From positions 352,001-416,000 of the forward strand of contig CAXRHT010000002.1 in assembly GCA_964230645.1 (NCBI GenBank): 64,000 nt of DNA, in the 5' to 3' direction. The position numbers were made by a program, and so were the translations under genes. Position 1 is the first letter of the stretch. Each line of letters begins with the position of its first letter. Below, piece by piece: positions 1 to 64,000 of this stretch. Source of the stretch: Bdellovibrionales bacterium (GTDB lineage: Bacteria > Bdellovibrionota > Bdellovibrionia > Bdellovibrionales > JAGQZY01). Under the pieces are notes generated by a model, which made no database searches, had not been told where the DNA came from, and saw nothing but the letters and a program-made list of their open reading frames with translations.

Positions 1-524
1 TCCAAACGGAAAGTGGCAGGCTTGCCTCTTTCTTTCGTAGAGTCAAACACGGTTCCGTCACGAAGAGTCCCATGATAGTTCACTTCCACACGGTCTGAAG
101 GCTCTGGGCTCTCCCCTTTTCCTTCTTCTTTCATAACGATAATAAGGCCTGAATCTGTTTTCTCAGCCCCTTCCATGCCCTCAGCTTTCTCAAGAAATTT
201 CTTGGCTTCTTCTTTTTCTTTATCAGCAAAGGCTTTTTGTCGGGTTTTAATAAGCTGCCCTACTTTTGGAATGTACTCACGAGGGTCCACTTTACCTTCT
301 TCGCCTTTGGCTCCATCGGTGATTCCCATTTTTAAAATCGCTAACTCTTTGTCGGAGAGCTGCAGGGTCTTCATTTTTGAGCCAACATCCATTCCGATGG
401 CATAGACTGTTTTATCATCGTCTGTTTTTAGACTGGGGTTAGACCCACCGCCGGACTTCATTTTGTCACAGGCAGAAAGCGCTAAGAGTCCCGAAGCTGC
501 AATTAACACGATTATGTATTTCAT
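1..524 (-). CDS. FKBP-type peptidyl-prolyl isomerase lipoprotein (FkpA/Mip-like), 3' end runs off window
   Basis: Not in the ORF track. Read manually: MKYIIVLIAASGLLALSAC (lipobox)...YAIGMDVG...TDSGL...GKGESP...VEVNYHGTLRDGTVFDST. AAGGAG RBS upstream. Confidence 0.9.
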   Translation of the reverse strand, partial: MKYIIVLIAASGLLALSACDKMKSGGGSNPSLKTDDDKTVYAIGMDVGSKMKTLQLSDKELAILKMGITDGAKGEEGKVDPREYIPKVGQLIKTRQKAFADKEKEEAKKFLEKAEGMEGAEKTDSGLIIVMKEEGKGESPEPSDRVEVNYHGTLRDGTVFDSTKERGKPATFRL

Positions 525-721
525 AGGTTGTTCTCCTTTTAACGATAGTCTGATGATGACCCCAAACTTTTCTATTTTCACTCGCTGACGCATCGCAAAC
601 TCTTGATTTCACCAGCGTTTATTCGATCAAAAAGGCCAAGCCACTAAAGATTGCATATTTATTGATCACTTTAAAAAACGGAAACAGGGCTCCCCTCTTT
701 AATGGCCCTCCTCTGAGTGGT

Positions 722-748
722 TCAATCCTTTGACTAGAATGTCGACAT
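722..748 (+). promoter_or_regulatory. putative sigma28-like promoter
   Basis: TCAA-N15-GTCGACAT upstream of the lipoprotein gene at 820. Confidence 0.35.
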
Positions 749-819
749 TGAAATCATTATCTATACAAGCTCAAAAATTTCTCTGCTTTAATTCAGTCAA
801 ACCAACATGGGAGGAACTT

Positions 820-1203
820 ATGAAATACTGGATTGTTTTTTTTATTTTAATCCTAGGGGCCTGCGCCCACCACAAAGATGTGCGTCCGGGAACAGAGGGT
901 GTGCACTGGGTGAGTGTCAAAGGAGACGATCCAGACGCAGCGGCAGAAAATGCCCTTTCTCAAGCCAGACATTTTTGTGAAGAACAGGATTTGCGCATGG
1001 GTGTGGTTGAGGAGAAAAATGAGTACAAAGGCGATATGGATGAGAAGGAATACAACCAAGCCAAACGCACCTCCAAAGCGATCCAATCAGCCGGCGTTTT
1101 GCTCGGTGGAGAGGCTGGACGCATGGCCCGCCAAGGAGGACATGTCGCCTCCCAAAGTATCGGCCAAGGTTATCGCTACTCGATGAAGTTTAAATGCCTT
1201 TAA
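820..1203 (+). CDS. hypothetical lipoprotein
   Basis: GGAGG RBS before ATG 820 (track ORF starts at 730); signal MKYWIVFFILILGAC. Confidence 0.75.
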   Translation: MKYWIVFFILILGACAHHKDVRPGTEGVHWVSVKGDDPDAAAENALSQARHFCEEQDLRMGVVEEKNEYKGDMDEKEYNQAKRTSKAIQSAGVLLGGEAGRMARQGGHVASQSIGQGYRYSMKFKCL

Positions 1204-2024
1204 AACAAGTATTCGGCCTTTAAAAGAAACAGTTGGTAATCAAAGGATTCCAGCTCTCTTGTTTGGCCCGAGTTCACCGCCCTTTGCAATTGACGATCTT
1301 GGCTGCGAGGGCTTTGCTCCACACTGTATTCAATATTAGTTAGATATCGGTACTCAAAACTCACCTGCACCTGATCTAAAACTTCTGCACCGATCGAAGC
1401 ATAAACACCTTGGTCCCAACCTTGGGAAGCGTTTTCATCGGCGTTGTACTGCCTTCTTGAATGATTGATGACATAACCCAACTGCCCTGAAGACCACTGC
1501 GGTAAAAAAGAAAACAGTTTAAACACATCGTAACCAAGGCTCGCTGAGAACATATAGTGATCAATGTCCTCTTGATCAGTACGAGTGAGGCGATTGATAT
1601 CAGACTGCTGGAAAGTGTAAAGAAACCCACCGGATAAAATGAGATCACGCCACAGGTAGGCTCCTAGTTGCAATCCGCCAACACCACTTAGAACATCCAA
1701 ATTGCTCACTTGCGGATAATTAAAGCCTCCGCCTAAAACTCCTATGGTGTAGCTTCGGTCTTGGTATTGCTGTGGAGCTTTATAGCTAGTTTTCGTTTGG
1801 TAAATGGGCTCACTTGTATTCTCAAATTCAGAATGCATTTCTTCAACAGCGCTAGGAGCACCAGATCCACCGGGCTGAGAATTTTCCACTTGTGTTTTAT
1901 ACCACTGCTCTTTACTCACACTCGTCATATCCGCATTCGCCTGAGAGAGGACGAATGAGAATGTAAAAAATAAAAGAAGAGAAGCTCTCTTTTTTTTGTT
2001 ATTACTAGTTTTTATGAGTTTCAC
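1200..2024 (-). CDS. outer-membrane beta-barrel protein
   Basis: Signal peptide ending ANA; alternating aromatic/Gly strands; C-terminal YLF; AGGAG RBS before GTG. Confidence 0.7.
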   Translation of the reverse strand: MKLIKTSNNKKKRASLLLFFTFSFVLSQANADMTSVSKEQWYKTQVENSQPGGSGAPSAVEEMHSEFENTSEPIYQTKTSYKAPQQYQDRSYTIGVLGGGFNYPQVSNLDVLSGVGGLQLGAYLWRDLILSGGFLYTFQQSDINRLTRTDQEDIDHYMFSASLGYDVFKLFSFLPQWSSGQLGYVINHSRRQYNADENASQGWDQGVYASIGAEVLDQVQVSFEYRYLTNIEYSVEQSPRSQDRQLQRAVNSGQTRELESFDYQLFLLKAEYLF

Positions 2025-2072
2025 TGGGAACTCTCCTTTGAGTAAAATAACAGGCTCTATTATATAAAACTT

Positions 2073-2099
2073 CCAATCTTTTAAGGGGTTTACCGATTT
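2073..2099 (+). promoter_or_regulatory. putative sigma28-like promoter
   Basis: CCAA-N15-ACCGATTT upstream of ORF 2273. Confidence 0.3.
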
Positions 2100-2272
2100 A
2101 ATTTGGAAAATCTACTCACCAAGGCAGTTTTTTCAATCCGAGCAAATGTGTATAAATCTTTAAATTTACTAGGGAATGTATAATTTTCTTGCTGTTTATT
2201 TTCTGTACACCTTTGGCCTCCTTTCCCCTACAACCCCCTCATTCGTTCAACTAAAAAAGGAAAGGAACAATT

Positions 2273-2797
2273 ATGAAAAAAATAATCAATGTCATGAGTA
2301 TTTTTGCTCTTTTGTCGACCTCTTTTTGTGGCCAGCAAAACCAAGTGGCTGAAGGTGCTGTTGATTCTGAAACTGTGGTTGTGAATCGTGTGCAAGAGCT
2401 ACAAGGAGAAAACGGAGAGACTCAATATTATGGTGAAGTGGGAATTGTCCACGGTGCCACCTCTCAGCAAGAGCTTAACCAAATGGTTGAAAACGATCAG
2501 GTTGAGTTTATGAGTGAAGAAGAACTTGAGGCCAGCGGAATCACTTTAGTTGAAGACGCGACCGAGACTTCTAACATGCAGGAAGTTGTTTTTTGGCCTT
2601 TCGCTTTAGCTTTTGGCTTGATCGTAGGACTAGCGGCCGGCGAAGCCAGCGCTGATTACAACCACAAGGTTTATCACCGCAATCGTCGTGTACACCGCAG
2701 AGGTCACCACACCTACAACTCTCACTCTACTTACTACCCTAGAAACCATCGTCGTCATCGCAGCAAAGTTAAGTACCACTCCACTTACTGGTACTAA
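2273..2797 (+). CDS. exported protein with acidic N-region, internal hydrophobic segment and His/Arg/Tyr-rich C-terminus
   Basis: Strong AAGGA RBS; signal ending STSFC; own terminator. Confidence 0.75.
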   Translation: MKKIINVMSIFALLSTSFCGQQNQVAEGAVDSETVVVNRVQELQGENGETQYYGEVGIVHGATSQQELNQMVENDQVEFMSEEELEASGITLVEDATETSNMQEVVFWPFALAFGLIVGLAAGEASADYNHKVYHRNRRVHRRGHHTYNSHSTYYPRNHRRHRSKVKYHSTYWY

Positions 2798-2836
2798 GAG
2801 TTTCTTAAAAATAATAATCAAAGTATTATGTTTCAT

Positions 2837-2869
2837 AAAGCCGAGAGAAAAATCTTTCGGCTTTTTTTT
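2837..2869 (+). terminator. rho-independent terminator
   Basis: aaagccgagaga/tctttcggcttt stem followed by a T run. Confidence 0.8.
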
Positions 2870-2913
2870 ATTTACTAGGTGAGTTTTTCTTTTTTGAGGA
2901 CCAGGCTATTGAA

Positions 2914-2971
2914 GCATGGGAAACCGAGGACTCCGACCGAGGTTCATAGGTCCTTCGGCTTCGCCTCAGGA
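2914..2971. repeat. truncated REP-like palindromic element, homologous to about 48396-48453
   Basis: gcatggg..ccgaggac...aggtccttcggcttcgcctcagga is shared with the 48.4 kb locus. Confidence 0.75.
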
Positions 2972-3115
2972 GGACATTTCATTTTCTAAAGTTTGCCGCT
3001 TAGAAGAGGACATTTAATTTTGTAAAGTTTGCCGCCTAGAAGGGGACATTTAACCTTCTAAATTTTGACACCTATAGGGGGACATTTAACCTTCTAAATT
3101 TTGACACCTAGAAAA
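2972..3115. repeat. 36-bp degenerate tandem repeat, 4 copies
   Basis: ggacattt recurs at 2972, 3008, 3044 and 3080; units 1/2 and 3/4 are near-identical pairs. Confidence 0.9.
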
Positions 3116-3220
3116 AGAAAGAGAATTTCGGGTGTTCATTGTTTGGACAGTCATTATAAATACTTTTCATCATCTCCCTCATTTTGAAATCTTACCTCAA
3201 ACCTATGGTAATTTGAGGCA

Positions 3221-3925
3221 ATGAACGAAAATCAATCTCAGGCTCAAGCCCCTAACAGTAGGCACTTCAATAAGCTTCTCTTTGTTTTGATTTTGCAGTT
3301 TTCTGTTCTCCCCGCTCACAGCTCTCCTATTTGTAGCGAAGTTTTCAAGGTGTTTCCACTAGTCGATCATATTCGTACTTTTAGAGAACAACAGATTATG
3401 GAAACCCCCGAGGTTTTTCGCTTTCGCTCGAGCGCTAACAATCGCTCGCGTATCACTGTGAAGGTGGATACACGTCTTGGTAAAAGTGCCTCAACGGTGT
3501 ATCTCACCAGCGATGGTCGCCATGTAGTGAAGCAGTATGAGGCCAAACGACGCATTTTTTTATATGAAATCCTTGTGACCGAATTTCTTATCGAACAAGG
3601 CCTTGATGTGCCTGCTGTGGTGGACTATTCCAGCAATGCTTTTGAACCCAACGGAGAACCTGTTTATGTCATCAAGGAGTACCGCCCGGGTCTTGACTGG
3701 GGCGAAAGAGAGCAGGTGGGTGTCCCTACTGATAGCGAGTTCCAACGTAAGCGAAAAGAGTTCAAGGAAGCTATGAAAGGTTTTGTGCGATGGCTTGCTG
3801 AGAATGAACAAGGAATTTACTACCTTACAAAAACAGCGGCTCTCCATCACCTCAATGAGTCTGGGGATTTTCATGCCGGCAATTGGGTCTATGGGCCTGA
3901 GGGCTGGATTCTTATAGATCCCTAA
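3221..3925 (+). CDS. secreted protein-kinase-like-fold protein (short)
   Basis: Signal-like segment ending PAHS; RLGKSASTVY, VVK, catalytic-loop-like GDFHAGN, ends at LIDP. Confidence 0.6.
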   Translation: MNENQSQAQAPNSRHFNKLLFVLILQFSVLPAHSSPICSEVFKVFPLVDHIRTFREQQIMETPEVFRFRSSANNRSRITVKVDTRLGKSASTVYLTSDGRHVVKQYEAKRRIFLYEILVTEFLIEQGLDVPAVVDYSSNAFEPNGEPVYVIKEYRPGLDWGEREQVGVPTDSEFQRKRKEFKEAMKGFVRWLAENEQGIYYLTKTAALHHLNESGDFHAGNWVYGPEGWILIDP

Positions 3926-3928
3926 CTG

Positions 3929-4933
3929 TTATTTAAAGACCTTGATCAGGTAAATTAAACTTGGAAATATAAGCCCACTACCAATTACGAGAGCCATTAC
4001 TAGCTGCCATAAAGTGGGCTCCGGAGCTGCCGCTTGATAAAAAGACATCGCTCCCTCTTTGGTAAGGATCAGATGAGGCCAAGTAATACTAAACCAACCA
4101 AAAAGAATGAGGGAAACCTGAGCCGCAGCGATTACTCTTAGGAGCCAAGCCGAATCTTTTTTAATCCGTATCCATAAACCAATAAATAGGAGAGTGGCTA
4201 ATACCAAACAAAACATTGCAAAACCACTGGATAGAAATTCCTGGATAAGACTTCTTTTTTCTAAAAAGGAACTTAAAAATAACAGGCCACCAATGACAAT
4301 GAGACTAATATTTAACCTTTTTGCCACTCTTATAAAATAAGCCTTTAGTTCCTCATCTTTGGTTTCTCCAATCATGTAAACACTTGCTAGAAAACTAAAG
4401 ATCGCTAAAGTAAAAAGACCCATAACAAAAGGAAACACACCCAGCCATGGCTCAAGAAATATTTCAAAAGCATCCTTTCCATTTTTAGTGAGAAGACCTC
4501 GGGTTAAGCTAGCGGCAATAATACCCAGCCACAGGCTCGTCCAAACGCTTGAAAGAGAAAAAAAGAAACTATAAATTTTTTGGCTAGTCTCGTCTTTTAT
4601 GGCGTCGTAATGACGAAAAGTAAAAGCGCAACCTCGAAACACAATCCCCACCAACAAAGCGACCAGTGGGAAGTGCAACGAGACCACAATCACACCAAAG
4701 GCCTTAGGAAATCCCATAAAAAGTATAACCACAAGAATAATCAACCACATATGATTGGCTTCCCACACAGGACCCATGGCACGATTGATCACCTCGCGCT
4801 GTTTTGCTTTCAAGTGCTTGGGAACAAAACACTCCATAAAACCGGCACCAAAATCGGCACCTCCTAAAATCACATAGAGGACTACTGAGGCTCCGATAAA
4901 AAGAATTAGAATATTAACGAGAGTCTCAACCAT
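3929..4933 (-). CDS. cydB: cytochrome bd ubiquinol oxidase subunit II
   Basis: YVILGGADFGAG, GPVWEANHMW motifs; overlaps cydA stop. Confidence 0.95.
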   Translation of the reverse strand: MVETLVNILILFIGASVVLYVILGGADFGAGFMECFVPKHLKAKQREVINRAMGPVWEANHMWLIILVVILFMGFPKAFGVIVVSLHFPLVALLVGIVFRGCAFTFRHYDAIKDETSQKIYSFFFSLSSVWTSLWLGIIAASLTRGLLTKNGKDAFEIFLEPWLGVFPFVMGLFTLAIFSFLASVYMIGETKDEELKAYFIRVAKRLNISLIVIGGLLFLSSFLEKRSLIQEFLSSGFAMFCLVLATLLFIGLWIRIKKDSAWLLRVIAAAQVSLILFGWFSITWPHLILTKEGAMSFYQAAAPEPTLWQLVMALVIGSGLIFPSLIYLIKVFK

Positions 4934-6209
4934 AGTGCTGCACCAATCGCTTTAAAAGCCAGGCTGTCATCGCACCTAAAAATAAATACAGGAAAAGAAA
5001 AATATAAAAATGATAACTCATTCCAGGAATGTTTGTGAGGGCTTCACTGGTTCTCATAAACCCGTAAATGATCCAGGGTTGCCGACCAACCTCGGTGGTC
5101 ACCCATCCGGCTTCAATCGCTACAAAGCCCATGGGACTTAAAAGCACGCAAGCTTTTAAAAACCAGGGGGGAAAGCTTTTTTTATAGAGAAAGAAAAAAT
5201 AAAGAACCGCAACAAGAGCCAGAAAACTTCCTATAGCCACCATCAACTGAAACGACAAATGAACAATCAACAAAGGAGGCCAGTCTTTTTTTGGAAACTC
5301 TTTTAACCCCTTCACTTCAGCATCAAAATCGTTAAAGGCTAAAAAACTGAGAAGACCCGGAATGGCGATAGCGCCCACCATTTCTTCTTTCTCGGGATCG
5401 GGAATTCCTCCAAGATAAAGGGGGGCTTGAGAAGAGGTGTGAAAATGCCCCTCCATTGCCGCAAGCTTTACAGGCTGCAATTCGGCCACCCTTTGAGCAC
5501 TAAAATGACCGACAAGAGGTTGCAGCAATGAGCAGACAGCCGCCAGTGTCATGGCGATGACAAAGGCTTTTTGATGAATTTCCTTACTTTTCTTTTTTAA
5601 GAGCAAGTAGGCATGAATCCCAGCAACAGCTAGGCCCACAGCCTGCAGGGCTGCCACTTGCATATGAAGGCTTTGGTGCAGCCAGGCGGGGTTAAACATG
5701 GCCTCAAAGGGATCCACATGGACAATCTCACCACCCTCAATTTGAAAGCCTTGTGGACTATTCATCCATGCATTAGCGGCCACCACAAAGATCCCTGAGG
5801 CAAATCCAGAGATCCCGACCATCACTCCCGTGAACCAATGCACCCAAGGGTTCATGCGGTTCCACCCATAGAGGAAAAGCCCCAAAGCCACAGCCTCCAA
5901 AAAAAAGGCCGTTCCCTCCCAAGAAAAGGGCATCCCGATGATGGGTCCTGCCCATTTCATAAAATCTGGCCATAATAGCCCCAGCTCAAAACTAAGGACC
6001 GTCCCCGAAACAGCCCCCACGGCAAATAAGATTGCCACACCCTTCATCCACATTTTGGTGAGATTCAAGTAGTTTTCATCTTTGGTTTTTAAGTATTTGT
6101 AATGGGCAATGGACATTAGAAAGGGCATTGTCATGCCAATAGCAGCAAAAATGATATGAAAGCCTAATGAAAAGGCCATAGAGAGTCTGGCTGCTAGTAA
6201 ATCACTCAT
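4926..6209 (-). CDS. cydA: cytochrome bd ubiquinol oxidase subunit I
   Basis: FHIIF, NAWMNSP, QPVKLAAMEG, AGWVTTEVGRQPW motifs. Confidence 0.97.
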   Translation of the reverse strand: MSDLLAARLSMAFSLGFHIIFAAIGMTMPFLMSIAHYKYLKTKDENYLNLTKMWMKGVAILFAVGAVSGTVLSFELGLLWPDFMKWAGPIIGMPFSWEGTAFFLEAVALGLFLYGWNRMNPWVHWFTGVMVGISGFASGIFVVAANAWMNSPQGFQIEGGEIVHVDPFEAMFNPAWLHQSLHMQVAALQAVGLAVAGIHAYLLLKKKSKEIHQKAFVIAMTLAAVCSLLQPLVGHFSAQRVAELQPVKLAAMEGHFHTSSQAPLYLGGIPDPEKEEMVGAIAIPGLLSFLAFNDFDAEVKGLKEFPKKDWPPLLIVHLSFQLMVAIGSFLALVAVLYFFFLYKKSFPPWFLKACVLLSPMGFVAIEAGWVTTEVGRQPWIIYGFMRTSEALTNIPGMSYHFYIFLFLYLFLGAMTAWLLKRLVQHYG

Positions 6210-6343
6210 CGCAGGAGCATAATGACTTTTTTAGAAAGATCTGAGAAGATAAAAAGCAATGTGTTAACGTCCTTTCCACTGTTTTATTGCCTTAGCAATA
6301 AAATGGGCCATATATTTGGGGAAAAGATGAGGGGGAGAGAGTT

Positions 6344-7426
6344 TTGACCAAGGATTACCGGTATTTAAAAAAACACCTGCCAGATGACATTTTCAAGCCC
6401 AACCGGCTTTTTTTACTACCTCTGATCGGTACGGCTCTCGCAGGCTGGGCCTGTGTGGGAGTGATTGGACTCACTGAGCTTCCCTGGTACCTGAATCTTT
6501 GCCTTTCTTTACTTATCGGCTACTGCTGGTCGGTGGGAGGTCTGTTTGGCCATGAGCTCCTACATGGGGCCATTGTTCGTAGCAAAAAATGGCAAAACAT
6601 CATCGGATTTTTCTGTTTTCTCCCCTATTTAATTTCTCCCACTTTTTGGCGCTACTGGCACAATAAGCTTCATCATAGCTACACCCAGAAAATTATTATG
6701 GACCCGGATGCCTTCCCCACTCTGAAGATTTATAGACAAAGTAAATTCATACAATGGATGTTCCCCTTCACACCCGGTTCTGGAAAAAAGCGCAGCTTCT
6801 TTTATTTATTCTTCTGGTTTTCTTTCAATGCCCAGATCGCTCAACATTATTTTCGTTACCGCAATAAGATTTTTAATAAGCTCAACCACAAACGTGTGAA
6901 TGTTGAAATGGTTCTAGCCCTTCTGATCCACGCCTCGGTTCTTGTATGGCTTGGCCCCAGTCAGTGGTTCTGGGCCGTGATCATTCCTTTTGTGGTTATG
7001 AACTATATCCCTTTTTCCTACATCTCGACCAACCACAACCTAAGTCCTCTCACTAAACGCAATGATCCTTTAAGCAACTCACTCACTGTCACCAATCATC
7101 CTGTTTTGGAAGCCCTTCATATTAATTTTGGTTACCATGTGGAACACCACCTTTTTCCCACCATCTCTGGAGCTCATCTAAAAAAGGTTCACTATCTTCT
7201 CAAAAATGAGTTTCCCAGCAAGTATCAGTTCATGCCCAAGTGGCGCGCGATCAGGGCTCTGTATCAAACCTCTCGTATATATAAAAACTCGATGACGCTG
7301 GTGAATCCCTATTCAGGGAAAACTTTTGGCACTTTGGTTGAGGCCGAAGGAGTCAAAACAGAAGCTCCTCGAGACTATAAGAGCCCCAAAACGGAATTTA
7401 ATAACAGTCGGGACGTCGAAATCTAA
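6344..7426 (+). CDS. membrane fatty acid desaturase
   Basis: His boxes HELLH, HNKLHH, HVEHH; TM helices. Confidence 0.9.
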   Translation: MTKDYRYLKKHLPDDIFKPNRLFLLPLIGTALAGWACVGVIGLTELPWYLNLCLSLLIGYCWSVGGLFGHELLHGAIVRSKKWQNIIGFFCFLPYLISPTFWRYWHNKLHHSYTQKIIMDPDAFPTLKIYRQSKFIQWMFPFTPGSGKKRSFFYLFFWFSFNAQIAQHYFRYRNKIFNKLNHKRVNVEMVLALLIHASVLVWLGPSQWFWAVIIPFVVMNYIPFSYISTNHNLSPLTKRNDPLSNSLTVTNHPVLEALHINFGYHVEHHLFPTISGAHLKKVHYLLKNEFPSKYQFMPKWRAIRALYQTSRIYKNSMTLVNPYSGKTFGTLVEAEGVKTEAPRDYKSPKTEFNNSRDVEI

Positions 7427-8575
7427 TTACTTAAAATTGACTTCTTTTAGGTTTCTAAGAGCCGACTTAATGGTTTTGTTCTCTTTGGCAAAACAAAAGC
7501 GGATGAGCTTTTCGCCTTCATTTGATTTTAGGTAAAAAGGGGACATGGGGATGGTAGCCACCTGATTTTCTAAAATCAGTTTTTCACAGAACTCCCAATC
7601 TTTTATCCCAGGGGTTGAAACCACGCTGAAATAAGTGCCCTCAGGCTTAATCACAGAGGCATTGCAATCTTTCAGCCCGGAAACTAAAAGCTCCCTTTTT
7701 TGCGAGTAACTTTTTCTGAAGTCTTGCAAGTACTCTGGCCACTTTTCAAAACTTCTGGCTAGGGCCACCTGGAAAGGATGGGAGACACTAAAGCAAATGT
7801 ACTGATGCACTTTGTGAATGGTCTCTATTAAATGAGCCGGCCCACAGGCCCAACCCACCTTCCAACCTGTGAGACTTAAAGTTTTACCCACCGATGAGGT
7901 GGTCACAGTTCGCTGCTTCAATGACTCAAAAGCTGCGGTGGGAATAAATTCCTTATCAAAACTTAAATGCTCATAAACCTCATCACTTAAAATGTAAAAA
8001 TCATACTTCTCAGCCAATTGAGCAATTTCATTGATCTCCTCTTTGTCAAAAACTCGTCCCGTCGGATTATGGGGATTATTAAAAATAAGAAGTTTGGTTT
8101 TTTCACTCACCTGAGAGGCCAGCTCTTTAACGTCAATTCTGAAATCGGGAAGATGAAGGGTGACCGGTTTAAGCACCCCGCGGGCCATTTGCACCGAGGA
8201 GGCGTAAGAATCAAAAAGAGGTTCAAAGGCTATGACTTCATCGCCTGGCTCCACAAGGGCCTGTACCGTGGCGTAAATAGCCTCTGTGGCACCATTGGTG
8301 ATAAGCACCTCGTTCTCAGGATTATAGGTTAGATTATAAAGTTTTTGATAAAGAGAGGATATTTGCTCCCTCAAAGAATAAACACCAAAGGAGGGAGCGT
8401 ACTGGTTCTTCCCTTCCCCGAGAACTTTCCTGGTTTCCTCCAAAATCCACTCGGGAGCATCAAAGTCAGGAAAGCCTTGCGCTAAGTTGATGGCGCCATG
8501 CTTATTGGAAAGTTGTGTGATCGTCGAAAAAACGGATTGCTTAAGATTCTTTGCGGCGGGGTTGTGACTTTTCAT
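7427..8575 (-). CDS. PLP-dependent class I/II aminotransferase (YbdL/methionine aminotransferase-like)
   Basis: AINLAQGFPDF, NNPHNPTG, SDEVYEH, GKTLSLTGWKVGW, IRFCFAK. Confidence 0.92.
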   Translation of the reverse strand: MKSHNPAAKNLKQSVFSTITQLSNKHGAINLAQGFPDFDAPEWILEETRKVLGEGKNQYAPSFGVYSLREQISSLYQKLYNLTYNPENEVLITNGATEAIYATVQALVEPGDEVIAFEPLFDSYASSVQMARGVLKPVTLHLPDFRIDVKELASQVSEKTKLLIFNNPHNPTGRVFDKEEINEIAQLAEKYDFYILSDEVYEHLSFDKEFIPTAAFESLKQRTVTTSSVGKTLSLTGWKVGWACGPAHLIETIHKVHQYICFSVSHPFQVALARSFEKWPEYLQDFRKSYSQKRELLVSGLKDCNASVIKPEGTYFSVVSTPGIKDWEFCEKLILENQVATIPMSPFYLKSNEGEKLIRFCFAKENKTIKSALRNLKEVNFK

Positions 8576-8635
8576 TGGGAAAGTATAGCATGACCGACTT
8601 TAGATGATAGACACAAGGCTCCCATAAGATCCTCA

Positions 8636-8667
8636 AACAAAATAGGAGACCTCACTTGGCCTCCTAC
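8636..8667 (-). terminator. terminator downstream of ftsK
   Basis: taggag-a-cc/ggcctccta stem with an A run on the + strand side. Confidence 0.55.
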
Positions 8668-8684
8668 TCTTTGAAATTCATACA

Positions 8685-10946
8685 TTATTTCTTTTTACTT
8701 TTTTGAGCTTGGCTACTCACCGCGCGAACGACTTTTTTCACTTCGTCCTCAGTCATAAAACTTCCCTGCAGCCTTTCAATGGCTTTACCTTGCGCCATAT
8801 AGAGCATATCTCCGTTACCAAGAAGTTTCTCAGCTCCAGGCTGGTCAAGAATAGTGCGAGAATCAATTCCAGAGGAAACCTTAAAGGAAACCCTTGTTGG
8901 GAAGTTGGTTTTGATAAGTCCTGTCACGATGTCACTCGATGGTCTTTGGGTCGCCATGACCATATGGATTCCAGCGGCTCGGGCTTTTTGAGCGATACGA
9001 GTAATTGGTCTTTCCACTTCTTGTCTTTGGGTGAGCATAAGGTCAGCCAACTCATCGATAACAATCACGATGTAGGGCATCTCTTCAAACTTCCAATCAA
9101 TTTTTTTATTCAGACGTCCCTCAACCGATCGTTTAGAACCTTTCTTTACAGCTTGGTTAAAGCTCACAATATTTTTTGACTGCATGTCGGCAAATATTTG
9201 ATAACGCTTATCCATTTCTTTTTCCGCCCACAATAGAAGATTTTTTGCTTCCTCAACATCGGTGATCACTGGCTTAAGTAAATGAGGGATGCCGTTATAA
9301 GGACTTAGCTCAATCATCTTTGGATCGATCATAAGAAAGCGAAGCTCCTTGGGCGATTTATGAAAAATCAAACCTGAGATCAAAGAATTCATAAAAACCG
9401 ATTTCCCTGAACCAGTGGTTCCTGAAACAAGAAGATGAGGCATTTTTGTTAAATCATTGACGTGAGCATTGTTATAAACATCCACTCCAAGAGGAATCGG
9501 TAGTTCAAGACTGCGTTTTTTCATGCATGTTGTAATAAGCTCGGAAAATCTCAGCATGGCCACTTCTTTATTGGGAACCTCAATTCCCACTGTGGTTTTT
9601 CCAGGTATGGGTGTGAGGATACGAATGGCTTTAGCTCCCAGAACCAGGGCGAGATCATCGCTTAAACTCTGAATTTTAGAAAGCTTCATTCCGGCAGCCG
9701 GCTGAAATTCAAACATGGTCAAAGTCACCCCTTGATGGGCGCCAATAATTTTTCCTTTGATGCCAAAACTTTCAAGACGCTCTTTCAAAACCTCACAAAC
9801 TTCGTTGATTTCTTTTTCTGTTTTTGTAGTTTTCTTCTCTGGCTTTTCAAGAAGACAGGTGTCTACTTTCTTATAGCGTTTGGTCCAAGTTTCGATTTCC
9901 ACTTCATCTTCTTGTTGGCTGGTATCCAGATTTTCTACAGAGGCTTTCTCCTCTTTTTCTTCATCAACCTTTTCCTCAGCTGTTTTTTTCTTTCTTGATT
10001 TTGTTTTTTTAGCCTCGGTTTCCGCTATTTTTGAATTGTCCGTTTTTGTTTCCTTTGGCTTCGTCGTCTCAACAGCAACGGGTTGCTCTACTGGTGGTTG
10101 AGCCTGGTCTTGGATCGAAACTTCTTCTTCACTACTTAAATTTCCAGCATTGGGTTGAACGTTCTCTGGCGTGTGAAAATGATCTGTGGTTAGGCGTCCA
10201 CCATAATAAGGACTGGTCGCCCAGTTTTTACGATGAAAGGACTGCACATCCATGTCACGTTTAAATGTAGACTGAGAGCTATTTTGTCCGGAGGAAGCGT
10301 ATTGAGGTTTTTGATCAATAAAATCAATCACCCCTTCACCCCATGACTTCAAGGCTTGTGGTCCTTGCTCTCTGACATTTTTAAAGATCTCTTGGAAAAT
10401 ATCTTTCATCACATAAAAAGAGTGCACGATTTCCATAAAACCGGCCGAAATTCCAATGATTGAAGTGAGGCAAAATAAAATAACAAGAGCTCCGTAAAGA
10501 CCAAAGCTTTGGTAAAGGATGCCTCCGATAACAGAGCCAAACCAACCGCCATAACCGTTTGCAAAAAGGTTTGATACATTCCAGGCGTTGTAAGCTTCAA
10601 GCACAGTTAAAAAACTTGAGATGAGGAGCATTACGGTAAAATAAAGCGCGAAACTTTTAAGGTACATTTTATAACCACGCACGAGATCACGCACGTAAAG
10701 AGCTGTTCCTAAAGTCATATGCCCCATATGAAGCACGAAGATCACAAAGAAAAAATAGGTGTAGCCAAAAGAGCTAAAACCTTTTTGGATCATGGCTGAA
10801 CCTGTGCTTCCAGCGGCGTTAATGAAATTTTGAGGACTCAAGGAAAGATAGAACAATCCGCCCACAGCAATGGAGAGCGAGAAAGTTATAGTCAGCAGAA
10901 ATATGATTTCCTGTAAGCGTGTTTCTAGTCGTGATATCTTCAGCAT
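8685..10946 (-). CDS. ftsK: FtsK/SpoIIIE DNA translocase lacking the C-terminal gamma domain
   Basis: N-terminal TM region, charged linker, alpha domain (IPGKTTVGIEVPN), Walker A GTTGSGKS, IDELADLM, ATQRPS, GAEKLLGNGDML. Confidence 0.9.
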   Translation of the reverse strand: MLKISRLETRLQEIIFLLTITFSLSIAVGGLFYLSLSPQNFINAAGSTGSAMIQKGFSSFGYTYFFFVIFVLHMGHMTLGTALYVRDLVRGYKMYLKSFALYFTVMLLISSFLTVLEAYNAWNVSNLFANGYGGWFGSVIGGILYQSFGLYGALVILFCLTSIIGISAGFMEIVHSFYVMKDIFQEIFKNVREQGPQALKSWGEGVIDFIDQKPQYASSGQNSSQSTFKRDMDVQSFHRKNWATSPYYGGRLTTDHFHTPENVQPNAGNLSSEEEVSIQDQAQPPVEQPVAVETTKPKETKTDNSKIAETEAKKTKSRKKKTAEEKVDEEKEEKASVENLDTSQQEDEVEIETWTKRYKKVDTCLLEKPEKKTTKTEKEINEVCEVLKERLESFGIKGKIIGAHQGVTLTMFEFQPAAGMKLSKIQSLSDDLALVLGAKAIRILTPIPGKTTVGIEVPNKEVAMLRFSELITTCMKKRSLELPIPLGVDVYNNAHVNDLTKMPHLLVSGTTGSGKSVFMNSLISGLIFHKSPKELRFLMIDPKMIELSPYNGIPHLLKPVITDVEEAKNLLLWAEKEMDKRYQIFADMQSKNIVSFNQAVKKGSKRSVEGRLNKKIDWKFEEMPYIVIVIDELADLMLTQRQEVERPITRIAQKARAAGIHMVMATQRPSSDIVTGLIKTNFPTRVSFKVSSGIDSRTILDQPGAEKLLGNGDMLYMAQGKAIERLQGSFMTEDEVKKVVRAVSSQAQKSKKK

Positions 10947-11125
10947 AGTTTCCTCTAAAAATTGATATTATACTCTTTTATAGAGGTGCAATCCCTACGC
11001 CAGCTCAGCATGCTTTAATTTCGATTTGAAAGTGCTCGTATCCCCCCTTTGACCTTCATTGACAAAAATTGACGCCAGTACGATCAGCTCTAATGCAATT
11101 AGCATCGTCTTCCGATAGAATATCT

Positions 11126-12439
11126 ATGGTGTCGCGTAGGAAATTTCTAGAAAAATTAATAGGATCTTATGGGGTCACTAGCCTCTTTGCAAGCCCAGCA
11201 ATGGCTCAATTTGTTCCTTTCTCATTTTGGAACAAGTCCAGCCGTGACTTTCGCGTGAAGGTGGGAACTTTCGACATGGGAACATCTCTAGCCGGGACCG
11301 ACTTAAGTATTTCCGGAACTGGTTTTGAACCTAAAGCATTAATTTTTTATCAAAATGGACGTTCCAATAGTACCGACTCGTTCGGAGACGCGGACACAAT
11401 GCTTGGAATGGGGTTTGCCACTTCATCGACCTCCCAATGTTGCATTTTCAACTACCTCGACGACAGAGATGATGACACTGCGACAGCGGCGGGACGATTC
11501 CTACGAGATGATGCTTGTGTTGGATCGGCTTTAGATCGTTCCACTATCGATGGTCTAATGTCACTTAAGTCAATGGACAGTGATGGATTCACCCTCACCG
11601 TTGATGATGCGTTTTCCTCTAACAAAAGATGTCATTATGTTGCCCTTGGAGGAGCCGCGCTCGAGGGGGTCTACCTGGATAGCTTTACCGAACCAAATTC
11701 TATCGGAAGTTTTGATGTCACAGGAGTGCCTTTTCAACCCGACACAGCCGTTTTTCTATCCCAGGGAAATAGCACTGCAAATACCAACGACACGAATGCC
11801 CTTTTTGTTTTTGGAGCGGCTAACGACACAAATCAGTTTCATACGGGATTTTTCTCGAATCACTCTACGGGTCATGTCTCGAGCTATTCCCGAGGAGGTG
11901 AATGCTGGTCCAATTTTTTCAACTCGACCGGAGTAGGAGATTTCTCCTCAAGAATATCTCTGACATCGTTTCTCTCTAATGGGATGCGTTTTAATTGTCA
12001 TGAACGCACGGGCAATCGCTTGATATATTATTTAGCTCTCAAAGGACCTCAAACTCATATTGGAAACTTTCAAAGCCGAACCGACACTAATAATATTACA
12101 GTCACGGGTCATAGTGGAAAACCAAAGGGAGGTTTGTTTTTAAGCCATTGCGCCCCTGAGTCCTCACTCGCTACAACCGACCAAGGATCAAAAATCAGTA
12201 TTGGTGCTGTGGACCAATTTCTTAATCAAACAGTAGTAACCTGCACCGACACCTATAATGACGACCCCAATATCATTGGGTCTTCGGTAGGCTACAATTC
12301 TATTTATAATCAGCTCGATTATACTGGTACGCTACAGGGTTCCATGAGAATCACAAGCCTCGATTCAGCAGGGTTTTCGGCCATTATGAGTGATCCAGAC
12401 CCATCTGCCGTTGATATTTTCTATCTCGTCTTTGGATAG
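11126..12439 (+). CDS. Tat-exported beta-rich protein with three internal phage-tail-like repeats
   Basis: MVSRRKFL twin-arginine signal ending AMA (track ORF starts at 11069); repeats SGTGFEPKALIF, TGVPFQPDTAVF, TGHSGKPKGGLF. Confidence 0.65.
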   Translation: MVSRRKFLEKLIGSYGVTSLFASPAMAQFVPFSFWNKSSRDFRVKVGTFDMGTSLAGTDLSISGTGFEPKALIFYQNGRSNSTDSFGDADTMLGMGFATSSTSQCCIFNYLDDRDDDTATAAGRFLRDDACVGSALDRSTIDGLMSLKSMDSDGFTLTVDDAFSSNKRCHYVALGGAALEGVYLDSFTEPNSIGSFDVTGVPFQPDTAVFLSQGNSTANTNDTNALFVFGAANDTNQFHTGFFSNHSTGHVSSYSRGGECWSNFFNSTGVGDFSSRISLTSFLSNGMRFNCHERTGNRLIYYLALKGPQTHIGNFQSRTDTNNITVTGHSGKPKGGLFLSHCAPESSLATTDQGSKISIGAVDQFLNQTVVTCTDTYNDDPNIIGSSVGYNSIYNQLDYTGTLQGSMRITSLDSAGFSAIMSDPDPSAVDIFYLVFG

Positions 12440-12488
12440 ATCTTTTCTCCAAGTTTTTTTTACCTCTATTGATTTTTTTCGATACAAC

Positions 12489-13925
12489 CTAGAGACCACT
12501 AAAATAACCAGTCCCAGATCCCCATTTGGTAATAAGATTGCCACTATTATCAGTCACTCCGAACTTTCTACCTATCGCAGTAATAATGTGAGCGTGGTGC
12601 ATTCGATTTCCGATAAAACGTCCTGTGGAAATTTGCCCTCCTAAACTTCCGGCGGTCAGCCGACAAATGCCTCGCCCGTGAGGTTGGGCGTGAGAGGACC
12701 CATTGCCCATTCCCGAGCCAAACATAATCAGACTGTTATCGAGTAAGCTCATGCCATTACTCTCTGGGATAGCGTCCATTTTTTCCATAAGGTAGAGAAA
12801 TTTCCCCACATGCCATTTGTTCATTTCAATTAAACCTCTGCGCCCATCCTCATCAACGGCATGGGAAATGAGGTGAGCATTCGTATTGGCCGCGGGTCCA
12901 TTGTAACCTGGAATTCTGTCTCGGAGTGTATCGCCATTGTGTTCGGCATCAAGCATTTGAGTGGCCACTTGGGTGAGATTGCAAGAAAGTGCTAATACCA
13001 TAAGATCAAGCATATTCTTATTGCCGAGATCCAGATGGACTCTGCCATTACTTTTGATTTCATTTTTAAAAGGGTTGGTGTTGGTAGGCACATCGCACTG
13101 CTGTGAAGGTAGAGGATTCTCAGATTCTGAGGCGATGCCTCGTTCTACCTCTCTTATACTAGTCAAATACTGATCTAATTTTATTTTATCCGAAGCTCCG
13201 AGTTTTGTCTTTAAAGTATTGGCCTGCTGATAAACAAGATCAAGAACACTTTTGCGTGACTCCGCCAAATGGTCAATCTGACTCTCCCCTCCACTGCCCG
13301 GCTGATAATTAGAGAATAACGCCTTAAATACACTCATAGAGTTGGTATGGCGAGGCGCCACCTGGGACTGAGACTTCCAGGAAACATTGGCTAAAAAGAT
13401 ATTGGAGTTACGACCAGCATCTTTACTATTTGGCCCGTAAGTCATTGGGAAGGGGGCCATGATTAGGGGTTTACAACCCAGCTGCTCAGCTATGGCAATG
13501 TCCATTGATTTTGCAGGGTAGCGCAGTTTTAAAGCACCACCCTCATCGTTTCGAGTGTTTCTAACACCGGTCAGAAAACTTGCAATATTCGACCAATGAC
13601 CATCTTGTTTGTTAGCTAAATATTCTGGGTTGTGAAGTCCGTTGAAATAATTCAATTTACTTTGAAAAGAAGCTAGAGGCGAAAGACTTCTTGAAAGCTT
13701 CCAGTCAGAGATTGACTGCCCTGGTGTGCACTCCCAATAATTTTTATTCGTACCCGGCTCCCCGTATTGGAGAGCTCCATTAGAAAACCATAGGGTAATA
13801 AAACGCTTAGGCGCCTCAGCAGCATAGGCTCGACAGGGAATCATGGCTTCAAGAAAGGGTAAAGCAATGGTAATCCCCGCTCCACGCAGGAAAGTTCTTC
13901 GATCGATTTGCCAACTTTTCTTCAT
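12489..13925 (-). CDS. DUF1552 (HXXSHH-type) Tat-exported protein
   Basis: DRRTFLRGAGITIALPFLEAM, KSVLD, KLDQYLTSIREVE, HLISH, SLLDNSLIMFGSGMGNG. Confidence 0.88.
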   Translation of the reverse strand: MKKSWQIDRRTFLRGAGITIALPFLEAMIPCRAYAAEAPKRFITLWFSNGALQYGEPGTNKNYWECTPGQSISDWKLSRSLSPLASFQSKLNYFNGLHNPEYLANKQDGHWSNIASFLTGVRNTRNDEGGALKLRYPAKSMDIAIAEQLGCKPLIMAPFPMTYGPNSKDAGRNSNIFLANVSWKSQSQVAPRHTNSMSVFKALFSNYQPGSGGESQIDHLAESRKSVLDLVYQQANTLKTKLGASDKIKLDQYLTSIREVERGIASESENPLPSQQCDVPTNTNPFKNEIKSNGRVHLDLGNKNMLDLMVLALSCNLTQVATQMLDAEHNGDTLRDRIPGYNGPAANTNAHLISHAVDEDGRRGLIEMNKWHVGKFLYLMEKMDAIPESNGMSLLDNSLIMFGSGMGNGSSHAQPHGRGICRLTAGSLGGQISTGRFIGNRMHHAHIITAIGRKFGVTDNSGNLITKWGSGTGYFSGL

Positions 13926-16234
13926 TGTGATCCACCTTGTTGTGTTCGAAAGCGAGGACTAGTTACGACTTTAACGATGAGATCAACAATCCCATCATTG
14001 GAAGTCATTTCATTGGAGATGCGTTCCACTTCACACTTATCAGCCGCGACCACTGGTCTACCGAGTCCATAACTTAACATTTTTTCAGTGATACATTTCT
14101 TAAATTTGCCGGCGCCTTTGCTTCCAAGAATATCAATAAGTCCTTCATGATTACTAAAACTTCCCATTTCCGGAAGATCACCATAAGCCTCGACAGCAAA
14201 ATTATTGGAGCTATAGTGTGTACGAAACTGCCCAACCGGATCAAAATGTTCCAGTCCGAAACCAATTGGGTCCATGGAGTAGTGACAACTGGCACACTGT
14301 GGATTGGCGCGATGAACAGCAATCTTCTCTCTTACCGATAGATCCGATACATCAATACTCTCATCGACAAAATCGGCCACATTATCAGGGGCGGCTGGGG
14401 GGGAGTCACAAAGAATATCAGCGAGCACAAAATGCCCTCTTTTTATGGGACTCGTCTCATCCTCCCCAGAGGTAAGGGCTAGAATTCCAGCGTGTGTTAA
14501 CACGCCTTTGCGGCCATCTGCCCCGACAAGACTTACCTTTTGAAACTCCTCTCCATTGACACCACCAATGTTGTAAAGCTCAGAAAGGTTTCCATCGATA
14601 AATGTATAGTTCGCATTTAATATTAGAAGTGGGTTTGCATTGCTTGCAATGAGGTCATAAAAGAATTCGTCCGTCTCCTGTTTCATGGACTGTTTTAAAC
14701 TGTTATCAAAATCATTGATAACAGTTTGGGATTTACTTAAGTCCATAATTTTGTCCGTGTGAAGCCATTGACCACTAAAGTTTTCCGCAAAACGACGGGC
14801 TTTGGCATGGGTGAGCATTCTTCGGGTTTGCTGTGCTAAAACCTGTGGTTCAGTCAAGCGACCGTTTTGCGCAAGGGCAAGTAACTCCTCATCAGGAACA
14901 CTGCTCCAGAGAAAAGTGGAAAGGCGCGTGGCTAGCTCATCACCGGTGAGATCATGTTTATAATTCGGATTGTCAGGCTCAGCCACATTCACAACTTGAT
15001 AAAGAAAGTGGGGAGATAGCAGAATCGACTCTAAGGCCAGTTGAAGAGAGTTTTCAAAAGATAGACCTTTTGATAGCGCTTGATTAGCGATCTGTATATG
15101 AGACTCAATCGGAGCAAAGCTTGCTGGTTTGCGAAAAGCCTTCTCAGCGAACTGCCTCACCTTAGTCTCAATACAAGATAGGTTTTGCGGCCCTGAAGAA
15201 TTAAACTCAAGGGAGACAACATCAACTTGCCGACTCTTATCAGCCAATGCATTCTCTAAATGCAGACCAATCTTATAGTTTTGATTGGCCGAAAATGAGA
15301 AGGGAACTGAGACTTCTTGTGGGGATTCTCCATTGATAACGATCCCTGATGCCACTGTATTGTCATTGATATTTATCTTTAATAATGGCCAAACACCACC
15401 ACTTTGCTTTCCACTGGCCTTAACTTTTAACTGATTATAATTTCTGTTTAATGCGGATCCTGGAACTTCAAACACCAACCAACTGGCTTGGTCTTGAGCT
15501 TTTGTTACAGGCTTAATGTTATTGCCATTTTCAAAGAGGTAGACATAGGGGGCAGACTTACTAACAAGGGTGCCTTGATTCGAGCTTCCACAATTAAGGA
15601 GAGGGCTTGAAGGCGCATTAAGGCTTCGCTGAATAGAAGCACCTGAAAACTCAAGAAGAGTCTGCGCTAGATCCGGAGTGAACAGTTGGTACTCTCCGTG
15701 AGTTTTAAAGCCATCAGGGGCTGCACCGTCGGCGGGAAAATTAATATCGGGCAATTCAGAAAGTTCAAGAAGATCTTTGACAGCTAACTGGTACTCCTTT
15801 GAATTAAAACGCCTTAAGGTAACAGGACTAGAAGTTTTATTGGTGCACTGCCCTCCTCCAAGTCCCGCCCATTTTTTTAAAGCCAAGACATCACAGTCCG
15901 AGACTCTTTCCATAGGAGGCGGAGGCATTGGAAGGGATTGACTTTCCATTCGCTCCACAATTTTTCCAAAGGTATCAAGATTATTTTTAGCAAAAGCCTC
16001 GGATTCAAAATCGAGAAGATTAAGACCGCCGGATGGATTTTCAGCTCCATGGCACCCCACACAGTTAGATAGAATCGGCCTAACATGAGTTTTAAAATCG
16101 ATTACCTCGGGATGGCCGCAAACACCAAGGCTATTAGCACCCAACTCTGCACTGGTGTCTTTTTGAAAACCAGGACCACAGGACTGATAAAGAAGAATGG
16201 CAGGAATTATTATAAAAAGCCATCGTAATGCCAA
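13922..16234 (-). CDS. c-type cytochrome lipoprotein of the DUF1587/1595/1592/1588/1585 family
   Basis: CVGCH with MPP (Planctomycete-type cytochrome c), LRRFNSKEY, ELATRLSTFLWSSVPD, TSPIKRG, CASCH..MDPIGFGLEHFD; overlaps the DUF1552 start. Confidence 0.88.
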   Translation of the reverse strand: MALRWLFIIIPAILLYQSCGPGFQKDTSAELGANSLGVCGHPEVIDFKTHVRPILSNCVGCHGAENPSGGLNLLDFESEAFAKNNLDTFGKIVERMESQSLPMPPPPMERVSDCDVLALKKWAGLGGGQCTNKTSSPVTLRRFNSKEYQLAVKDLLELSELPDINFPADGAAPDGFKTHGEYQLFTPDLAQTLLEFSGASIQRSLNAPSSPLLNCGSSNQGTLVSKSAPYVYLFENGNNIKPVTKAQDQASWLVFEVPGSALNRNYNQLKVKASGKQSGGVWPLLKININDNTVASGIVINGESPQEVSVPFSFSANQNYKIGLHLENALADKSRQVDVVSLEFNSSGPQNLSCIETKVRQFAEKAFRKPASFAPIESHIQIANQALSKGLSFENSLQLALESILLSPHFLYQVVNVAEPDNPNYKHDLTGDELATRLSTFLWSSVPDEELLALAQNGRLTEPQVLAQQTRRMLTHAKARRFAENFSGQWLHTDKIMDLSKSQTVINDFDNSLKQSMKQETDEFFYDLIASNANPLLILNANYTFIDGNLSELYNIGGVNGEEFQKVSLVGADGRKGVLTHAGILALTSGEDETSPIKRGHFVLADILCDSPPAAPDNVADFVDESIDVSDLSVREKIAVHRANPQCASCHYSMDPIGFGLEHFDPVGQFRTHYSSNNFAVEAYGDLPEMGSFSNHEGLIDILGSKGAGKFKKCITEKMLSYGLGRPVVAADKCEVERISNEMTSNDGIVDLIVKVVTSPRFRTQQGGSQ

Positions 16235-16494
16235 GATTTCACCCCACCTTTAGAGCCCAAACTTAAACTCTTTTCGTCTTGTGTCTAGTATACAACACCC
16301 ATGCTAAAAATTAATGGGTTGTCTAGAATTGAGATCTAGAAATGTCCACTAAAAAGCATTCGAGGCAAGAGAGTCTTTTATTTTTAATCTGGGAGTTTTT
16401 TTCAGATTAACGAGTAAAATATTTCGGCCATGTTTTGTACATGGGAAGATAAAATCCCACTTAGACGGGACCCATAATTTTGAAATTTTCCAAT

Positions 16495-16523
16495 AAAAAA
16501 AGCCCTCAAAAAAAGAGGGCTTT
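16495..16523 (-). terminator. rho-independent terminator
   Basis: aaagccctc/gagggcttt stem with A run. Confidence 0.75.
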
Positions 16524-16556
16524 AAATAAAAAATTAGCCTGCGAAAGCAACCAACT

Positions 16557-17111
16557 TTATCCTTGCTCGATATGACCTAAAGAAACCATTTCGCCATCAA
16601 CAAAGTCGACCTGAAAACGAACTTGACCACTGAGGATAAGGGCGGCTGGCTCATTGTAGCCTCCAAGCTCTAGTGACTCTACCCAAAGGACGACGGCACA
16701 AGTCACTCCTGGCTCCATAACACTGGTGTAGTTTGCGTTTTCACAAGCTAGAAAATGAGTCTTAATTGTAAACTCTTTTCCCTCAGCAATCTGTGGTAGG
16801 GCTACATCGCGACCATAAGTTCCAACGTATTGAGCCACTTGGTGAATCAGTTGAGCTTGCTCACTGGGACTCATGTTTTGAGCCTTAGGAACAAAGCTCT
16901 TTACGTCCATAGTCGCATTGGTTTTTTCCTCAGAGAGAGTGGTGAAGACGAAATCAGGGTACTGAGTTTTATAAAGTTCGGTAACGCGGGAAATATCCAT
17001 TTTTTGGAATTTTTCAATGTACTGAGCCGTCTCACTGATGCTCAAGGGTGAGTTGGCCTGAGCGCCTACTGCGAACAATAAAACGACTAAAGAAAATAGG
17101 GTCTTTTTCAT
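16557..17111 (-). CDS. secreted hypothetical protein
   Basis: Signal peptide ending AQA; AAGGA RBS; terminator. Confidence 0.75.
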   Translation of the reverse strand: MKKTLFSLVVLLFAVGAQANSPLSISETAQYIEKFQKMDISRVTELYKTQYPDFVFTTLSEEKTNATMDVKSFVPKAQNMSPSEQAQLIHQVAQYVGTYGRDVALPQIAEGKEFTIKTHFLACENANYTSVMEPGVTCAVVLWVESLELGGYNEPAALILSGQVRFQVDFVDGEMVSLGHIEQG

Positions 17112-17189
17112 ATTAAATCCTTTGTTTGTTGTTAAGTGGGTTTAAGTTTTGCAGGCAAACTGTCTCATTTTGGGGCATCTGTCAGGCTA

Positions 17190-17211
17190 TTTTTTTACTT
17201 TAGTAAAAAAA
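17190..17211. promoter_or_regulatory. putative TetR operator
   Basis: Palindrome TTTTTTTACT-TT-AGTAAAAAAA between divergent genes, 28 nt before the TetR start. Confidence 0.45.
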
Positions 17212-17239
17212 ACATTTATATTAGTTAAAAAGGAAAAAA

Positions 17240-17827
17240 GTGGATAATCTTTTCATTCAGGACTCAGCCAAACAACTTATTCTCTCAGCCGCTTTGAAAT
17301 TTCTATACGAAAATCCGTCGGATCAATTGAGTCTAGCCTCCATAGCCCGCACGGCTAAAACTTCTAAACCACGAGTGGCCTATCATTTTAAAAATGTGAA
17401 TGAGGTATTTATTGAACTCTCTATGGCTTGGGCGAAAAGTGGTAAGTTTTTTACAGACCAATACCTGGGAAAACACCTTGGCTCGAGTCCCCATGAAATT
17501 ATAATTTTGATCGGTGATGCCACCTTTGAATGGCAAAAAAATAACCCGAAAATTGCTCACATCACTCCCCTGCTAATTCATCTGTCAAAAGTGAACGGGG
17601 AGATCCGTGTGATTATGGATCAAGCGATGGTAAAAGGTGTCGGTCGGATCGAGGACTTATTAAAAAAAGAAGGGAAATTTCCTAAAAAAGAAATGAGTAC
17701 AAGAGCCTTTAGTCTTCACAATACTATTATTGGAAGTTTTCTAGCTTCTCAAATATTGACAGAAAAAGGCCGCGCCGAGCAGAGAAAAAGACTTAATAAA
17801 TCTCTAATACTTCAGCTAAAGGTTTAA
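17240..17827 (+). CDS. TetR/AcrR family regulator
   Basis: N-terminal HTH ILSAA...SLASIARTAKTSKPRVAYHF. Confidence 0.85.
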   Translation: MDNLFIQDSAKQLILSAALKFLYENPSDQLSLASIARTAKTSKPRVAYHFKNVNEVFIELSMAWAKSGKFFTDQYLGKHLGSSPHEIIILIGDATFEWQKNNPKIAHITPLLIHLSKVNGEIRVIMDQAMVKGVGRIEDLLKKEGKFPKKEMSTRAFSLHNTIIGSFLASQILTEKGRAEQRKRLNKSLILQLKV

Positions 17828-18096
17828 GTGATTTTTAGGCTGCGAAACTCTTCATGGCGGTCCATGAAGTCGGCAACGTAGGAACAACTGGGATAAACTT
17901 TTTTTCCCGTTGATTTGGCGAATTCAAGAGCGGCTTGGGCGAGCTTACCGGCGATCCCCTGGCCCCTTTGCTTTCTCGGCACATAAGTTTGGAAGATTTC
18001 TAATTTATCTTCCCCTAAATCTCTGTATTTTAAAAAAGCTAAATCTTGGCCAAACTTTAAAAAGAATTTATTTTTTTCCGAATTGTGCTTAATCAT
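17824..18096 (-). CDS. small GNAT acetyltransferase (YjdJ-like)
   Basis: TYVPRKQRGQGIAGKL...PSCSYV. Confidence 0.88.
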   Translation of the reverse strand: MIKHNSEKNKFFLKFGQDLAFLKYRDLGEDKLEIFQTYVPRKQRGQGIAGKLAQAALEFAKSTGKKVYPSCSYVADFMDRHEEFRSLKIT

Positions 18097-18251
18097 CCAT
18101 CCTTCCTGGGAAAAGTATTATGTTACGCCTGAAAATAGACTAAATAATAAGGTCAAACCTTCTATTAAACATAAACAGGAATTAAAGAAATTGTGTAGGA
18201 AAATACTGATATTACCACCTTCTCGAATAGAATAAGCACTGAGTAGTAATA

Positions 18252-19070
18252 TTAGTAGTAGCGCGGCATTTCGATACTATTCGGATTCTGAGAACCAGAG
18301 CGCATAAAAGTGTCCATGGGAGAATTAGGATTAGCGAGCATATTATTGAGACCGCCCATCCAACCGTTAACAAAGTTGAGCATTCCAGCCTGGTTGTCTC
18401 CTGAGATCATTTCAAAAGCCAATTGCATCTCTTGGCGTCGGTTGCGCATATAATTCGTACTGGGCTCCTCGGCGTCTTCAGAAAAAAGGCGATACTCTGT
18501 CGTTTCGAAAGAGTCGCTAAAATCCACTCGGTTAGCGGCATTAGCCTCATCATCTTCCTCTTCTTGATCTTCACCCACTCCACCCCAGTCGCCTGTGTTA
18601 GTATCTTCAGGAACATGGAAAGTACGAGGCTCTGGCGCTTCATAACTTTGCTCACCGAGAGGCGAAACCGTCGTTTCTGAGGCAAAACTTCTAAGGCTCT
18701 GGCTGATTTTTGCTTGTTTGTTTTTAAGTCTAAGACCAAATTTAGTTAGTACGGCTTTTTTAAATATATTGGAGTGTTTCACCTCTTGTTCGGAAAAGGC
18801 GATTCCGTTGAGTCTAATATAAACATCTTCTGTACCAACAAAATCAAAACGCAGATATACGCCTTTGTAGCGAAAGGCTAAGGATTGCCCTTGGGCTTTG
18901 ATGTCAGTGATCGGGACTCCTTTTTCAGCCGCACTCATTTGCTTGGCATAAGAAGGGTTGAATCGACTCATAAACTCGAAAGCTGACATCTTCTTCCCTT
19001 CACTTCGCGCTGTGAAAGCAGAAAGTCCAAGGAACATTAAAATGATAAAAACAACTCTAAACTTCTTCAT
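18252..19070 (-). CDS. exported hypothetical protein with basic N-domain and acidic linker
   Basis: GGAG RBS before MKKFRVV (track ORF starts at 19118); signal peptide. Confidence 0.65.
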   Translation of the reverse strand: MKKFRVVFIILMFLGLSAFTARSEGKKMSAFEFMSRFNPSYAKQMSAAEKGVPITDIKAQGQSLAFRYKGVYLRFDFVGTEDVYIRLNGIAFSEQEVKHSNIFKKAVLTKFGLRLKNKQAKISQSLRSFASETTVSPLGEQSYEAPEPRTFHVPEDTNTGDWGGVGEDQEEEDDEANAANRVDFSDSFETTEYRLFSEDAEEPSTNYMRNRRQEMQLAFEMISGDNQAGMLNFVNGWMGGLNNMLANPNSPMDTFMRSGSQNPNSIEMPRYY

Positions 19071-19331
19071 AGTGTCTCCACCCTTTTGAAGAGCAAAAAC
19101 AAGACCACTAAGAATCAATTTATTTCGTTATGAGACACCTGGAAGCCCCTTAATCTCTCGATGAGACAATTTGCGGCAGTCCTTTGTAGTTTTTATACAC
19201 GCTACGCCTTGGGCCTGTTCCTAAAGATTTAAGTCATCACCTCGTTCAAGAATGCAACAATCATGCTCCCAAGTTGAGCAAGATTTGGAATTAAATGGCG
19301 TTCTCATTAAGAGGGTGATAGCCTAATCGTA

Positions 19332-20900
19332 ATGAAAATTCAGCGCGAGGGCTCGCAAACAGTGAAACTGGGCACAGTTGCGCCCTTGTGGATAGCCTTA
19401 TTGGCACTCTCTCTTGTACTAGTAGTTTCAAGTGCTAAAGCGCAATTCATTCCCTTTTCCATGTGGCAACAACAAGACACTCAGACCAATGTCACTTGGC
19501 CTGATTTTCTTGGTTACAGCGAAAGCAAAACTTTTTCCGATATCTCTACGAGTATTTCGGTGGAACTCTCAGCTTCCTACAATGTCGGCACACCAACTAT
19601 CGAATTTCAAAAAAACTCCGAAGCTTGGACAGCTTTTACCCCGGGCTCACCCGCCACTGAAAATTTTAACGTTGACGACACCCTAAGATTTCGAGTGGTG
19701 GGCAATAAATTTGACTCAGCTGATATCACTGTCACGAACACCACAACAGGCAGTGCTGTTATCGACACCCTACAGGGCTCTTCGTTTTCTGGTTTTCAGA
19801 TGGAGGTTGTGACAAGTAATTCGGGAGTGAGCGGAAGCAATCAATTCCAACTGCCTCTGGTCAGTGGCGCCACCTATAATTTTGAAGTGGATTGGGGCGA
19901 TGGCAGTCACGATGTGATCACAGCCTTTAATGATCCTGAAGCTCTTCACACCTACCCTTCTTCTGGTGCTTACACCATAAATATCCGTGGCACTCTGGAG
20001 CGTTTGTACTTTAATAATGGAGGGGATGCCGCAAAACTTACCGACATTAGCTCATGGGGTGAGATTTCTTGGTCGAGTATGGACAGCGCTTTTTACGGCT
20101 GCAGTAACCTTAATGTCACCGCCTCCGACGCGCCTGATTTATCCTCTGTGACCGAGCTTTCAAGTATGTTTTGGGGAGCGACCTCCCTGGTTGGAACCGC
20201 AGCCTTTAATACTTGGAACACCTCAAACGTTACTGATTTCCAGGATTTGTTTCGTGAAGCCAGTTCCTTCAATCAAAATATCGGTTCATGGGATATGTCG
20301 AGTACTGTTCATGCCCACGGCATGTTTCGTGAGGCCACTTCTTTCAACCAAGATATTGGAGGCTGGACCTTTTCAACCGATCTGCGAGGAACTGGTGAGA
20401 TGTTCAGAGGTGCCACAGCCTTCAACCAAAACATAAACGCTTGGAATGTCGCCGATGCGACGAATATGAATCAAATGTTTCGAGACGCTGTTTCGTTTAA
20501 TCAACCCCTAAGCTCCTGGGACGTTTCCAGAAATCAACGCTTTAACTATATGTTCAAAGGCGCTACAAACTTTAATCAAGACATTAGCTCCTGGAACACT
20601 TCGAGCGCGATCACTTTTGAAAATATGTTTCAAGATGCCGTCAATTTTAACCAGAATATCGGCTCTTGGGACACCTCTTTAGTAGAAAACATGAAACAGG
20701 TTTTTGATGGTGCCTCAGCCTTCAATCAACCCATAGGAGGCTGGAATACAGCCTTGGTCACCACTATGGAACGAATGTTCCGTGATGCTTCCGTTTTCAA
20801 TGCCGACTGTAGTGGCTGGAACACTACTAATGTCACGAACTCGACGGATTTCGACCAGAATGCCTCAGCATGGCAGGCAGGAAATAAACCCACCTTCTAA
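19332..20900 (+). CDS. BspA-like/DUF285 repeat surface protein with PKD-like domain
   Basis: VDWGDG..HTY motif; multiple ~25-aa FNQ.I..W.....MF repeats. Confidence 0.9.
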   Translation: MKIQREGSQTVKLGTVAPLWIALLALSLVLVVSSAKAQFIPFSMWQQQDTQTNVTWPDFLGYSESKTFSDISTSISVELSASYNVGTPTIEFQKNSEAWTAFTPGSPATENFNVDDTLRFRVVGNKFDSADITVTNTTTGSAVIDTLQGSSFSGFQMEVVTSNSGVSGSNQFQLPLVSGATYNFEVDWGDGSHDVITAFNDPEALHTYPSSGAYTINIRGTLERLYFNNGGDAAKLTDISSWGEISWSSMDSAFYGCSNLNVTASDAPDLSSVTELSSMFWGATSLVGTAAFNTWNTSNVTDFQDLFREASSFNQNIGSWDMSSTVHAHGMFREATSFNQDIGGWTFSTDLRGTGEMFRGATAFNQNINAWNVADATNMNQMFRDAVSFNQPLSSWDVSRNQRFNYMFKGATNFNQDISSWNTSSAITFENMFQDAVNFNQNIGSWDTSLVENMKQVFDGASAFNQPIGGWNTALVTTMERMFRDASVFNADCSGWNTTNVTNSTDFDQNASAWQAGNKPTF

Positions 20901-21796
20901 TTTAACTGAGACAAATAAAGCCAAAGGGCTTTCTTCTCCATATCACTAAACTGCTTTAGTAGGTTCACTGGCATGGGGGCGCGAATGTTTTTTCCAGTCA
21001 AAGGAGAAACACCCGTCTCCATCATTTGATAGAACTTCTCTTCTGTCCACTGGGGTTGAGCTCCGAACCTAATGCTGGTTGCCTCGGGCCAAGAAGGGTC
21101 ACCACCAGGAATAGCTCCACCGCGATAATCACTTCCATGGCATCCTACACAGGTTTTGGCGAGATACTCTCCAAATTCGAGGCTTGCGGCCTCTTCAGGC
21201 TTATCGGCAAAACCCTTTTTCATGTCGATATGATGGGCAGGAAACATCACCGGCATTTTATTCAAACTCGCAAGGATTCTCGCCACAGGGCCAAAATGAT
21301 TTTCAGGACTTGGCTTTGGTACACTTTCTACACTTCGTATATAAGCAATTAAAGCAGCCGTATCCGATTTACTAAGAGCTTCGTAGTCAAATGAAGGCAT
21401 GAATTTCAAAGATCGGCCCGTAGGATGAACTCCGTAGCGGATAGCCTGCGCGATTTCTTCATCACTCCACTGCTCCAAGTTGAAAGGCGTTATATTGGCA
21501 CCGTGTATCGTCCCCATCGCAGGGGCATCCATCACCAGAACTCCAGCTAGGTCCTCTCCGTGACAATCGATACATCCATTCCGGACGGCATAAATTCTCT
21601 GCCCCAGCTTTCGATCGGCTTTTTTAACCTCCTCGGTTATCGAAAAATCTCGAAGCTCATCACTGAAGTCATGATTTCCAAGGCTTTGAAACTGATAAAA
21701 AACAAATGCCGAAAAAATGACTAGAACAATAAACAGGCTCGCCAATAGACAGACGATAATTTTCTTCATCGATTCCCTCAATTTTAGATTTTCCAA
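20897..21796 (-). CDS. membrane-anchored diheme cytochrome c
   Basis: CIDCH and CVGCH; NITP..W; N-terminal TM. Confidence 0.88.
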   Translation of the reverse strand: MENLKLRESMKKIIVCLLASLFIVLVIFSAFVFYQFQSLGNHDFSDELRDFSITEEVKKADRKLGQRIYAVRNGCIDCHGEDLAGVLVMDAPAMGTIHGANITPFNLEQWSDEEIAQAIRYGVHPTGRSLKFMPSFDYEALSKSDTAALIAYIRSVESVPKPSPENHFGPVARILASLNKMPVMFPAHHIDMKKGFADKPEEAASLEFGEYLAKTCVGCHGSDYRGGAIPGGDPSWPEATSIRFGAQPQWTEEKFYQMMETGVSPLTGKNIRAPMPVNLLKQFSDMEKKALWLYLSQLN

Positions 21797-21840
21797 AATT
21801 TTAGGACAAAGAGTTTAGAGAATCTATCATTAAATTATCT

Positions 21841-22341
21841 CTAGAGATGCCCCGTGAAACACTGCACCCATTTATTGCCGCTCATGCCGATCCCTGAGTA
21901 CCTAAGGTTGGGATTGAGGATATTAGCACGGTGACCGCTGGAGCTCATCCAAGCTTCCACCACCTGGAGAACCTCGGAGCCGGTGGCAATATTTTCTGCT
22001 CGAAAACCACCAATCCCAAAGCGATCCATGCGCTCTGAAAAAGTTTCTCCAGGGCTGTCATGGGAAAAATAGCCGAATTCGTTCATATGTTCGGCATGAT
22101 ACTGGGCCGCCTGCACACAATTTGTGGAAGGAGAAAAAGGCTCCAAGCCGCGCGAGACTCTCTCCTCATTGATCAACTGGTGCATTTCACACTCTCGCTC
22201 ACCCATCTCAGCACAAAGTAAGCGTCCAGACTCCGAGTACTCCCCTTCGGATTGCAACTCATGAGTGCCTGAGCAACCCAAAAAAATTATTAAACTACTA
22301 AGTAACAAAACAAAAACTTTCACAACTGAGAAGAATTGCAA
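21841..22341 (-). CDS. CAP/SCP domain lipoprotein
   Basis: FLGC lipobox; INEER, FSHDS, ENIA, WMSSSGHRANIL. Confidence 0.9.
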   Translation of the reverse strand: MQFFSVVKVFVLLLSSLIIFLGCSGTHELQSEGEYSESGRLLCAEMGERECEMHQLINEERVSRGLEPFSPSTNCVQAAQYHAEHMNEFGYFSHDSPGETFSERMDRFGIGGFRAENIATGSEVLQVVEAWMSSSGHRANILNPNLRYSGIGMSGNKWVQCFTGHL

Positions 22342-22511
22342 AAACCATTCTCAAAAACGAGAGCTCAATTGGCTTTATTTTCGAATTGAAGGAAGTTTTT
22401 CTCCCTTTTTTGTCTAATGAAAAAAGAGAAGACAAAAAAAGCCAAACAGTTCTCATAAGTTTGGACATTTTATTTTGATTAATCGCAGGAAAGTGCCTAC
22501 CTTAGGAATCT

Positions 22512-23702
22512 ATGAATTTTAGCTTCAGTGATCTTTTGCTTTTTTCGGGAATTTTCCTTTTCTTAGGAATCATTGTGACCAAACCCTCCCAGCGTTTTGG
22601 TTTCCCTGCCTTGATTATCTATATGGCCGTTGGATTTGTTTTCGGAAATGGTGGTGAATACGACTTTCTTTTCGATTTTCCAGAAGCGGTCAGCGCCTAC
22701 AGCCAACTTGCCATAGGCTTTATTGTTTTCATTGGAGGGCTTTCTACCTCCATGGATAAAATCCGCTGCTCTTGGAAAGAGGGAGTTTCACTGGCCAGTG
22801 TCGGAGTTTTTGTGACCACCCTTCTTGTAGCCGCCTTCACTTCCGTCTTCTTGGGATACAGCCTAGAGGTGGGCCTTCTTATTGGAGCGGTTTTATCGGC
22901 CACCGATTCGGCCGCAGTTTACGCTATTCTTGAATCTAAAAAACTTAAGCTCAAAGAAAATACGGCCGAAACCCTGGAGCTTGAATCCTCCACCAATGAT
23001 CCCATGGCTTTTTTCCTGACCCTCGCACTGACCCTTGTGCTTGCTCAAGGTCAGGGAGTGGGCTGGCATTTACTTCTTCCCTTTTTACAGCAAACAGCTT
23101 TTGGTTTTTTCCTTGGAATTCTGTTCGGCTCTTTTTTCTCCTACCTTCTTGACCGCCTCAATTTAGAAACCCCAGGTCTTTATCCTGTCCTAATATTGTC
23201 TATGTGTTTTGTTCTTTTAGGCCTCTCCCCTCTGATTAATGCCAACTCGCTGCTGGCACTTTTTGTGGCTGGAGTTTTGATACGAAAAAATCTTAACTTT
23301 GAAAAATTAAAATTTGATAGTTTCTTTGAAAGCCTGTCTTGGTTGATGAGGATTTCACTTTTTATGGTTTTGGGACTTCAAGCCGACCCCCCACGTATGC
23401 TAGAGAATATCGGCATCTCCTTATCTATCACTTTGTTTTTAATTTTTATCGGCCGACCCATTGCTGTTTTTGCCAGTCTTGTCTTTTCTAAATCAAGTTT
23501 TAATAAAAAACTTTTTATCTCTTGGGTGGGCTTGAGAGGGGCTACTCCCATTGCCTTTGCACTCATTCCATTAACCTACGATCTTGAAATCGGAGACTTT
23601 CTCTTTGATGTGGCCTTTCAAGTGGTATGTTTGTCTGTCTTTTTACAGAGTGCCTCTTTAGATTGGATGGCCAGAAAACTTAAGCTCGTGCAATCGGCAT
23701 AA
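22512..23702 (+). CDS. K+/H+ antiporter (CPA1, CvrA/NhaP2-like, membrane domain only)
   Basis: ATDSAAV, LELESSTNDP, WVGLRGATPI; many TM helices. Confidence 0.88.
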   Translation: MNFSFSDLLLFSGIFLFLGIIVTKPSQRFGFPALIIYMAVGFVFGNGGEYDFLFDFPEAVSAYSQLAIGFIVFIGGLSTSMDKIRCSWKEGVSLASVGVFVTTLLVAAFTSVFLGYSLEVGLLIGAVLSATDSAAVYAILESKKLKLKENTAETLELESSTNDPMAFFLTLALTLVLAQGQGVGWHLLLPFLQQTAFGFFLGILFGSFFSYLLDRLNLETPGLYPVLILSMCFVLLGLSPLINANSLLALFVAGVLIRKNLNFEKLKFDSFFESLSWLMRISLFMVLGLQADPPRMLENIGISLSITLFLIFIGRPIAVFASLVFSKSSFNKKLFISWVGLRGATPIAFALIPLTYDLEIGDFLFDVAFQVVCLSVFLQSASLDWMARKLKLVQSA

Positions 23703-23730
23703 AAAAAGGAGCTTTTAAAAAGCTCCTTTT
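23701..23730. terminator. bidirectional terminator
   Basis: aaaaggagcttt/aaagctcctttt between convergent genes. Confidence 0.8.
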
Positions 23731-23768
23731 GCATAACTTAAAAAGGTTAAATTCTAATAGAGATGACT

Positions 23769-26237
23769 CTACCCCTCATAATCAGTTGGGAAAGCCACCT
23801 CTCCTCTGCGAGCAAGATATTGCTCTTGAGTGAATGAATCCACTTGGATGGCGTCATTACGCATTTCCTGAGCTTTGCTGAGAGTCTCATACTCCTCTTG
23901 AGTGATAACCTTTTTCTCTAAAGCAAGCTCAATGAGCTTGGCCACTCTTTGTTTGGGAAGAGTTTTGGCTTTCACAGCGTTTCTAATTTTCTTCTCAATG
24001 GACTCGGCCTTTTTCACCATTTTAAAAGTGTTATCCAAACGAGTTAGAGCATCTTTTGGATTCTTTGACATAAAGATTCCCTGAGTCAGGCGATCTCTTT
24101 GCTCAGAGTCCTGTTGGATAAGTTTTGCTACTTGATGAGAGACTTTATCGGAAGTGTCGCCAGTGAGAGCATTAAAGCGCGTCCACCATGTGATCGGTCC
24201 TCTAAACAACCACCCCAGCCCTGGAACAGGAAGGTTCTCAAAAATCCCCTCAAAGGATCTTTGAATCTCCTGAAAACCGTAATCCACAGCGAACTGAACC
24301 ACAGGAAGGTCTTCTTTCTTGCGGCCCTCTTCTTCAAAGCGACGTAGCACACAGGTGTTCAAATACATCCAACCTAAAATATCGGCGTATCGTCCGGTCA
24401 ACTTTCCTTTTGTTTTTAGGCCTCCTCCGAGAGTTCCCATAGCAACATCAGACATAAGTGCAAACACAGCCGAAGACCAAGCCAATTTCTGATAAGCCCT
24501 TTTCATGGGCCCACCAGGAGTGGAGACTAAATATCCACGAGTGATAGAAAGGAGAATGGTTCGACATAAGTTTGCAACCACATGTCCCACATGCCCCCAG
24601 AAAGCCTTATCAAAACCTTTCAGGTCGTTGTTTTCAACGGCTGATACTTCTTTATAGGCGTAAGGGTGAGCTCTCAGAGCCCCTTGACCGAAGATGATCA
24701 AAGTACGGGTCATAATGTTGGCCCCTTCAACTGTAATCCCAATGGGGGCTGCGATATAGGGGTGAGCCATTACGTTTCTTGGACCACGAGAGATCCCCGC
24801 TCCTCCAAGAATATCCATGGAATCATTGACCACCTTTCTCATCATTTCAGTGCTGTAGTACTTAGCAATCGCGGTCACAACAGGAGATTTTACCCCACTA
24901 TCAATGGAGCCTGCGGTAAAAATACGACACGATTCCATAATGTAGTTCATACCCACAATGCGAGCCAGAGCCTCTTCCACTCCCTCAAACTTCCCAACAG
25001 GAAGACCAAACTGCTTTCTATTGGTGGCATGGGCTGAAACGGCACGGCTAGCAAATTTACCCGCACCGGCTGATTGAGATGGTAAGGAAATACCGCGACC
25101 AGCCGTGAGGCAATCCATCAGCATGCCCCAACCTTTTCCACAGCCATCAATTCCACCAACAACCACATCTTCAATGGCCACTTCAACGTTTTCCCCTTGA
25201 GTGGGACAGTTGAAAAACGGCACGCCGAGAGGATCGTGGCGCTCGCCTGTAATTACCCCTTTGGTGTCTGTCGAGATCAATGCACAGGTGATTCCAACAT
25301 CTTCTCCTTTACCGAGAAGATTTTCCGGATCTCTTAAGCGAAAGGCCACTCCAAGTAAAGTCGACATGGCTGCCAGTGTGATCCAGCGCTTGTTCCAATT
25401 CATGCGGATATAAAGTCGACCATCATCGCCTTTGTAAACGACAGCGTCAGATTGAATGGATCCGGCGTCACTTCCTGCATGGGGTTCTGTGAGAGCAAAA
25501 CAAGGGATCTCGTCACCTACCGCTAGTCGAGGAAGATATTTTTTCTTCTGCTCTGGCGTTCCATAGTTATGAAGAAGTTCAGCAGGCCCCAGGGAGTTTG
25601 GCACCATGATAAAGACACTCAAACCAATCGAACGAGTCGAGAGTTTGCAAATGGCTTCCGAGTGAGCCAAAGCCGAGAATCCAAGACCACCGTCTTCTTC
25701 GGGAATGATCATTCCAAAAAACTTTTCTTTTTTAATAAACTCTAAAGCCTCATCAGTGAATTCTCGGGTCTCCCAAAGTTTCCAATCGTCCACCATTTCA
25801 CAAAGAGCGTCGACTTTTTCGTCCACAATTTTTTGTTCTTTATCAGTGAGTTTGGGAAAGGGCTCTTTTAAGATTTTTTTGAAATCAGGTTTACCTGAGA
25901 AAAGATCACTTTCAATCCATACCACTCCGGCTTCAAGAGCGGTTCTTTCCGTATCAGAAATTTTAGGAATGAGTCCTAAGTTCTTAAAAAGCGAAAGCAC
26001 TCCGGACGAGACCAGAAAACGACGAATGGGAGTATTAAACACCAAAGCGATGACTGCAAAAATAATCAAAGCAACAGGAGGTGCCCCCCACAAATAAAGG
26101 AGACCCAAGGAGACAAGAGTCCAAACAAATAAAGGAGAAGCGAAGTATCCTAAAAACAATAGAACAAGTACACTCAACCCAATAAACCAACCACAATATT
26201 CACCGGCAAAAAATCCGTAGTACATTAAATTTTCCAA
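23769..26237 (-). CDS. fadE: long acyl-CoA dehydrogenase (FadE type)
   Basis: CFALTEPHAGSDAGS, WNKRWITLA, PIGITVEGANI, FGQGALRAHPY; N-terminal TM and long C-terminal extension. Confidence 0.93.
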   Translation of the reverse strand: MENLMYYGFFAGEYCGWFIGLSVLVLLFLGYFASPLFVWTLVSLGLLYLWGAPPVALIIFAVIALVFNTPIRRFLVSSGVLSLFKNLGLIPKISDTERTALEAGVVWIESDLFSGKPDFKKILKEPFPKLTDKEQKIVDEKVDALCEMVDDWKLWETREFTDEALEFIKKEKFFGMIIPEEDGGLGFSALAHSEAICKLSTRSIGLSVFIMVPNSLGPAELLHNYGTPEQKKKYLPRLAVGDEIPCFALTEPHAGSDAGSIQSDAVVYKGDDGRLYIRMNWNKRWITLAAMSTLLGVAFRLRDPENLLGKGEDVGITCALISTDTKGVITGERHDPLGVPFFNCPTQGENVEVAIEDVVVGGIDGCGKGWGMLMDCLTAGRGISLPSQSAGAGKFASRAVSAHATNRKQFGLPVGKFEGVEEALARIVGMNYIMESCRIFTAGSIDSGVKSPVVTAIAKYYSTEMMRKVVNDSMDILGGAGISRGPRNVMAHPYIAAPIGITVEGANIMTRTLIIFGQGALRAHPYAYKEVSAVENNDLKGFDKAFWGHVGHVVANLCRTILLSITRGYLVSTPGGPMKRAYQKLAWSSAVFALMSDVAMGTLGGGLKTKGKLTGRYADILGWMYLNTCVLRRFEEEGRKKEDLPVVQFAVDYGFQEIQRSFEGIFENLPVPGLGWLFRGPITWWTRFNALTGDTSDKVSHQVAKLIQQDSEQRDRLTQGIFMSKNPKDALTRLDNTFKMVKKAESIEKKIRNAVKAKTLPKQRVAKLIELALEKKVITQEEYETLSKAQEMRNDAIQVDSFTQEQYLARRGEVAFPTDYEG

Positions 26238-26399
26238 AAGTCATTCCTCCTACGACTGCTTCCAATTGTACAACAAATGCTTGGATTGTCAGGTGTTTCG
26301 CAATAGCAAGCTGCATTAGTTACAAGCTATAACAAAACAATTTTCGTGTAAAAAAAGTCACAGATGACGTCACCCTTTTTTTAAAGTAGTTCTCCTTTC

Positions 26400-26804
26400 A
26401 TGAACGTTGTCTGCGCTCTACTCATTCAAAGAGGTCGAGTTCTTTTAGCAAAAAGGCCGGCCCACAAAAACAAAGCCCACCACTGGGAGTTTCCCGGAGG
26501 AAAAATCCATCCGGGCGAAAATGAGATAAAAGCCCTCGCACGAGAACTCCTTGAAGAACTAAAACTCCAGGTTGATGTGAAGAAATTTAAAAAAATAGGA
26601 GATCTTGAGGATAAAAATCTTCGCCTTCACTTTTTCTATTATTTTTTGCAAGAGACCTTGAGCCCCCAAGAGCATTCCTCCCTAGGATGGTTTAAAATCG
26701 AGGACCTTAAAAACCACCGCCTCTGTCCCCTTGACCAAAAAGCCTGCCGTCTCTGGGAGAATTCCTTGAAAAATCTCCTCACCCAGAGCCTTATAGAAAC
26801 TTAA
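26400..26804 (+). CDS. Nudix hydrolase (MutT-like)
   Basis: WEFPGGKIHPGE...ALARELLEEL Nudix box. Confidence 0.9.
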   Translation: MNVVCALLIQRGRVLLAKRPAHKNKAHHWEFPGGKIHPGENEIKALARELLEELKLQVDVKKFKKIGDLEDKNLRLHFFYYFLQETLSPQEHSSLGWFKIEDLKNHRLCPLDQKACRLWENSLKNLLTQSLIET

Positions 26805-27052
26805 TGGTCCACTTTGGCACCATTAAGTATTCTTAATGATACCTCATCTATAAGAATAATTTTTGCTAGAGCTAAAAAATGGTTATAAGAAACTTGTTAA
26901 ACACATTGAAGAAACATTCGTTAGACGGACGTTTTGAAAATGACCCCAACGAGATCCCCCCAATAGATCTCAATTGTTTGTTCTCTCGGTGGTGTCCCCC
27001 ACCGGGAGAGTCCCCTTTCCCCAAAAAAAACAAAACTAACCCCAATCCCCAG

Positions 27053-27133
27053 TATCCAGAATACCGTCTCCGGCATACAGTATCCGGGGAAAATCCTGGA
27101 TCCAGGATACCGGGCCCTGAATCCAGGATCCCG
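27053..27133. repeat. degenerate 7-bp tandem repeats (consensus about NATCCNG), two blocks of 5 and 6 units
   Basis: tatccag aataccg tctccgg catacag tatccgg (ggaa) aatcctg gatccag gataccg ggccctg aatccag gatcccg. Confidence 0.7.
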
Positions 27134-27229
27134 GGAAAATATCAAGAATGCCGGTCACTGGGGCCGTTAGGTTCCTGACTCAATCCCCGCCACCCCTTTG
27201 ACAGGCCTTAGGACCTAAAGCTTCACTTT

Positions 27230-27256
27230 CAAAGCCTATCTCCAAATTACCGAGAT
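27230..27256 (+). promoter_or_regulatory. putative sigma28-like promoter
   Basis: CAAA-N15-ACCGAGAT upstream of ORF 27361. Confidence 0.3.
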
Positions 27257-27360
27257 CTTTGCTTTTTTAACACTCTGTGTTTTTACCTTTAGCCCTCCTC
27301 CCTAGGTCAAGGGGCGATTCTTGCAACTCCTCTAATTTGTGACAAATTTGAGGAGGTCTC

Positions 27361-27564
27361 ATGGACGAGATGACTAGAGAAGAGATAATTAAACGCCACC
27401 GCCGCTACCAGAATTTCATGCGCTCAATCAATTGCTGCCCCCTGTGCTCCAATCCATTGACGCTCATCCATGAAATCGATGAAGAAGAGGAAACGATCAA
27501 GGAAACGGCCCATTGCGATCAGTGTGATCTAGAAACCCGTAGGAAGGATCACTCACGCCATTGA
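27361..27564 (+). CDS. small zinc-ribbon protein
   Basis: CPLC...CDQC; GAGGAGGT RBS; hairpin at 27585-27607 follows. Confidence 0.75.
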   Translation: MDEMTREEIIKRHRRYQNFMRSINCCPLCSNPLTLIHEIDEEEETIKETAHCDQCDLETRRKDHSRH

Positions 27565-27687
27565 TATTTCAACAATCATTTTATAGGCCTTCTCAATAAG
27601 AAGGCCTCCCCTTCCCCTGTAAGAGTCCACTGGGCCTCTACACTTTCTGCCTTGCCAGATTCCCAGTGAATCTTTAAACTCCCATCC

Positions 27688-28314
27688 ATGAAATTAACAA
27701 ACCTTATAATTATGTGTTTTATGGGCTTTTTAATGGGCTCAAATCTTGCTCAGGGCGCTGAGAAATCAACCCAACCTAAAAAAACGACCCAAAACAAAAA
27801 GGAGTCCCCAGTGAAAGTTCTTATTAAAACCAACAAGGGATCCATCACACTTGAACTCAATCAAGAAAAAGCTCCCATCACCGTCAAAAATTTTCTTAAT
27901 TATGTCGACCGAAAATTTTATGACGACTTGGTTTTCCACCGTGTGATCGATGATTTTATGATCCAAGGGGGAGGCTTCGATAAAGACCTAAAGCTTCGCC
28001 CCACGGATGCTCCCATCAAAAATGAGGCTGCTAACGGCTTGAAAAATGACAAGGGAACCGTCGCCATGGCCAGGACCCCAGACCCCGACAGTGCCTCCTC
28101 CCAGTTTTTTATCAATCTCAAAGACAATGACTTCCTCAACTATAGCGGCCCCCTTCCCAGTCAAATGGGCTACGCGGTTTTCGGAAAAGTGGTAGATGGC
28201 ATGGATGTGGTCGAAAAAATTGGTAAAGTGCAGACGACTGCCTCGGGACAAATGAGAGATGTGCCGGCTGAGCCCGTTATTATCGAAAGCATCCGTAAGG
28301 TCGAAGAGTCTTAA
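27688..28314 (+). CDS. periplasmic cyclophilin-type PPIase (PpiA/PpiB-like)
   Basis: FHRVIDDFMIQGGG, AMART..PDSASSQFFIN, GYAVFGKV; signal peptide. Confidence 0.95.
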   Translation: MKLTNLIIMCFMGFLMGSNLAQGAEKSTQPKKTTQNKKESPVKVLIKTNKGSITLELNQEKAPITVKNFLNYVDRKFYDDLVFHRVIDDFMIQGGGFDKDLKLRPTDAPIKNEAANGLKNDKGTVAMARTPDPDSASSQFFINLKDNDFLNYSGPLPSQMGYAVFGKVVDGMDVVEKIGKVQTTASGQMRDVPAEPVIIESIRKVEES

Positions 28315-28338
28315 TTCATTTAAAGTCGGAATTTTCTC

Positions 28339-29064
28339 ATGTTCAGTGGTATTGAAGATCAAATTGCAGCCTGGTTCCTACAAATCGCCTACCAACCCTA
28401 TTTGGTATATGGCCTTGTCATTGGACTGATGTTTGCCTCAAGCTTTGGTCTTCCACTCCCTGAAGAGGTCACGATCATTAGTGCGAGCCTCACAGCCTTT
28501 ATGGCCACCCACCCTCTTCGTTACCCGCCACCTAGTGAGGGAGCTGTGGGAGTCAACCCTTACACCTTGGCCTGTATCTGCCTTTTTGCCGTTTTTGTGA
28601 GTGATTTCGTTATTTATTGGATTGGTTCGTTTTTTGGCTACAAACTGATGCGACATCCCCGCTGGAAAGATAAATTCCAAGGACGCTCATTTAAGACGGT
28701 GCAAAAATGGATTCAGAACTATGGAACTCTGGCTCCTTTTATTTTCCGCTTCACCCCTGGGCTACGCTTCCCGGGGCATATGATGTGTGGAGCCATTGGA
28801 CTTCCTCGTTGGAAGTTTGTCTTGGTGGTCGGTCTCGCGGCCCTTTTCACTGTACCAACACAAGTGATCTTAATTAGCATTTATGGAGAGGTGATCCTCA
28901 ATCTTCTGAGTAAAGTGAAGACGGTGATCGTAATTGGAGCCTCGGTGTTTTTTGTGGGCTACCTGATTTATAAGTGGAAGTTTGAAAAAGAAAAAATCGA
29001 AGAGGAAGTGGCAGAGCCGCATCCCCCTGGGAAAATTCCCAAAGAAAATCGGCCCGACCTTTAA
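28339..29064 (+). CDS. DedA family membrane protein
   Basis: GLPLPEEV, SDFVIYWIG, FRFTPGLR. Confidence 0.9.
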   Translation: MFSGIEDQIAAWFLQIAYQPYLVYGLVIGLMFASSFGLPLPEEVTIISASLTAFMATHPLRYPPPSEGAVGVNPYTLACICLFAVFVSDFVIYWIGSFFGYKLMRHPRWKDKFQGRSFKTVQKWIQNYGTLAPFIFRFTPGLRFPGHMMCGAIGLPRWKFVLVVGLAALFTVPTQVILISIYGEVILNLLSKVKTVIVIGASVFFVGYLIYKWKFEKEKIEEEVAEPHPPGKIPKENRPDL

Positions 29065-29070
29065 AAAATT

Positions 29071-29508
29071 CTACTGGCAAATCACCTGGCTATTGCCCTC
29101 TTCCTGGCAAATTAAATAAGCTTCAATGGTATTGTTTTCCGTTAAACCTAAAATATCGGCGTCAAAAGCTTTTCCATCGGTTCTTGAAATCACGATTTTT
29201 TGAGTCTCAACTCGGGTCCAAGAAACAAAGTTGGCTTCTGGATTCTCCTCACAGCCTCCTTTATTTTCGTTAACAAGGCTGTTTGTTTCAGAAAAATTGT
29301 ACTCAACGTTTTCATCATTGCTAAGGTCGATTTGAGTGTCGACACTGCCCTGATCTCCCCAAACTCTCTTAGTCACAGTTAAAGTGTTTTGGATATGGCC
29401 GTTGGTGGTCTGAACGGTACCTTCAGCATTGCTGCAATAGACTTGGTAAAATGAAGCTTGAGCCTGAAGGCTTGCGAAAGAAAATAAAACAATTGTTAGT
29501 AATTTCAT
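29071..29508 (-). CDS. secreted hypothetical protein (4 Cys)
   Basis: Signal peptide ending AQA; AAGGAG RBS. Confidence 0.75.
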   Translation of the reverse strand: MKLLTIVLFSFASLQAQASFYQVYCSNAEGTVQTTNGHIQNTLTVTKRVWGDQGSVDTQIDLSNDENVEYNFSETNSLVNENKGGCEENPEANFVSWTRVETQKIVISRTDGKAFDADILGLTENNTIEAYLICQEEGNSQVICQ

Positions 29509-29581
29509 AGGATTCTCCTTGGTTTTGCTTTGACCTCTACTAGCAACAATACAGAAGAAGGAAAGCCAATTTCAAGGAAAC

Positions 29582-29647
29582 GTAATTTGTTCACCTTAGT
29601 TTGTTAGAATTTCGCGAATTTAAACAAAGGTAATTTGTTCACTTTAG
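29582..29647. repeat. 18-bp direct repeats flanking an imperfect palindrome
   Basis: gtaatttgttcac(c/t)ttag at 29582 and 29630; spacer tttgttagaatttcgcgaatttaaacaaa is self-complementary. Confidence 0.7.
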
Positions 29648-29655
29648 AGCGAATC

Positions 29656-29838
29656 GTCATTCTGAGCGTAGCGAAGAATCTATCACCACTGACTTCACGT
29701 CATCATTCATAGTCCTCGGCAACAGATCCTTCGCTACGCTCAGGACGACATGGTGACATACAGATCCTTCGGCTACACTCAGGACGACATGGGGAAATAC
29801 AGATCCTACGGCTGCGCTCAGGATGACATGGGGAAATA
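29656..29838. repeat. REP-like palindromic element with a tandemly triplicated right arm
   Basis: Left arm gtcattctgagcgtagcgaagaatct (29656-29681); inverted arms agatcc...ctcagga(c/t)gac at 29724, 29762 and 29801 (period 38-39). Confidence 0.85.
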
Positions 29839-29842
29839 AGGA

Positions 29843-30964
29843 CTAAAAGTTAAAACCAGCACCCATTTGAGGGTCCATATTGAAATGAGAACTCCCTGTG
29901 ACTTGATTGGTGAATTGAAAATACACATAAAAAGGATCGTAACCGACCTCTAGACGCGGTAGCAGTTCCACTTCAACATTATTATAGCCTGACTCCACAT
30001 AGTAAGGTGTGAGCTTCTGAGGAGCCGTTCTTCGCTCTAAGGCAAACTGCTGGAAGTAGTAGTGCACTCTCACACCTAATCCAAAAGAAAAATCCAAAGA
30101 CAAAAGATCAAAGGGAATCTTTGGCATCAGTGTCAGATGAGCTGATTGAAAGTTCACCGAATTCTCACTGGGAGTCAGTTGATCGTAAGTCACAAAAGAC
30201 TGATCCGGGTTATGAGGGTTGAGTCGATATACGTAACTGAGCTCTTTTTGCATATAGCCCAATTGCCCTCTCAAACGCAGCCAAGAAGCGATCGGCATTT
30301 CTGCAAAAACGGAGACATCAAAACCACTTCCGCCGGAAACAGAATCGACAAAAGGACTATCGAAGGTGTCCTCGTTCACATCGACATTGTTTGGAGGAGT
30401 GGGTGTGATAAGGTTTTCAAATGGTTTCTTGGAAGTGGAGAGAAGATAGCCCCCCTCGATTCCAAAGCTCCAACCCTTCTTCTTGCCTTCCCCCTGTTCT
30501 GCGACCTTATTATCTTCTTTAGGACTAGGAAGCTCATCAGGAAGTGAGAGCTCCTCTTTTTCAACGAGTTTTTCTTTTTTCAAAGCGGGCTTTACACCCT
30601 CCGCAAGGCTTTCTTGATCGGGCTCTGAGGGAGCAGCGAGTTCACTCAAGGGATCTCCAGCAAGTGAGCAGAGGTCACCTTCTTCCAACCTCACGGTTTT
30701 TGCTAAAAGCCAAAAAGGCTGACCCTCTATTTTCGTCTTTATGGCCACTTGATTTTTACTGTAACCAAGAAAAGGAAAGATTTGGTTCTTAAAAACTTTC
30801 TTCTTTTTGCGGGTGATGGCCCTTAAGGCCACAGAGTCTTGCTTGAGGATCGCACAGTTTTCCAACTCGGCTCTGGCTCCTTCTGGAAAGATCAGGAGAA
30901 TGAAAAAGAAAACCCCCATGGCTTTGAGAAAACCACGGGGTATTTTATTCAATAAAAGAGACAT
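29843..30964 (-). CDS. outer-membrane beta-barrel protein with N-terminal periplasmic domain and linker
   Basis: Signal ending ARA; WSFGIEGG strand; C-terminal FNF; starts just after the upstream stop (start uncertain; track ORF starts at 30994). Confidence 0.65.
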   Translation of the reverse strand: MSLLLNKIPRGFLKAMGVFFFILLIFPEGARAELENCAILKQDSVALRAITRKKKKVFKNQIFPFLGYSKNQVAIKTKIEGQPFWLLAKTVRLEEGDLCSLAGDPLSELAAPSEPDQESLAEGVKPALKKEKLVEKEELSLPDELPSPKEDNKVAEQGEGKKKGWSFGIEGGYLLSTSKKPFENLITPTPPNNVDVNEDTFDSPFVDSVSGGSGFDVSVFAEMPIASWLRLRGQLGYMQKELSYVYRLNPHNPDQSFVTYDQLTPSENSVNFQSAHLTLMPKIPFDLLSLDFSFGLGVRVHYYFQQFALERRTAPQKLTPYYVESGYNNVEVELLPRLEVGYDPFYVYFQFTNQVTGSSHFNMDPQMGAGFNF

Positions 30965-30969
30965 GACAT

Positions 30970-33876
30970 TTAGTCGGTCACTGGATCGTAGCACTGTTGA
31001 ACATCTATGTTGGCAAAATCGGTCATACGGTGAAGCTGTCTAAAGAAAGGACTACCATGAGAGGCGTCTTTTCCGTAAAAAGGTTTCGCTTTTGAGGTTA
31101 ACTCATTGGCGTGCCCATAAGCAATGGGTTGATCTTGTAGCATCCAGTAGTCCTCAGTCAACTGAGTCGTTTTAGATGAAACATTTCGAGCCATAGCTTT
31201 GGAAGCCGAGTCTTGTTGACCTTTGTAGTAACGCATGGTCTTTTTCTCGTCCTCAGAAAGCTTGCGAGTTTTAGCCACATAAGCCGCACCCGACTCCTTA
31301 CAGAAGTTGGTGACTTTCTCTGTGCTGTAACCACTTAAGTAATGCATGATATTGGCATTTGGATTCGGGCTCTTCCACTCCCCTTGACCATCGGGCCCAT
31401 CCCAAAGTCGACAGGTAAAATGAAATCTCATACACTGCGGAAGTCCGTGAGTTTTACTATAAGGACGACCGTAACGAAGAGCCAGTCTTCCACGAAGCTT
31501 CGTATCAGGGATTCCAAAACGGTGAACCGTGTGACGAACTCGGTAACCACATCTTCTAAATTTACCAGCAGCCACGTCAGCCGCACTCTCGGCAATCGGA
31601 TGGTGGTTAGAATTCCACTTCCAATAAGGCATTAAACGCTCATGAGCCCCTCTGTATCTTGAGTAACTCAGGCGGTAGGCATAAAACTTCCCATCTTTAC
31701 TTGGCACCATCACAATATCATTATGAATCGGACATTGGGTTTTGGAGTCTTCAGGATAGCTAAAGCGTGAACCAATTCGGGCCACTTGGTTGCGACCGGT
31801 GACTTTGAAACCACACTGACCGCCACAGCTTCCTTCAATCTCAAGAGCCTTTACTCGCTTTAAGTAATCGTTCGAAGCCTTGTTGATTTCTTCGTGAGAG
31901 TAAACCACATTGAAACCTGCAATATCCGCTTTGAATTGCGAAGGGTCCTCGGGGAACTTTCCACGAACACGCAATCTGGTTTCTACATAACGGCGCTTAA
32001 AGACACGCTCGATTTTACCATAAGGAGTGTCTTTTAATTTCTCAGAGGTTGGATCCACATTTTCAAAAGCCTGAATCGCATTCTGAGGGGCCTGATAAAC
32101 CTCGCTTCCGAAATAAAGAAGTTGTGCGATTTTAGCTTTCTTAGCCATATACTCGGCTGTACGGAAATCCGGTCCGATCTTGTTGTGAAGTTTCACAATG
32201 CTCAGAAGGTAAGCTTTAGTCAGAGCTTGACCGCTGCTACATTTTTTAATCACTTCCTGGGCCACATTCATATTGCTAAGATCTTTGACTTTTAAATTCT
32301 CAGCGTTGTGTCCCATGATATCGGCCGTACAAGCCTGATCCACATTTGTGGAAAGCACACCGTTGGTGTAAGCACGGGCTAGTTGCACGAGTTCCTGAGC
32401 TTGATTGAGCCATGCCAGTCTTTCATGACAATAGACATGATTTTGCCTGGCCGACTCATAATCACTGCGATTGTAGGCGACATGAGCATTGCGGCGACAA
32501 AAGCGATTACGAACATCCGCTTTACGACGAGTGATCCACGCCAAATAAAGATCCGACATTTCGTTAAGGGTCGCTCCAGCTTCCGCACGAGCGGCTTTAA
32601 ATTCAACAATCAAAAGTCTGTCATCAATATCAGAAACCTTAGATTCTAATTTTTTAAGATCTCCAACAACCTGTTTTACCTCGGTGGAAAGATTTTTTAC
32701 CACTTCTTCAAGATTATCGACTTTTGCCATTAGGGCTTCCAAGTCTTTTTTCTGCTGAGCATCGGCTTCGGCCAGCTCACGAACTTGATCATCTCGGTTT
32801 CGAAGAGTGACGATAAAAGCGTTACACTGTGATTTAGCCAGTTGAGCCGAATCGGTGTCGTCTGGGAACATCATATCACAGTCCAGATTATCGGCTGTCA
32901 TACAACAACTTCCATCCAGCACTTCATCTTCAGTGGAAGCATCACTACAGGCCGTTTGCCCGGTTGCGACCTCGCCACTGGTGTCGAGTTTACACATGCG
33001 GCCCTGCACATCAGCAAGCTTGCTTTGATCTTTAATATAAGACTCAAAAGCTTTTTGCTGTTCGGCTAGCTTTGCTTTCATGTCATTCTGAGCTTCTTTC
33101 ACTTCAAGAATCTGGGCTTGCAAATCACCCTTCACACCTTCAAGCGCTTCCCAAAGGGCTTTGAGAGCTGCCTCACTGCTATCTTCGATATTCGTGATAT
33201 TGTTCTCAATAATAGTAATATTGTTGTTTATTTCTGTGATGCGGATTTCAAGATTTTCGGTGACCTTTTCAAGATTCACAAGTCTACCATCGACTTCCAC
33301 AAACTTGTTATTAACCTGAGTTTGAAAAGACTCAAACTTTTCCTTGAGGCTATTAATCTCAGCGCGTATCTCAGCTTCTGTAGCTTGCATCTCATCACGC
33401 AGCCTTGTTTCTAAATCTTCAAGGGAAGCATTGAACTTCACTTCTAATTCAGCAATCAAATTAGAAAGTCTTTCATCTTCAGCTTTAAGCTCTGCAATCG
33501 CTTGATTAAAATCAAACTCAAGAAGCATATCTCGACCCATCAGGTGAGAATTCAAAAGATAGTCCCTGGCATCAAGAACTTGTGCTGAGCCAATCGACAT
33601 TCCTTGCCCATCAACAGCAATCAATTGTTCAATCATATCAATGTAAAGTCTGATTTCATTGGCCTGGGCTATGGCCTCCGGTGAACCCTGTTCACGCAGC
33701 CTCGCCTCTGTTTCAGCGGCGTCATCGATTAATCCTAATAAGTGATCGGCGGCAAAGGAACTTGCACCTGATGTATCACTGTTCGCAAACTGGGCTTCTT
33801 TACTACAGTTGTTAAAGGCAAATGCCAATATAATACCAGTAAATAGAAACCTCAGAACCATCTTGTTCTTCAGCAT
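30970..33876 (-). CDS. 968-aa putative lipoprotein with long coiled coil and Cys-rich domains
   Basis: Signal ending FNNC; heptad-rich region; Cys clusters; GGGGG RBS. Confidence 0.75.
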   Translation of the reverse strand: MLKNKMVLRFLFTGIILAFAFNNCSKEAQFANSDTSGASSFAADHLLGLIDDAAETEARLREQGSPEAIAQANEIRLYIDMIEQLIAVDGQGMSIGSAQVLDARDYLLNSHLMGRDMLLEFDFNQAIAELKAEDERLSNLIAELEVKFNASLEDLETRLRDEMQATEAEIRAEINSLKEKFESFQTQVNNKFVEVDGRLVNLEKVTENLEIRITEINNNITIIENNITNIEDSSEAALKALWEALEGVKGDLQAQILEVKEAQNDMKAKLAEQQKAFESYIKDQSKLADVQGRMCKLDTSGEVATGQTACSDASTEDEVLDGSCCMTADNLDCDMMFPDDTDSAQLAKSQCNAFIVTLRNRDDQVRELAEADAQQKKDLEALMAKVDNLEEVVKNLSTEVKQVVGDLKKLESKVSDIDDRLLIVEFKAARAEAGATLNEMSDLYLAWITRRKADVRNRFCRRNAHVAYNRSDYESARQNHVYCHERLAWLNQAQELVQLARAYTNGVLSTNVDQACTADIMGHNAENLKVKDLSNMNVAQEVIKKCSSGQALTKAYLLSIVKLHNKIGPDFRTAEYMAKKAKIAQLLYFGSEVYQAPQNAIQAFENVDPTSEKLKDTPYGKIERVFKRRYVETRLRVRGKFPEDPSQFKADIAGFNVVYSHEEINKASNDYLKRVKALEIEGSCGGQCGFKVTGRNQVARIGSRFSYPEDSKTQCPIHNDIVMVPSKDGKFYAYRLSYSRYRGAHERLMPYWKWNSNHHPIAESAADVAAGKFRRCGYRVRHTVHRFGIPDTKLRGRLALRYGRPYSKTHGLPQCMRFHFTCRLWDGPDGQGEWKSPNPNANIMHYLSGYSTEKVTNFCKESGAAYVAKTRKLSEDEKKTMRYYKGQQDSASKAMARNVSSKTTQLTEDYWMLQDQPIAYGHANELTSKAKPFYGKDASHGSPFFRQLHRMTDFANIDVQQCYDPVTD

Positions 33877-34044
33877 AATATCCCCCTAGATCCCTTTCCT
33901 ACCCACCATTATTACAAAACATAAAAAAGAATGCTTGAGAATTTTATAAACTTTTTTAGTGGTGTCTGCTCACTAAACAACTGTACTCTTTTTTATCAAC
34001 TGAAGTTGAAAAGAAGAGGCTCTTAAAAAAAACGAGACATTTTT

Positions 34045-34074
34045 TTCTCAAGTTGAAACGTCTCATTTTGAGAA
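34045..34074. promoter_or_regulatory. two adjacent 15-bp GTCTCA-N3-TGAGAC-like palindromes
   Basis: TTCTCAAGTTGAAAC followed directly by GTCTCATTTTGAGAA in a divergent intergenic region. Confidence 0.4.
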
Positions 34075-34268
34075 TGGATCGCCTTGGGTTTTTGTTTCAA
34101 ATAAAGAGAAAATCTATAGCTGAAACAAGTGTGCTTTTTAGTCCACATGAGAGCGCCCGCTTCTAGGGTTTCATTTAAACATTGATCTCTTTTCAATCCG
34201 TGATCTTTCACTGGACCCGCACTGTGGATTTTGCTAACAATGTTGTGATTTGTTGGGAAGGGGCAAAA

Positions 34269-36044
34269 TTGAACTCTGAAAAACTTTATTATAAGGCACA
34301 GTTCTCATCGCTTCTGAAAAAAAATAGAGAGGACATCTACACCCTCGGCGCTCTTTGTTTCACCGGAGAGCATCGCAAGGCTCGGGACCTAGCGCAGAGT
34401 CTTGACAGCCATTCCCCTTTTGAAAAAGCTTTTATTCAATTTCACCTAGGAATTAGCTACACTCGAACCTCGCACTACCGTCAGGCTAAAAGACAGTTCA
34501 AAGAAAATTTATTATTGGCTAAAGCGCACCCAAAATCTTCTGAGATTCAGTTTTTAGCTTTTCAGGGACTTGGTTTTTTTAACTACTTCTTTTCCCGGCA
34601 TCGCCAGAGCTTAAAAGCCACCTATCATGCTCAAAAGTCTCTGCTGGCCGCCGAAAAAAAGACTCATCGGCCTCTTTTTCAAATTCTCTCCCTTGACCTG
34701 GAAGGGCACAACCTAATTCAGCTCTTTCGCATTCATCAAGGAATTAAAACACTCGAGCAAGCCCTCCAGGTGGCTCAAAGTCAAAACATCGAATCCTTTG
34801 CCAATTCCCTTAATTTTTCTATTCTTCTCTACGAGTCTCAGTTTATCCACTCTCCAAGTCATGCCACCAAAAAGCTTATGAAGGCCTTAAGCGAACTCCC
34901 CTCCCACGATGACTACTCCCGCTCGGAATTGGTTTTCCTAATCTCGAATTTGATGATGCTGCAGGGTCAATACAAAAAAGCTCAAGAATTTCTCTCCGAA
35001 CACTATAAAGTCATTTACGAAACCGAGAATAAGCGACAAATGGGGCAGCTCAACTTTCGAATGACTTACAATATGTTTAGGCAGGGAGCCTTCGAGCAGG
35101 CTCTCTTTCTCGCCAAGACCGCTCGTTCCAATTTGAACCCAAAAACGGACAAAGGTTTAATGTGCCGAATCCTTGGCCTTGAAATTAAAATCTTGAAGGC
35201 TATGGGAGAGCCCCATCAGGACACCATGGAAAGATTAGCAAGTCTTGATTCTGAAATCGATAGCCTTATTATCAAACGCTCGAATGCTCGCATGCTCTCT
35301 AGAGAATTTGTCATCAATAAAGGCGAGGACCCTATTGGTGATCATGTCGAACGTTTGTCCAATGAAAAAACTGCCACTCTTTATAGCGATTTTTTAAAAA
35401 AAGAAATGGCGGGTCTACTCGGAGACTTCTTTGAAATTCCCCCGGGTCAAGAAGCTATCGTGATCAACGCGCCCAAGAACACCTGCTTTGTTTGTTTAAA
35501 AGATTACGCCTTTGTGATTGAAAAGTCCCTTGGACCAACATTGACCAAATTGACTCGCGCTCTTGGAGAGAAAAAATGCAGCAAAGAAGAGCTCATCCAA
35601 AAAGTCTGGGGTTATAGCGAATACGATCCCCTTCGCCATGATTCCCTCATTTATTCCTCCATGGCTAGACTTCGTAACCTTTTTAAAATTAACGAATCCC
35701 AGCTATTTTTCGACGGAGAGTCCTATCAGCTTAATATCACCGTGATCGATGGAATTGCCAGTGAGAAAGGCACCGTCTTTACGCCCAAGCTTTCCCAAGA
35801 GACCAGGGTTCATAAAACCAAAGAAGAAATCACAAAGCTTCCCAGTGATCTCAATTATCGCCAAGTCAAAACCCTCAATGATGAACACTTTGACCAGATT
35901 TCTGTCAAAAACTACGCGGATCGCTTCGAAATTGTGACCATGACAGCCCTACGGGACCTTAAAAAACTATGTGAATACGGCTACTTGAAAAGAATGGGTA
36001 AGGGACGCGCCACGCGCTACCTGAAAACATTCCAACAAGAATGA
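34269..36044 (+). CDS. TPR-like helical repeat protein with winged-helix and C-terminal DeoR-like HTH (putative regulator)
   Basis: Helical repeats; SKEELIQKVWG..YDP..HD..IY...RLR; C-terminal TALRDLKKL...GKGRATRY. TTG start with G-rich RBS (track ORF starts at 34182). Confidence 0.72.
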   Translation: MNSEKLYYKAQFSSLLKKNREDIYTLGALCFTGEHRKARDLAQSLDSHSPFEKAFIQFHLGISYTRTSHYRQAKRQFKENLLLAKAHPKSSEIQFLAFQGLGFFNYFFSRHRQSLKATYHAQKSLLAAEKKTHRPLFQILSLDLEGHNLIQLFRIHQGIKTLEQALQVAQSQNIESFANSLNFSILLYESQFIHSPSHATKKLMKALSELPSHDDYSRSELVFLISNLMMLQGQYKKAQEFLSEHYKVIYETENKRQMGQLNFRMTYNMFRQGAFEQALFLAKTARSNLNPKTDKGLMCRILGLEIKILKAMGEPHQDTMERLASLDSEIDSLIIKRSNARMLSREFVINKGEDPIGDHVERLSNEKTATLYSDFLKKEMAGLLGDFFEIPPGQEAIVINAPKNTCFVCLKDYAFVIEKSLGPTLTKLTRALGEKKCSKEELIQKVWGYSEYDPLRHDSLIYSSMARLRNLFKINESQLFFDGESYQLNITVIDGIASEKGTVFTPKLSQETRVHKTKEEITKLPSDLNYRQVKTLNDEHFDQISVKNYADRFEIVTMTALRDLKKLCEYGYLKRMGKGRATRYLKTFQQE

Positions 36045-36094
36045 CAAATCTCTTCTTCTCTACTATAAAAGAGCCGACGTTTAGGGGGTCTTGT

Positions 36095-36667
36095 ATGAAA
36101 TCTTTAGGTATCCTGTTTATGACCATGCTTCTTGCTTTTAGCGCTCAGGCTGAAAAAAGCACTCACCAGGGTTTTTACGAAGTGCCCAGGCCTGATGGAA
36201 AAATCATCGACTTCCCTTCAAGCCTTCAATTTGAAGGAGACTCTTTGGCCGAGGCTGAAGAGATCGAAGTCCTTTTTCCCCCGCAACTTGTGGGCATGGA
36301 AAATCATTTCAAACTTAAAAAAGTAGATGACCAGTGGGTCGGCAACCCAGAGCTTTTTGAAAAAGTAGACTGTCATTTGGCGGGAGATGTGTACGATTTT
36401 TCTTGTCGTCTTGAATTTAAAAAAGAATCAGTTGTTGATGTCACAGGCGACGCCCAAGGCAATCCGGCCGTTTTGGATAACGACGATATTAAAGATCTTT
36501 TTTCTGGCACATCCGTTGATAAACTCTTTGTCGACCGTGTATTAGCTAAAGAACAACTTCTGGGCGCTGGTTTGCAAGCCACAGAAGTGAGCGCTCGCCT
36601 GGAGTCCACAGACATCTTTATCAATGAACCTATTGGTTTTTTAAAATATCGAGCCGTGAGTTACTAA
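36095..36667 (+). CDS. secreted hypothetical protein
   Basis: GGGGG RBS; signal MKSLG...AQA (track ORF starts at 36041). Confidence 0.72.
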   Translation: MKSLGILFMTMLLAFSAQAEKSTHQGFYEVPRPDGKIIDFPSSLQFEGDSLAEAEEIEVLFPPQLVGMENHFKLKKVDDQWVGNPELFEKVDCHLAGDVYDFSCRLEFKKESVVDVTGDAQGNPAVLDNDDIKDLFSGTSVDKLFVDRVLAKEQLLGAGLQATEVSARLESTDIFINEPIGFLKYRAVSY

Positions 36668-36669
36668 CT

Positions 36670-36969
36670 ATGAAAACAATAATAATAACCTTACTTTTGC
36701 TCTTCTCCCTTCCCTCTTTGGCTGATAGCCTGGTGTGTGAAAATATTGACTCTTATTTTGAAGAAGACACTTTAGAGTTTGTTGGATACGGACAAGAGAC
36801 GACAGCCTATTATTTCGACAACGACTCCCATTATTCTATCCTCTGTGAGACCACAGGCTTGGATGGGTATTTGTGTGAAGACGGAAATTTTACTATTCAA
36901 ATGTCAGAGGGCGGCTATGCGACGGTCTCTAATGGTCTTGATCCTGAGGTAGAATTCCAATGCTACTGA
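36670..36969 (+). CDS. small acidic secreted protein (4 Cys)
   Basis: Signal ending SLA; starts 3 nt after the upstream stop. Confidence 0.7.
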   Translation: MKTIIITLLLLFSLPSLADSLVCENIDSYFEEDTLEFVGYGQETTAYYFDNDSHYSILCETTGLDGYLCEDGNFTIQMSEGGYATVSNGLDPEVEFQCY

Positions 36970-37095
36970 GACTGTGACCTTTCGGTCACGATTTGGGCTC
37001 TAGCCTGTAATTATTACTTGAAGTTTTAGCCATTCTTCTCTAGTTTCCACTCTGTAAAAATAAAGATTTTTTGCTTTATAGCCTACGGAGTTTCT

Positions 37096-39981
37096 ATGAA
37101 AACCATTTTAAGCCTCATTTGTGCCGCTTTCTTAATCGCAAGCTGTACCAAAAATAACAAATCCTCTTCCGCGGATCCCCGTGAAATTAACGGGATGAAG
37201 TTTTCTTCCATGAAACTTAAAAATGATCTGGAAGTGATGGTCATTAGTGACCCTCGCTTTAAAAAATCAGCCGCGGCTTTGGCGGTGGGTGTGGGCTCTT
37301 TAGCTGATCCTAATGAAGCCCAGGGGTTGGCTCATTACCTTGAACATATGCTTTTTATGGGAACAAAAAAATACCCCGCACACGATGAGTACCGCGACTT
37401 TATCGAGAAAAATGGGGGATACTCCAATGCCTACACCGCTGATGAGATTACCAATTATCTTTTCGAAATCGACACGGGCGCTTACAAGGAGGCTCTCGAC
37501 CGTTTTGCTCAATTTTTTATCTCTCCGCTTCTTGATGAACGCTATCTTGAAAAAGAAAAAAATGCGGTCAACAGTGAGTTCGATCGCAATATCGAAAAAG
37601 ATCACTGGAGACTTTATAGAATGTCGACTGTGATTGCTAAAAAAGAGCATCCCTACAATACCTTTAATATCGGCAGTAACAAAACCCTTAAGGATGTAAA
37701 AAGAAAAGACGTGTTGGAGTTTTATAAAAAATATTACTCCGCTGACAATATGAAGCTTGTCCTTGTGAGTTCTAAACCGATCGATGAACTAAAAAAACTC
37801 GCTCGCACCAACTTTAACAGTGTTCCAAAATTTAAATATCAGAAAAACGAATATGACTTCCAGTACTTTAACAAAAACGAACAACCACAGATTACTTTTA
37901 TTCAGTCCATTCAAGACCGTTACATTCTACAGGTCTTTTTTAATACGCCTGATTATGTCGACTATTGGCAGTCAAAGCCCACTTTGATGCTCGCCTACCT
38001 TTTAGGGGACGAAAGTGAAGGCTCTCTTCTTTCCTATTTAAAAGAAAAAGGCTGGGCTCTAAAACTCTCGGCATCGCCTGAAGTCCATTGGCGCGATTTT
38101 GGTTTTAACCTGACTCTTACAAAAAAGGGCCGTGAAAATTATCAACAAGTGGTGCAAGCGATTTTTGCAGCTATTGAGCTGGTAAAAGAAAAGGGCTATC
38201 CAAAATATGTTTTTGAAGACAACCAAGAAATTGCCCGTCTTGAATTAGAAAACCTAGAGGCTTCAGGAGGAGCCGGTATGGCTTCTAGTTTTGCCGCCAA
38301 AATAATGGATTATCCTGTGGATGAGGTCATTGATCGCAGTTTTCTTATTGAAAAATACTCAAAAGAAGATTTCGAGACTTTCCTTAGTTATCTCAGAAAA
38401 GACAACGCCCATATTTTTGTGGCCTCCCAAAACGAAAAAACCGATCAAACCGAAAAACCGTTTGGTATTAAGTATCGCACTACCAATTTTAAAGCTCCAC
38501 TCGATGACAAAGCCCTTGCTCCCCTGAAAAAGCAGATGGCCCTTCCAAAGCAAAATCCCTTTATTGCTCGCTCCTTTGATTTAGTAAATTCTGATAAAAC
38601 TCAGAGCGAAGCCCAAACACTCACTGAAAATGGCTTCAAGCTTCACGTACAAACAGATACTGAACTTGGTATACCAAAAACTTATTTGGACACCTACTTT
38701 CAAAGTGCTATCGAGAATAACCCAAAAAACTATCTCCTCAGCTCTCTTTACGCCAAATGCAAAGAAGAAGAGCTCAGGGAATGGGCCTACCCGGCTCTGA
38801 CTGCAGGCTATAGTTATTCGATTAGCAGCGTATTCGGCGATAAAATGGCCGTTAGTGTTTCTGGTTTCAGTGAGAAAATTGACCTTCTTTTGACAACGAT
38901 CCTTGAGGACTCAGAGAAGAAAAGAGAAATCAGTCAGTGTCAAATTGATGAAAAAAGATTGGATCAAATTAAAGACAAGATGCTTTTAGATCTAAGTAAT
39001 TTCAAGAAAATGGAAGCCTTTAGAAGACTTATGCTTGAAAGCCAAATCGTATCTGTCGACAAAGAGATTCACTGGGAGCAGTACAAAAATATGGTAGCGA
39101 GTGTTAGCCTCAAAGATCTTAACCAGTTTGGAAAAGACTTTTTTAATAAGGTTTTCGTTGAAGTCGTGGCCTCAGGAAATATTACCTCAAAAGGTGTGAA
39201 GGCCTTGGCTCAAAACATCTCAACAAGTTTAGAGGCCGAATTACTCAGTCTCAAAAAAGCCGAAGCTCAAAATCGGCAATTTGTTTTGCCTCCAAAATCA
39301 AAAGAGGTCGCCTATAAACTTTCTGGCAACAACAATAACAATGCCATGATGACCTCCTACTATTTAAAAGACTGGAATATCAATGACCATGCCCACCTTA
39401 TGGTTTTAGGTAAGCTGATTTCACCAGCCTACTTCTCGGAACTAAGAAGCAACCAACAACTTGGCTATGTGGTCTTTTCTTTTCCAAACCTAGACTCCGG
39501 TTACATCGGTTTCAATGGCCTCATCCAGTCTCAAAATCATAAAGCCTCTTACCTTAAGGGGCAGTCGGATAAATTCGTTGAGAATTTCGTCTCTGATCTC
39601 AGTGGCAAACTCACCGATAAAGACCTTGAGCCCGTTATAGCCGCTCTTGTTAATGAGTTGGAGAAAAAGGCTACTGTGCTTGCACAGCGGCACTCAAAGT
39701 TTAAAAAATTGGCTCTGCAGTACAATGGACACTTCTCAATGGAAAAAGACCTTATTGCGGCAGTAAAAAATATGAAAGCCAGTGATTTAAAAGAATTTAT
39801 GAAATCCTCTTTTATGCAAGACAAGGTCGGACGCCTGACCTACTACTACCTTGGGCAAAACTCCCACAAGGAAAATAAAACCCTTGATGGTGAAGTGATC
39901 ACCAGCCCTAATGCTACAGCCGATTGGGTCAAGAAAGATCCCTACAAGTCGGTTGGAAACATGGACAATCCCTCCACATAA
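37096..39981 (+). CDS. M16A insulinase/pitrilysin-family zinc peptidase lipoprotein
   Basis: GLAHYLEHMLF (HxxEH), NAYT, ELRSNQQLGY; LIASC lipobox. Confidence 0.93.
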   Translation: MKTILSLICAAFLIASCTKNNKSSSADPREINGMKFSSMKLKNDLEVMVISDPRFKKSAAALAVGVGSLADPNEAQGLAHYLEHMLFMGTKKYPAHDEYRDFIEKNGGYSNAYTADEITNYLFEIDTGAYKEALDRFAQFFISPLLDERYLEKEKNAVNSEFDRNIEKDHWRLYRMSTVIAKKEHPYNTFNIGSNKTLKDVKRKDVLEFYKKYYSADNMKLVLVSSKPIDELKKLARTNFNSVPKFKYQKNEYDFQYFNKNEQPQITFIQSIQDRYILQVFFNTPDYVDYWQSKPTLMLAYLLGDESEGSLLSYLKEKGWALKLSASPEVHWRDFGFNLTLTKKGRENYQQVVQAIFAAIELVKEKGYPKYVFEDNQEIARLELENLEASGGAGMASSFAAKIMDYPVDEVIDRSFLIEKYSKEDFETFLSYLRKDNAHIFVASQNEKTDQTEKPFGIKYRTTNFKAPLDDKALAPLKKQMALPKQNPFIARSFDLVNSDKTQSEAQTLTENGFKLHVQTDTELGIPKTYLDTYFQSAIENNPKNYLLSSLYAKCKEEELREWAYPALTAGYSYSISSVFGDKMAVSVSGFSEKIDLLLTTILEDSEKKREISQCQIDEKRLDQIKDKMLLDLSNFKKMEAFRRLMLESQIVSVDKEIHWEQYKNMVASVSLKDLNQFGKDFFNKVFVEVVASGNITSKGVKALAQNISTSLEAELLSLKKAEAQNRQFVLPPKSKEVAYKLSGNNNNNAMMTSYYLKDWNINDHAHLMVLGKLISPAYFSELRSNQQLGYVVFSFPNLDSGYIGFNGLIQSQNHKASYLKGQSDKFVENFVSDLSGKLTDKDLEPVIAALVNELEKKATVLAQRHSKFKKLALQYNGHFSMEKDLIAAVKNMKASDLKEFMKSSFMQDKVGRLTYYYLGQNSHKENKTLDGEVITSPNATADWVKKDPYKSVGNMDNPST

Positions 39982-39991
39982 AAAAATGGAA

Positions 39992-40030
39992 AGAGCCTCT
40001 CTAAAAAAAACGAGAGAGGCTTTATCTTTT
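39992..40030. terminator. terminator between convergent genes
   Basis: agcctctct/agagaggct stem with T tail. Confidence 0.7.
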
Positions 40031-40034
40031 GAAT

Positions 40035-41126
40035 TTAAGAAAAGACTAAAAACCGGTTCTCAACACCCGAATTAAAGATTGGGATATCTCTGACTTTTTC
40101 TAAGGGAATACTTTGAGTTTTCCAACGAGCCGGCATCAAAAATCCGATGCGGTCTGGTTTAAATTTCTGGTATATAGCTTCAATCACATCGGCCTTGTTG
40201 TTTTGATGGAGTCTCTTTCCCCAGGGAGGATTGACGACCACCACTCGCTTAAGCTTTTCTCTTGGAACTTCTTGTGAATTAAAAAGATCTTGTTTTTCAA
40301 GCTGAACATTAGAAAACCTTTCTAAATTCCCTTGAGCTAGTTTTAGGGCTTTTTCGTGAAAATCAAAACCCATCACTTTTTCTATAGAAAACTGTGAATC
40401 AGGTATAAGCAACTTTTCTTGTTCCTCAAAAGATTTGAAAATTGGAAAGCTTTCGACCCTAAATGATCTCGTCTGAGGAATTTCGAGATTAAGGGCTTCG
40501 GTGAGAAAAGTGCCAGCTCCACACATGGGATCAATAAGTTCAATGGGTTCATTCAAGCCTTGAAAAAGTATTTGAAGTAGCCCTGAAGCCAAGCTCGGCC
40601 TTAATGAGGCCACCGACCCCTTCTCTTGACGCTCAAAACCCGCCTCTCCTGTGGTGTCGATACTGATTGTACACTGATCGCGAATAATACGAATAAACAG
40701 CGCTGGACTTTGCTTTTCAATTTTAATTTTATGGGGTTTGAGCACTCTTTGCAGAACTCGTGTGGCTTGTTTTGAATGAGAAAGTTTAGAGGATTTGGAC
40801 TGAAATTTAAAATCCAAACTTGAGTTTTTGGAGAAATAGGAAGCCCAGTCGATTTCCTTGAGACCTTTTTCAAATTCTTTTTCGTTAGGAGCGGAAAACA
40901 GTTTTTCTCGCAATAAAATTCTTGTGGCCGTTTTCATATTTTTATTGAGGTAATTGGCCATCTCTAGAGGGGCTTTGAATTCAACCCCGCCCTTTAGAAG
41001 GTTCACATCGGGATAGTCAGCAAGATTAAAAAAATCTGCAGCCTGGGCCCACTTTTTACAAAGTTCCAAGTGGGCCGCAGACTCCAGGCCAGGGTTAGTT
41101 GTCAGAAAGAAGAGCCTTTCAATCAT
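40035..41126 (-). CDS. THUMP-domain RNA methyltransferase (RlmL/UPF0020-like)
   Basis: PGLE, SIDTTG, DPMCGAGT, NPPWG. Confidence 0.85.
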   Translation of the reverse strand: MIERLFFLTTNPGLESAAHLELCKKWAQAADFFNLADYPDVNLLKGGVEFKAPLEMANYLNKNMKTATRILLREKLFSAPNEKEFEKGLKEIDWASYFSKNSSLDFKFQSKSSKLSHSKQATRVLQRVLKPHKIKIEKQSPALFIRIIRDQCTISIDTTGEAGFERQEKGSVASLRPSLASGLLQILFQGLNEPIELIDPMCGAGTFLTEALNLEIPQTRSFRVESFPIFKSFEEQEKLLIPDSQFSIEKVMGFDFHEKALKLAQGNLERFSNVQLEKQDLFNSQEVPREKLKRVVVVNPPWGKRLHQNNKADVIEAIYQKFKPDRIGFLMPARWKTQSIPLEKVRDIPIFNSGVENRFLVFS

Positions 41127-44100
41127 GGTTCACATTGATTAAAGGATCGCCCTGGGTTTGTACTTTCATAAGGCCACTCTCGCACATCTTGTCCCAACTC
41201 GTCGGCGAAAGTATAAAGTCCTGGGAAGGTCGGTAAAACCTCAAAGTAGGTTCGACTCAATTCATCCAGTGGCCAGTTGATGCCATTTTCTTGATTAATT
41301 ACCTCAAATTCAGGCACACGATTTTCTTCGTAAGAGCCTTGCAGGTCGAGGCTAGCAGCATCAGAGATCACACGTGATCCAACCGTTTGCCACCAATCAT
41401 TATTATCGATATAGCCCACTTGTCTGGCTCCAATCATAGAAGTAAAGACTTGGAAGTCTCTAAACCCACGAAGCTGTAAGAGCCATGGGTGATTGTGAAG
41501 GTCGGCTGTATCGAGCATATCACCTTCGGTAAAATGCTGTGTAAAGTAATAGTATTTTTCTTTGACTGGAAGACAACGGTCTTCAATCTGTCCGGTACAA
41601 ATCATTACACCGGTTTTAAGAATATCTTCGTTGTCATCAAAACCACGTCCGTCCGCGAGCATATCACGACGACTCTCATTTCTATGAAGTCTTTCTAAAT
41701 CATCGATTTCTTCGGCTAAGACGTTACGAATATCTTGATAAAAACTTGGATGAAAACGAGCCACCAAACAGCGCTCATAGCGTCCCAGCTCAATATCAAA
41801 AGTAGCCTGCTGACTCACGAGGAAAGTTCCCGCAGAAACACTGGTTCCTTGGGTACGTCCGGCACTCTCGTCCCGCCTTGCAGAGCGAGTCAGAGAAAAG
41901 GATCCAACTAATGTTTTAATGAGTCCTCCGACAAAAGGAATTTTAGCCACTTCATCAACGATAACATTAGCGAAATCAGAAGGTTTAAAAGCCGCAGAAG
42001 TACTTACCTGCACTCCATGGGAGCTTGATAAATTAAAGTTAGCAGAAAGGTTTATGTTTAAAGATTTACCACCTCTATAGACGTAACGTCCTGTCGTTTC
42101 ATATGCACGCACCTTTCTTTCAAAAACGATAGGAGAGTAACGAAATTCTACCGGTGTTCCGTCTTCGTTTGCTGGCTCTAAGCGCTTCACACTGTCAGAG
42201 AATCGACGTCTAGGATAACCATAAACATTGGCGACATACTCATGACACTTCGACTCGACAATAGCGTGGGCCTTGGCGTATTTGATCTTCTTTAACTCTG
42301 CCATGGTAAAATCACCAGGAATACTGGCACTCATACCAATGGTGGAGTTTCGAAGGTTCATATTTTCAAGAACACTCTCTGGTACATCTAAGAATTCTTC
42401 AGTGAACATATTGGCTGTTAAAGCAAAACACATTCTATGCATTAAGCGTCTTGAAACCTCAGGGTCCACATGAGCCGCATTTCTCCAACCGTGACGGGCG
42501 ATATTGACGATATCCTCTTCGGTCACCTCTCCTGAAACGGCATTGTAACTCTCAGGTAGGTCCATAAGTCTATAGACGTCGAGCTCCCTCATAAAACGTT
42601 CCTGTTGATAAGTGGCTTCACCAATATCAAGGGAGGGAAGAAAGGGAGGCAGAGTACGATTATTAAGTTGTGAGAACAGAGTGTTTTTCTGCAAAATATC
42701 AGGCCCAGAAGTAATATCTGTTAGACACTCATCGAGTCTTTCAAGAGGTCTCGTTTGACCACAATCTTGTTCGTTAACAACATCATCTTCATTGTCATAA
42801 TTGATGGCTTTGAGTCTTGATGCAGGATTATCGTTAAGAAGGGTATATTTGAGACCATAGGTTCTCACAAAGTTAACCACTTGCGAACCGAGCTCCATTT
42901 TTCTAGTCTTCTTCTCGTCAATGGTTTCCTTGTCTTCGATCAACTGATCCACAGTTAGATCGTGGTAAGCTCTTAAATAACCATAGTACTTGTTATTCTC
43001 GTAGTTAGCGTTAACAGACTCACCCGAATCGTAGATACCATCCTGAAGGAGGTTCAAATCACCATCTTCAGAAAGATTAAGGGTAGAATCCACATCTTCT
43101 GGTGGCACTCCTTGTTCAATCATACGAGGGGCCTCACAGAAGGCCGTACGGCAATACTGTTCGTTAAGAATATCTGTGGGTCTTAGCGAAGATCCATTGG
43201 TGTTATAGACAAAAGTTAGAGGGCCCACAAAAGTTCTGGCTGGTAGACCTGACTTACCGTCATCGGGATTAATACTTGGGTTGTGTTCCCCATCGTTTGT
43301 GATGAGGTCGAAGTCAAAACTTGGAGTCAGTGGACTTTCGGTGAAATCCGAAAACTTGAGTTCATCCAAATCTCTAGCAAAGCTGTCGTTTCCGGCATCA
43401 CGAGCCTGTCGCACGCGATGTTCAATAATGGATTGAGCCGCATTAACACCATCAGAAGTATCTGTGAAAAAGAGCTGTTGTAATGGATCGTCATCGAACG
43501 AATCCAGATATTCTGGATCAAGCTGATCACTGGCACTCTCAAGAGCATCCACATTAGCTTGGTTCAGATTTAACAGAATCCTATTAATAAGCGATCTTTT
43601 ATCGTTTCTAAAGCGAGTCATGTTACTCAGACCACTGCTTGGGTCATTAACTAGGGCACGATACTGATCAAGGCGGGCCAAACGCTCTTCAATCGCTTGA
43701 CGTCTTTCTTCCCACTCACTCGAACCTCTTTCAAACTGGTCGAGTCCAAGGGCTGAGTAGATTTCATTTTGTGCACTCTCAATGGAACCGGCTAATTCGG
43801 CAAGCTCCGCTCGTGCTTCACGGCGCTCACGTTCATTATTGTATTGATCCATAAGCTCGCTTACGCGCTGGTGTCTGGCTTCCAGAGTTTCAAGTTCCTC
43901 TTGCATGGTGAAAAGCTCTTCGTATCTGGCATCAATGTCCTGCCCTTCGAACAGCTCATTGAGTGTTTGATCCACAAGAGTGGCCAAACGAAGCTTATGT
44001 TCGTCCACCGTTTGTAGTTGGATAAAAAATTGATTTCTAATTCTCATTAGTCGAAGATCGTCCACCTCAAACTCAATCGGTGTAATAATCATTCCACCAA

Positions 44101-46429
44101 GCACCCTTACGAGTTTAGTTTGAACAGAGATATACTCTTTTCTTGATTCTTTGAGGTCTTCTTCATTAAGCAGACGGTGATCCACATCTTGCTCAGAGCT
44201 TCCCCCGTTAGGAGCATAAGCCATTCGCGGATTGGCGGATTGACCCGGCTCAAGAGGACCGTACTGACGATCATAGAGGTCGTAGGCGCGGTCAGCCTCT
44301 GGGTTGAGTTCGGCAGCTAAAGTTTCCTCATCGCCCTCCCCTTCAGCCAACTGATAGGGAATCTCTAGGTCTTCATCATAAATCCTAACACCTTTAGCGG
44401 CGGGATCCAGGTAGTCCTTCTGTAAGGCCACCTTCATAAGGTAAACTCCGTCACGTAGCTTGTAGGTTCCGAGACGTCCAAATACGATAGAGTTGTATTT
44501 CAAGACATAAGGGTAAGCTTTCAGAAGTACGGCTTTTTTCACTTTCAAATTGAGATACTTATCAATGGCGTAGCGAAAACCCATAGTTTCATATTTAAAA
44601 TCGGCAATAAACAGTTTTGAAACAGGAGCGGTCTCTCTTTGCTCTTCAATCTCACGAGCATAACCGTCAGGCATTTCATTTTCATCCCAACCAAAGGTAA
44701 ACTTTTCATCCCAAGGATTTAAATAGTAAGTAAATTCTTGTTCATATTGGTTAATCGTCTCATCCCACTGACTGATGTTATTAGCAGGATTAGAGGCGGC
44801 ATTGTTTTTAGTTCCCACAAAGCGTATGTTTGCGGTTTTTTCCTGCAGGACCTCTTTTCGATAGTATTTATGAGAAAGGAAACCAAACCAGGTTAAACAA
44901 CCGTCTTCATTGGTTTGTCGACGCATCTTGTGCACACGTCCTTTATCCTCAGTCTCGATATCAAACTGTAAACCAGGACCCACTCTTGAACCGTAAAGTC
45001 CGTGCTCCACACAGGTTTCAACGGAGTATTGTAGAGTTCTGTCCGTGGCCGTTTCTCCAGGCATAATTCTAATAAAACGCATGGTGAGTGGTCCAAAATA
45101 GAAACGATCAATCTCACGCACGGTTTGTAGGTCATCGATGATTCCATCAACAGAATTGACGTACTCATCGTAGCGCACCTCATCGAGAGGGTTAAAGTTT
45201 TCATCAAAAGAGAAAGTCGCAGTCTGTCGACGCACCCACTGGTCGTATTGTCCAAGGTCCAAAACGGCAGTGTAAGGTTTAACGTTCCTCATTCCACGGT
45301 CAACAGGAACCACTTTTAATAACAGCTCCACTCGACCAAATTCTGTTCTATTTCTTAAGACAAGTGGAACACTTGTTACTAAGCGTCCGTCGTCGTTCAT
45401 TCTCCAAATAAAAGACGCACTTCGCCCGACCATTTCTGTAACATTACTACTAAGAAGATGCCTTTCATTATTATCAGCCGCTCCTCTTGCAATCAAATTC
45501 ATATAGACTTTAAAGCGACCGCTGTTTAATTCAGTACGGTCTCGGTTTCCACCTGAATCGTAATTCCAGACCACTGGACGTGCGTTCATATTAACGTTTA
45601 TATGAAGTCCGGCGCGGTCACTAAGGAGAGTTTCTTCAATTTCATTGCGTCTTTGATTCTCTTCCTCGTCAAGAAGCTCTCGGCTCTGACGATTAAATTC
45701 GGCCACATTGGCTCTCGTTCTCTCAACAGGTTCAATTTGAATCGAGTCAAAGCGAAGCTCCGCTGTGGCATCAAAAAGATCACCTTTCAGGGCATCTACC
45801 ACTTGGTCACCGATGACCCATGTTCCTGACTGCCAATCACTACGATCGTAATCGGTGAGGTCAAAAAATCCACTGGATAAACTTTGAGTACGATGCATGT
45901 CCCAAGGGTTGAAACCAATTCGTTTGACTATTTTTCCAAGTTGTCCAGAAAGAGATTCAATTTCAAAATGTAAGGCCACGTTCACAGAGGGAGCAAAGAA
46001 ATCAAATTCTGGAACCGACTGGCTCCATCTTAAACAGTTTCCACTGTTAACTGTGATTGGATTTGAGATTTCCGTGCTATTTTCACTGCGTTTCCAGATA
46101 ATATTGTCACCAAGCTCGGATTTGATATGGAAGCGTTCATTACGAATGGTTCCCTGGGAAGCTCGATCTCTTATGTTACACAATCTAAAATAAAGTTGAA
46201 TGGCATTAGACGTACGCAGAACACCACGGTCTTGATCGGAGAACTTTATGTCCTCCAATTCAATATTCCCTACTTCGAAGAGCGCACGATTGTTAAAGGC
46301 TATGAGATTTCCATCTGTGGAATACTCGGAAAGCCCTTGCTCTTGCGATTTGCTCTCCCGGTCGGCATTAACACAGCCAACGAGGGTGCAAAGGGTTAAA
46401 ATTGTTACCAGCGACTTAAATAAAGTCAT
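41123..46429 (-). CDS. 1768-aa acidic lipoprotein of unknown function
   Basis: LVGC lipobox; uninterrupted ORF overlapping both neighbours. Confidence 0.8.
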   Translation of the reverse strand: MTLFKSLVTILTLCTLVGCVNADRESKSQEQGLSEYSTDGNLIAFNNRALFEVGNIELEDIKFSDQDRGVLRTSNAIQLYFRLCNIRDRASQGTIRNERFHIKSELGDNIIWKRSENSTEISNPITVNSGNCLRWSQSVPEFDFFAPSVNVALHFEIESLSGQLGKIVKRIGFNPWDMHRTQSLSSGFFDLTDYDRSDWQSGTWVIGDQVVDALKGDLFDATAELRFDSIQIEPVERTRANVAEFNRQSRELLDEEENQRRNEIEETLLSDRAGLHINVNMNARPVVWNYDSGGNRDRTELNSGRFKVYMNLIARGAADNNERHLLSSNVTEMVGRSASFIWRMNDDGRLVTSVPLVLRNRTEFGRVELLLKVVPVDRGMRNVKPYTAVLDLGQYDQWVRRQTATFSFDENFNPLDEVRYDEYVNSVDGIIDDLQTVREIDRFYFGPLTMRFIRIMPGETATDRTLQYSVETCVEHGLYGSRVGPGLQFDIETEDKGRVHKMRRQTNEDGCLTWFGFLSHKYYRKEVLQEKTANIRFVGTKNNAASNPANNISQWDETINQYEQEFTYYLNPWDEKFTFGWDENEMPDGYAREIEEQRETAPVSKLFIADFKYETMGFRYAIDKYLNLKVKKAVLLKAYPYVLKYNSIVFGRLGTYKLRDGVYLMKVALQKDYLDPAAKGVRIYDEDLEIPYQLAEGEGDEETLAAELNPEADRAYDLYDRQYGPLEPGQSANPRMAYAPNGGSSEQDVDHRLLNEEDLKESRKEYISVQTKLVRVLGGMIITPIEFEVDDLRLMRIRNQFFIQLQTVDEHKLRLATLVDQTLNELFEGQDIDARYEELFTMQEELETLEARHQRVSELMDQYNNERERREARAELAELAGSIESAQNEIYSALGLDQFERGSSEWEERRQAIEERLARLDQYRALVNDPSSGLSNMTRFRNDKRSLINRILLNLNQANVDALESASDQLDPEYLDSFDDDPLQQLFFTDTSDGVNAAQSIIEHRVRQARDAGNDSFARDLDELKFSDFTESPLTPSFDFDLITNDGEHNPSINPDDGKSGLPARTFVGPLTFVYNTNGSSLRPTDILNEQYCRTAFCEAPRMIEQGVPPEDVDSTLNLSEDGDLNLLQDGIYDSGESVNANYENNKYYGYLRAYHDLTVDQLIEDKETIDEKKTRKMELGSQVVNFVRTYGLKYTLLNDNPASRLKAINYDNEDDVVNEQDCGQTRPLERLDECLTDITSGPDILQKNTLFSQLNNRTLPPFLPSLDIGEATYQQERFMRELDVYRLMDLPESYNAVSGEVTEEDIVNIARHGWRNAAHVDPEVSRRLMHRMCFALTANMFTEEFLDVPESVLENMNLRNSTIGMSASIPGDFTMAELKKIKYAKAHAIVESKCHEYVANVYGYPRRRFSDSVKRLEPANEDGTPVEFRYSPIVFERKVRAYETTGRYVYRGGKSLNINLSANFNLSSSHGVQVSTSAAFKPSDFANVIVDEVAKIPFVGGLIKTLVGSFSLTRSARRDESAGRTQGTSVSAGTFLVSQQATFDIELGRYERCLVARFHPSFYQDIRNVLAEEIDDLERLHRNESRRDMLADGRGFDDNEDILKTGVMICTGQIEDRCLPVKEKYYYFTQHFTEGDMLDTADLHNHPWLLQLRGFRDFQVFTSMIGARQVGYIDNNDWWQTVGSRVISDAASLDLQGSYEENRVPEFEVINQENGINWPLDELSRTYFEVLPTFPGLYTFADELGQDVREWPYESTNPGRSFNQCEP

Positions 46430-47738
46430 ATAAGGTCTCCACGCTTAGATAAATAGTTCGTTGATCATCTTGCTGTAGTCCATCGATCCTACGGGTGGCC
46501 GTTTGTAAAAGGTCGGCCTCCGTGTATGAGGCTCTAAAAATTACACCCCAATCTTTTGATTCTAGGTCAATTCGGTAGGTTTGCCCGATACGGTTGTTGT
46601 GTCCCAATCGATGGGAATTATAAAAAGAGGGCACAGCGTCCGTTTCGATAAAGTAGTCTTTATAATGTCCAGCCACAATCCAGCGACCAAAATCATTGGC
46701 CAGCCAAAAATTAAGAGCTTGGGCCTCACCCGCATCACTGGGGGCTTCGTTGTTTTTAATTGTATGCCACTGCACTTGTGCACTGAGACTATTCGTTAAT
46801 TTCTGTTCAAAGGTCAGTCGGTTTAAAAACCCATCAAACCCATAGATAAATTCGGCATTATTGATATCGGTATTGGTGACCGTGTTACCGTAGATAAAAC
46901 TGTTAAAGGCAACAACAGCTGGCAGATCATCATAAGAAAAGTGAGTCACACTGCCTTGAATAAAATTGTAGTCACTGATGTTCCACTTGGCTTTCACAGT
47001 TTGAGTTTGGAACTGAGGCATCTCTTCCCTCTCACCCACTCGGTTTGACTGAGTGTAAGAGGTTGGGATTAATTGTTGGGCACCCAAACCAAATTCAAAG
47101 CTACTAACTCTATAATTGAACTCTTCAGAAAGACCAATAAAGGGAAGGCTTGAAACAAAAAGTGGTTCGTTAAACTTTCCTTGACTGATCAAGCCAGCTT
47201 CAAAACGAAAAAGTCCATCAAGAGGCTTATATTGTAATTTTACATCGCGAGGATAAAGTCCGGTACCAGGCTCTTGATCTCCAAAAATATCCTGACTTCG
47301 GCCAGTTTCTGCTGAGATGTTTCCAAGAGTTAGAAAATCAAGATCTTCGATAAGACGATAGCGAAACTTTAAACCAAAGGTCGCTCCTGCAATTTGGGAC
47401 TGTATATTAGAGGCCGTCTCAAGTGACTGACCATCCATTCTTAACTTCCACAAAAACTGTGAACGTCTATCTTTAATTTGATCTTTGATGGCTTTTTCAT
47501 AATGAGGATCTTCACTTAAGAAGTTAGATCTTTGGATCGATGAATCGTAATCATTATTGGATTCGTTTTCGATTGGATTGGTTCTCTGTATAGAGGGATC
47601 ATAAAGAGATTCCTGATCTTGTCTTGCAGGCTGAGCAAAGCTCGTCCCTGAAAGAACAAGAGTGGTTACAAAAAGGAACCAAAATTGGAATGTAAATATA
47701 TTCCGTGAAGACGGATATATCTCTTCGTTATTCTTCAT
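46416..47738 (-). CDS. outer-membrane beta-barrel (porin-like) protein
   Basis: Signal ending SFA; many alternating amphipathic strands; overlaps the downstream gene. Confidence 0.65.
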   Translation of the reverse strand: MKNNEEIYPSSRNIFTFQFWFLFVTTLVLSGTSFAQPARQDQESLYDPSIQRTNPIENESNNDYDSSIQRSNFLSEDPHYEKAIKDQIKDRRSQFLWKLRMDGQSLETASNIQSQIAGATFGLKFRYRLIEDLDFLTLGNISAETGRSQDIFGDQEPGTGLYPRDVKLQYKPLDGLFRFEAGLISQGKFNEPLFVSSLPFIGLSEEFNYRVSSFEFGLGAQQLIPTSYTQSNRVGEREEMPQFQTQTVKAKWNISDYNFIQGSVTHFSYDDLPAVVAFNSFIYGNTVTNTDINNAEFIYGFDGFLNRLTFEQKLTNSLSAQVQWHTIKNNEAPSDAGEAQALNFWLANDFGRWIVAGHYKDYFIETDAVPSFYNSHRLGHNNRIGQTYRIDLESKDWGVIFRASYTEADLLQTATRRIDGLQQDDQRTIYLSVETLYDFI

Positions 47739-48269
47739 GTTTCCCCTGACAAAAACATAGTAAGTTAAACAAATTAATATTTCACTTGTATAAGTTACAA
47801 TAACTGTACCTTAACAATTCACTCCTAAACCCTTAAGAACACTTGTTCCTAGGTGTCTAAACTTTTGACACCCGCCTTTTTACGTCACTTTTGTTGCAAA
47901 ATTTCCGGAAGAAATTACAAAGCTTTTGAAAAAAATTCTTTATCAACTGTTTGACGGAATAGAGAAAAGTGCCGCGTTACTGGACATTTATAAAGGTATT
48001 GAAGCTTTTATAGGTTTTAAAAAAAGCAAATAGGGCCTCTGTTTTATAAGCTTAATGTTTAGATTGCTTCACAATTTTCAGACTTAACTGGCTTTGAAAA
48101 TCAGATCTAAAACTAAAGAAATTTTAGCTAACTTTATTCTTCTTCATTATTTTGTATCTATGAGAATCACTAGTAGAAGAGATGATTAAACAAAAAAATA
48201 TAAAAATTAAAGCAAACAAAGTAATTCAAATAAAGCTCTCTTCCTTTTGAGGCATCATTCAAACCACGA

Positions 48270-48403
48270 TCCCCATGTCTCCATTTATAATAATTCTCTA
48301 AAGGGCTCTGGTGAGCGTAACGCGTTTTCGCCCGAAGGGCGAAACACCAGCAAGGCAAGGATGCCGGCCCTGAAGAGATTTATTATAAATGGAGGCATGG
48401 GGA
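48270..48403. repeat. long palindromic element A with branched core
   Basis: 37-nt inverted arms (33/37 matched) at 48270-48306 and 48367-48403; core homologous to about 52098-52158. Confidence 0.85.
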
Positions 48404-48506
48404 GCCGAGGACTTCGATCGAGCTTCGACAGGTCCTTCGGCTTCGCCTCAGGACGACAATGCAGGTTCGCCTCAGGACGACAATGCAGGTTCGCCTCAGG
48501 ACGACA
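48404..48506. repeat. REP-like remnant plus 24-bp tandem repeat
   Basis: Hairpin gccgaggac/gtccttcggc, then ttcgcctcaggacgacaatgcagg at 48442, 48466 and (partial) 48490. Confidence 0.85.
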
Positions 48507-48532
48507 GTGGAGGCTCGTCTCAGAGCACGATA

Positions 48533-49294
48533 TTATGACATTAAGCTTTTTAAAAAACGAAGAGAGCGTATTCCGAACCAACTAAAAGACTCACCTTCTA
48601 CGAGAGCGGCAGGACGCTTGAGGCTTTTGATCCATTCCATTTCTTCTTTTTTGCCGAAATCATAAGGTTCCGAGGAGAAGAGTAAAAGAGTTTTAGGTGG
48701 AATTTGACTGAATTCAAACTTTGGATAATTTTCATCAAAATCAAAAAGATACTTTCGGTACCCCAGATGAGACAGAGTGTCTCCTATATAGGTCTTTGGG
48801 CCAACGGTCATCATTGGATTTTTCCAGATAATATAGAGAATATGATCAATCTCGGAATCAGGAGGGTGAATCCATTCGAGGACATCGGGGAAATCTTTAA
48901 TACTCTTATTAAAAGTATGGCTAAGAACTTTCTCCCAGGAAGAATTGAATTTCTCCATCTTAATTAAACTCTCTTGGCTTAGCTTATGACCATGCTCTTG
49001 CTTGAGCCATTCTAAAGAGGCGGGCACGGCTTTAAGATCCGAGATATGAGTAGCAAACAAGGGAAGCGAGGTTTTTTCCACCATTTCCTTTCGATTCTCT
49101 TCCTTATCGACCAGCAGAATATCGGCCCGAAGCTTTTTAAGCTTTGAAGCGTTTAGATCTTTTGTTCCCCCGACCACAGCAATGTTTTCCACTTGTTTTT
49201 TGGGATGAATACAGTAGCGGGTACGCCCCACCACATCGAGGCCTAAGTGAATCCATGTTTCTGTCCAAGATGGCACGAGGCTAACCCATTTCAT
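48533..49294 (-). CDS. helical-backbone metal/cobalamin-binding receptor family protein
   Basis: VSLVPSWTE, VVGRTRYCIHP, VGGTK, KEEN, LFSSEPY, GESFSWFG (track ORF starts at 49360). Confidence 0.85.
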   Translation of the reverse strand: MKWVSLVPSWTETWIHLGLDVVGRTRYCIHPKKQVENIAVVGGTKDLNASKLKKLRADILLVDKEENRKEMVEKTSLPLFATHISDLKAVPASLEWLKQEHGHKLSQESLIKMEKFNSSWEKVLSHTFNKSIKDFPDVLEWIHPPDSEIDHILYIIWKNPMMTVGPKTYIGDTLSHLGYRKYLFDFDENYPKFEFSQIPPKTLLLFSSEPYDFGKKEEMEWIKSLKRPAALVEGESFSWFGIRSLRFLKSLMS

Positions 49295-49520
49295 AAGAAG
49301 GAGTCTAGCATAGAGGTTAAAGCTAAAACAACGGAACTCTCCCCTGTGCTTTTCTCGCATGTTTGTGCTTAAAGAGGACTTTTAACAATGAATCGAACAG
49401 AAAGTAGACAGTCCTTTGTAGCCAATCCTATTTTCTTTTCAAAAAAATTCCTAGCTATTGTTAAAAAATAGGAAACGTGGAGAATAGGGCAAAATTAATA
49501 ACTCAAACAGGAGAAAACCT

Positions 49521-49859
49521 ATGAAAAAAACTGTGAAAGCAGGATTAGCTGCCAGTGCTTTAGCTGCAACACTCTCTGCGCCCTCAGCCAATGCATTGAT
49601 CATGCCCTCAAATGATAAATTTGAAACCATTAAATACTGTTTAAAAACCTATGGTTCAGAAGGGGCCAAGACAGTGATTTACTGTGATGAGTCTGAAAAC
49701 AACGCCATTAACAAGCGTCCTTTAATGGACAATGGCTGTGCTGAAGAGCAAGTGGCTGTTAACTCCACTCGCAATGTCACTCAAGGCCAAGAGTTCCCCA
49801 TTCAAATCGAAGAATGTGCGGTAAAAATTGATGGTGAAATCGAACCCGCTCAACTTTAA
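49521..49859 (+). CDS. small secreted protein (4 Cys)
   Basis: AGGAG RBS; signal ending ANA; terminator. Confidence 0.75.
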   Translation: MKKTVKAGLAASALAATLSAPSANALIMPSNDKFETIKYCLKTYGSEGAKTVIYCDESENNAINKRPLMDNGCAEEQVAVNSTRNVTQGQEFPIQIEECAVKIDGEIEPAQL

Positions 49860-49885
49860 TCTTTTTGTAAGAAAATTTTGATAGC

Positions 49886-49919
49886 AAGGCCAAACTCTAA
49901 GAAGGGTTTGGCTTTTTTT
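49886..49919. terminator. terminator between convergent genes
   Basis: aaggccaaactc/gggtttggcttt followed by a T run. Confidence 0.75.
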
Positions 49920-50715
49920 ATTTGCTTCCTAAAAAGCGAAGGAGCCTTTGGGTTTTATCGTTGACTTTTTTGTGCTCCATCAACTCTTTTGAATAAGGCC
50001 CCGAATTGGGAAGAAATTTTCTAGGATCCGAGGCGTAAAACCTCAGCTGAGGATAAGGATTCTCACCAGAAAGTTTGGTAATTTCCTTAGCCCACTTTTT
50101 AAGACCTATAGGCCCTTCAAACATGGGATCAAGAACAAGGATTTTCTTTCCGGTAAATACAAAGGTCGCCACATGAAATTCCCACACAACCGGAGGAGCT
50201 ACTAATGTTCCAATGGCCCAAACCTTACCGATTCGCTCCTGTGGCACACCCATTTTCAAAAGATAGTAATGGCTTAAAAGCGCTCGGTAGAAACAGTAAC
50301 CTATTTCTAGTTTTTTAGGGTCTCGCTTTTCACTATCACTCAGAAACTGATAGCCCGCGGCCTTTTTAAAAGCTTTTTTAAGTTTTTCAGTAGGAATGAC
50401 AGGCTTATTTTTTTGACTGTTGAGATTCTCAAGCTCACTGAACATTTCTTTATTCGCACTTCTTGCTTGCTCGACTAAAAAAAGATTCCTTTTTTTATAT
50501 TCTCGCCTTGTAAACTTCTTCTTTTCCAATTGTTCAAACCAAGAGGCTTTCTCTAAATTGTACTCAGCCAAAAGGTCTTTTTTTAAATTAAGGCTATGCT
50601 GATCATTTTCAGGTTCTTGGTTGAGCTCTTTTAAAACGGAAACACGAGAACTGTCCTGTTTATGGGCACAAGAGAGCATCAAAATTGCAATCAATAGAAG
50701 TCTAGGCCATTTCAA
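49918..50715 (-). CDS. protein-glutaminase-like (Cys-His-Asp) lipoprotein
   Basis: GYCFYRA...WEFHVA...VLDP; TTG start with GAGGA RBS gives MKWPRLLLIAILMLSC (track ORF starts at 50778). Confidence 0.72.
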   Translation of the reverse strand: MKWPRLLLIAILMLSCAHKQDSSRVSVLKELNQEPENDQHSLNLKKDLLAEYNLEKASWFEQLEKKKFTRREYKKRNLFLVEQARSANKEMFSELENLNSQKNKPVIPTEKLKKAFKKAAGYQFLSDSEKRDPKKLEIGYCFYRALLSHYYLLKMGVPQERIGKVWAIGTLVAPPVVWEFHVATFVFTGKKILVLDPMFEGPIGLKKWAKEITKLSGENPYPQLRFYASDPRKFLPNSGPYSKELMEHKKVNDKTQRLLRFLGSK

Positions 50716-51835
50716 GGAGATAATCCTCAAGCGTTTTACTGGCGATACCATTAGAAAAAACACTAGTAAGCTCTGCAATAGCCAAAGCCTCTCTTAAATA
50801 AGGTTCAGTCACAAGCCCTACATTTTTAAGAAGGTCTAAAGAGACGGCATCATGCTCTCCCATATCGTTAATCTGCATATGTCGATTCACTAATTTGGCT
50901 GAGTCTTTCAAGCCAATGTCACTTAAAAGCTCACCGAGTGGGTCTTTGCCTGAGAAGTTACTGCGTTCAAAAAAATCAATCAAAAGAGCAAAGGCTAAAA
51001 AGTTTCGAGAGGCACTAAATTTTAGCAAATCCATAATGACTCGAGCGTTGAGGCAGACCTCCACTTTTTCCGCATCAAAGCCGGCCGCTTCAACCGCTTT
51101 AGCCATAATAATGTCATGGCCTTTCTCTTCCTTAATGAATTTCTCAACCTCTTCTTTTGAAGACTGAGCGATTTCAAGAGCGGGCTCCACAGCCTCGATA
51201 CATCGCGAGGTCACATAGTGATTCTGCCTAATAAGGCGAGCGGCCATATCTTGTTGTTGATCATCAGGAAGCTCTCTAACTGTTGTGTAAACTTGCGAAA
51301 CACCCCCACGCTCTTTGACCTCGATCATATGAAACTTTCTTACGGCCGTAAGAACACTCTCAGGACAGTACATCTCGTCCACCGTAGCGAATTTCAAAAT
51401 AGAATCATGGTCCCAGGGAGAGGTGCGAGATTTTAAGGTCATCATGATCTCTTGCTCATCTTCTTTAGAAGCAAAACCTTGCTGCCCCTCTTCTTTTGAT
51501 TGGCAAAGATGATCCACTAAAGTTTTGATCTTTCCATCAACAAAGTTATTGTCTTTAAGCTTATGTTCATCACCATATTTGATGAGAGGAAGAATATAAA
51601 ATATAGGATAACGATCCACCTGCTTAATAAACTGACTAAATATCAGCGCTTCTTCCGGTTTGATAATCTGTTGCTGAATATTATTGTAAATACCCTGCAA
51701 CTGACTGGCCATCGCGGGATCAAGCTTAAGATTCAACTCAATCCAAGGGGTTTTCAAATGAACATCCCCACCACTTGTTTTCATTTCCAATTCTTCGTAA
51801 GGCCAATACTTATAATCCATGAAAATTCCTTTCAA
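50702..51835 (-). CDS. heme-oxygenase-like/ferritin-like diiron protein
   Basis: NHYVT, FIKEEKGHD, DFFE, H...GEH pattern in a helical C-domain; start may be 51820. Confidence 0.6.
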   Translation of the reverse strand: MKGIFMDYKYWPYEELEMKTSGGDVHLKTPWIELNLKLDPAMASQLQGIYNNIQQQIIKPEEALIFSQFIKQVDRYPIFYILPLIKYGDEHKLKDNNFVDGKIKTLVDHLCQSKEEGQQGFASKEDEQEIMMTLKSRTSPWDHDSILKFATVDEMYCPESVLTAVRKFHMIEVKERGGVSQVYTTVRELPDDQQQDMAARLIRQNHYVTSRCIEAVEPALEIAQSSKEEVEKFIKEEKGHDIIMAKAVEAAGFDAEKVEVCLNARVIMDLLKFSASRNFLAFALLIDFFERSNFSGKDPLGELLSDIGLKDSAKLVNRHMQINDMGEHDAVSLDLLKNVGLVTEPYLREALAIAELTSVFSNGIASKTLEDYLLEMA

Positions 51836-52048
51836 AAATGAAACCTAGTGTTTCAAAATATCCCCTCCTTGTCCATGCCTTCAAAATCAAGCCACACACC
51901 CTCTAATTTTAGAAGAAACTGCCTAGGAAAACAGCTCTCTGAAAACTCCTATTTTATATAGTACTTCCAGGCACTTACGAGAGTTAATGACACCTCGCCA
52001 ACATTGACTCAAAGACGGCTTAAACGTAGTATCTCCAGCTATATATCA

Positions 52049-52206
52049 CCCGTGGGTCTAGCGTCTGTTCATTTTTTAAGGACAGACCGAAAGTAGTGGC
52101 TCTGGCAAGCTGGAAGCGTTCACCCGTAGGGTGATGCCAGCAAGGCAGGAGCCGTGCCCTACTTGCGGTCTGTCCTTAAAAAATGAACAGACGCTAGACC
52201 CACGGG
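52049..52206. repeat. long palindromic element B with branched core
   Basis: Perfect 41-bp inverted arms at 52049-52089 and 52166-52206; core shared with element A. Confidence 0.9.
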
Positions 52207-52233
52207 CCCGGCCCCATTTACGAGGAGAGTTTT

Positions 52234-53529
52234 ATGGATGCATTACGCCAGCCCCCAACAACCAGCGGTTACAAAGAAGGCGATGTCTTAGTACTATTTG
52301 GAGAACTGTTCTCCAAAGGCTACGCCAATGGCCTCGTCGATGAAGCTAAAAAGAAGGGCTTAAAAATTGTTTACTCCACCGTGGGCCGGAGGGACTCGGA
52401 GGGAAAACTAAGAGCCCTAACAAAAGAAGAGCTCAGTGAGCAACCCACACCATTGATCAATCGACCTCTTGAGGCGGGCTTTGATATGGAGCCCGATTCC
52501 AAAGGTGTTACCCCTTGCGATCAACTCAAGGGTATTAAAATGAAAGATTGGGACCAAGACCACCTCAACTGGGACTCGATTTTAGAGTCGCAAAAAAACG
52601 GGACCGAAAGATTTCGAAAACACGTCACAGCTTATATGGAAGATCTCAAAGAGCATATTCCCAAAGGGGCCAATGTTTTATTTGCTCATATTATGGCTGG
52701 AGGAGTTCCAAGAGCAAAAATAATTATGCCCGTTATGAACAAAGTTTTTAAAGGTCGAGGCGATCGCTTTATTCCTTCTAAAAGTTTGTTTGATTCTCAG
52801 CTTGGAAAAATGAGTCAGCTCAACTTCAGTGACGTCACAGCCCACACCTTCAAACATCTTGTCGAACTCAGTGCTGAAATTCGAGAGATGGTTGAGTCCG
52901 ATGGTGGTCAGGTCAGCTACACAGCCTACGGTTATCATGGGACAGAAATTCTTATTGATGGAAAGTATCAGTGGCAAACCTATACGCCTTATTTTCAAGG
53001 CTGGGCCAAGATGGAGCTTGAAGAGCATTGTAAAAACTTTTTTGAAAAAGGCATTCGCTGTAGTGTCTACAACTGTCCAGAAATTCTGACTAATTCCTCA
53101 AGCATTTTCCAAGGTGTGGAAGTGTCCCTTTATCCGCTTTTAGGGGCGCTTAAGAAAGAAGGAGCGGATTCAAAAAATTGTCAGAAAGTCCTCGATGATT
53201 GTCGCAAACTTTTAAAAGAAGACCATAGTTTTGATGAAATTATGGAATTCACTAGCCAGTACTGCAAACACGATCTTATCACCTCCCATAGTCATTTCGA
53301 TCAGTGGCCTCAGCACAACTCTCAAGACCAAATGGAGTATATGTTAGACTCTTCTGATCACTTGATTTCTATGCACAAAGACCCAAAAGAGTTAATGACC
53401 TTTCCATTATCCGAAGAGGTTTTTAAGGCCACAGGCGAGCTCATTTTTCACGACTCCTTCGCCCCGCAAAGTCCAGTGCAGTGGCTCAACCACGACGTGG
53501 TCGCAAAAACGATTGCAAAACAGGGATGA
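52234..53529 (+). CDS. FabMG-family enoyl-ACP reductase
   Basis: GDVLVLFGELFSKGYANGLV, PLEAGFD, HIMAGGVPRAK, YGYHGTE, PEILTNSS; GAGGAG RBS. Confidence 0.78.
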   Translation: MDALRQPPTTSGYKEGDVLVLFGELFSKGYANGLVDEAKKKGLKIVYSTVGRRDSEGKLRALTKEELSEQPTPLINRPLEAGFDMEPDSKGVTPCDQLKGIKMKDWDQDHLNWDSILESQKNGTERFRKHVTAYMEDLKEHIPKGANVLFAHIMAGGVPRAKIIMPVMNKVFKGRGDRFIPSKSLFDSQLGKMSQLNFSDVTAHTFKHLVELSAEIREMVESDGGQVSYTAYGYHGTEILIDGKYQWQTYTPYFQGWAKMELEEHCKNFFEKGIRCSVYNCPEILTNSSSIFQGVEVSLYPLLGALKKEGADSKNCQKVLDDCRKLLKEDHSFDEIMEFTSQYCKHDLITSHSHFDQWPQHNSQDQMEYMLDSSDHLISMHKDPKELMTFPLSEEVFKATGELIFHDSFAPQSPVQWLNHDVVAKTIAKQG

Positions 53530-54371
53530 GTCTAGCGCAAGGCTTACCCTGGCAGTGGAAGCAGCTCTCCTTTAACGGCTACAGTATAGCGGGGCAAACA
53601 ACCTCGCTTTTTTTCAATAACGCCAAAATTTGCTTCGACATTGGCCAAGGTCTTCCCTTTAATATCAACGCCAAACTTTATTGTCTCACCCACCTCCATG
53701 CCGATCACGGTGCAGGTATAAATTACTTACTCTCCCAGCGCTCCCTTTTTGGCTTCCCAACAGCCCCTATTCTTCTTCCCCAGTCGGCTGTTGATCCCAT
53801 TTTTAAAATACTCAAGCAGTGGGAAAAAATTGAGGGTTTTAAGTTTGATTTTGAACTTATTCCCATGAAAGCAGGAACTCGGTTTGCTTTTTCAAAGCAG
53901 TATCTTATTGAAGCCTTTCCCACCAATCACCGCGTGGAGTCCTTTGGATACCTAGTCTATGTGAAAAAAAAGAAATTAAAAAAAGAGTTCTTAGGGCTTG
54001 AGAGACAAGAGCTCTTAGACTTAAAAAGTCGGGGGCAACTTTTAGAAGAGGATGTTCTCGAACCAAAGATGGCTTTTACCGGGGACACCAAAATTGAATT
54101 TCTTCAGAACCATAAAGATTTATCCCGTGTGGAGCTACTCTTTATGGAGTGCACTAACCTCGACGAAAAAAAGTCGATCGAAGACACTCGAAAATGGGGA
54201 CATACTCACCTTGATGAAATTATTGAGAAGGCTTCTTTTTTTGAAAACGAAAAGATCAGTTTAATTCATCTTTCCGCCAGATACTCCAGCAAAGAGGCGG
54301 AAAAGATTTTAACGGAAAAACTTCCAGAAAGCCTCAGAGAAAAGGTGAGCCTTTTCCCACGTCCCTTTTAA
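53526..54371 (+). CDS. RNase Z-like metallo-beta-lactamase-fold nuclease (short form)
   Basis: THLHADHG, HRVES.GY, FTGDT, MECT, GHTH, IHLSARY; ATGA overlap with the upstream stop (track ORF starts at 53481). Confidence 0.85.
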   Translation: MSLAQGLPWQWKQLSFNGYSIAGQTTSLFFNNAKICFDIGQGLPFNINAKLYCLTHLHADHGAGINYLLSQRSLFGFPTAPILLPQSAVDPIFKILKQWEKIEGFKFDFELIPMKAGTRFAFSKQYLIEAFPTNHRVESFGYLVYVKKKKLKKEFLGLERQELLDLKSRGQLLEEDVLEPKMAFTGDTKIEFLQNHKDLSRVELLFMECTNLDEKKSIEDTRKWGHTHLDEIIEKASFFENEKISLIHLSARYSSKEAEKILTEKLPESLREKVSLFPRPF

Positions 54372-54794
54372 TTACTGATTTGGAAGAATAAGATATTGAG
54401 AAAAGCCCCACTCTTCTGCTTTTTCCAAATAGACCTCTTGAAAATTGACCCTTTCTTCAGGATCTTGACTGAGAGACTTTCGGTAGTAATTATCAAGCAC
54501 CCAGACAGCCGAAGCGTAGCTATTTAAAACATCCACTTCCAAACATTGAGTGGCTGTGGCTCGACCAAAATTGAAGAGGGCCAAGTTCGGACAATCTTGC
54601 ATATAAGTGGTGCGATCAAATTCGACTCCAACATTTTCGGCGTGTACAGAAAAAGCTCCGCCCATCGCCCAATTTTGCACCTCTTGGAGTACTTCCATGG
54701 TGTATGGAGGTACATAGGACTCTTGGCAATTCCCCTTAACTGCCAAGGCCCCTTGAGAAAAAAATAAAACCATTAAAGAAAAAATCGTTCGCAT
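54372..54794 (-). CDS. secreted hypothetical protein
   Basis: Signal ending ALA. Confidence 0.65.
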   Translation of the reverse strand: MRTIFSLMVLFFSQGALAVKGNCQESYVPPYTMEVLQEVQNWAMGGAFSVHAENVGVEFDRTTYMQDCPNLALFNFGRATATQCLEVDVLNSYASAVWVLDNYYRKSLSQDPEERVNFQEVYLEKAEEWGFSQYLILPNQ

Positions 54795-54985
54795 TGCTGT
54801 TCCCTGTGTGAAGCGTTTCTAGCAATAGCCGTGACCAAAGCCAAATTTAATATTTCTTCCACAAGCATAAGATTAAGTTATAGTAGCGGTTTCCATATAC
54901 ATAGGACTGCCTATAATTTTGATAAATTTAACGAAATTCTTACTGTAAATATCGAGATTTCTTTGGTTTTTTTCAAATAGAGACC

Positions 54986-55012
54986 TCAATATTTTTATCC
55001 CATCACCGATAA
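54986..55012 (+). promoter_or_regulatory. putative sigma28-like promoter
   Basis: TCAA-N15-ACCGATAA ending 6 nt before ATG 55019. Confidence 0.45.
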
Positions 55013-55018
55013 GACCCT

Positions 55019-55684
55019 ATGGGCTCTTCTCGAAACTCCTTTCTATTATTATGTTTATTGATAGGAATAATACCTTTTCAAGCCTGTATGCGCTCAAGCC
55101 CCAACGCTCAATTGGGACAGTCTTCATCAGTTACCTATGATACGGAAATCGATAAGCAGGCCCTAAAACTTTTTGCCGAAAGTTGTGACTCCTGTCATGG
55201 GTCTTCCTCTCCTGGTCTTGGAGGCTTAAACAATACCGACAATATAAAGGCCTTAATTGAAGGTGGTTATATTGTTCCCGGTGACGTCAGTGGCTCTCCC
55301 CTTTTTGAAGAGGTAGAAAGTGGCTCGATGCCACCAAGCTCCCCTCTGGGAGCTCCGGATCGGGAGTTTCTGGCTACTTGGATTGAATCCCTTACCGATC
55401 GTAGTGATGATGCCAGTCAAGCCCCCGTTGAATCAATTACTTTCACTAGACTTTTCAACGAGGTCATAGGTCCCCGCTGCACCACCTGTCACGACTCAAA
55501 TCACGTCCTTCCCCTTCATGATTATGAGAGTGTACGTGAAATTGTTTGGGCGGAAAGTCCTTCAGTGAGCCTTCTGTGGAGCTCCCCGGCTGCAGGCCGA
55601 ATGCCAAAAACGGGACCACCACTCACCGCCTCGGAACTTAAGAAGATCAGTGATTGGATAGAACTTGGAGCTCTTAATAATTAA
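55019..55684 (+). CDS. diheme Planctomycete-type cytochrome c lipoprotein
   Basis: CDSCH...MPP...WI and CTTCH...MP...WI..GA; FQAC after a hydrophobic segment. Confidence 0.82.
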   Translation: MGSSRNSFLLLCLLIGIIPFQACMRSSPNAQLGQSSSVTYDTEIDKQALKLFAESCDSCHGSSSPGLGGLNNTDNIKALIEGGYIVPGDVSGSPLFEEVESGSMPPSSPLGAPDREFLATWIESLTDRSDDASQAPVESITFTRLFNEVIGPRCTTCHDSNHVLPLHDYESVREIVWAESPSVSLLWSSPAAGRMPKTGPPLTASELKKISDWIELGALNN

Positions 55685-55690
55685 GAGCTT

Positions 55691-57217
55691 TTAAGACTTC
55701 AACATATAATCTAGAATTTTAGCGTCTTTTGTGTCGGGAAAACTTCTCGCTAAGGACATATCCATGCGCAGAGCCTGCATTAAAGTCATCCATAGATCTC
55801 TCCCCGCCACTCTTTGGTTATTTCCACTCACACCATTTGCGACAGGACGTCCAGAGTCATCGGGACGATGGTAAAAATATTTTGTTCCTTGGTTGGTGAC
55901 ATTGCCATAATAACCGCCTTTGATTTGACCTCCGGCGAGAATCGCACCATTTTTACCTTTACTTCCGAAAGAGTTGGCTTCCATCCCCCGGCCACCATCG
56001 GTGGTGAAAATTGCAATCACTGTTTCATTCCAAATGCCCGCAGTCTTTAAGGCATCGATCATTTTAGAAAGTGGGTTAGAAACCTGTTTGGCTTGTGCCC
56101 TAAAAAGTTTTTCCGGACGATCGCCATGGACATCAACATAGTCGAATTCGAGGGCCACGGTACGTACTATATCATTGGTAATAAGTTTTGTTGCAAGTCC
56201 TGCTTGTTCCCACAGCCAGGCTTTGCTGCCACCTCTTCCCATTTCCGGAAAATCATTACGCCAGTGATTTCGTTCAGCACTAGAGAGAGCCAATTGAAAA
56301 TTATTGGGAAGCCCCCCTGCCCCGGTACTGGCCAGGCGCTTTTGCACACCTTGTAATTGTTTTTCGTGATCCGAATGAGCATTGCCATCGTAACGGAAAT
56401 TATTAAGGTAGTTTTTATCGACTTTTTTAATAAGCTGTGTGATCTGATTGGAAAAACGACTGTAGTTAGGCGCCGGTCCGGCGTTGCCAGAGGTAGAAAA
56501 GGCTTTCTCTAAGTCACTGGTCGACTGATAGCGATCAGGATCGGCTCCTGCTAGGTTTCCAGAATAGTGGTACACAGTATGAATACTGCGACTAATTCCT
56601 TTATAAATGACACCATTTTTTAGACTCGAATCGGCTTTTTTGCAGACGTAGTTATGAATATTAGCCGGTGTGGGACTGGAACTATAATGATCACCATTAC
56701 CGGAGAGTTTGGAATTGGGATCTTTTAAATACATCTTCTCACGCCCCGGCCCCGAATTGTAGCCTCTTCCTGGAGAGCGAGTGGCGTTTCCTCCTTCGTG
56801 TCCGTGAATGGGACCCACTGAGAGCTCACAGGTTTCTAAAACAGCGATATCATCCAGATGAGGTCTTAGAACTTGTCCCTCATCGGGAAGGTAAAAATTG
56901 TTACCCGCTTGCACCAAAGAGTCCTGACTTTGCGCCAGTCCCACCTGATCTCCAGAGAATCCTCGTGTGATATTACCGGTGGCAATTCCTGGAGGCACAA
57001 AAAGGTGTGTCCAATCAAATTGGTCTCGTAAATTGATTTCGATAAAATAGCGTGGCAATACGGCCGCTTGCGCATAAGCTTTCTTCCCTAGCAGTATTTC
57101 CTGACAAGCCTCTTTTAAGCCCGAAGGTGCAAAGGGAAAGAGTGTGAATAAACTTAAAGCTTTTAAGAACTCTCTTCTTTCATTGGGAGCCATATTTTCA
57201 AAATCTTCAAACTTCAT
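55691..57217 (-). CDS. DUF1501-like Tat-exported protein
   Basis: ERREFLK signal; DVHG, IFTTDGGR, LAGGQIKGGYYG. Confidence 0.72.
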   Translation of the reverse strand: MKFEDFENMAPNERREFLKALSLFTLFPFAPSGLKEACQEILLGKKAYAQAAVLPRYFIEINLRDQFDWTHLFVPPGIATGNITRGFSGDQVGLAQSQDSLVQAGNNFYLPDEGQVLRPHLDDIAVLETCELSVGPIHGHEGGNATRSPGRGYNSGPGREKMYLKDPNSKLSGNGDHYSSSPTPANIHNYVCKKADSSLKNGVIYKGISRSIHTVYHYSGNLAGADPDRYQSTSDLEKAFSTSGNAGPAPNYSRFSNQITQLIKKVDKNYLNNFRYDGNAHSDHEKQLQGVQKRLASTGAGGLPNNFQLALSSAERNHWRNDFPEMGRGGSKAWLWEQAGLATKLITNDIVRTVALEFDYVDVHGDRPEKLFRAQAKQVSNPLSKMIDALKTAGIWNETVIAIFTTDGGRGMEANSFGSKGKNGAILAGGQIKGGYYGNVTNQGTKYFYHRPDDSGRPVANGVSGNNQRVAGRDLWMTLMQALRMDMSLARSFPDTKDAKILDYMLKS

Positions 57218-58854
57218 TACTGTAATCTCCCTTCGATAGATAGCATAACAAGAGGATGGGATAGAGATTCAACGACCAAGTCACTGAGGCTTGGTTGTGG
57301 GTTTCTGGTCTTAGCCTTCCTTACAATATCTCTTAGAAGACCCACATTAATATGTTCGGCTTCACTGTGATCAAGGTTTAGAAAATATTGCAGGCTTTTT
57401 TGTACAGAACAGTTCCAAAACTCATCACTTTGAACGATGACTTCCGAGGCCTCTTTTAAGTTGGCGACTTGTCGACCGAAAACTTGCGAGGCTTCTGAAG
57501 CGGCTTCATTGGAGTCTTTAAGATGAGAGGTAAAAAGATCATTAAAAGACTTACCGGCTTCGAGATCAGGATTCTGAGCGCCCGTTGCACCATCGACATA
57601 GTTTCCGAAGGCATCAAACTTTACAAATAACTGAGCATGGGCTCCAAACTGTGAATGACAAGTATAACAGGCGAAACCATTCCCAAAAGCCCCGTCGGTG
57701 CCATCATCAAGCTGGTCTTGGGCGAACATATCAATAATCCTCTCTCTTTTTATAGGAGGTTGTAGCGACTGATCCATTGGGTAGTTTTTGCAGGCGAATT
57801 GCTCCATAAGCTTACCGGCTCTTCCTAAATTAAATCGTCCCGTGTGCCCGACCATAAAGGCCTTTGTGGTTAGAACTCCAGCATTATAGGGAGAGGCGGT
57901 ATCGCAACTGACCGGCTCTAAATTCTCGTCCACACAGTAATCCGCAGTCAGTACTTCGGAGAAACTGCGATCTTCCCGGCTAATAAATTGCATCAACTGT
58001 CCTGGAAGATTGAAATCCACTTCGTTTGTTTTACCACTGGTGGCCAGTTGCACTTCCATCATTGTCTTAGCGGAAATGTGAAAGCTAGGGTCAGCTGTCC
58101 AAGTCTCTAGAAGCTGCCTTAAGTCATAAATATTGCCATTCTCAAGTAGATCACTCTCAGTACTAGAGAGGTTTCTTGCCACCAACATATTCGCTAAACG
58201 ATTCCCATAGGCAACAAGAGGAGACTCCGCTAATGACGATTCACTCACAAACTCTAAGGAACTTAAACTCACAGAGCAGAGAATAAAAAGTTTCTCATTT
58301 TGAGTGCCACTCCCTGCTGCTATTTCCTGAAGGAGTTCTTGATCACCATAGGAGAGCTTGCGACCATAAACGACTTCTAAAAAGCCCTGATGATCACCGG
58401 CATAGCGATTGATAATTTCTGAGCTTTGGCAGATCGGTTCGATCGACTCTATCCATTTTTCCATTACCGATTGAGACCAAGTTTGACTGGGATTAATACT
58501 TTGAGAATGGTCGTGATCACCTAAAATAAAACGATTAGCTCTCAGCCTGTTAAAAGCTGATGAGGGTAAAAATGAGAAGAGGTTCTCTAATTTACTCACT
58601 CTTTGTCTAAAAGGAAGTACTTGCACTGAGCTATTTTTAGCTTCAAATACAGCGGGCGATTCACTTCCCCCACCAAGGCTTGAAAATGAGCCCTCTTCTC
58701 CCGTTCCTTTGTAACCACTGCAGTTGTTATAAAATAAAAGAGTCACGACCCCTAAAAATAGAAATTTCCCAAACTTAGAATAAATTTTGATCCTCCCAAA
58801 CCCTGATAAGCTATTAATCTGCAAATAGCTTGCCGAAAACGGAGTTGTTTTCAC
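57217..58854 (-). CDS. c-type heme lipoprotein (DUF1585/1588-like partner)
   Basis: FYNNC after a hydrophobic segment; AGVLTT, CYTCH, FWNCSV; stop overlaps the next start; true start uncertain. Confidence 0.68.
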   Translation of the reverse strand: MKTTPFSASYLQINSLSGFGRIKIYSKFGKFLFLGVVTLLFYNNCSGYKGTGEEGSFSSLGGGSESPAVFEAKNSSVQVLPFRQRVSKLENLFSFLPSSAFNRLRANRFILGDHDHSQSINPSQTWSQSVMEKWIESIEPICQSSEIINRYAGDHQGFLEVVYGRKLSYGDQELLQEIAAGSGTQNEKLFILCSVSLSSLEFVSESSLAESPLVAYGNRLANMLVARNLSSTESDLLENGNIYDLRQLLETWTADPSFHISAKTMMEVQLATSGKTNEVDFNLPGQLMQFISREDRSFSEVLTADYCVDENLEPVSCDTASPYNAGVLTTKAFMVGHTGRFNLGRAGKLMEQFACKNYPMDQSLQPPIKRERIIDMFAQDQLDDGTDGAFGNGFACYTCHSQFGAHAQLFVKFDAFGNYVDGATGAQNPDLEAGKSFNDLFTSHLKDSNEAASEASQVFGRQVANLKEASEVIVQSDEFWNCSVQKSLQYFLNLDHSEAEHINVGLLRDIVRKAKTRNPQPSLSDLVVESLSHPLVMLSIEGRLQ

Positions 58855-59144
58855 TCCTGATATCAGGAGGTTAACTTCGCCTTTTCTGAAGTATTTTAAA
58901 AAAAACGTACACTAGTTTGATAAACTCTAAATTTTTTTATTAAATTAAGTAAAAACCTACACTTACAAGGGTGTCTATGAAAAACACAAAGCTGTTAATA
59001 GATTAAACAATGTTTGAATCTGAAACGTATTAAGGTGGAACGAAAACACGAGACTCTAAAGGTTATAGACTTCCCTAGAGTCTTCAAGATAACAGACAAC
59101 TCTTCTTTAAAACTCAAGGAAGACTTTTGATTTGAAATTGAAAC

Positions 59145-59174
59145 AAAAAAAGGGAGCTATTACTACACTCCCCT
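59145..59174 (-). terminator. terminator of the POT operon
   Basis: gggag/ctccc stem with an A7 run on the + strand. Confidence 0.55.
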
Positions 59175-59249
59175 AAGATTTAAAAGCTTGCACTTTGAAA
59201 TCTTGCCAGAGAAAAGCAAACCAAAAAAGTCGATGGGTTACTTAAAACA

Positions 59250-60638
59250 CTACTCGTACTTTTCTTTCATCTTATAGTTTCTTGCTAGGAGAGCGAATAT
59301 CCCACTGACTCCTAACATCAATACCGCAAAGAAAAGAAAAAAGTTTCCACTCACACTTTCGGCTTCATGGGCTCCGATAAATTTAGACGCCACAGCCACG
59401 TACATATTTCCAAGAAAGGTGGTTAACATCCAAAAACTCATGATGGTTGATTTCATATTTTTGGGCGCTTGGGTATAAGCAAACTCAAGTCCCGTGATAG
59501 AAATTAAAACTTCCGCAATTGTGATTGTTACGTAGGGAAAGAACTGCCAGATAATATTGATTCTCTCGCCAAGAACAAGCCCCTCGGCGATTTGCCCTTC
59601 AATCACGTACTGAATGATGGCCACTTGCAGAAAAGAAAATGCAGCAATCACCATTCCAACACCCATCCTGCGTAGTGGGGTAAAATCCCAAAACTTCTGT
59701 ACGGTTGGATACACACCAAAAACGAAAAGCGGGATTAGAATCATCACAAGCCATGGATTGAGAGCTTGCATAGCTGCCGGTTTTAACTCAAAACCCATCA
59801 CCATGGGGTCCATTTGCAGAGCTTGTAAAACCCAGGTGGAACCATGTTGATCAAAAAGAGCCCAGAAGACCGGGACGGCTGTTAAAAAAATCGCCATGAT
59901 AGAAAAAACGGCTTTCACCCCTTGCACAACCTCTTGGGAGTGATCTTTAAGAGCGCCATCAAGAAACTTTTTACCGGGCTCGCGATTTCTGAAAGCTGAC
60001 ATAACAACACGTGGAACGGAGTCAGGGTTTTTACCAGTGGGCGCTTTGATGTCGTATTGTTTTCTTCCCATCCAAAAAACGATGGTCGCAATCAACATCA
60101 ACACACCCGGAATTCCAAAGGCCACAGAGGGACCAACAAGATCAAGCAGATAAGGGGTCAGCATAGTGGAAGTGGCTGAGCCTAAGTTAATGATCCAGTA
60201 AAACATATTGTAAAACCGAGTCAGCCCTAGTTTATTATCAGGATGGAATTGGTCACCACCAAAGGCCGACACACAAGGTTTGATTCCCCCCGACCCGATG
60301 GCAATCAAGCCAAGCCCCCAGTAAAGACCCGCCTCATTTTCCCATAGTGCAATCACTCCATGACCAATACAGTAAACAATCGAGAGCCATAAAATGACAT
60401 GAAATTTTCCGAAATAACGATCGGCGAGATAGGCCCCTGCCAGTGGAGTTAAGTAACAGCCTGCTACAAAGATATGGTACACTTCAGTAGCAAAACCGGC
60501 CTCTATGGCCAGATATTGCACCATAAAGACTGTAAGGATAGTGCGCATCCCGTAAAAACTAAAGCGTTCACAGCCCTCGTTTCCAATAAGATATTTTATC
60601 TGAGGAGGAAATTTACCCGTGTTATGAGATGCTGCCAT
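59250..60638 (-). CDS. POT/PTR proton-dependent oligopeptide transporter
   Basis: NEGCERFSFYGMR, GGIKPCVSAFGGDQF, GLEFAYTQAP. Confidence 0.93.
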   Translation of the reverse strand: MAASHNTGKFPPQIKYLIGNEGCERFSFYGMRTILTVFMVQYLAIEAGFATEVYHIFVAGCYLTPLAGAYLADRYFGKFHVILWLSIVYCIGHGVIALWENEAGLYWGLGLIAIGSGGIKPCVSAFGGDQFHPDNKLGLTRFYNMFYWIINLGSATSTMLTPYLLDLVGPSVAFGIPGVLMLIATIVFWMGRKQYDIKAPTGKNPDSVPRVVMSAFRNREPGKKFLDGALKDHSQEVVQGVKAVFSIMAIFLTAVPVFWALFDQHGSTWVLQALQMDPMVMGFELKPAAMQALNPWLVMILIPLFVFGVYPTVQKFWDFTPLRRMGVGMVIAAFSFLQVAIIQYVIEGQIAEGLVLGERINIIWQFFPYVTITIAEVLISITGLEFAYTQAPKNMKSTIMSFWMLTTFLGNMYVAVASKFIGAHEAESVSGNFFLFFAVLMLGVSGIFALLARNYKMKEKYE

Positions 60639-60641
60639 AAA

Positions 60642-61988
60642 TTAAACTCCGTGCCCCACGGCTTTTTTCAAAGGTTTTTGTAAGATAAAAATTCCCACTC
60701 CCGCAGCGACACCGAGGATGAGACAAAGAGTAAAAAACTCAGACTTGGTCATGGCGGCGTAGAATGTGCCTAGGTAACCACCAAAGTAGTTACCCAGTCC
60801 CGTAGTAAAAAACCACCAACCCATCATCATACCGACAAGTCTTGGAGGAGCCACTTTCGTTACCAGAGATAAACCTATGGGTGAGAAGAAAAGCTCTCCA
60901 ATCGTTACAATAAAGAGCATGGGGACAAACCACAGGAAACTGATCATCGTTGCGCTGGTAAAGCCTTGAGTAATATAGATAAGGAAAATAAATCCTGAGC
61001 CCATAAGCATACAGCCCGCAGCCATTTTGGCGATACTGGACATTTGATTACTCCCCTGTCTCTCCCATCTCTTCATTAAAATCGGAGCAAATATAAATAT
61101 AAATAGAGGATTAAGGGACTGCAGCCATGTCGAAGGGATTGTTAAACTTCCAACCGACCAATCGGTATTATTAGTCGATAAAAGCTGAAGTGTATTACCT
61201 TGTTGCTCGAAAACACCCCAAAAAACGATATTCGCAAGTGAAAGGACAAAGAAACCTGCAATGGCTTTCCATTGTTTTGGTGTTAAAGGAATTTTCTCTT
61301 TTTTGGTTTTGGATTCTTTGTTTTTTTCAAAAGTTGTTTTAGGTAAGTACTTTTGACCAAAGAGGTAAACAAGAAGACCGAGAACCATTCCGACTCCGGC
61401 TGCGGTAAAGCCGTAGTGCCAGCCGTAGATCTCTCCGAGAGTTCCGCATACAATGGGAGAAAATATAGCTCCTAAATTGATTCCCATATAAAAAATCGTA
61501 AAGGCTCCATCGCGGCGTGGATCACCCTCTGGGTACAAGCCCCCCACCTGTGTTGAAATATTGGGTTTAAAAGCTCCGTTTCCAAAGATAAGAAATACGA
61601 GAGCCAATAAGAATAGAGATTCAAAAGCCATTAGAAAATGTCCAATGGTCATTAAGACTCCACCTAATATAATAGAGTATTTTTCACCAATATATTTATC
61701 GGCAAGCAGCCCCCCTAAGAGAGGCGTGCAATAGACTAAGAATGTATAAAGACCATAAATTTGGGAAGCCAAGGGTTGTACACCCAAGCCCCCGTAAAGG
61801 GCTTCGATATATTCAAAACCCATAATGTACTCGCCACTTCGAGCATTGATAATGAGCTCTTTGGTCATATAAAGTATTAACAGGGCTCGCATGCCGTAAT
61901 AGGAGAATCTCTCCCACATTTCAGTAAAAAATAGAACGTATAGGCCGATGGGGTGCCCAAACAGGGTCTTTTGCTGTGTCTCTGTCAT
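60642..61988 (-). CDS. POT/PTR proton-dependent oligopeptide transporter (DtpT-like)
   Basis: FGHP.GL, EMWERFSYYGMR, FYMGINLG, GELFFSPIGLS. Confidence 0.95.
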   Translation of the reverse strand: MTETQQKTLFGHPIGLYVLFFTEMWERFSYYGMRALLILYMTKELIINARSGEYIMGFEYIEALYGGLGVQPLASQIYGLYTFLVYCTPLLGGLLADKYIGEKYSIILGGVLMTIGHFLMAFESLFLLALVFLIFGNGAFKPNISTQVGGLYPEGDPRRDGAFTIFYMGINLGAIFSPIVCGTLGEIYGWHYGFTAAGVGMVLGLLVYLFGQKYLPKTTFEKNKESKTKKEKIPLTPKQWKAIAGFFVLSLANIVFWGVFEQQGNTLQLLSTNNTDWSVGSLTIPSTWLQSLNPLFIFIFAPILMKRWERQGSNQMSSIAKMAAGCMLMGSGFIFLIYITQGFTSATMISFLWFVPMLFIVTIGELFFSPIGLSLVTKVAPPRLVGMMMGWWFFTTGLGNYFGGYLGTFYAAMTKSEFFTLCLILGVAAGVGIFILQKPLKKAVGHGV

Positions 61989-62187
61989 GGAACTCTCTTG
62001 TTTTAGTTAAGTTGTGATTTTCTACCCTCGCCGACGCCTTTAATCCAGAATTTCCTATCGCGTCAAACAACGATAAATAGAGAAATGACAAGGTTTGTGG
62101 TCTTTTCACAACACTTAAAGACTCCCCATGAGCCTATGACCAGAAATCAGCCTACAAAACACACAAAATCAGGGATATTGGAGATAT

Positions 62188-62219
62188 AAAAAAAGCCCGC
62201 TTTCATTCAAGCAGGCTTT
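62188..62219 (-). terminator. terminator downstream of the histone gene
   Basis: aaagcc-c-gctt/aagc-a-ggcttt stem with an A run; extra hairpin gaaggcc/ggccttc at 62241-62259. Confidence 0.65.
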
Positions 62220-62271
62220 GGTAAAAATTCGCTGAGTAAAGAAGGCCTTGGAGGCCTTCATTTAGCCAAGA

Positions 62272-62511
62272 CTACGACATAAAGTCGTGAGCACGAACGG
62301 TTTTACGTCCATTGCTTTTTGCTCTTTGAGCGGCCTGGTCAACGTACCAATGAAGGATAGAGTTTGCTCCCTCTAAGGCATCAGCAGCCACATTTACGCC
62401 ATGGGCTTTTAAAGCTTCTTTGAACTTGCTTTGAACAACAATTACTTCGCCTTTTTTCTTAGCGGATGTTTTTTTCTTAGCTGCTGCTTTTTTCTTCTTC
62501 TTTTTCGCCAT
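62272..62511 (-). CDS. bacterial histone-fold protein with lysine-rich N-terminal tail
   Basis: VIVVQSKFKE...NVAADAL...RAKSNGRKTVRAHDF resembles bacterial singlet histones (Bd0055 and Leptospira type, RKTV..D motif); AAGGAG RBS. Confidence 0.88.
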   Translation of the reverse strand: MAKKKKKKAAAKKKTSAKKKGEVIVVQSKFKEALKAHGVNVAADALEGANSILHWYVDQAAQRAKSNGRKTVRAHDFMS

Positions 62512-62620
62512 TATCTAACTCCTTTTTTGAACATGAAATGGTACGAACCTAAATATTGTTGGATATTTAGATTCTTATCAACTTTAAAAAAAAGTAACGC
62601 ATGGTCGAAAGTCGAGCTGC

Positions 62621-63094
62621 TTAGAAGTTAAACCTCAAACTGGCATTGGTTAATAGCTGATTGCCTCCAAAAAGAGCATCGCTAAACCAGTTTTGTAAAT
62701 ACATAAGTTCCATTCCCACCGACATCCTTGCATTCAGACGATAAAGGGTACCCACTTTGTACAACGCCCCTAAAGTTGTTTCCGACTGCGCTCCAATGAC
62801 ATCTTCAAATGACAATATCCCTAGACCGGGAGCGAGGTAAACTTTCCAGTTTTTAGGACCAAAGTAGACTTTGACATCCCCGCCCAAACTCCAGAATTGT
62901 CCCCGCACATTATCATTGGCGGTCCCTAAAACAAAAAAAGCCCCCCAACTATGGGAGCGTTTTTTCTGATAATCGAGGTCTGCAGTGAAATGAAACGAGC
63001 CTTGATCAAAACCCAGACCTCCTTGAAAAGAAGTTCTTGCTGCAAAAGTTTGGATTCCAAAAAGTAGGACAAAAAAACTAATCAGTAGACGCAT
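62621..63094 (-). CDS. small outer-membrane beta-barrel protein
   Basis: Signal ending TFA; about 8 amphipathic strands; C-terminal FNF. Confidence 0.72.
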   Translation of the reverse strand: MRLLISFFVLLFGIQTFAARTSFQGGLGFDQGSFHFTADLDYQKKRSHSWGAFFVLGTANDNVRGQFWSLGGDVKVYFGPKNWKVYLAPGLGILSFEDVIGAQSETTLGALYKVGTLYRLNARMSVGMELMYLQNWFSDALFGGNQLLTNASLRFNF

Positions 63095-63463
63095 ATTCTC
63101 TCCCTCGCTCTCTTATTAAACCCATCTCACCATTTTCACACCACCGGTTCAATAAGTTTTATTTCTTTAAGTCGGACATTGTACTAAATATTTTCTATTT
63201 AAAATCAATATGAATTGTTGAAACTCGTACTTTTAAAAGTCACGATGGAACTGAATTTTGTTTAGTTTCAATAGGCATTTTCTGTAATTTTTTTTGATAC
63301 TTACGAAACAACTGTTTTCAATTTTAAAAATATTTTGATGAACAAAAGCTTTAAAATTGCTAATCTATCTGTATCATTAAAGAGTAACACTAACGGCTAA
63401 AAGCAAGACCACGCAGCCATTCGGGAAAGTTGAAATTACTGACCAGTCAGCCAAGGAGAATGC

Positions 63464-63778
63464 ATGAAAACCCAAAAGCATTTCGAAGCCATCGGAAACT
63501 TTCTTCTTAAAAAAAGAGAAAAACAAAAATTAACTCAGAAAGAATTAGCCAGTCGGCTTGGCATTACTTCGCAAATGGTATCCAATTGGGAGCAAGGAAA
63601 ATGTGGACCTCCCAATGACAAACTCAAAGCCATTGGAGAAAATCTAAAAATTCAAAAAGAAGATTTTCTTTTTAATTTGTTAAAATCAAGAGAACACTTT
63701 TATCGTTTAAGTTTAGGTATGAGTGAGAAGAGAACTCTTTTAAAAAAGAAAGACATTATCGATACTGTTAATCAGTGA
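63464..63778 (+). CDS. XRE-family HTH regulator
   Basis: LTQKELASRLGITSQMVSNWEQG; AAGGAG RBS. Confidence 0.9.
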   Translation: MKTQKHFEAIGNFLLKKREKQKLTQKELASRLGITSQMVSNWEQGKCGPPNDKLKAIGENLKIQKEDFLFNLLKSREHFYRLSLGMSEKRTLLKKKDIIDTVNQ

Positions 63779-63781
63779 GTC

Positions 63782-63910
63782 TTACCTCTGCGCTTGATAC
63801 AAGGAATGGGAACTTGTAGGCTGGGTGGAATGAGACAGCGTGCAGTTTTGAAACCACAATAGAGCTATTAATCCTAAAAACCCCAATAATGATATTTGAT
63901 AGCGTTTCAT
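63782..63910 (-). CDS. 42-aa putative micro-lipoprotein
   Basis: Below the track cutoff. Read manually: MKRYQISLLGFLGLIALLWFQNCTLSHSTQPTSSHSLYQAQR; GGGGG RBS. Confidence 0.55.
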   Translation of the reverse strand: MKRYQISLLGFLGLIALLWFQNCTLSHSTQPTSSHSLYQAQR

Positions 63911-64000
63911 TTCAAATCCCCCAACCCATAATGATACCTACTAGAGGGATTTTTGCAAGACTAATTAAGTTTTAATCCATACACATTTATAACTTAAACC

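Follow-up and report, generated by a model that had tools for sequence, protein, structure and literature searches.

Two long hairpins lie in the window, the whole 64,000-nt stretch of DNA analyzed here, which comes from a genome of 3.78 Mb (G000). Element B, 158 bases long (52049..52206, + strand), consists of a left arm (52049..52096, +) and a right arm (52159..52206, +) of 48 nt each around a conserved core of 61 nt (52098..52158, +). The arms pair at 47 of 48 positions, perfectly over the outer 41, as the sequence-only reading of this DNA had reported; a BLAST search for a second copy of the left arm in the source genome returned none. The core is built from a closing helix (52098-52100/52156-52158, +), a helix P2 (52102-52107/52135-52140, +), and three hairpins: P3 with a GGA loop (52109-52117, +), P4 with a GTA triloop closed by C-G (52120-52134, +), and P5 with an AGGA loop (52144-52153, +). 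A C-rich 3' tag (52207..52215, +) follows immediately outside the right arm. B ends, as first stated, 27 nt before the start at 52234 of its downstream neighbor, the FabMG gene (52234..53529, +; PF22046), which lies outside the element. Upstream of FabMG, the element is absent in 9 of 9 congeners (one locus having under 100 nt upstream). A promoter scan at B gave one 9-of-12 site, which is the chance level.

Element A (48270..48403, +) has a core of 67 nt (48304..48370, +) with the topology of B, and the two cores align just as had been written out from the sequence. Its arms (48270-48306 and 48367-48403) have the length of 37 nt first attributed to them, but they are 89% complementary and not perfectly paired. 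The hairpin carries the two outer tags of the A and C subtypes, one on the 5' side ending in CCACGAT (48258..48270, +) and one on the 3' side with a CGAGG motif (48404..48424, +), the latter a partial complement of the former as read by eye. Next comes a CGTC-like REP palindrome with decaying tandem units (48430..48506, −), found 3' of most A copies. This palindrome, whose likeness to CGTC REPs was judged by eye and which does not match the published SRM pattern, represents a separate, abundant repeat family. CGTC-like REP doublets are plentiful in the source genome (147 and 76 matches to two 11-mers) and occur in the window at 29656-29749 and 48430-48506; the genome yielded no small GIY-YIG gene. 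Against 200 shuffles, the fold z-scores are −14.5 for B and −11.4 for A; the minimum free energy fold of A gives the branched core, and that of B on its own does not. Two predicted ORFs of the window can be mentioned here: a 286-aa ORF between A and B (49918-50778, −) has a weak, below-cut-off Pfam match to Gln_deamidase_2, and a 1768-aa lipoprotein-like ORF (41123-46429, −) has no convincing Pfam family.

B and A belong to a family of about 26 copies in the source genome (25 detected by model R2, described below, and 26 with one decayed A copy), which agrees with the unnamed multi-copy family that had been predicted. Rfam gave no match in the window at the gathering score and, at an E-value of 5, only generic hairpin matches far below threshold for seven loci. 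Using BLAST and nhmmer, three subtypes were distinguished in G000. Subtype B comprises 11 copies with a 61-nt core, 10 of them with arms of 44-49 bp. Subtype A comprises 10 copies, one decayed, with related arms, outer tags, and then a CGTC-like REP. The four copies of subtype C have unique arms within outer tags of the A type. A genome-wide palindrome scan of G000 added one short copy. All G000 copies are intergenic according to our ORF calls. The arms of A and B had been called unrelated; this is true of one against the other, but those of A are common to the other A copies, with drift (63-97% identity over 30 nt). B-type arms are almost unique in the genome, with a mean identity of 32%. Two shared 12-mers (p=0.007 for the maximum) make them probable old relatives rather than copies of targets. 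In several lineages, paralogues have arms that share a common descent. The idea of arms as captured guides or target copies was rejected after searches that gave no second genomic match beyond chance and none in 50,697 phage records.

A second long palindrome, family D, is present in 28 copies in G000 (for example L268:233-316, at C1:363332-363415). It has a different branched core, of 84 nt, and arms that are copy-specific like those of B (38% identity). Most D copies carry the GC-TC...GT-GC junction of B and the same C-rich 3' tag, which was found in 22 of 26 D copies and 9 of 11 B copies, against 1 of 26 and 2 of 11 at the mirror position. By BLAST, family D was found in no other genome among 301 of the order. 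The arms, junction, and tag that B and D share suggest that one machine may read stem, junction, and tag. Three A cores contain an inserted hairpin module of 40 nt, the loci listed being L053 (G000:C1:733254-733760), C1:142846-142967, C3:591727-591848, and C3:486937-487004; a related module interrupts a D core. Such modules could be mobile units nested within the elements.

RNAalifold, applied to a plain MAFFT alignment of 16 B-type copies, returned the two nested three-way junctions proposed from B and A, with 21 pairs, four of them showing double-sided changes, and one broken cell. The compensatory pairing seen between the two elements extends to the family: in 35 long-type copies, 94.2% of cells pair and both sides change in 22 of 32 pairs. 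None of 500 shuffles reaches the observed pairing, a count that is not a probability since these copies are related, and slid controls are also well below. The sequence-only reading had staked itself on further copies, on covariation, and on the lack of a Rfam match, and each of these was found. Its view that the CAA linker and the GNA triloop are kept is correct for A and B but not for the wider family, where both vary and some lineages lack the GNA hairpin P4 or have long loops in its place. Among 155 copies, P4 nevertheless has a triloop in 132, in the form C-AAA-G in 21 and C-GNA-G in 91, the latter in line with the DNA-type loop signature noted at the outset. C-AAA-G is a very stable DNA loop. 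The same stability is described for C-GNA-G (PMC3201870). G-T pairs exceed A-C pairs by 56 to 24, an excess that fits RNA as well as ssDNA. In the arms of 134 copies, 3800 of 3944 pairs are Watson-Crick.

The distribution of the family was followed with two models, R1, whose rows for the P3 and P4 helices are unreliable (one column off), and R2, which holds the corrected structure. R1 matched in at least 25 of 151 genomes of the order, with a patchy spread; its counts are lower bounds, 31 candidates being scored per genome. R2 matched in 10 of 13 genomes of the genus, which contain 0, 0, 0, 1, 2, 2, 5, 23, 25, 26, 40, 44, and 76 copies. Across the phylum, it matched in 12 of 151 genomes, four of these outside the order. 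Closed genomes of another genus, g35 (G055, G066, G069, and G073), hold one or two copies. No family match was obtained in phages or plasmids, nor, with three patterns, in viral contigs, and from metagenomes a pattern scan recovered nothing but copies that match G139 loci exactly, one of which looks like an assembly chimera. The B cores of G000 are 91% identical to those in a genome of another family and 90% identical among themselves.

Loci occupied in one genome are mostly free in another. Among 114 mapped gene ends that lie beside elements in relatives, 102 have no element in G000. The other 12, corresponding to nine distinct elements, are occupied, against about five expected, which is a mild hot-spot effect. 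Gaps between convergent genes are favored (60 of 143 elements versus a 15% background, orthologues being counted twice). Transposons that move as ssDNA show a leading/lagging bias; the replichores show none here, with 13 leading and 12 lagging. Three further loci of the congener G008 were sought in its relative G002: one is present across a contig break, the region of the second is replaced by other DNA, and at the third G002 lacks a 335-nt stretch containing the element, with ends that are not clean. No clean insertion boundary was found, and among sequencing-run contigs none joined an empty site across B or A. The mobility proposed for the family is therefore supported indirectly by copy number (0-76 per genome), mostly unshared loci, and empty orthologous sites, but target duplications are missing: 130 copies show no excess, their distribution being equal to that of a shuffled control. 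In G336, an element next to tRNA-Ser (L183:1355-1700) has the 3' end of the tRNA, in inverted copy, as part of its outer stem, and the outer sequence of a second G336 copy (L301) is similar.

The long stay of resident copies at one locus under strong per-copy constraint had not been foreseen. All 14 G002 loci examined have an orthologous locus in G008. In 15 element pairs from these two congeners, the core is identical at 944 of 989 positions (95.4%). For the same two genomes, identity falls to 1445 of 2913 at four-fold sites (49.6%) and is 83% in coding DNA. Since the cores keep 95% identity while four-fold sites keep 50%, each copy appears to be under purifying selection. Orthologous copies are more similar (95.5%) than paralogous ones (84.0%), so that concerted evolution or gene conversion among copies does not explain the conservation. 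Among unpaired core columns, 12 of 18 are invariant in 11 pairs. The core is conserved more strongly than neighboring genes, and the stem changes yet stays paired. The earlier idea that structure is selected over sequence applies to the arms but not to the core, which is conserved in sequence too. About 20 dispersed copies held at this level while neutral sites were half replaced, without concerted evolution, are hard to reconcile with purely selfish or decaying repeats, and the resident copies are likely now kept by selection.

The arms follow a different course. Comparing G002 with G008, 250 of 390 arm pairs are unchanged, 76 are changed on both sides and still Watson-Crick, 48 are changed on one side, and 16 otherwise. 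The double changes comprise 42 transitions and 34 transversions and are over-dispersed (p=0.003) when the two decayed pairs are excluded and the 13 intact ones kept, and 25 of the 48 one-sided changes fall in two decayed copies. In a sequencing run of a related strain from another study (X5), whose flanks are 96-98% identical, 13 of the 23 visible bases of one orthologous arm differ, nine by transition, a result from one low-depth contig in which the partner arm is not seen and to be set against a neutral rate of 0.17 that is our own estimate; the arm of another copy differs at 2 of 30. On average, the arms change more slowly than four-fold sites, which does not support general hypermutation, and ordinary stem selection predicts the same. 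In G064, five copies lie equidistant behind the stop codon of an HNH gene and one of them is inverted, its core being 89-97% identical to the reverse complement, although with symmetric arms a flip of the center alone would look the same as the whole element being flipped or reinserted. The paired double changes and this in-place flip point to arm-to-arm copying. Template switching is described as homogenizing arms and inverting spacers (PMC8604942), and it can make compensatory changes in one step (PMC8794818). With its double transversions and its in-place inversion, the family is a natural test set for arm-to-arm copying.

From these data, we consider B and A to be non-coding palindromic repeats with a conserved branched core and a stem that is variable yet paired, and we lean, with moderate confidence, to a core read as folded ssDNA by a protein from elsewhere. 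The C-GNA-G triloops and the free orientation of the elements favor folded ssDNA over RNA. The element is likely a signal of this kind that was formerly spread through the genome and is now kept by selection. It would fold when the DNA is single-stranded, at replication forks or during transcription, and its stem would need only length and pairing. From time to time, one arm might be rewritten with the other as template, through polymerase template switching or mismatch repair of the hairpin, and this could also flip the center. New copies would arise in bursts through a structure-specific nicking step, in lineages that have the enzyme, and additional ones by hitch-hiking behind mobile genes. 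Host selection could keep the resident copies for one of two reasons: the core, once bound, may be of use, or a long palindrome may do harm when its core is not intact. What bacterial palindromic repeats do and how they spread has long been asked, and the surprise here is that each resident copy is under strong selection and that, at the same time, the arms show signs of having been copied.

A dedicated trans-acting nuclease, also suggested at the outset, was not supported. Links to HUH/RAYT and GIY-YIG genes are negative, and those to IS1-like transposase and HNH genes hold in one lineage each and are best read as hitch-hiking. The HNH lineage is G064, where an HNH endonuclease gene adjoins the motif in 11 of 18 fetched loci, a share biased by the choice of several loci for their nearness to contig ends. 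One 348-aa HNH gene of this genome is flanked on both sides by inverted tandem copies. Repeats on both sides of a nuclease or transposase gene are the layout described for REP-RAYT and SRM-ssnA (PMC11893778). However, the motif is missing from all 49 other HNH loci, some of which lie in motif-rich genomes and two in G064 itself. Members of the HNH family are encoded in 88 of 151 genomes, frequently as numerous divergent copies (L311-L326 in G064; L327-L375); the family was not found in G000, G002, or G008, but it does occur in the three congeners richest in elements and in one that has no element. Its proteins, which we take to resemble DUF222 proteins, measure 266-348 aa and have the HNH at the C-terminus; their N-terminal part has no Pfam match. 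The best candidate that we have seen for a cognate enzyme is the multi-copy HNH endonuclease of G064, a role that we still regard as doubtful. A scan of 55 of the 94 neighbor genes without a G000 homologue revealed no nuclease and no transposase. A retron-like origin was rejected, no reverse transcriptase being found in G000.

A broader proposal can be advanced only tentatively. Inside-out hairpins of this kind might form a widespread, undescribed class of chromosomal ssDNA signal, whose enzyme would read the stem-junction and the 3' tag, accept different branched cores, and rebuild one arm from the other with bursts of mutation. The host would have captured the system so that every copy is needed, and the HNH nuclease family would be the mover in some lineages at least.

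The reading of the core as folded ssDNA has first to be weighed against one as a structured RNA module of untranslated regions, in which one or two GGA hairpins would be bound by a CsrA/RsmA dimer, or the processing of mRNA would be directed, the stem only isolating the fold. CsrA is encoded in 13 of 13 genomes of the genus, and 126 of 155 copies have GGA in P5, with variants fitting the A(N)GGAX hairpin motif of CsrA/RsmE sites (PMC4005645); the elements, like those sites, present GGA in the short loop of a hairpin, and some do so twice. The excess of G-T pairs on one strand, the enrichment between convergent genes, and the strong per-copy selection are also compatible with RNA. Yet the commonest P5 loop is the short AGGA form, shorter than the high-affinity one, and P3, mostly GTGAC, has loops without GGA as its commonest (67 plus 26 of 155). 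The elements have no fixed orientation with respect to transcription: where the flanking genes are co-directional, the GGA strand is antisense in 43 cases and sense in 23 (these copies not being independent), and at one G064 site the center can be inverted. Moreover, P4 has triloops and not GNRA or UUCG tetraloops, and no conserved promoter or terminator is evident. We therefore judge an RNA module to be unlikely.

Lower still is the probability that we give to a REP/REPIN-type repeat moved by a host RAYT (Y1 HUH) transposase or by an Ssn-type GIY-YIG nuclease. The likeness to REPINs is considerable, as these are intergenic, multi-copy, about 100-160 bp long, and long persistent in a lineage, with a long hairpin and a copy-specific paired stem that the B/A family also has, REPIN spacers being unique yet paired (PMC3337134). 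RAYT-like genes are found in G000 and in five of five motif-rich relatives, and A copies adjoin CGTC-like REPs. However, the conserved, recognized parts of a REPIN are its two terminal REPs and the inside varies (PMC3337134), whereas here the center is conserved and branched, the arms vary (the 32% identity of B arms leaves no two conserved inverted terminal REPs), and the tag is one-sided. No GTAG/CGTC tag is present at the hairpin foot of B or A, where the C-rich 3' tag is found instead. Nor do copies flank a RAYT gene: at 18 Y1 loci, R1 gave no match and R2 one weak match (E=0.009), and the Y1 genes of G000 are flanked by a different repeat. Two of these RAYT-like genes (L011 and L012, at C2:1838174 and 1599098) have inverted GGTACC-type repeats on their sides and constitute a separate REP system. 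As for nucleases, R1 gave no match at seven GIY-YIG loci, the one small GIY-YIG gene of G006 has no motif nearby, and the sole GIY-YIG match in G000 lies in a 635-aa frame, no Ssn gene being found. The CGTC REPs or SRMs associated with Ssn nucleases share with the B/A family a hairpin recognized on ssDNA, as is proposed for B and A, and a short unpaired 3' tail, and also repeats flanking a nuclease gene, a layout met here once, around the HNH gene of G064. They are described as simple hairpins of 20-50 nt with conserved stems (PMC3733652, PMC11893778); B and A do not match the degenerate SRM pattern, and no small GIY-YIG gene flanked by the repeat was found. The B/A family is real and undescribed, belongs among palindromic repeats, and is an inside-out REPIN-like element; no description of it or of its architecture was found in a search of mostly open-access main texts.

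That the element is a MITE descended from an IS1-like DDE insertion sequence, namely from its right end, and moved by the transposase of that IS, is largely refuted and very improbable, despite what is seen in genus g11. There, the motif lies between the stop codon of the transposase gene and the right terminal repeat of a 1177-bp IS, 12 of 13 checked fetched copies being behind this 294-aa IS1-like transposase, and six of these 12 with a 9-bp duplication. The transposase family occurs in 123 of 301 genomes but was not found in G000, and 0 of 29 other transposase loci have the motif. Free elements lack the ends of the g11 IS as well as any shared terminal repeats, and they have no duplication excess. 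Arms are conserved among copies in the RPEs of Rickettsia and the YPAL/RU-2 elements of Yersinia, and not in the B/A family, which also has no terminal repeat family or duplication. Those elements are otherwise comparable, being palindromic, dispersed, and of 105-168 bp (PMC3184786). In the same source, bcr1 of the Bacillus cereus group, a non-autonomous repeat of about 155 bp at non-conserved positions, is reported to have a branched fold with compensatory changes (PMC3184786), and the B/A family resembles it in size and in this compensated branching. Direct repeats of 5 bp and a description as an RNA structure that is transcribed set bcr1 apart from the B/A family, which shows no duplications and has copy-specific arms and DNA-type loops. 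The view of the copies as inert relics of an old expansion, symmetrical only through replication errors, could draw on template switching, which needs no selection (PMC8604942), and on the decay of some copies, but it is contradicted by the orthologue comparison and has very little probability, because unpaired core bases, which have no partner to copy from, differ between orthologues at 9 of 198 cells against 50% of four-fold sites.

The IS1-like IS of genus g11 deserves some further description. In G083 and G113 (L066, L086-L096), it is 1177 bp long, with 12-bp terminal repeats and 9-bp duplications, and its transposase family does not reach the NCBIfam IS1 cut-off. Behind other IS1-like transposases (L110, L130, and L132) lie further structured palindromes, whose hairpins have GGA loops and which match neither R1 nor R2; in this IS family, the region 3' of the gene may serve as a site for cargo. 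Copies of the IS are unusually divergent, with 84-98% DNA identity and mostly synonymous differences. A fragment 90% identical to the g11 transposase is present in the genome of another genus (G002:C58:2864-3250), which suggests a possible recent horizontal transfer of the g11 IS.

What the first reader, a model, noticed from the sequence alone, without database searches (positions are those of the whole stretch)
62272..62511. Bacterial histone carrying a eukaryote-like lysine-rich N-terminal tail
Seen: the 79-aa ORF has a strong RBS and its own terminator. Residues 3-20 (KKKKKKAAAKKKTSAKKK) contain 12 Lys plus a Thr-Ser pair, and precede a histone fold ending RAKSNGRKTVRAHDF. Known: Bdellovibrio Bd0055 is an abundant nucleoid histone with essentially no tail; the RxTxxxxD ending is shared with Leptospira and face-to-face-type prokaryotic histones. 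Inference: this tailed bacterial histone could increase DNA compaction or bridging, or be regulated by acetylation or phosphorylation, which would give a tail-based chromatin system in a bacterium.
Basis: partly seen in the sequence, partly recalled or inferred. Interest (0 to 1): 0.8.

Follow-up and report, generated by a model that had tools for sequence, protein, structure and literature searches.

The report
Lysine-tailed face-to-face bacterial histone
This is a real gene for a small bacterial histone with a lysine-rich front tail that likely grips DNA by charge, but such tails are already reported as common in this histone family and the same kind of tail sits on many unrelated proteins of this bacterium, so it is an ordinary new member and not evidence of a eukaryote-style histone code.

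Summary
Observation confirmed: 62272-62511 (minus strand) encodes a 79-aa protein with a 20-residue tail (12 Lys), a Shine-Dalgarno site and a terminator hairpin. The fold is a face-to-face (FtF) alpha3 histone: best sequence and structure match is Leptospira HLp (9QT0, rmsd 0.8 A), and the tetramer residues R63/N67/R69 are invariant in 121 sequences. It is not a tailed Bd0055: the genome (Bdellovibrionales by its relatives) has a separate tailless Bd0055-type histone and a ZZ histone. Positively charged tails on bacterial FtF histones are already published (Schwab 2024), and this scan found them before on other DNA. 'Eukaryote-like' is weak: the tail is K/A/T low-complexity, 0-38 residues long among relatives, without H3/H4 motifs, and the same repeat decorates uS11, IF2, topoisomerases, Rho and CTP synthase here. 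Within the order long tails track the genome-wide load of such repeats; across phyla they do not. No modifying enzyme is a neighbour; SET and ZZ genes do not track the tail. Most likely an accessory DNA-wrapping tetramer with H1/HupB-like electrostatic arms. The tetramer was not modelled (tool unavailable); tail function is untested.

The parts
62272..62511 (-). Coding sequence of the 79-aa tailed face-to-face histone (stop codon included)
   Evidence: homologues
62452..62511 (-). N-terminal tail, residues 1-20; 12 Lys, net charge +12, predicted disordered
   Evidence: pLDDT 53-55; charge
62275..62451 (-). Alpha3-type histone fold, residues 21-79, with FtF tetramer residues R63, N67, R69 and the R69-T71-D76 motif
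62519..62524 (-). Shine-Dalgarno AAGGAG, 7 nt before the ATG
   Evidence: AGGAG also aligned in all 5 sequences
62553..62581 (-). Sigma-70-like promoter candidate: TTGATA, 17-18 nt, CAATAT/AATATT
   Evidence: 3 sites found against 2.7 expected, so the scan alone is no evidence; TTGATA plus a similar hexamer 17 nt later is seen in 4 of 5 aligned loci (read by eye)
62237..62264 (-). Hairpin just after the stop codon; not seen in the 4 relatives aligned
62183..62219 (-). Intrinsic-terminator-like hairpin with U-run, separating the histone gene from the downstream POT transporter gene
   Evidence: hairpin plus T-run at the same place in 3 of 4 relatives (read by eye)

Best explanation
The gene encodes a face-to-face-type bacterial histone that is predicted to form a ring-shaped tetramer wrapping about 60 bp of DNA without sequence specificity, and its lysine-rich tail likely works as a flexible electrostatic arm that tightens DNA binding. 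Shown: the gene, its signals, the fold assignment by sequence, the conserved tetramer residues, the tail's make-up and variability, and that the genome also carries a tailless Bd0055-type histone, a ZZ histone and three HU/IHF genes. Predicted: the fold and the tail's disorder (AlphaFold2 monomer). Inferred by homology to HLp and HTkC: tetramer and wrapping. Inferred from charge and from HupB/HupS precedent: four tails add +48 to a core of +2 per monomer, enough to neutralise roughly 40% of the phosphates of 60 wrapped bp or to reach linker or neighbouring DNA, so the protein would compact DNA more than tailless HLp. The tail is of the H1/HupB lysine-repeat kind that this lineage attaches to many nucleic-acid-binding proteins; what matters is likely its charge, not residue positions. 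Because 26 of 40 relatives searched lack a match, it is likely an accessory chromatin protein next to the Bd0055-type histone. Bulk lysine acetylation may weaken binding, as for HupS, without a dedicated code.
For: Best PDB match HLp by sequence (E 1e-7 against 2e-4 for HBb) and structure (TM-score to target 0.95, rmsd 0.8 A). HLp tetramer residues R49/N53/R55 (PMC12701072) align with R63/N67/R69, invariant in 121 of 121 sequences; the Bd0055-type paralogue has S and D at the first two places. Tails vary from 0 to 38 residues on a conserved fold (83 distinct proteins: 48 with 10 or more residues, 20 with 5-9, 15 under 5); those of 10 or more are 44% K, 25% A, 11% T, 7% R, 5% S. In the 31 closest sequences identity to the query is 0.66 in the tail against 0.87 in the fold, with gaps only in the tail. 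Recalled H3/H4 motifs are nearly absent (ARK[STA] 2, ARTK 1, GKGG 0, SGRG 0 of 121). 24 ORFs of this genome, the histone included, have such a K-rich window; of 19 such ORFs scanned, 14 have Pfam families: uS11, L21, a KOW protein, IF2, Rho, TopA, topoisomerase VI B, SWIB, sigma-70, pseudouridine synthase, DNA alkylation repair, CTP synthase, aldehyde dehydrogenase, E1 dehydrogenase. In the order, genomes with a long-tailed FtF gene hold a median of 44 KKK[AST][AST]KK-coding matches (n 12) against 5 (short tail, n 3) and 5.5 (no FtF match, n 26). HupB's lysine-repeat tail is needed for nucleoid association (PMC5676037, abstract); acetylation lowers HupS DNA binding (PMC11229371, abstract).
Against: No tetramer model could be made. 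HLp and HTkC end at the Phe after the motif, and PMC12701072 and the HTkC preprint place the C-terminal residue in the tetramer interface; the HTkC preprint says a C-terminal extension would disrupt that salt bridge, and this protein has two extra residues. Across 68 genomes of several phyla, tail charge does not correlate with the genome-wide repeat count (Spearman -0.09, p 0.45): some have 27-38-residue tails and no match to the repeat pattern, so there the tail is histone-specific. Within the order there are exceptions (G040 long tail with 7 matches; G037, G003 no FtF match with 51 and 34), and kin are not independent. The first five residues MAKKK are 90% or more conserved, which could be a specific recognition site. 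The genome encodes SET, Sir2 and HDAC-family proteins. No expression or binding data.
Confidence: 0.68

Rival explanations
1. The tail is a regulated signalling platform: specific lysines or the Thr-Ser pair are modified by dedicated enzymes and read by a partner such as the co-encoded ZZ histone, giving a tail-based chromatin system in a bacterium.
For: The genome has a ZZ histone whose Cys/His positions match the published profile at 7 of 8 sites, one SET, one Sir2 and one HDAC-family gene. ZZ found in 9 of 12 long-tail genomes. MAKKK is conserved at the N-terminus; after Met removal (recalled rule) it would start Ala-Lys, like the Ala-Arg of H3 (recalled).
Against: ZZ also occurs in 15 of 26 genomes without an FtF match and SET in 9 of 26, against 6 of 12 long-tail genomes. 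Sir2 and HDAC families ring in 10 and 9 of 14 control genomes. None of 86 flanking proteins scanned is a SET, acetyltransferase or deacetylase; one is a Ser/Thr kinase, beside a 9-residue-tail gene. Thr15 and Ser16 are kept in 24% and 15% of 121 sequences. Schwab et al. found the ZZ binding pocket not conserved and judged tail binding unlikely.
Confidence: 0.08
2. The tail is a nearly neutral by-product: this lineage tends to grow lysine-repeat extensions on exposed protein ends, and the histone works the same without it.
For: The same repeats occur on metabolic enzymes with no obvious DNA role (CTP synthase, aldehyde dehydrogenase, E1); the tail label changes at least 15 times on the tree of 81 cores; 35 of 83 relatives have under 10 residues; HLp works without a long tail.
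Against: 44 of the 45 closest proteins found with the tailless core as query keep a basic tail of 10 or more residues; D and E are under 1% of tail residues, which suggests selection on charge; some lineages have long tails without the genome-wide repeats.
Confidence: 0.14
3. The protein is not a stable homotetramer: the two-residue C-terminal extension weakens the face-to-face interface, so it acts as a dimer or pairs with the Bd0055-type histone, and the tail makes up for the lost wrapping.
For: C-terminal carboxylate contact described for HTkC; a Bd0055-type paralogue with 32% identity is in the same genome.
Against: R63 and N67 stay invariant although 45 of 88 FtF-motif singlets have more than one residue after the motif's Asp; bacterial dimers lack these residues.
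Confidence: 0.1

Closest known systems
HLp, face-to-face histone of Leptospira perolatii (PDB 9QT0-9QT2; PMC12701072)
   Same: Alpha3 histone fold (rmsd 0.8 A over 56 residues, 39% identity), tetramer residues R49/N53/R55, RD clamp, DNA-contact residues S14, K15, K17, K21 (here S28, K29, K31, K35).
   Different: HLp has about 7 residues before the fold and is the only histone of its cell; this one has a 20-residue, 12-Lys tail, two extra C-terminal residues, and coexists with two other histone classes and three HU/IHF genes. No SMC/MAP neighbourhood.
Bacterial FtF histones with positively charged tails (Schwab et al. 2024, PMC11390915)
   Same: Same family and same feature: tails described as common, mostly positive, without conserved sequence.
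   Different: That paper places Bdellovibrionota FtF histones mainly in class Bacteriovoracia; this one is in a Bdellovibrionia lineage. Its supplementary figures 13, 19, 20 could not be seen and may already include it.
HBb/Bd0055 bacterial dimer histone (PDB 8CMP, 8FVX; PMC10627809)
   Same: Alpha3 fold, RKTV loop.
   Different: Dimer, lacks the Arg/Asn tetramer pair and a tail; the genome's own counterpart is a separate 64-aa gene (G000:C3, L003).
HTkC archaeal FtF histone (PDB 9F2C; bioRxiv 10.64898/2025.12.06.692711)
   Same: FtF fold (rmsd 1.2 A) and conserved interface Arg.
   Different: Archaeal, tailless, 28% identity.
HupB / HupS lysine-repeat tails on HU (PMC5676037, PMC11229371)
   Same: K/A low-complexity tail on a nucleoid protein; working analogy for charge-based binding and its tuning by acetylation.
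   Different: C-terminal, much longer, on an HU fold; not homologous.
Eukaryotic H3/H4 and Asgard histone tails
   Same: Basic, disordered, N-terminal to a histone fold.
   Different: No H3/H4 motifs, little Gly or Arg, length not fixed; the fold is not nucleosomal.

Membership tests
Face-to-face (FtF) alpha3 histone | Histone fold with short alpha2 and truncated alpha3 | tested here: met
   Helices 27-35, 43-66, 74-78; ungapped match to HLp
Face-to-face (FtF) alpha3 histone | RxTxxxxD motif | tested here: met
   R69, T71, D76 invariant in 121 of 121
Face-to-face (FtF) alpha3 histone | Dimer-dimer residues Arg and Asn (R41/N45 of D4GZE0; R49/N53 of HLp) | tested here: met
   R63 and N67 at the same spacing, invariant (definitions)
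Face-to-face (FtF) alpha3 histone | Predicted or observed torus-shaped homotetramer | not tested
Face-to-face (FtF) alpha3 histone | Wraps about 60 bp of DNA | not testable with these tools
   Needs MNase, TPM or structure; shown for HLp in PMC12701072
Bacterial dimer histone (HBb/Bd0055) | Lack of the Arg/Asn tetramer pair | tested here: not met
   Both present; the paralogue P0124 lacks them
ZZ histone | N-terminal C4 + C2H2 zinc finger | tested here: not met
   No Cys in the protein; the ZZ histone is another gene
Eukaryote-type tailed core histone / histone code | Position-conserved modification motifs of H3/H4 | tested here: not met
   Recalled motifs in 0-2 of 121 tails; tail length 0-38
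Eukaryote-type tailed core histone / histone code | Dedicated writers, erasers or readers linked to the tailed histone | tested here: inconclusive
   SET, Sir2, HDAC and ZZ genes are in the genome but SET and ZZ do not track the tail, and none is adjacent in 86 flanking proteins
Eukaryote-type tailed core histone / histone code | Tail modification in vivo | not testable with these tools
   Needs mass spectrometry

The most novel reading that the evidence does not exclude
This lineage runs a three-histone chromatin (DNA-bending dimer, tailed DNA-wrapping tetramer, ZZ-finger histone) in which the ZZ finger binds the conserved Ala-Lys-Lys-Lys N-terminus of the tailed histone and the genome's SET, Sir2 or HDAC-family enzymes switch that binding: a reader-writer histone-tail system evolved in bacteria independently of eukaryotes and Asgard archaea.
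Probability: 0.06. Interest if true: 0.88.

Novelty: new member of a known kind. Interest (0 to 1): 0.27.

Why it matters
As a finding it is ordinary: the family and its basic tails are published. It is a useful study object, because the HTkC preprint (Dec 2025) names HLp and HTkC as the only functionally characterised FtF histones and neither has a long basic tail; my five paper searches listed no bench study of a bacterial FtF tail. Two observations add a little: three histone classes coexist in one Bdellovibrionia genome, and within that order the histone tail goes with a genome-wide load of lysine repeats, which points to a charge-based role. If instead the tail proved to be written and read, it would be an independent origin of histone-tail signalling.

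Tried and rejected
Pfam scan of the protein: no histone family found. Tetramer prediction: tool not available, no result. RNA evidence: no RNA holder listed, so nothing on expression; codon usage is only a weak proxy (97th percentile of 3206 putative genes, 91st of length-matched windows). Internal start giving a tailless form: none in this gene; many relatives have a Met at the fold start, not followed up. Upstream 12-bp inverted repeat as an operator: not conserved in 4 relatives. Conserved operon with modifiers or SMC: not found; only the POT transporter downstream is kept, in 4 of 4 genus members scanned. SET or ZZ co-occurrence with the tail: not seen. Genome-wide repeat load as a general explanation of tail length: holds in the order, fails across phyla. 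Horizontal transfer from Planctomycetota, suggested by one starred branch: holding the family's seven sequences together is not rejected (p-AU 0.154). Long proteins among the profile hits: P0207 is a BRCA2-repeat false hit; P0208 and P0241 look like single odd fusions or mis-calls. Supplementary figures of PMC11390915 could not be read.

Full report
1. Observation. The minus strand of 62272-62511 encodes MAKKKKKKAAAKKKTSAKKK followed by a 59-residue domain ending RAKSNGRKTVRAHDFMS. Residues 3-20 hold 12 Lys and the Thr-Ser pair, as stated. AAGGAG lies 7 nt upstream of the ATG. A terminator-like hairpin with a U-run lies 53 nt after the stop (z -4.65), a second hairpin directly after it (z -2.98). 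A sigma-70-like site at 62553-62581 is no commoner than chance by the scan (3 found, 2.7 expected), but TTGATA and a similar second hexamer 17 nt on are seen in 4 of 5 aligned loci. The neighbours are an outer-membrane beta-barrel gene upstream and a POT-family transporter downstream. The gene is therefore likely transcribed alone (inference). There is no in-frame start between tail and fold.

2. The fold. Pfam misses it. In the PDB the best sequence match is HLp of Leptospira perolatii (E 1e-7), then HBb/Bd0055 (E 2e-4). AlphaFold2 on a 121-sequence alignment gives a low-confidence tail (pLDDT 53-55) and three confident helices with a one-turn alpha3; Foldseek ranks HLp first (rmsd 0.8 A, TM to target 0.95), then HBb and HTkC. 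The FtF class is marked by an Arg and an Asn at the dimer-dimer interface that bacterial dimers lack (PMC11390915, sections 7 and 8 read; PMC12701072, results parts 1-2 and discussion read). Here R63, N67, R69, T71 and D76 are invariant in 121 of 121 sequences. One caveat: the HTkC preprint (passages) says a C-terminal extension would disrupt the interface salt bridge, and this protein has two residues after the Phe; 45 of 88 FtF-motif singlets also have more than one residue after the motif's Asp.

3. The organism and its other histones. The closest genome records are titled Bdellovibrionales, Bdellovibrionia or Pseudobdellovibrionaceae (best 80 of 331 shown), so the window is likely from class Bdellovibrionia. 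The genome (3.78 Mb, 99.6% complete) has two more histone-fold genes: a tailless 64-aa Bd0055-type protein and a 165-aa ZZ histone whose Cys/His positions match the published profile at 7 of 8 sites, plus three HU/IHF genes. So the right contrast is not a tailed Bd0055 but a second class beside it. FtF-type matches (E 5e-12 or better) were found in 14 of 40 relatives, 5 of 12 in the same genus; the other 26 include incomplete genomes, so this is 'not found with this query'. In 12 of the 14 a weaker second singlet-sized match was also seen (not checked one by one), and a ZZ domain in 10 of 14.

4. Is the tail known? Yes. Schwab et al. [quoted passage not shown] Their supplementary figures 13, 19, 20 could not be seen and may include this lineage. 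PMC11789641, PMC11764897 and the Asgard preprint 10.64898/2026.07.02.735847 were seen as passages only and added nothing on bacterial FtF tails. Five searches listed no bench study of such a tail; subscription journals are mostly not covered. This scan's own index has 71 findings with these words in at least 58 genomes; the 8 shown reached the same class (unchecked notes, not evidence).

5. How common and how conserved? With the full query, 115 of 121 sequences have 10 or more residues before the fold, but that search favours tails. With the tailless core, 44 of 45 close hits still have them. Further out it is less uniform: among the best 150 of 171 representatives, 88 were FtF-motif singlets (62 doublets, longer proteins, C-terminally extended or motif-less rows set aside), of which 43 have 10 or more N-terminal residues and only 27 a clearly basic tail of that length (database starts unverified). 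In genome loci, with starts chosen by best Shine-Dalgarno match, 83 distinct proteins from 95 loci have tails of 0-38 residues: 48 of 10 or more, 20 of 5-9, 15 under 5, two of these cut or unassigned. Tails are K, A, T, R, S with under 1% acidic residues. Identity to the query in the 31 closest sequences is 0.66 in the tail and 0.87 in the fold, with gaps only in the tail; T15 and S16 are kept in 24% and 15% of 121. Recalled H3/H4 motifs occur in 0-2 of 121. Only MAKKK is conserved. On a tree of 81 cores (60 columns, poorly resolved) the tail class changes 15 times, at least 6 forced by well-supported branches for the long class.

6. The control that matters: the rest of the proteome. 24 ORFs in this genome, the histone included, have a 20-residue window with at least 10 Lys, at most one acidic residue and at least 5 A/T/S/P. 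I scanned 19 K-rich ORFs chosen from the two lists of that call: 14 carry Pfam families (uS11, L21, KOW, IF2, Rho, TopA, topoisomerase VI B, SWIB, sigma-70, pseudouridine synthase, DNA alkylation repair, CTP synthase, aldehyde dehydrogenase, E1 dehydrogenase) and 5 none, three of which begin with 60 residues of H1-like repeats. A DNA pattern coding KKK[AST][AST]KK occurs in 41 of 41 genomes of the order, with 0-3 control matches each: median 44 in the 12 with a long-tailed FtF gene, 5 in the 3 with a short tail, 5.5 in the 26 without a match. Kin are not independent and there are exceptions (G040, G037, G003). Against this reading, 68 further genomes of several phyla show no correlation (rho -0.09; 2 loci without a usable tail dropped): several carry 27-38-residue tails and no pattern match. 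So the lineage-wide habit explains the tail's character here but not tails in the family as a whole.

7. Modifiers and readers. The genome has one SET, one Sir2 and one HDAC-family gene; the last two families are widespread in control genomes. SET is in 6 of 12 long-tail, 1 of 3 short-tail and 9 of 26 no-match genomes; ZZ in 9 of 12, 2 of 3 and 15 of 26. Of 86 flanking proteins scanned (out of 106 from 54 chosen loci; the longest or most distant were left out), 50 had a family at E 1e-12 and the other 36 were rescanned at 1e-4: no SET, acetyltransferase or deacetylase, one Ser/Thr kinase beside a short-tail gene. Acetyltransferases elsewhere in the genome were not surveyed.

8. Mechanism. Most likely (0.68): a homotetrameric ring that wraps about 60 bp like HLp (inferred), with four disordered tails adding +48 to a nearly neutral core (+2 per monomer) and binding wrapped, linker or neighbouring DNA by charge (inferred), like the lysine-repeat tails of HupB and HupS (abstracts of PMC5676037 and PMC11229371). 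It is likely accessory to the Bd0055-type histone. Codon usage leans towards that of ribosomal genes, a weak hint of good expression. Rivals: neutral tail (0.14), dimer or mixed dimer (0.10), written-and-read tail (0.08).

9. Verdict. Real gene, correct description, known family, known feature: new member of a known kind, interest 0.27. The open question, what such tails do, is real and testable with this protein, but many equivalent candidates exist.

Noticed in passing
L003:1483-1677 (-), G000:C3: Tailless 64-aa Bd0055/HBb-type histone gene downstream of a long ORF that looks like NAD-dependent DNA ligase (name recalled from sequence, not scanned).
   Followed up: partly
L002:1234-1731 (+), G000:C2: 165-aa ZZ histone (Bd3044-like); with the other two genes this gives three histone classes in one genome.
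   Followed up: partly
L120, L122, L127 (G000:C2:94147, C2:1255062, C3:263553): Three ORFs of 287, 283 and 108 aa that begin with long K/A/T repeats and have no Pfam family; likely H1-like DNA-binding proteins.
   Followed up: partly
L121 (G000:C2:773298-773822, -): 175-aa protein with a lysine-repeat N-terminal part fused to a SWIB/MDM2 domain (residues 102-174).
   Followed up: partly
L131 (G000:C2:1096869-1098773, -): Topoisomerase VI subunit B in a bacterium, with a lysine-repeat C-terminal tail; a topoisomerase VI A gene lies next to an FtF histone gene in L065.
   Followed up: no
L125, L126, L132: Metabolic enzymes (aldehyde dehydrogenase, CTP synthase, E1 dehydrogenase) with lysine-rich N-terminal extensions; unexplained.
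   Followed up: no
L004-L083, fold start: Many relatives have an in-frame Met right at the start of the fold (EMLL), which could allow a tailless second product; absent in the window's gene.
   Followed up: no
P0140, P0145, P0152, P0161: FtF-motif histones without an N-terminal tail but with an acidic C-terminal extension of about 35-60 residues.
   Followed up: no
P0125-P0134: Doublet proteins of about 120 aa with two FtF-like folds are the top profile hits.
   Followed up: no
window 62545-62574: AT-rich 12-bp inverted repeat between the promoter-like hexamers; not conserved in four relatives.
   Followed up: yes
window 59250-61988 (-): Two similar-sized transporter genes in tandem downstream; the nearer is POT family by Pfam, the farther looks alike but was not scanned.
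   Followed up: partly
tree: The window's genus groups with four Planctomycetota-type sequences, apart from other Bdellovibrionota FtF histones; transfer not shown (p-AU 0.154).
   Followed up: partly
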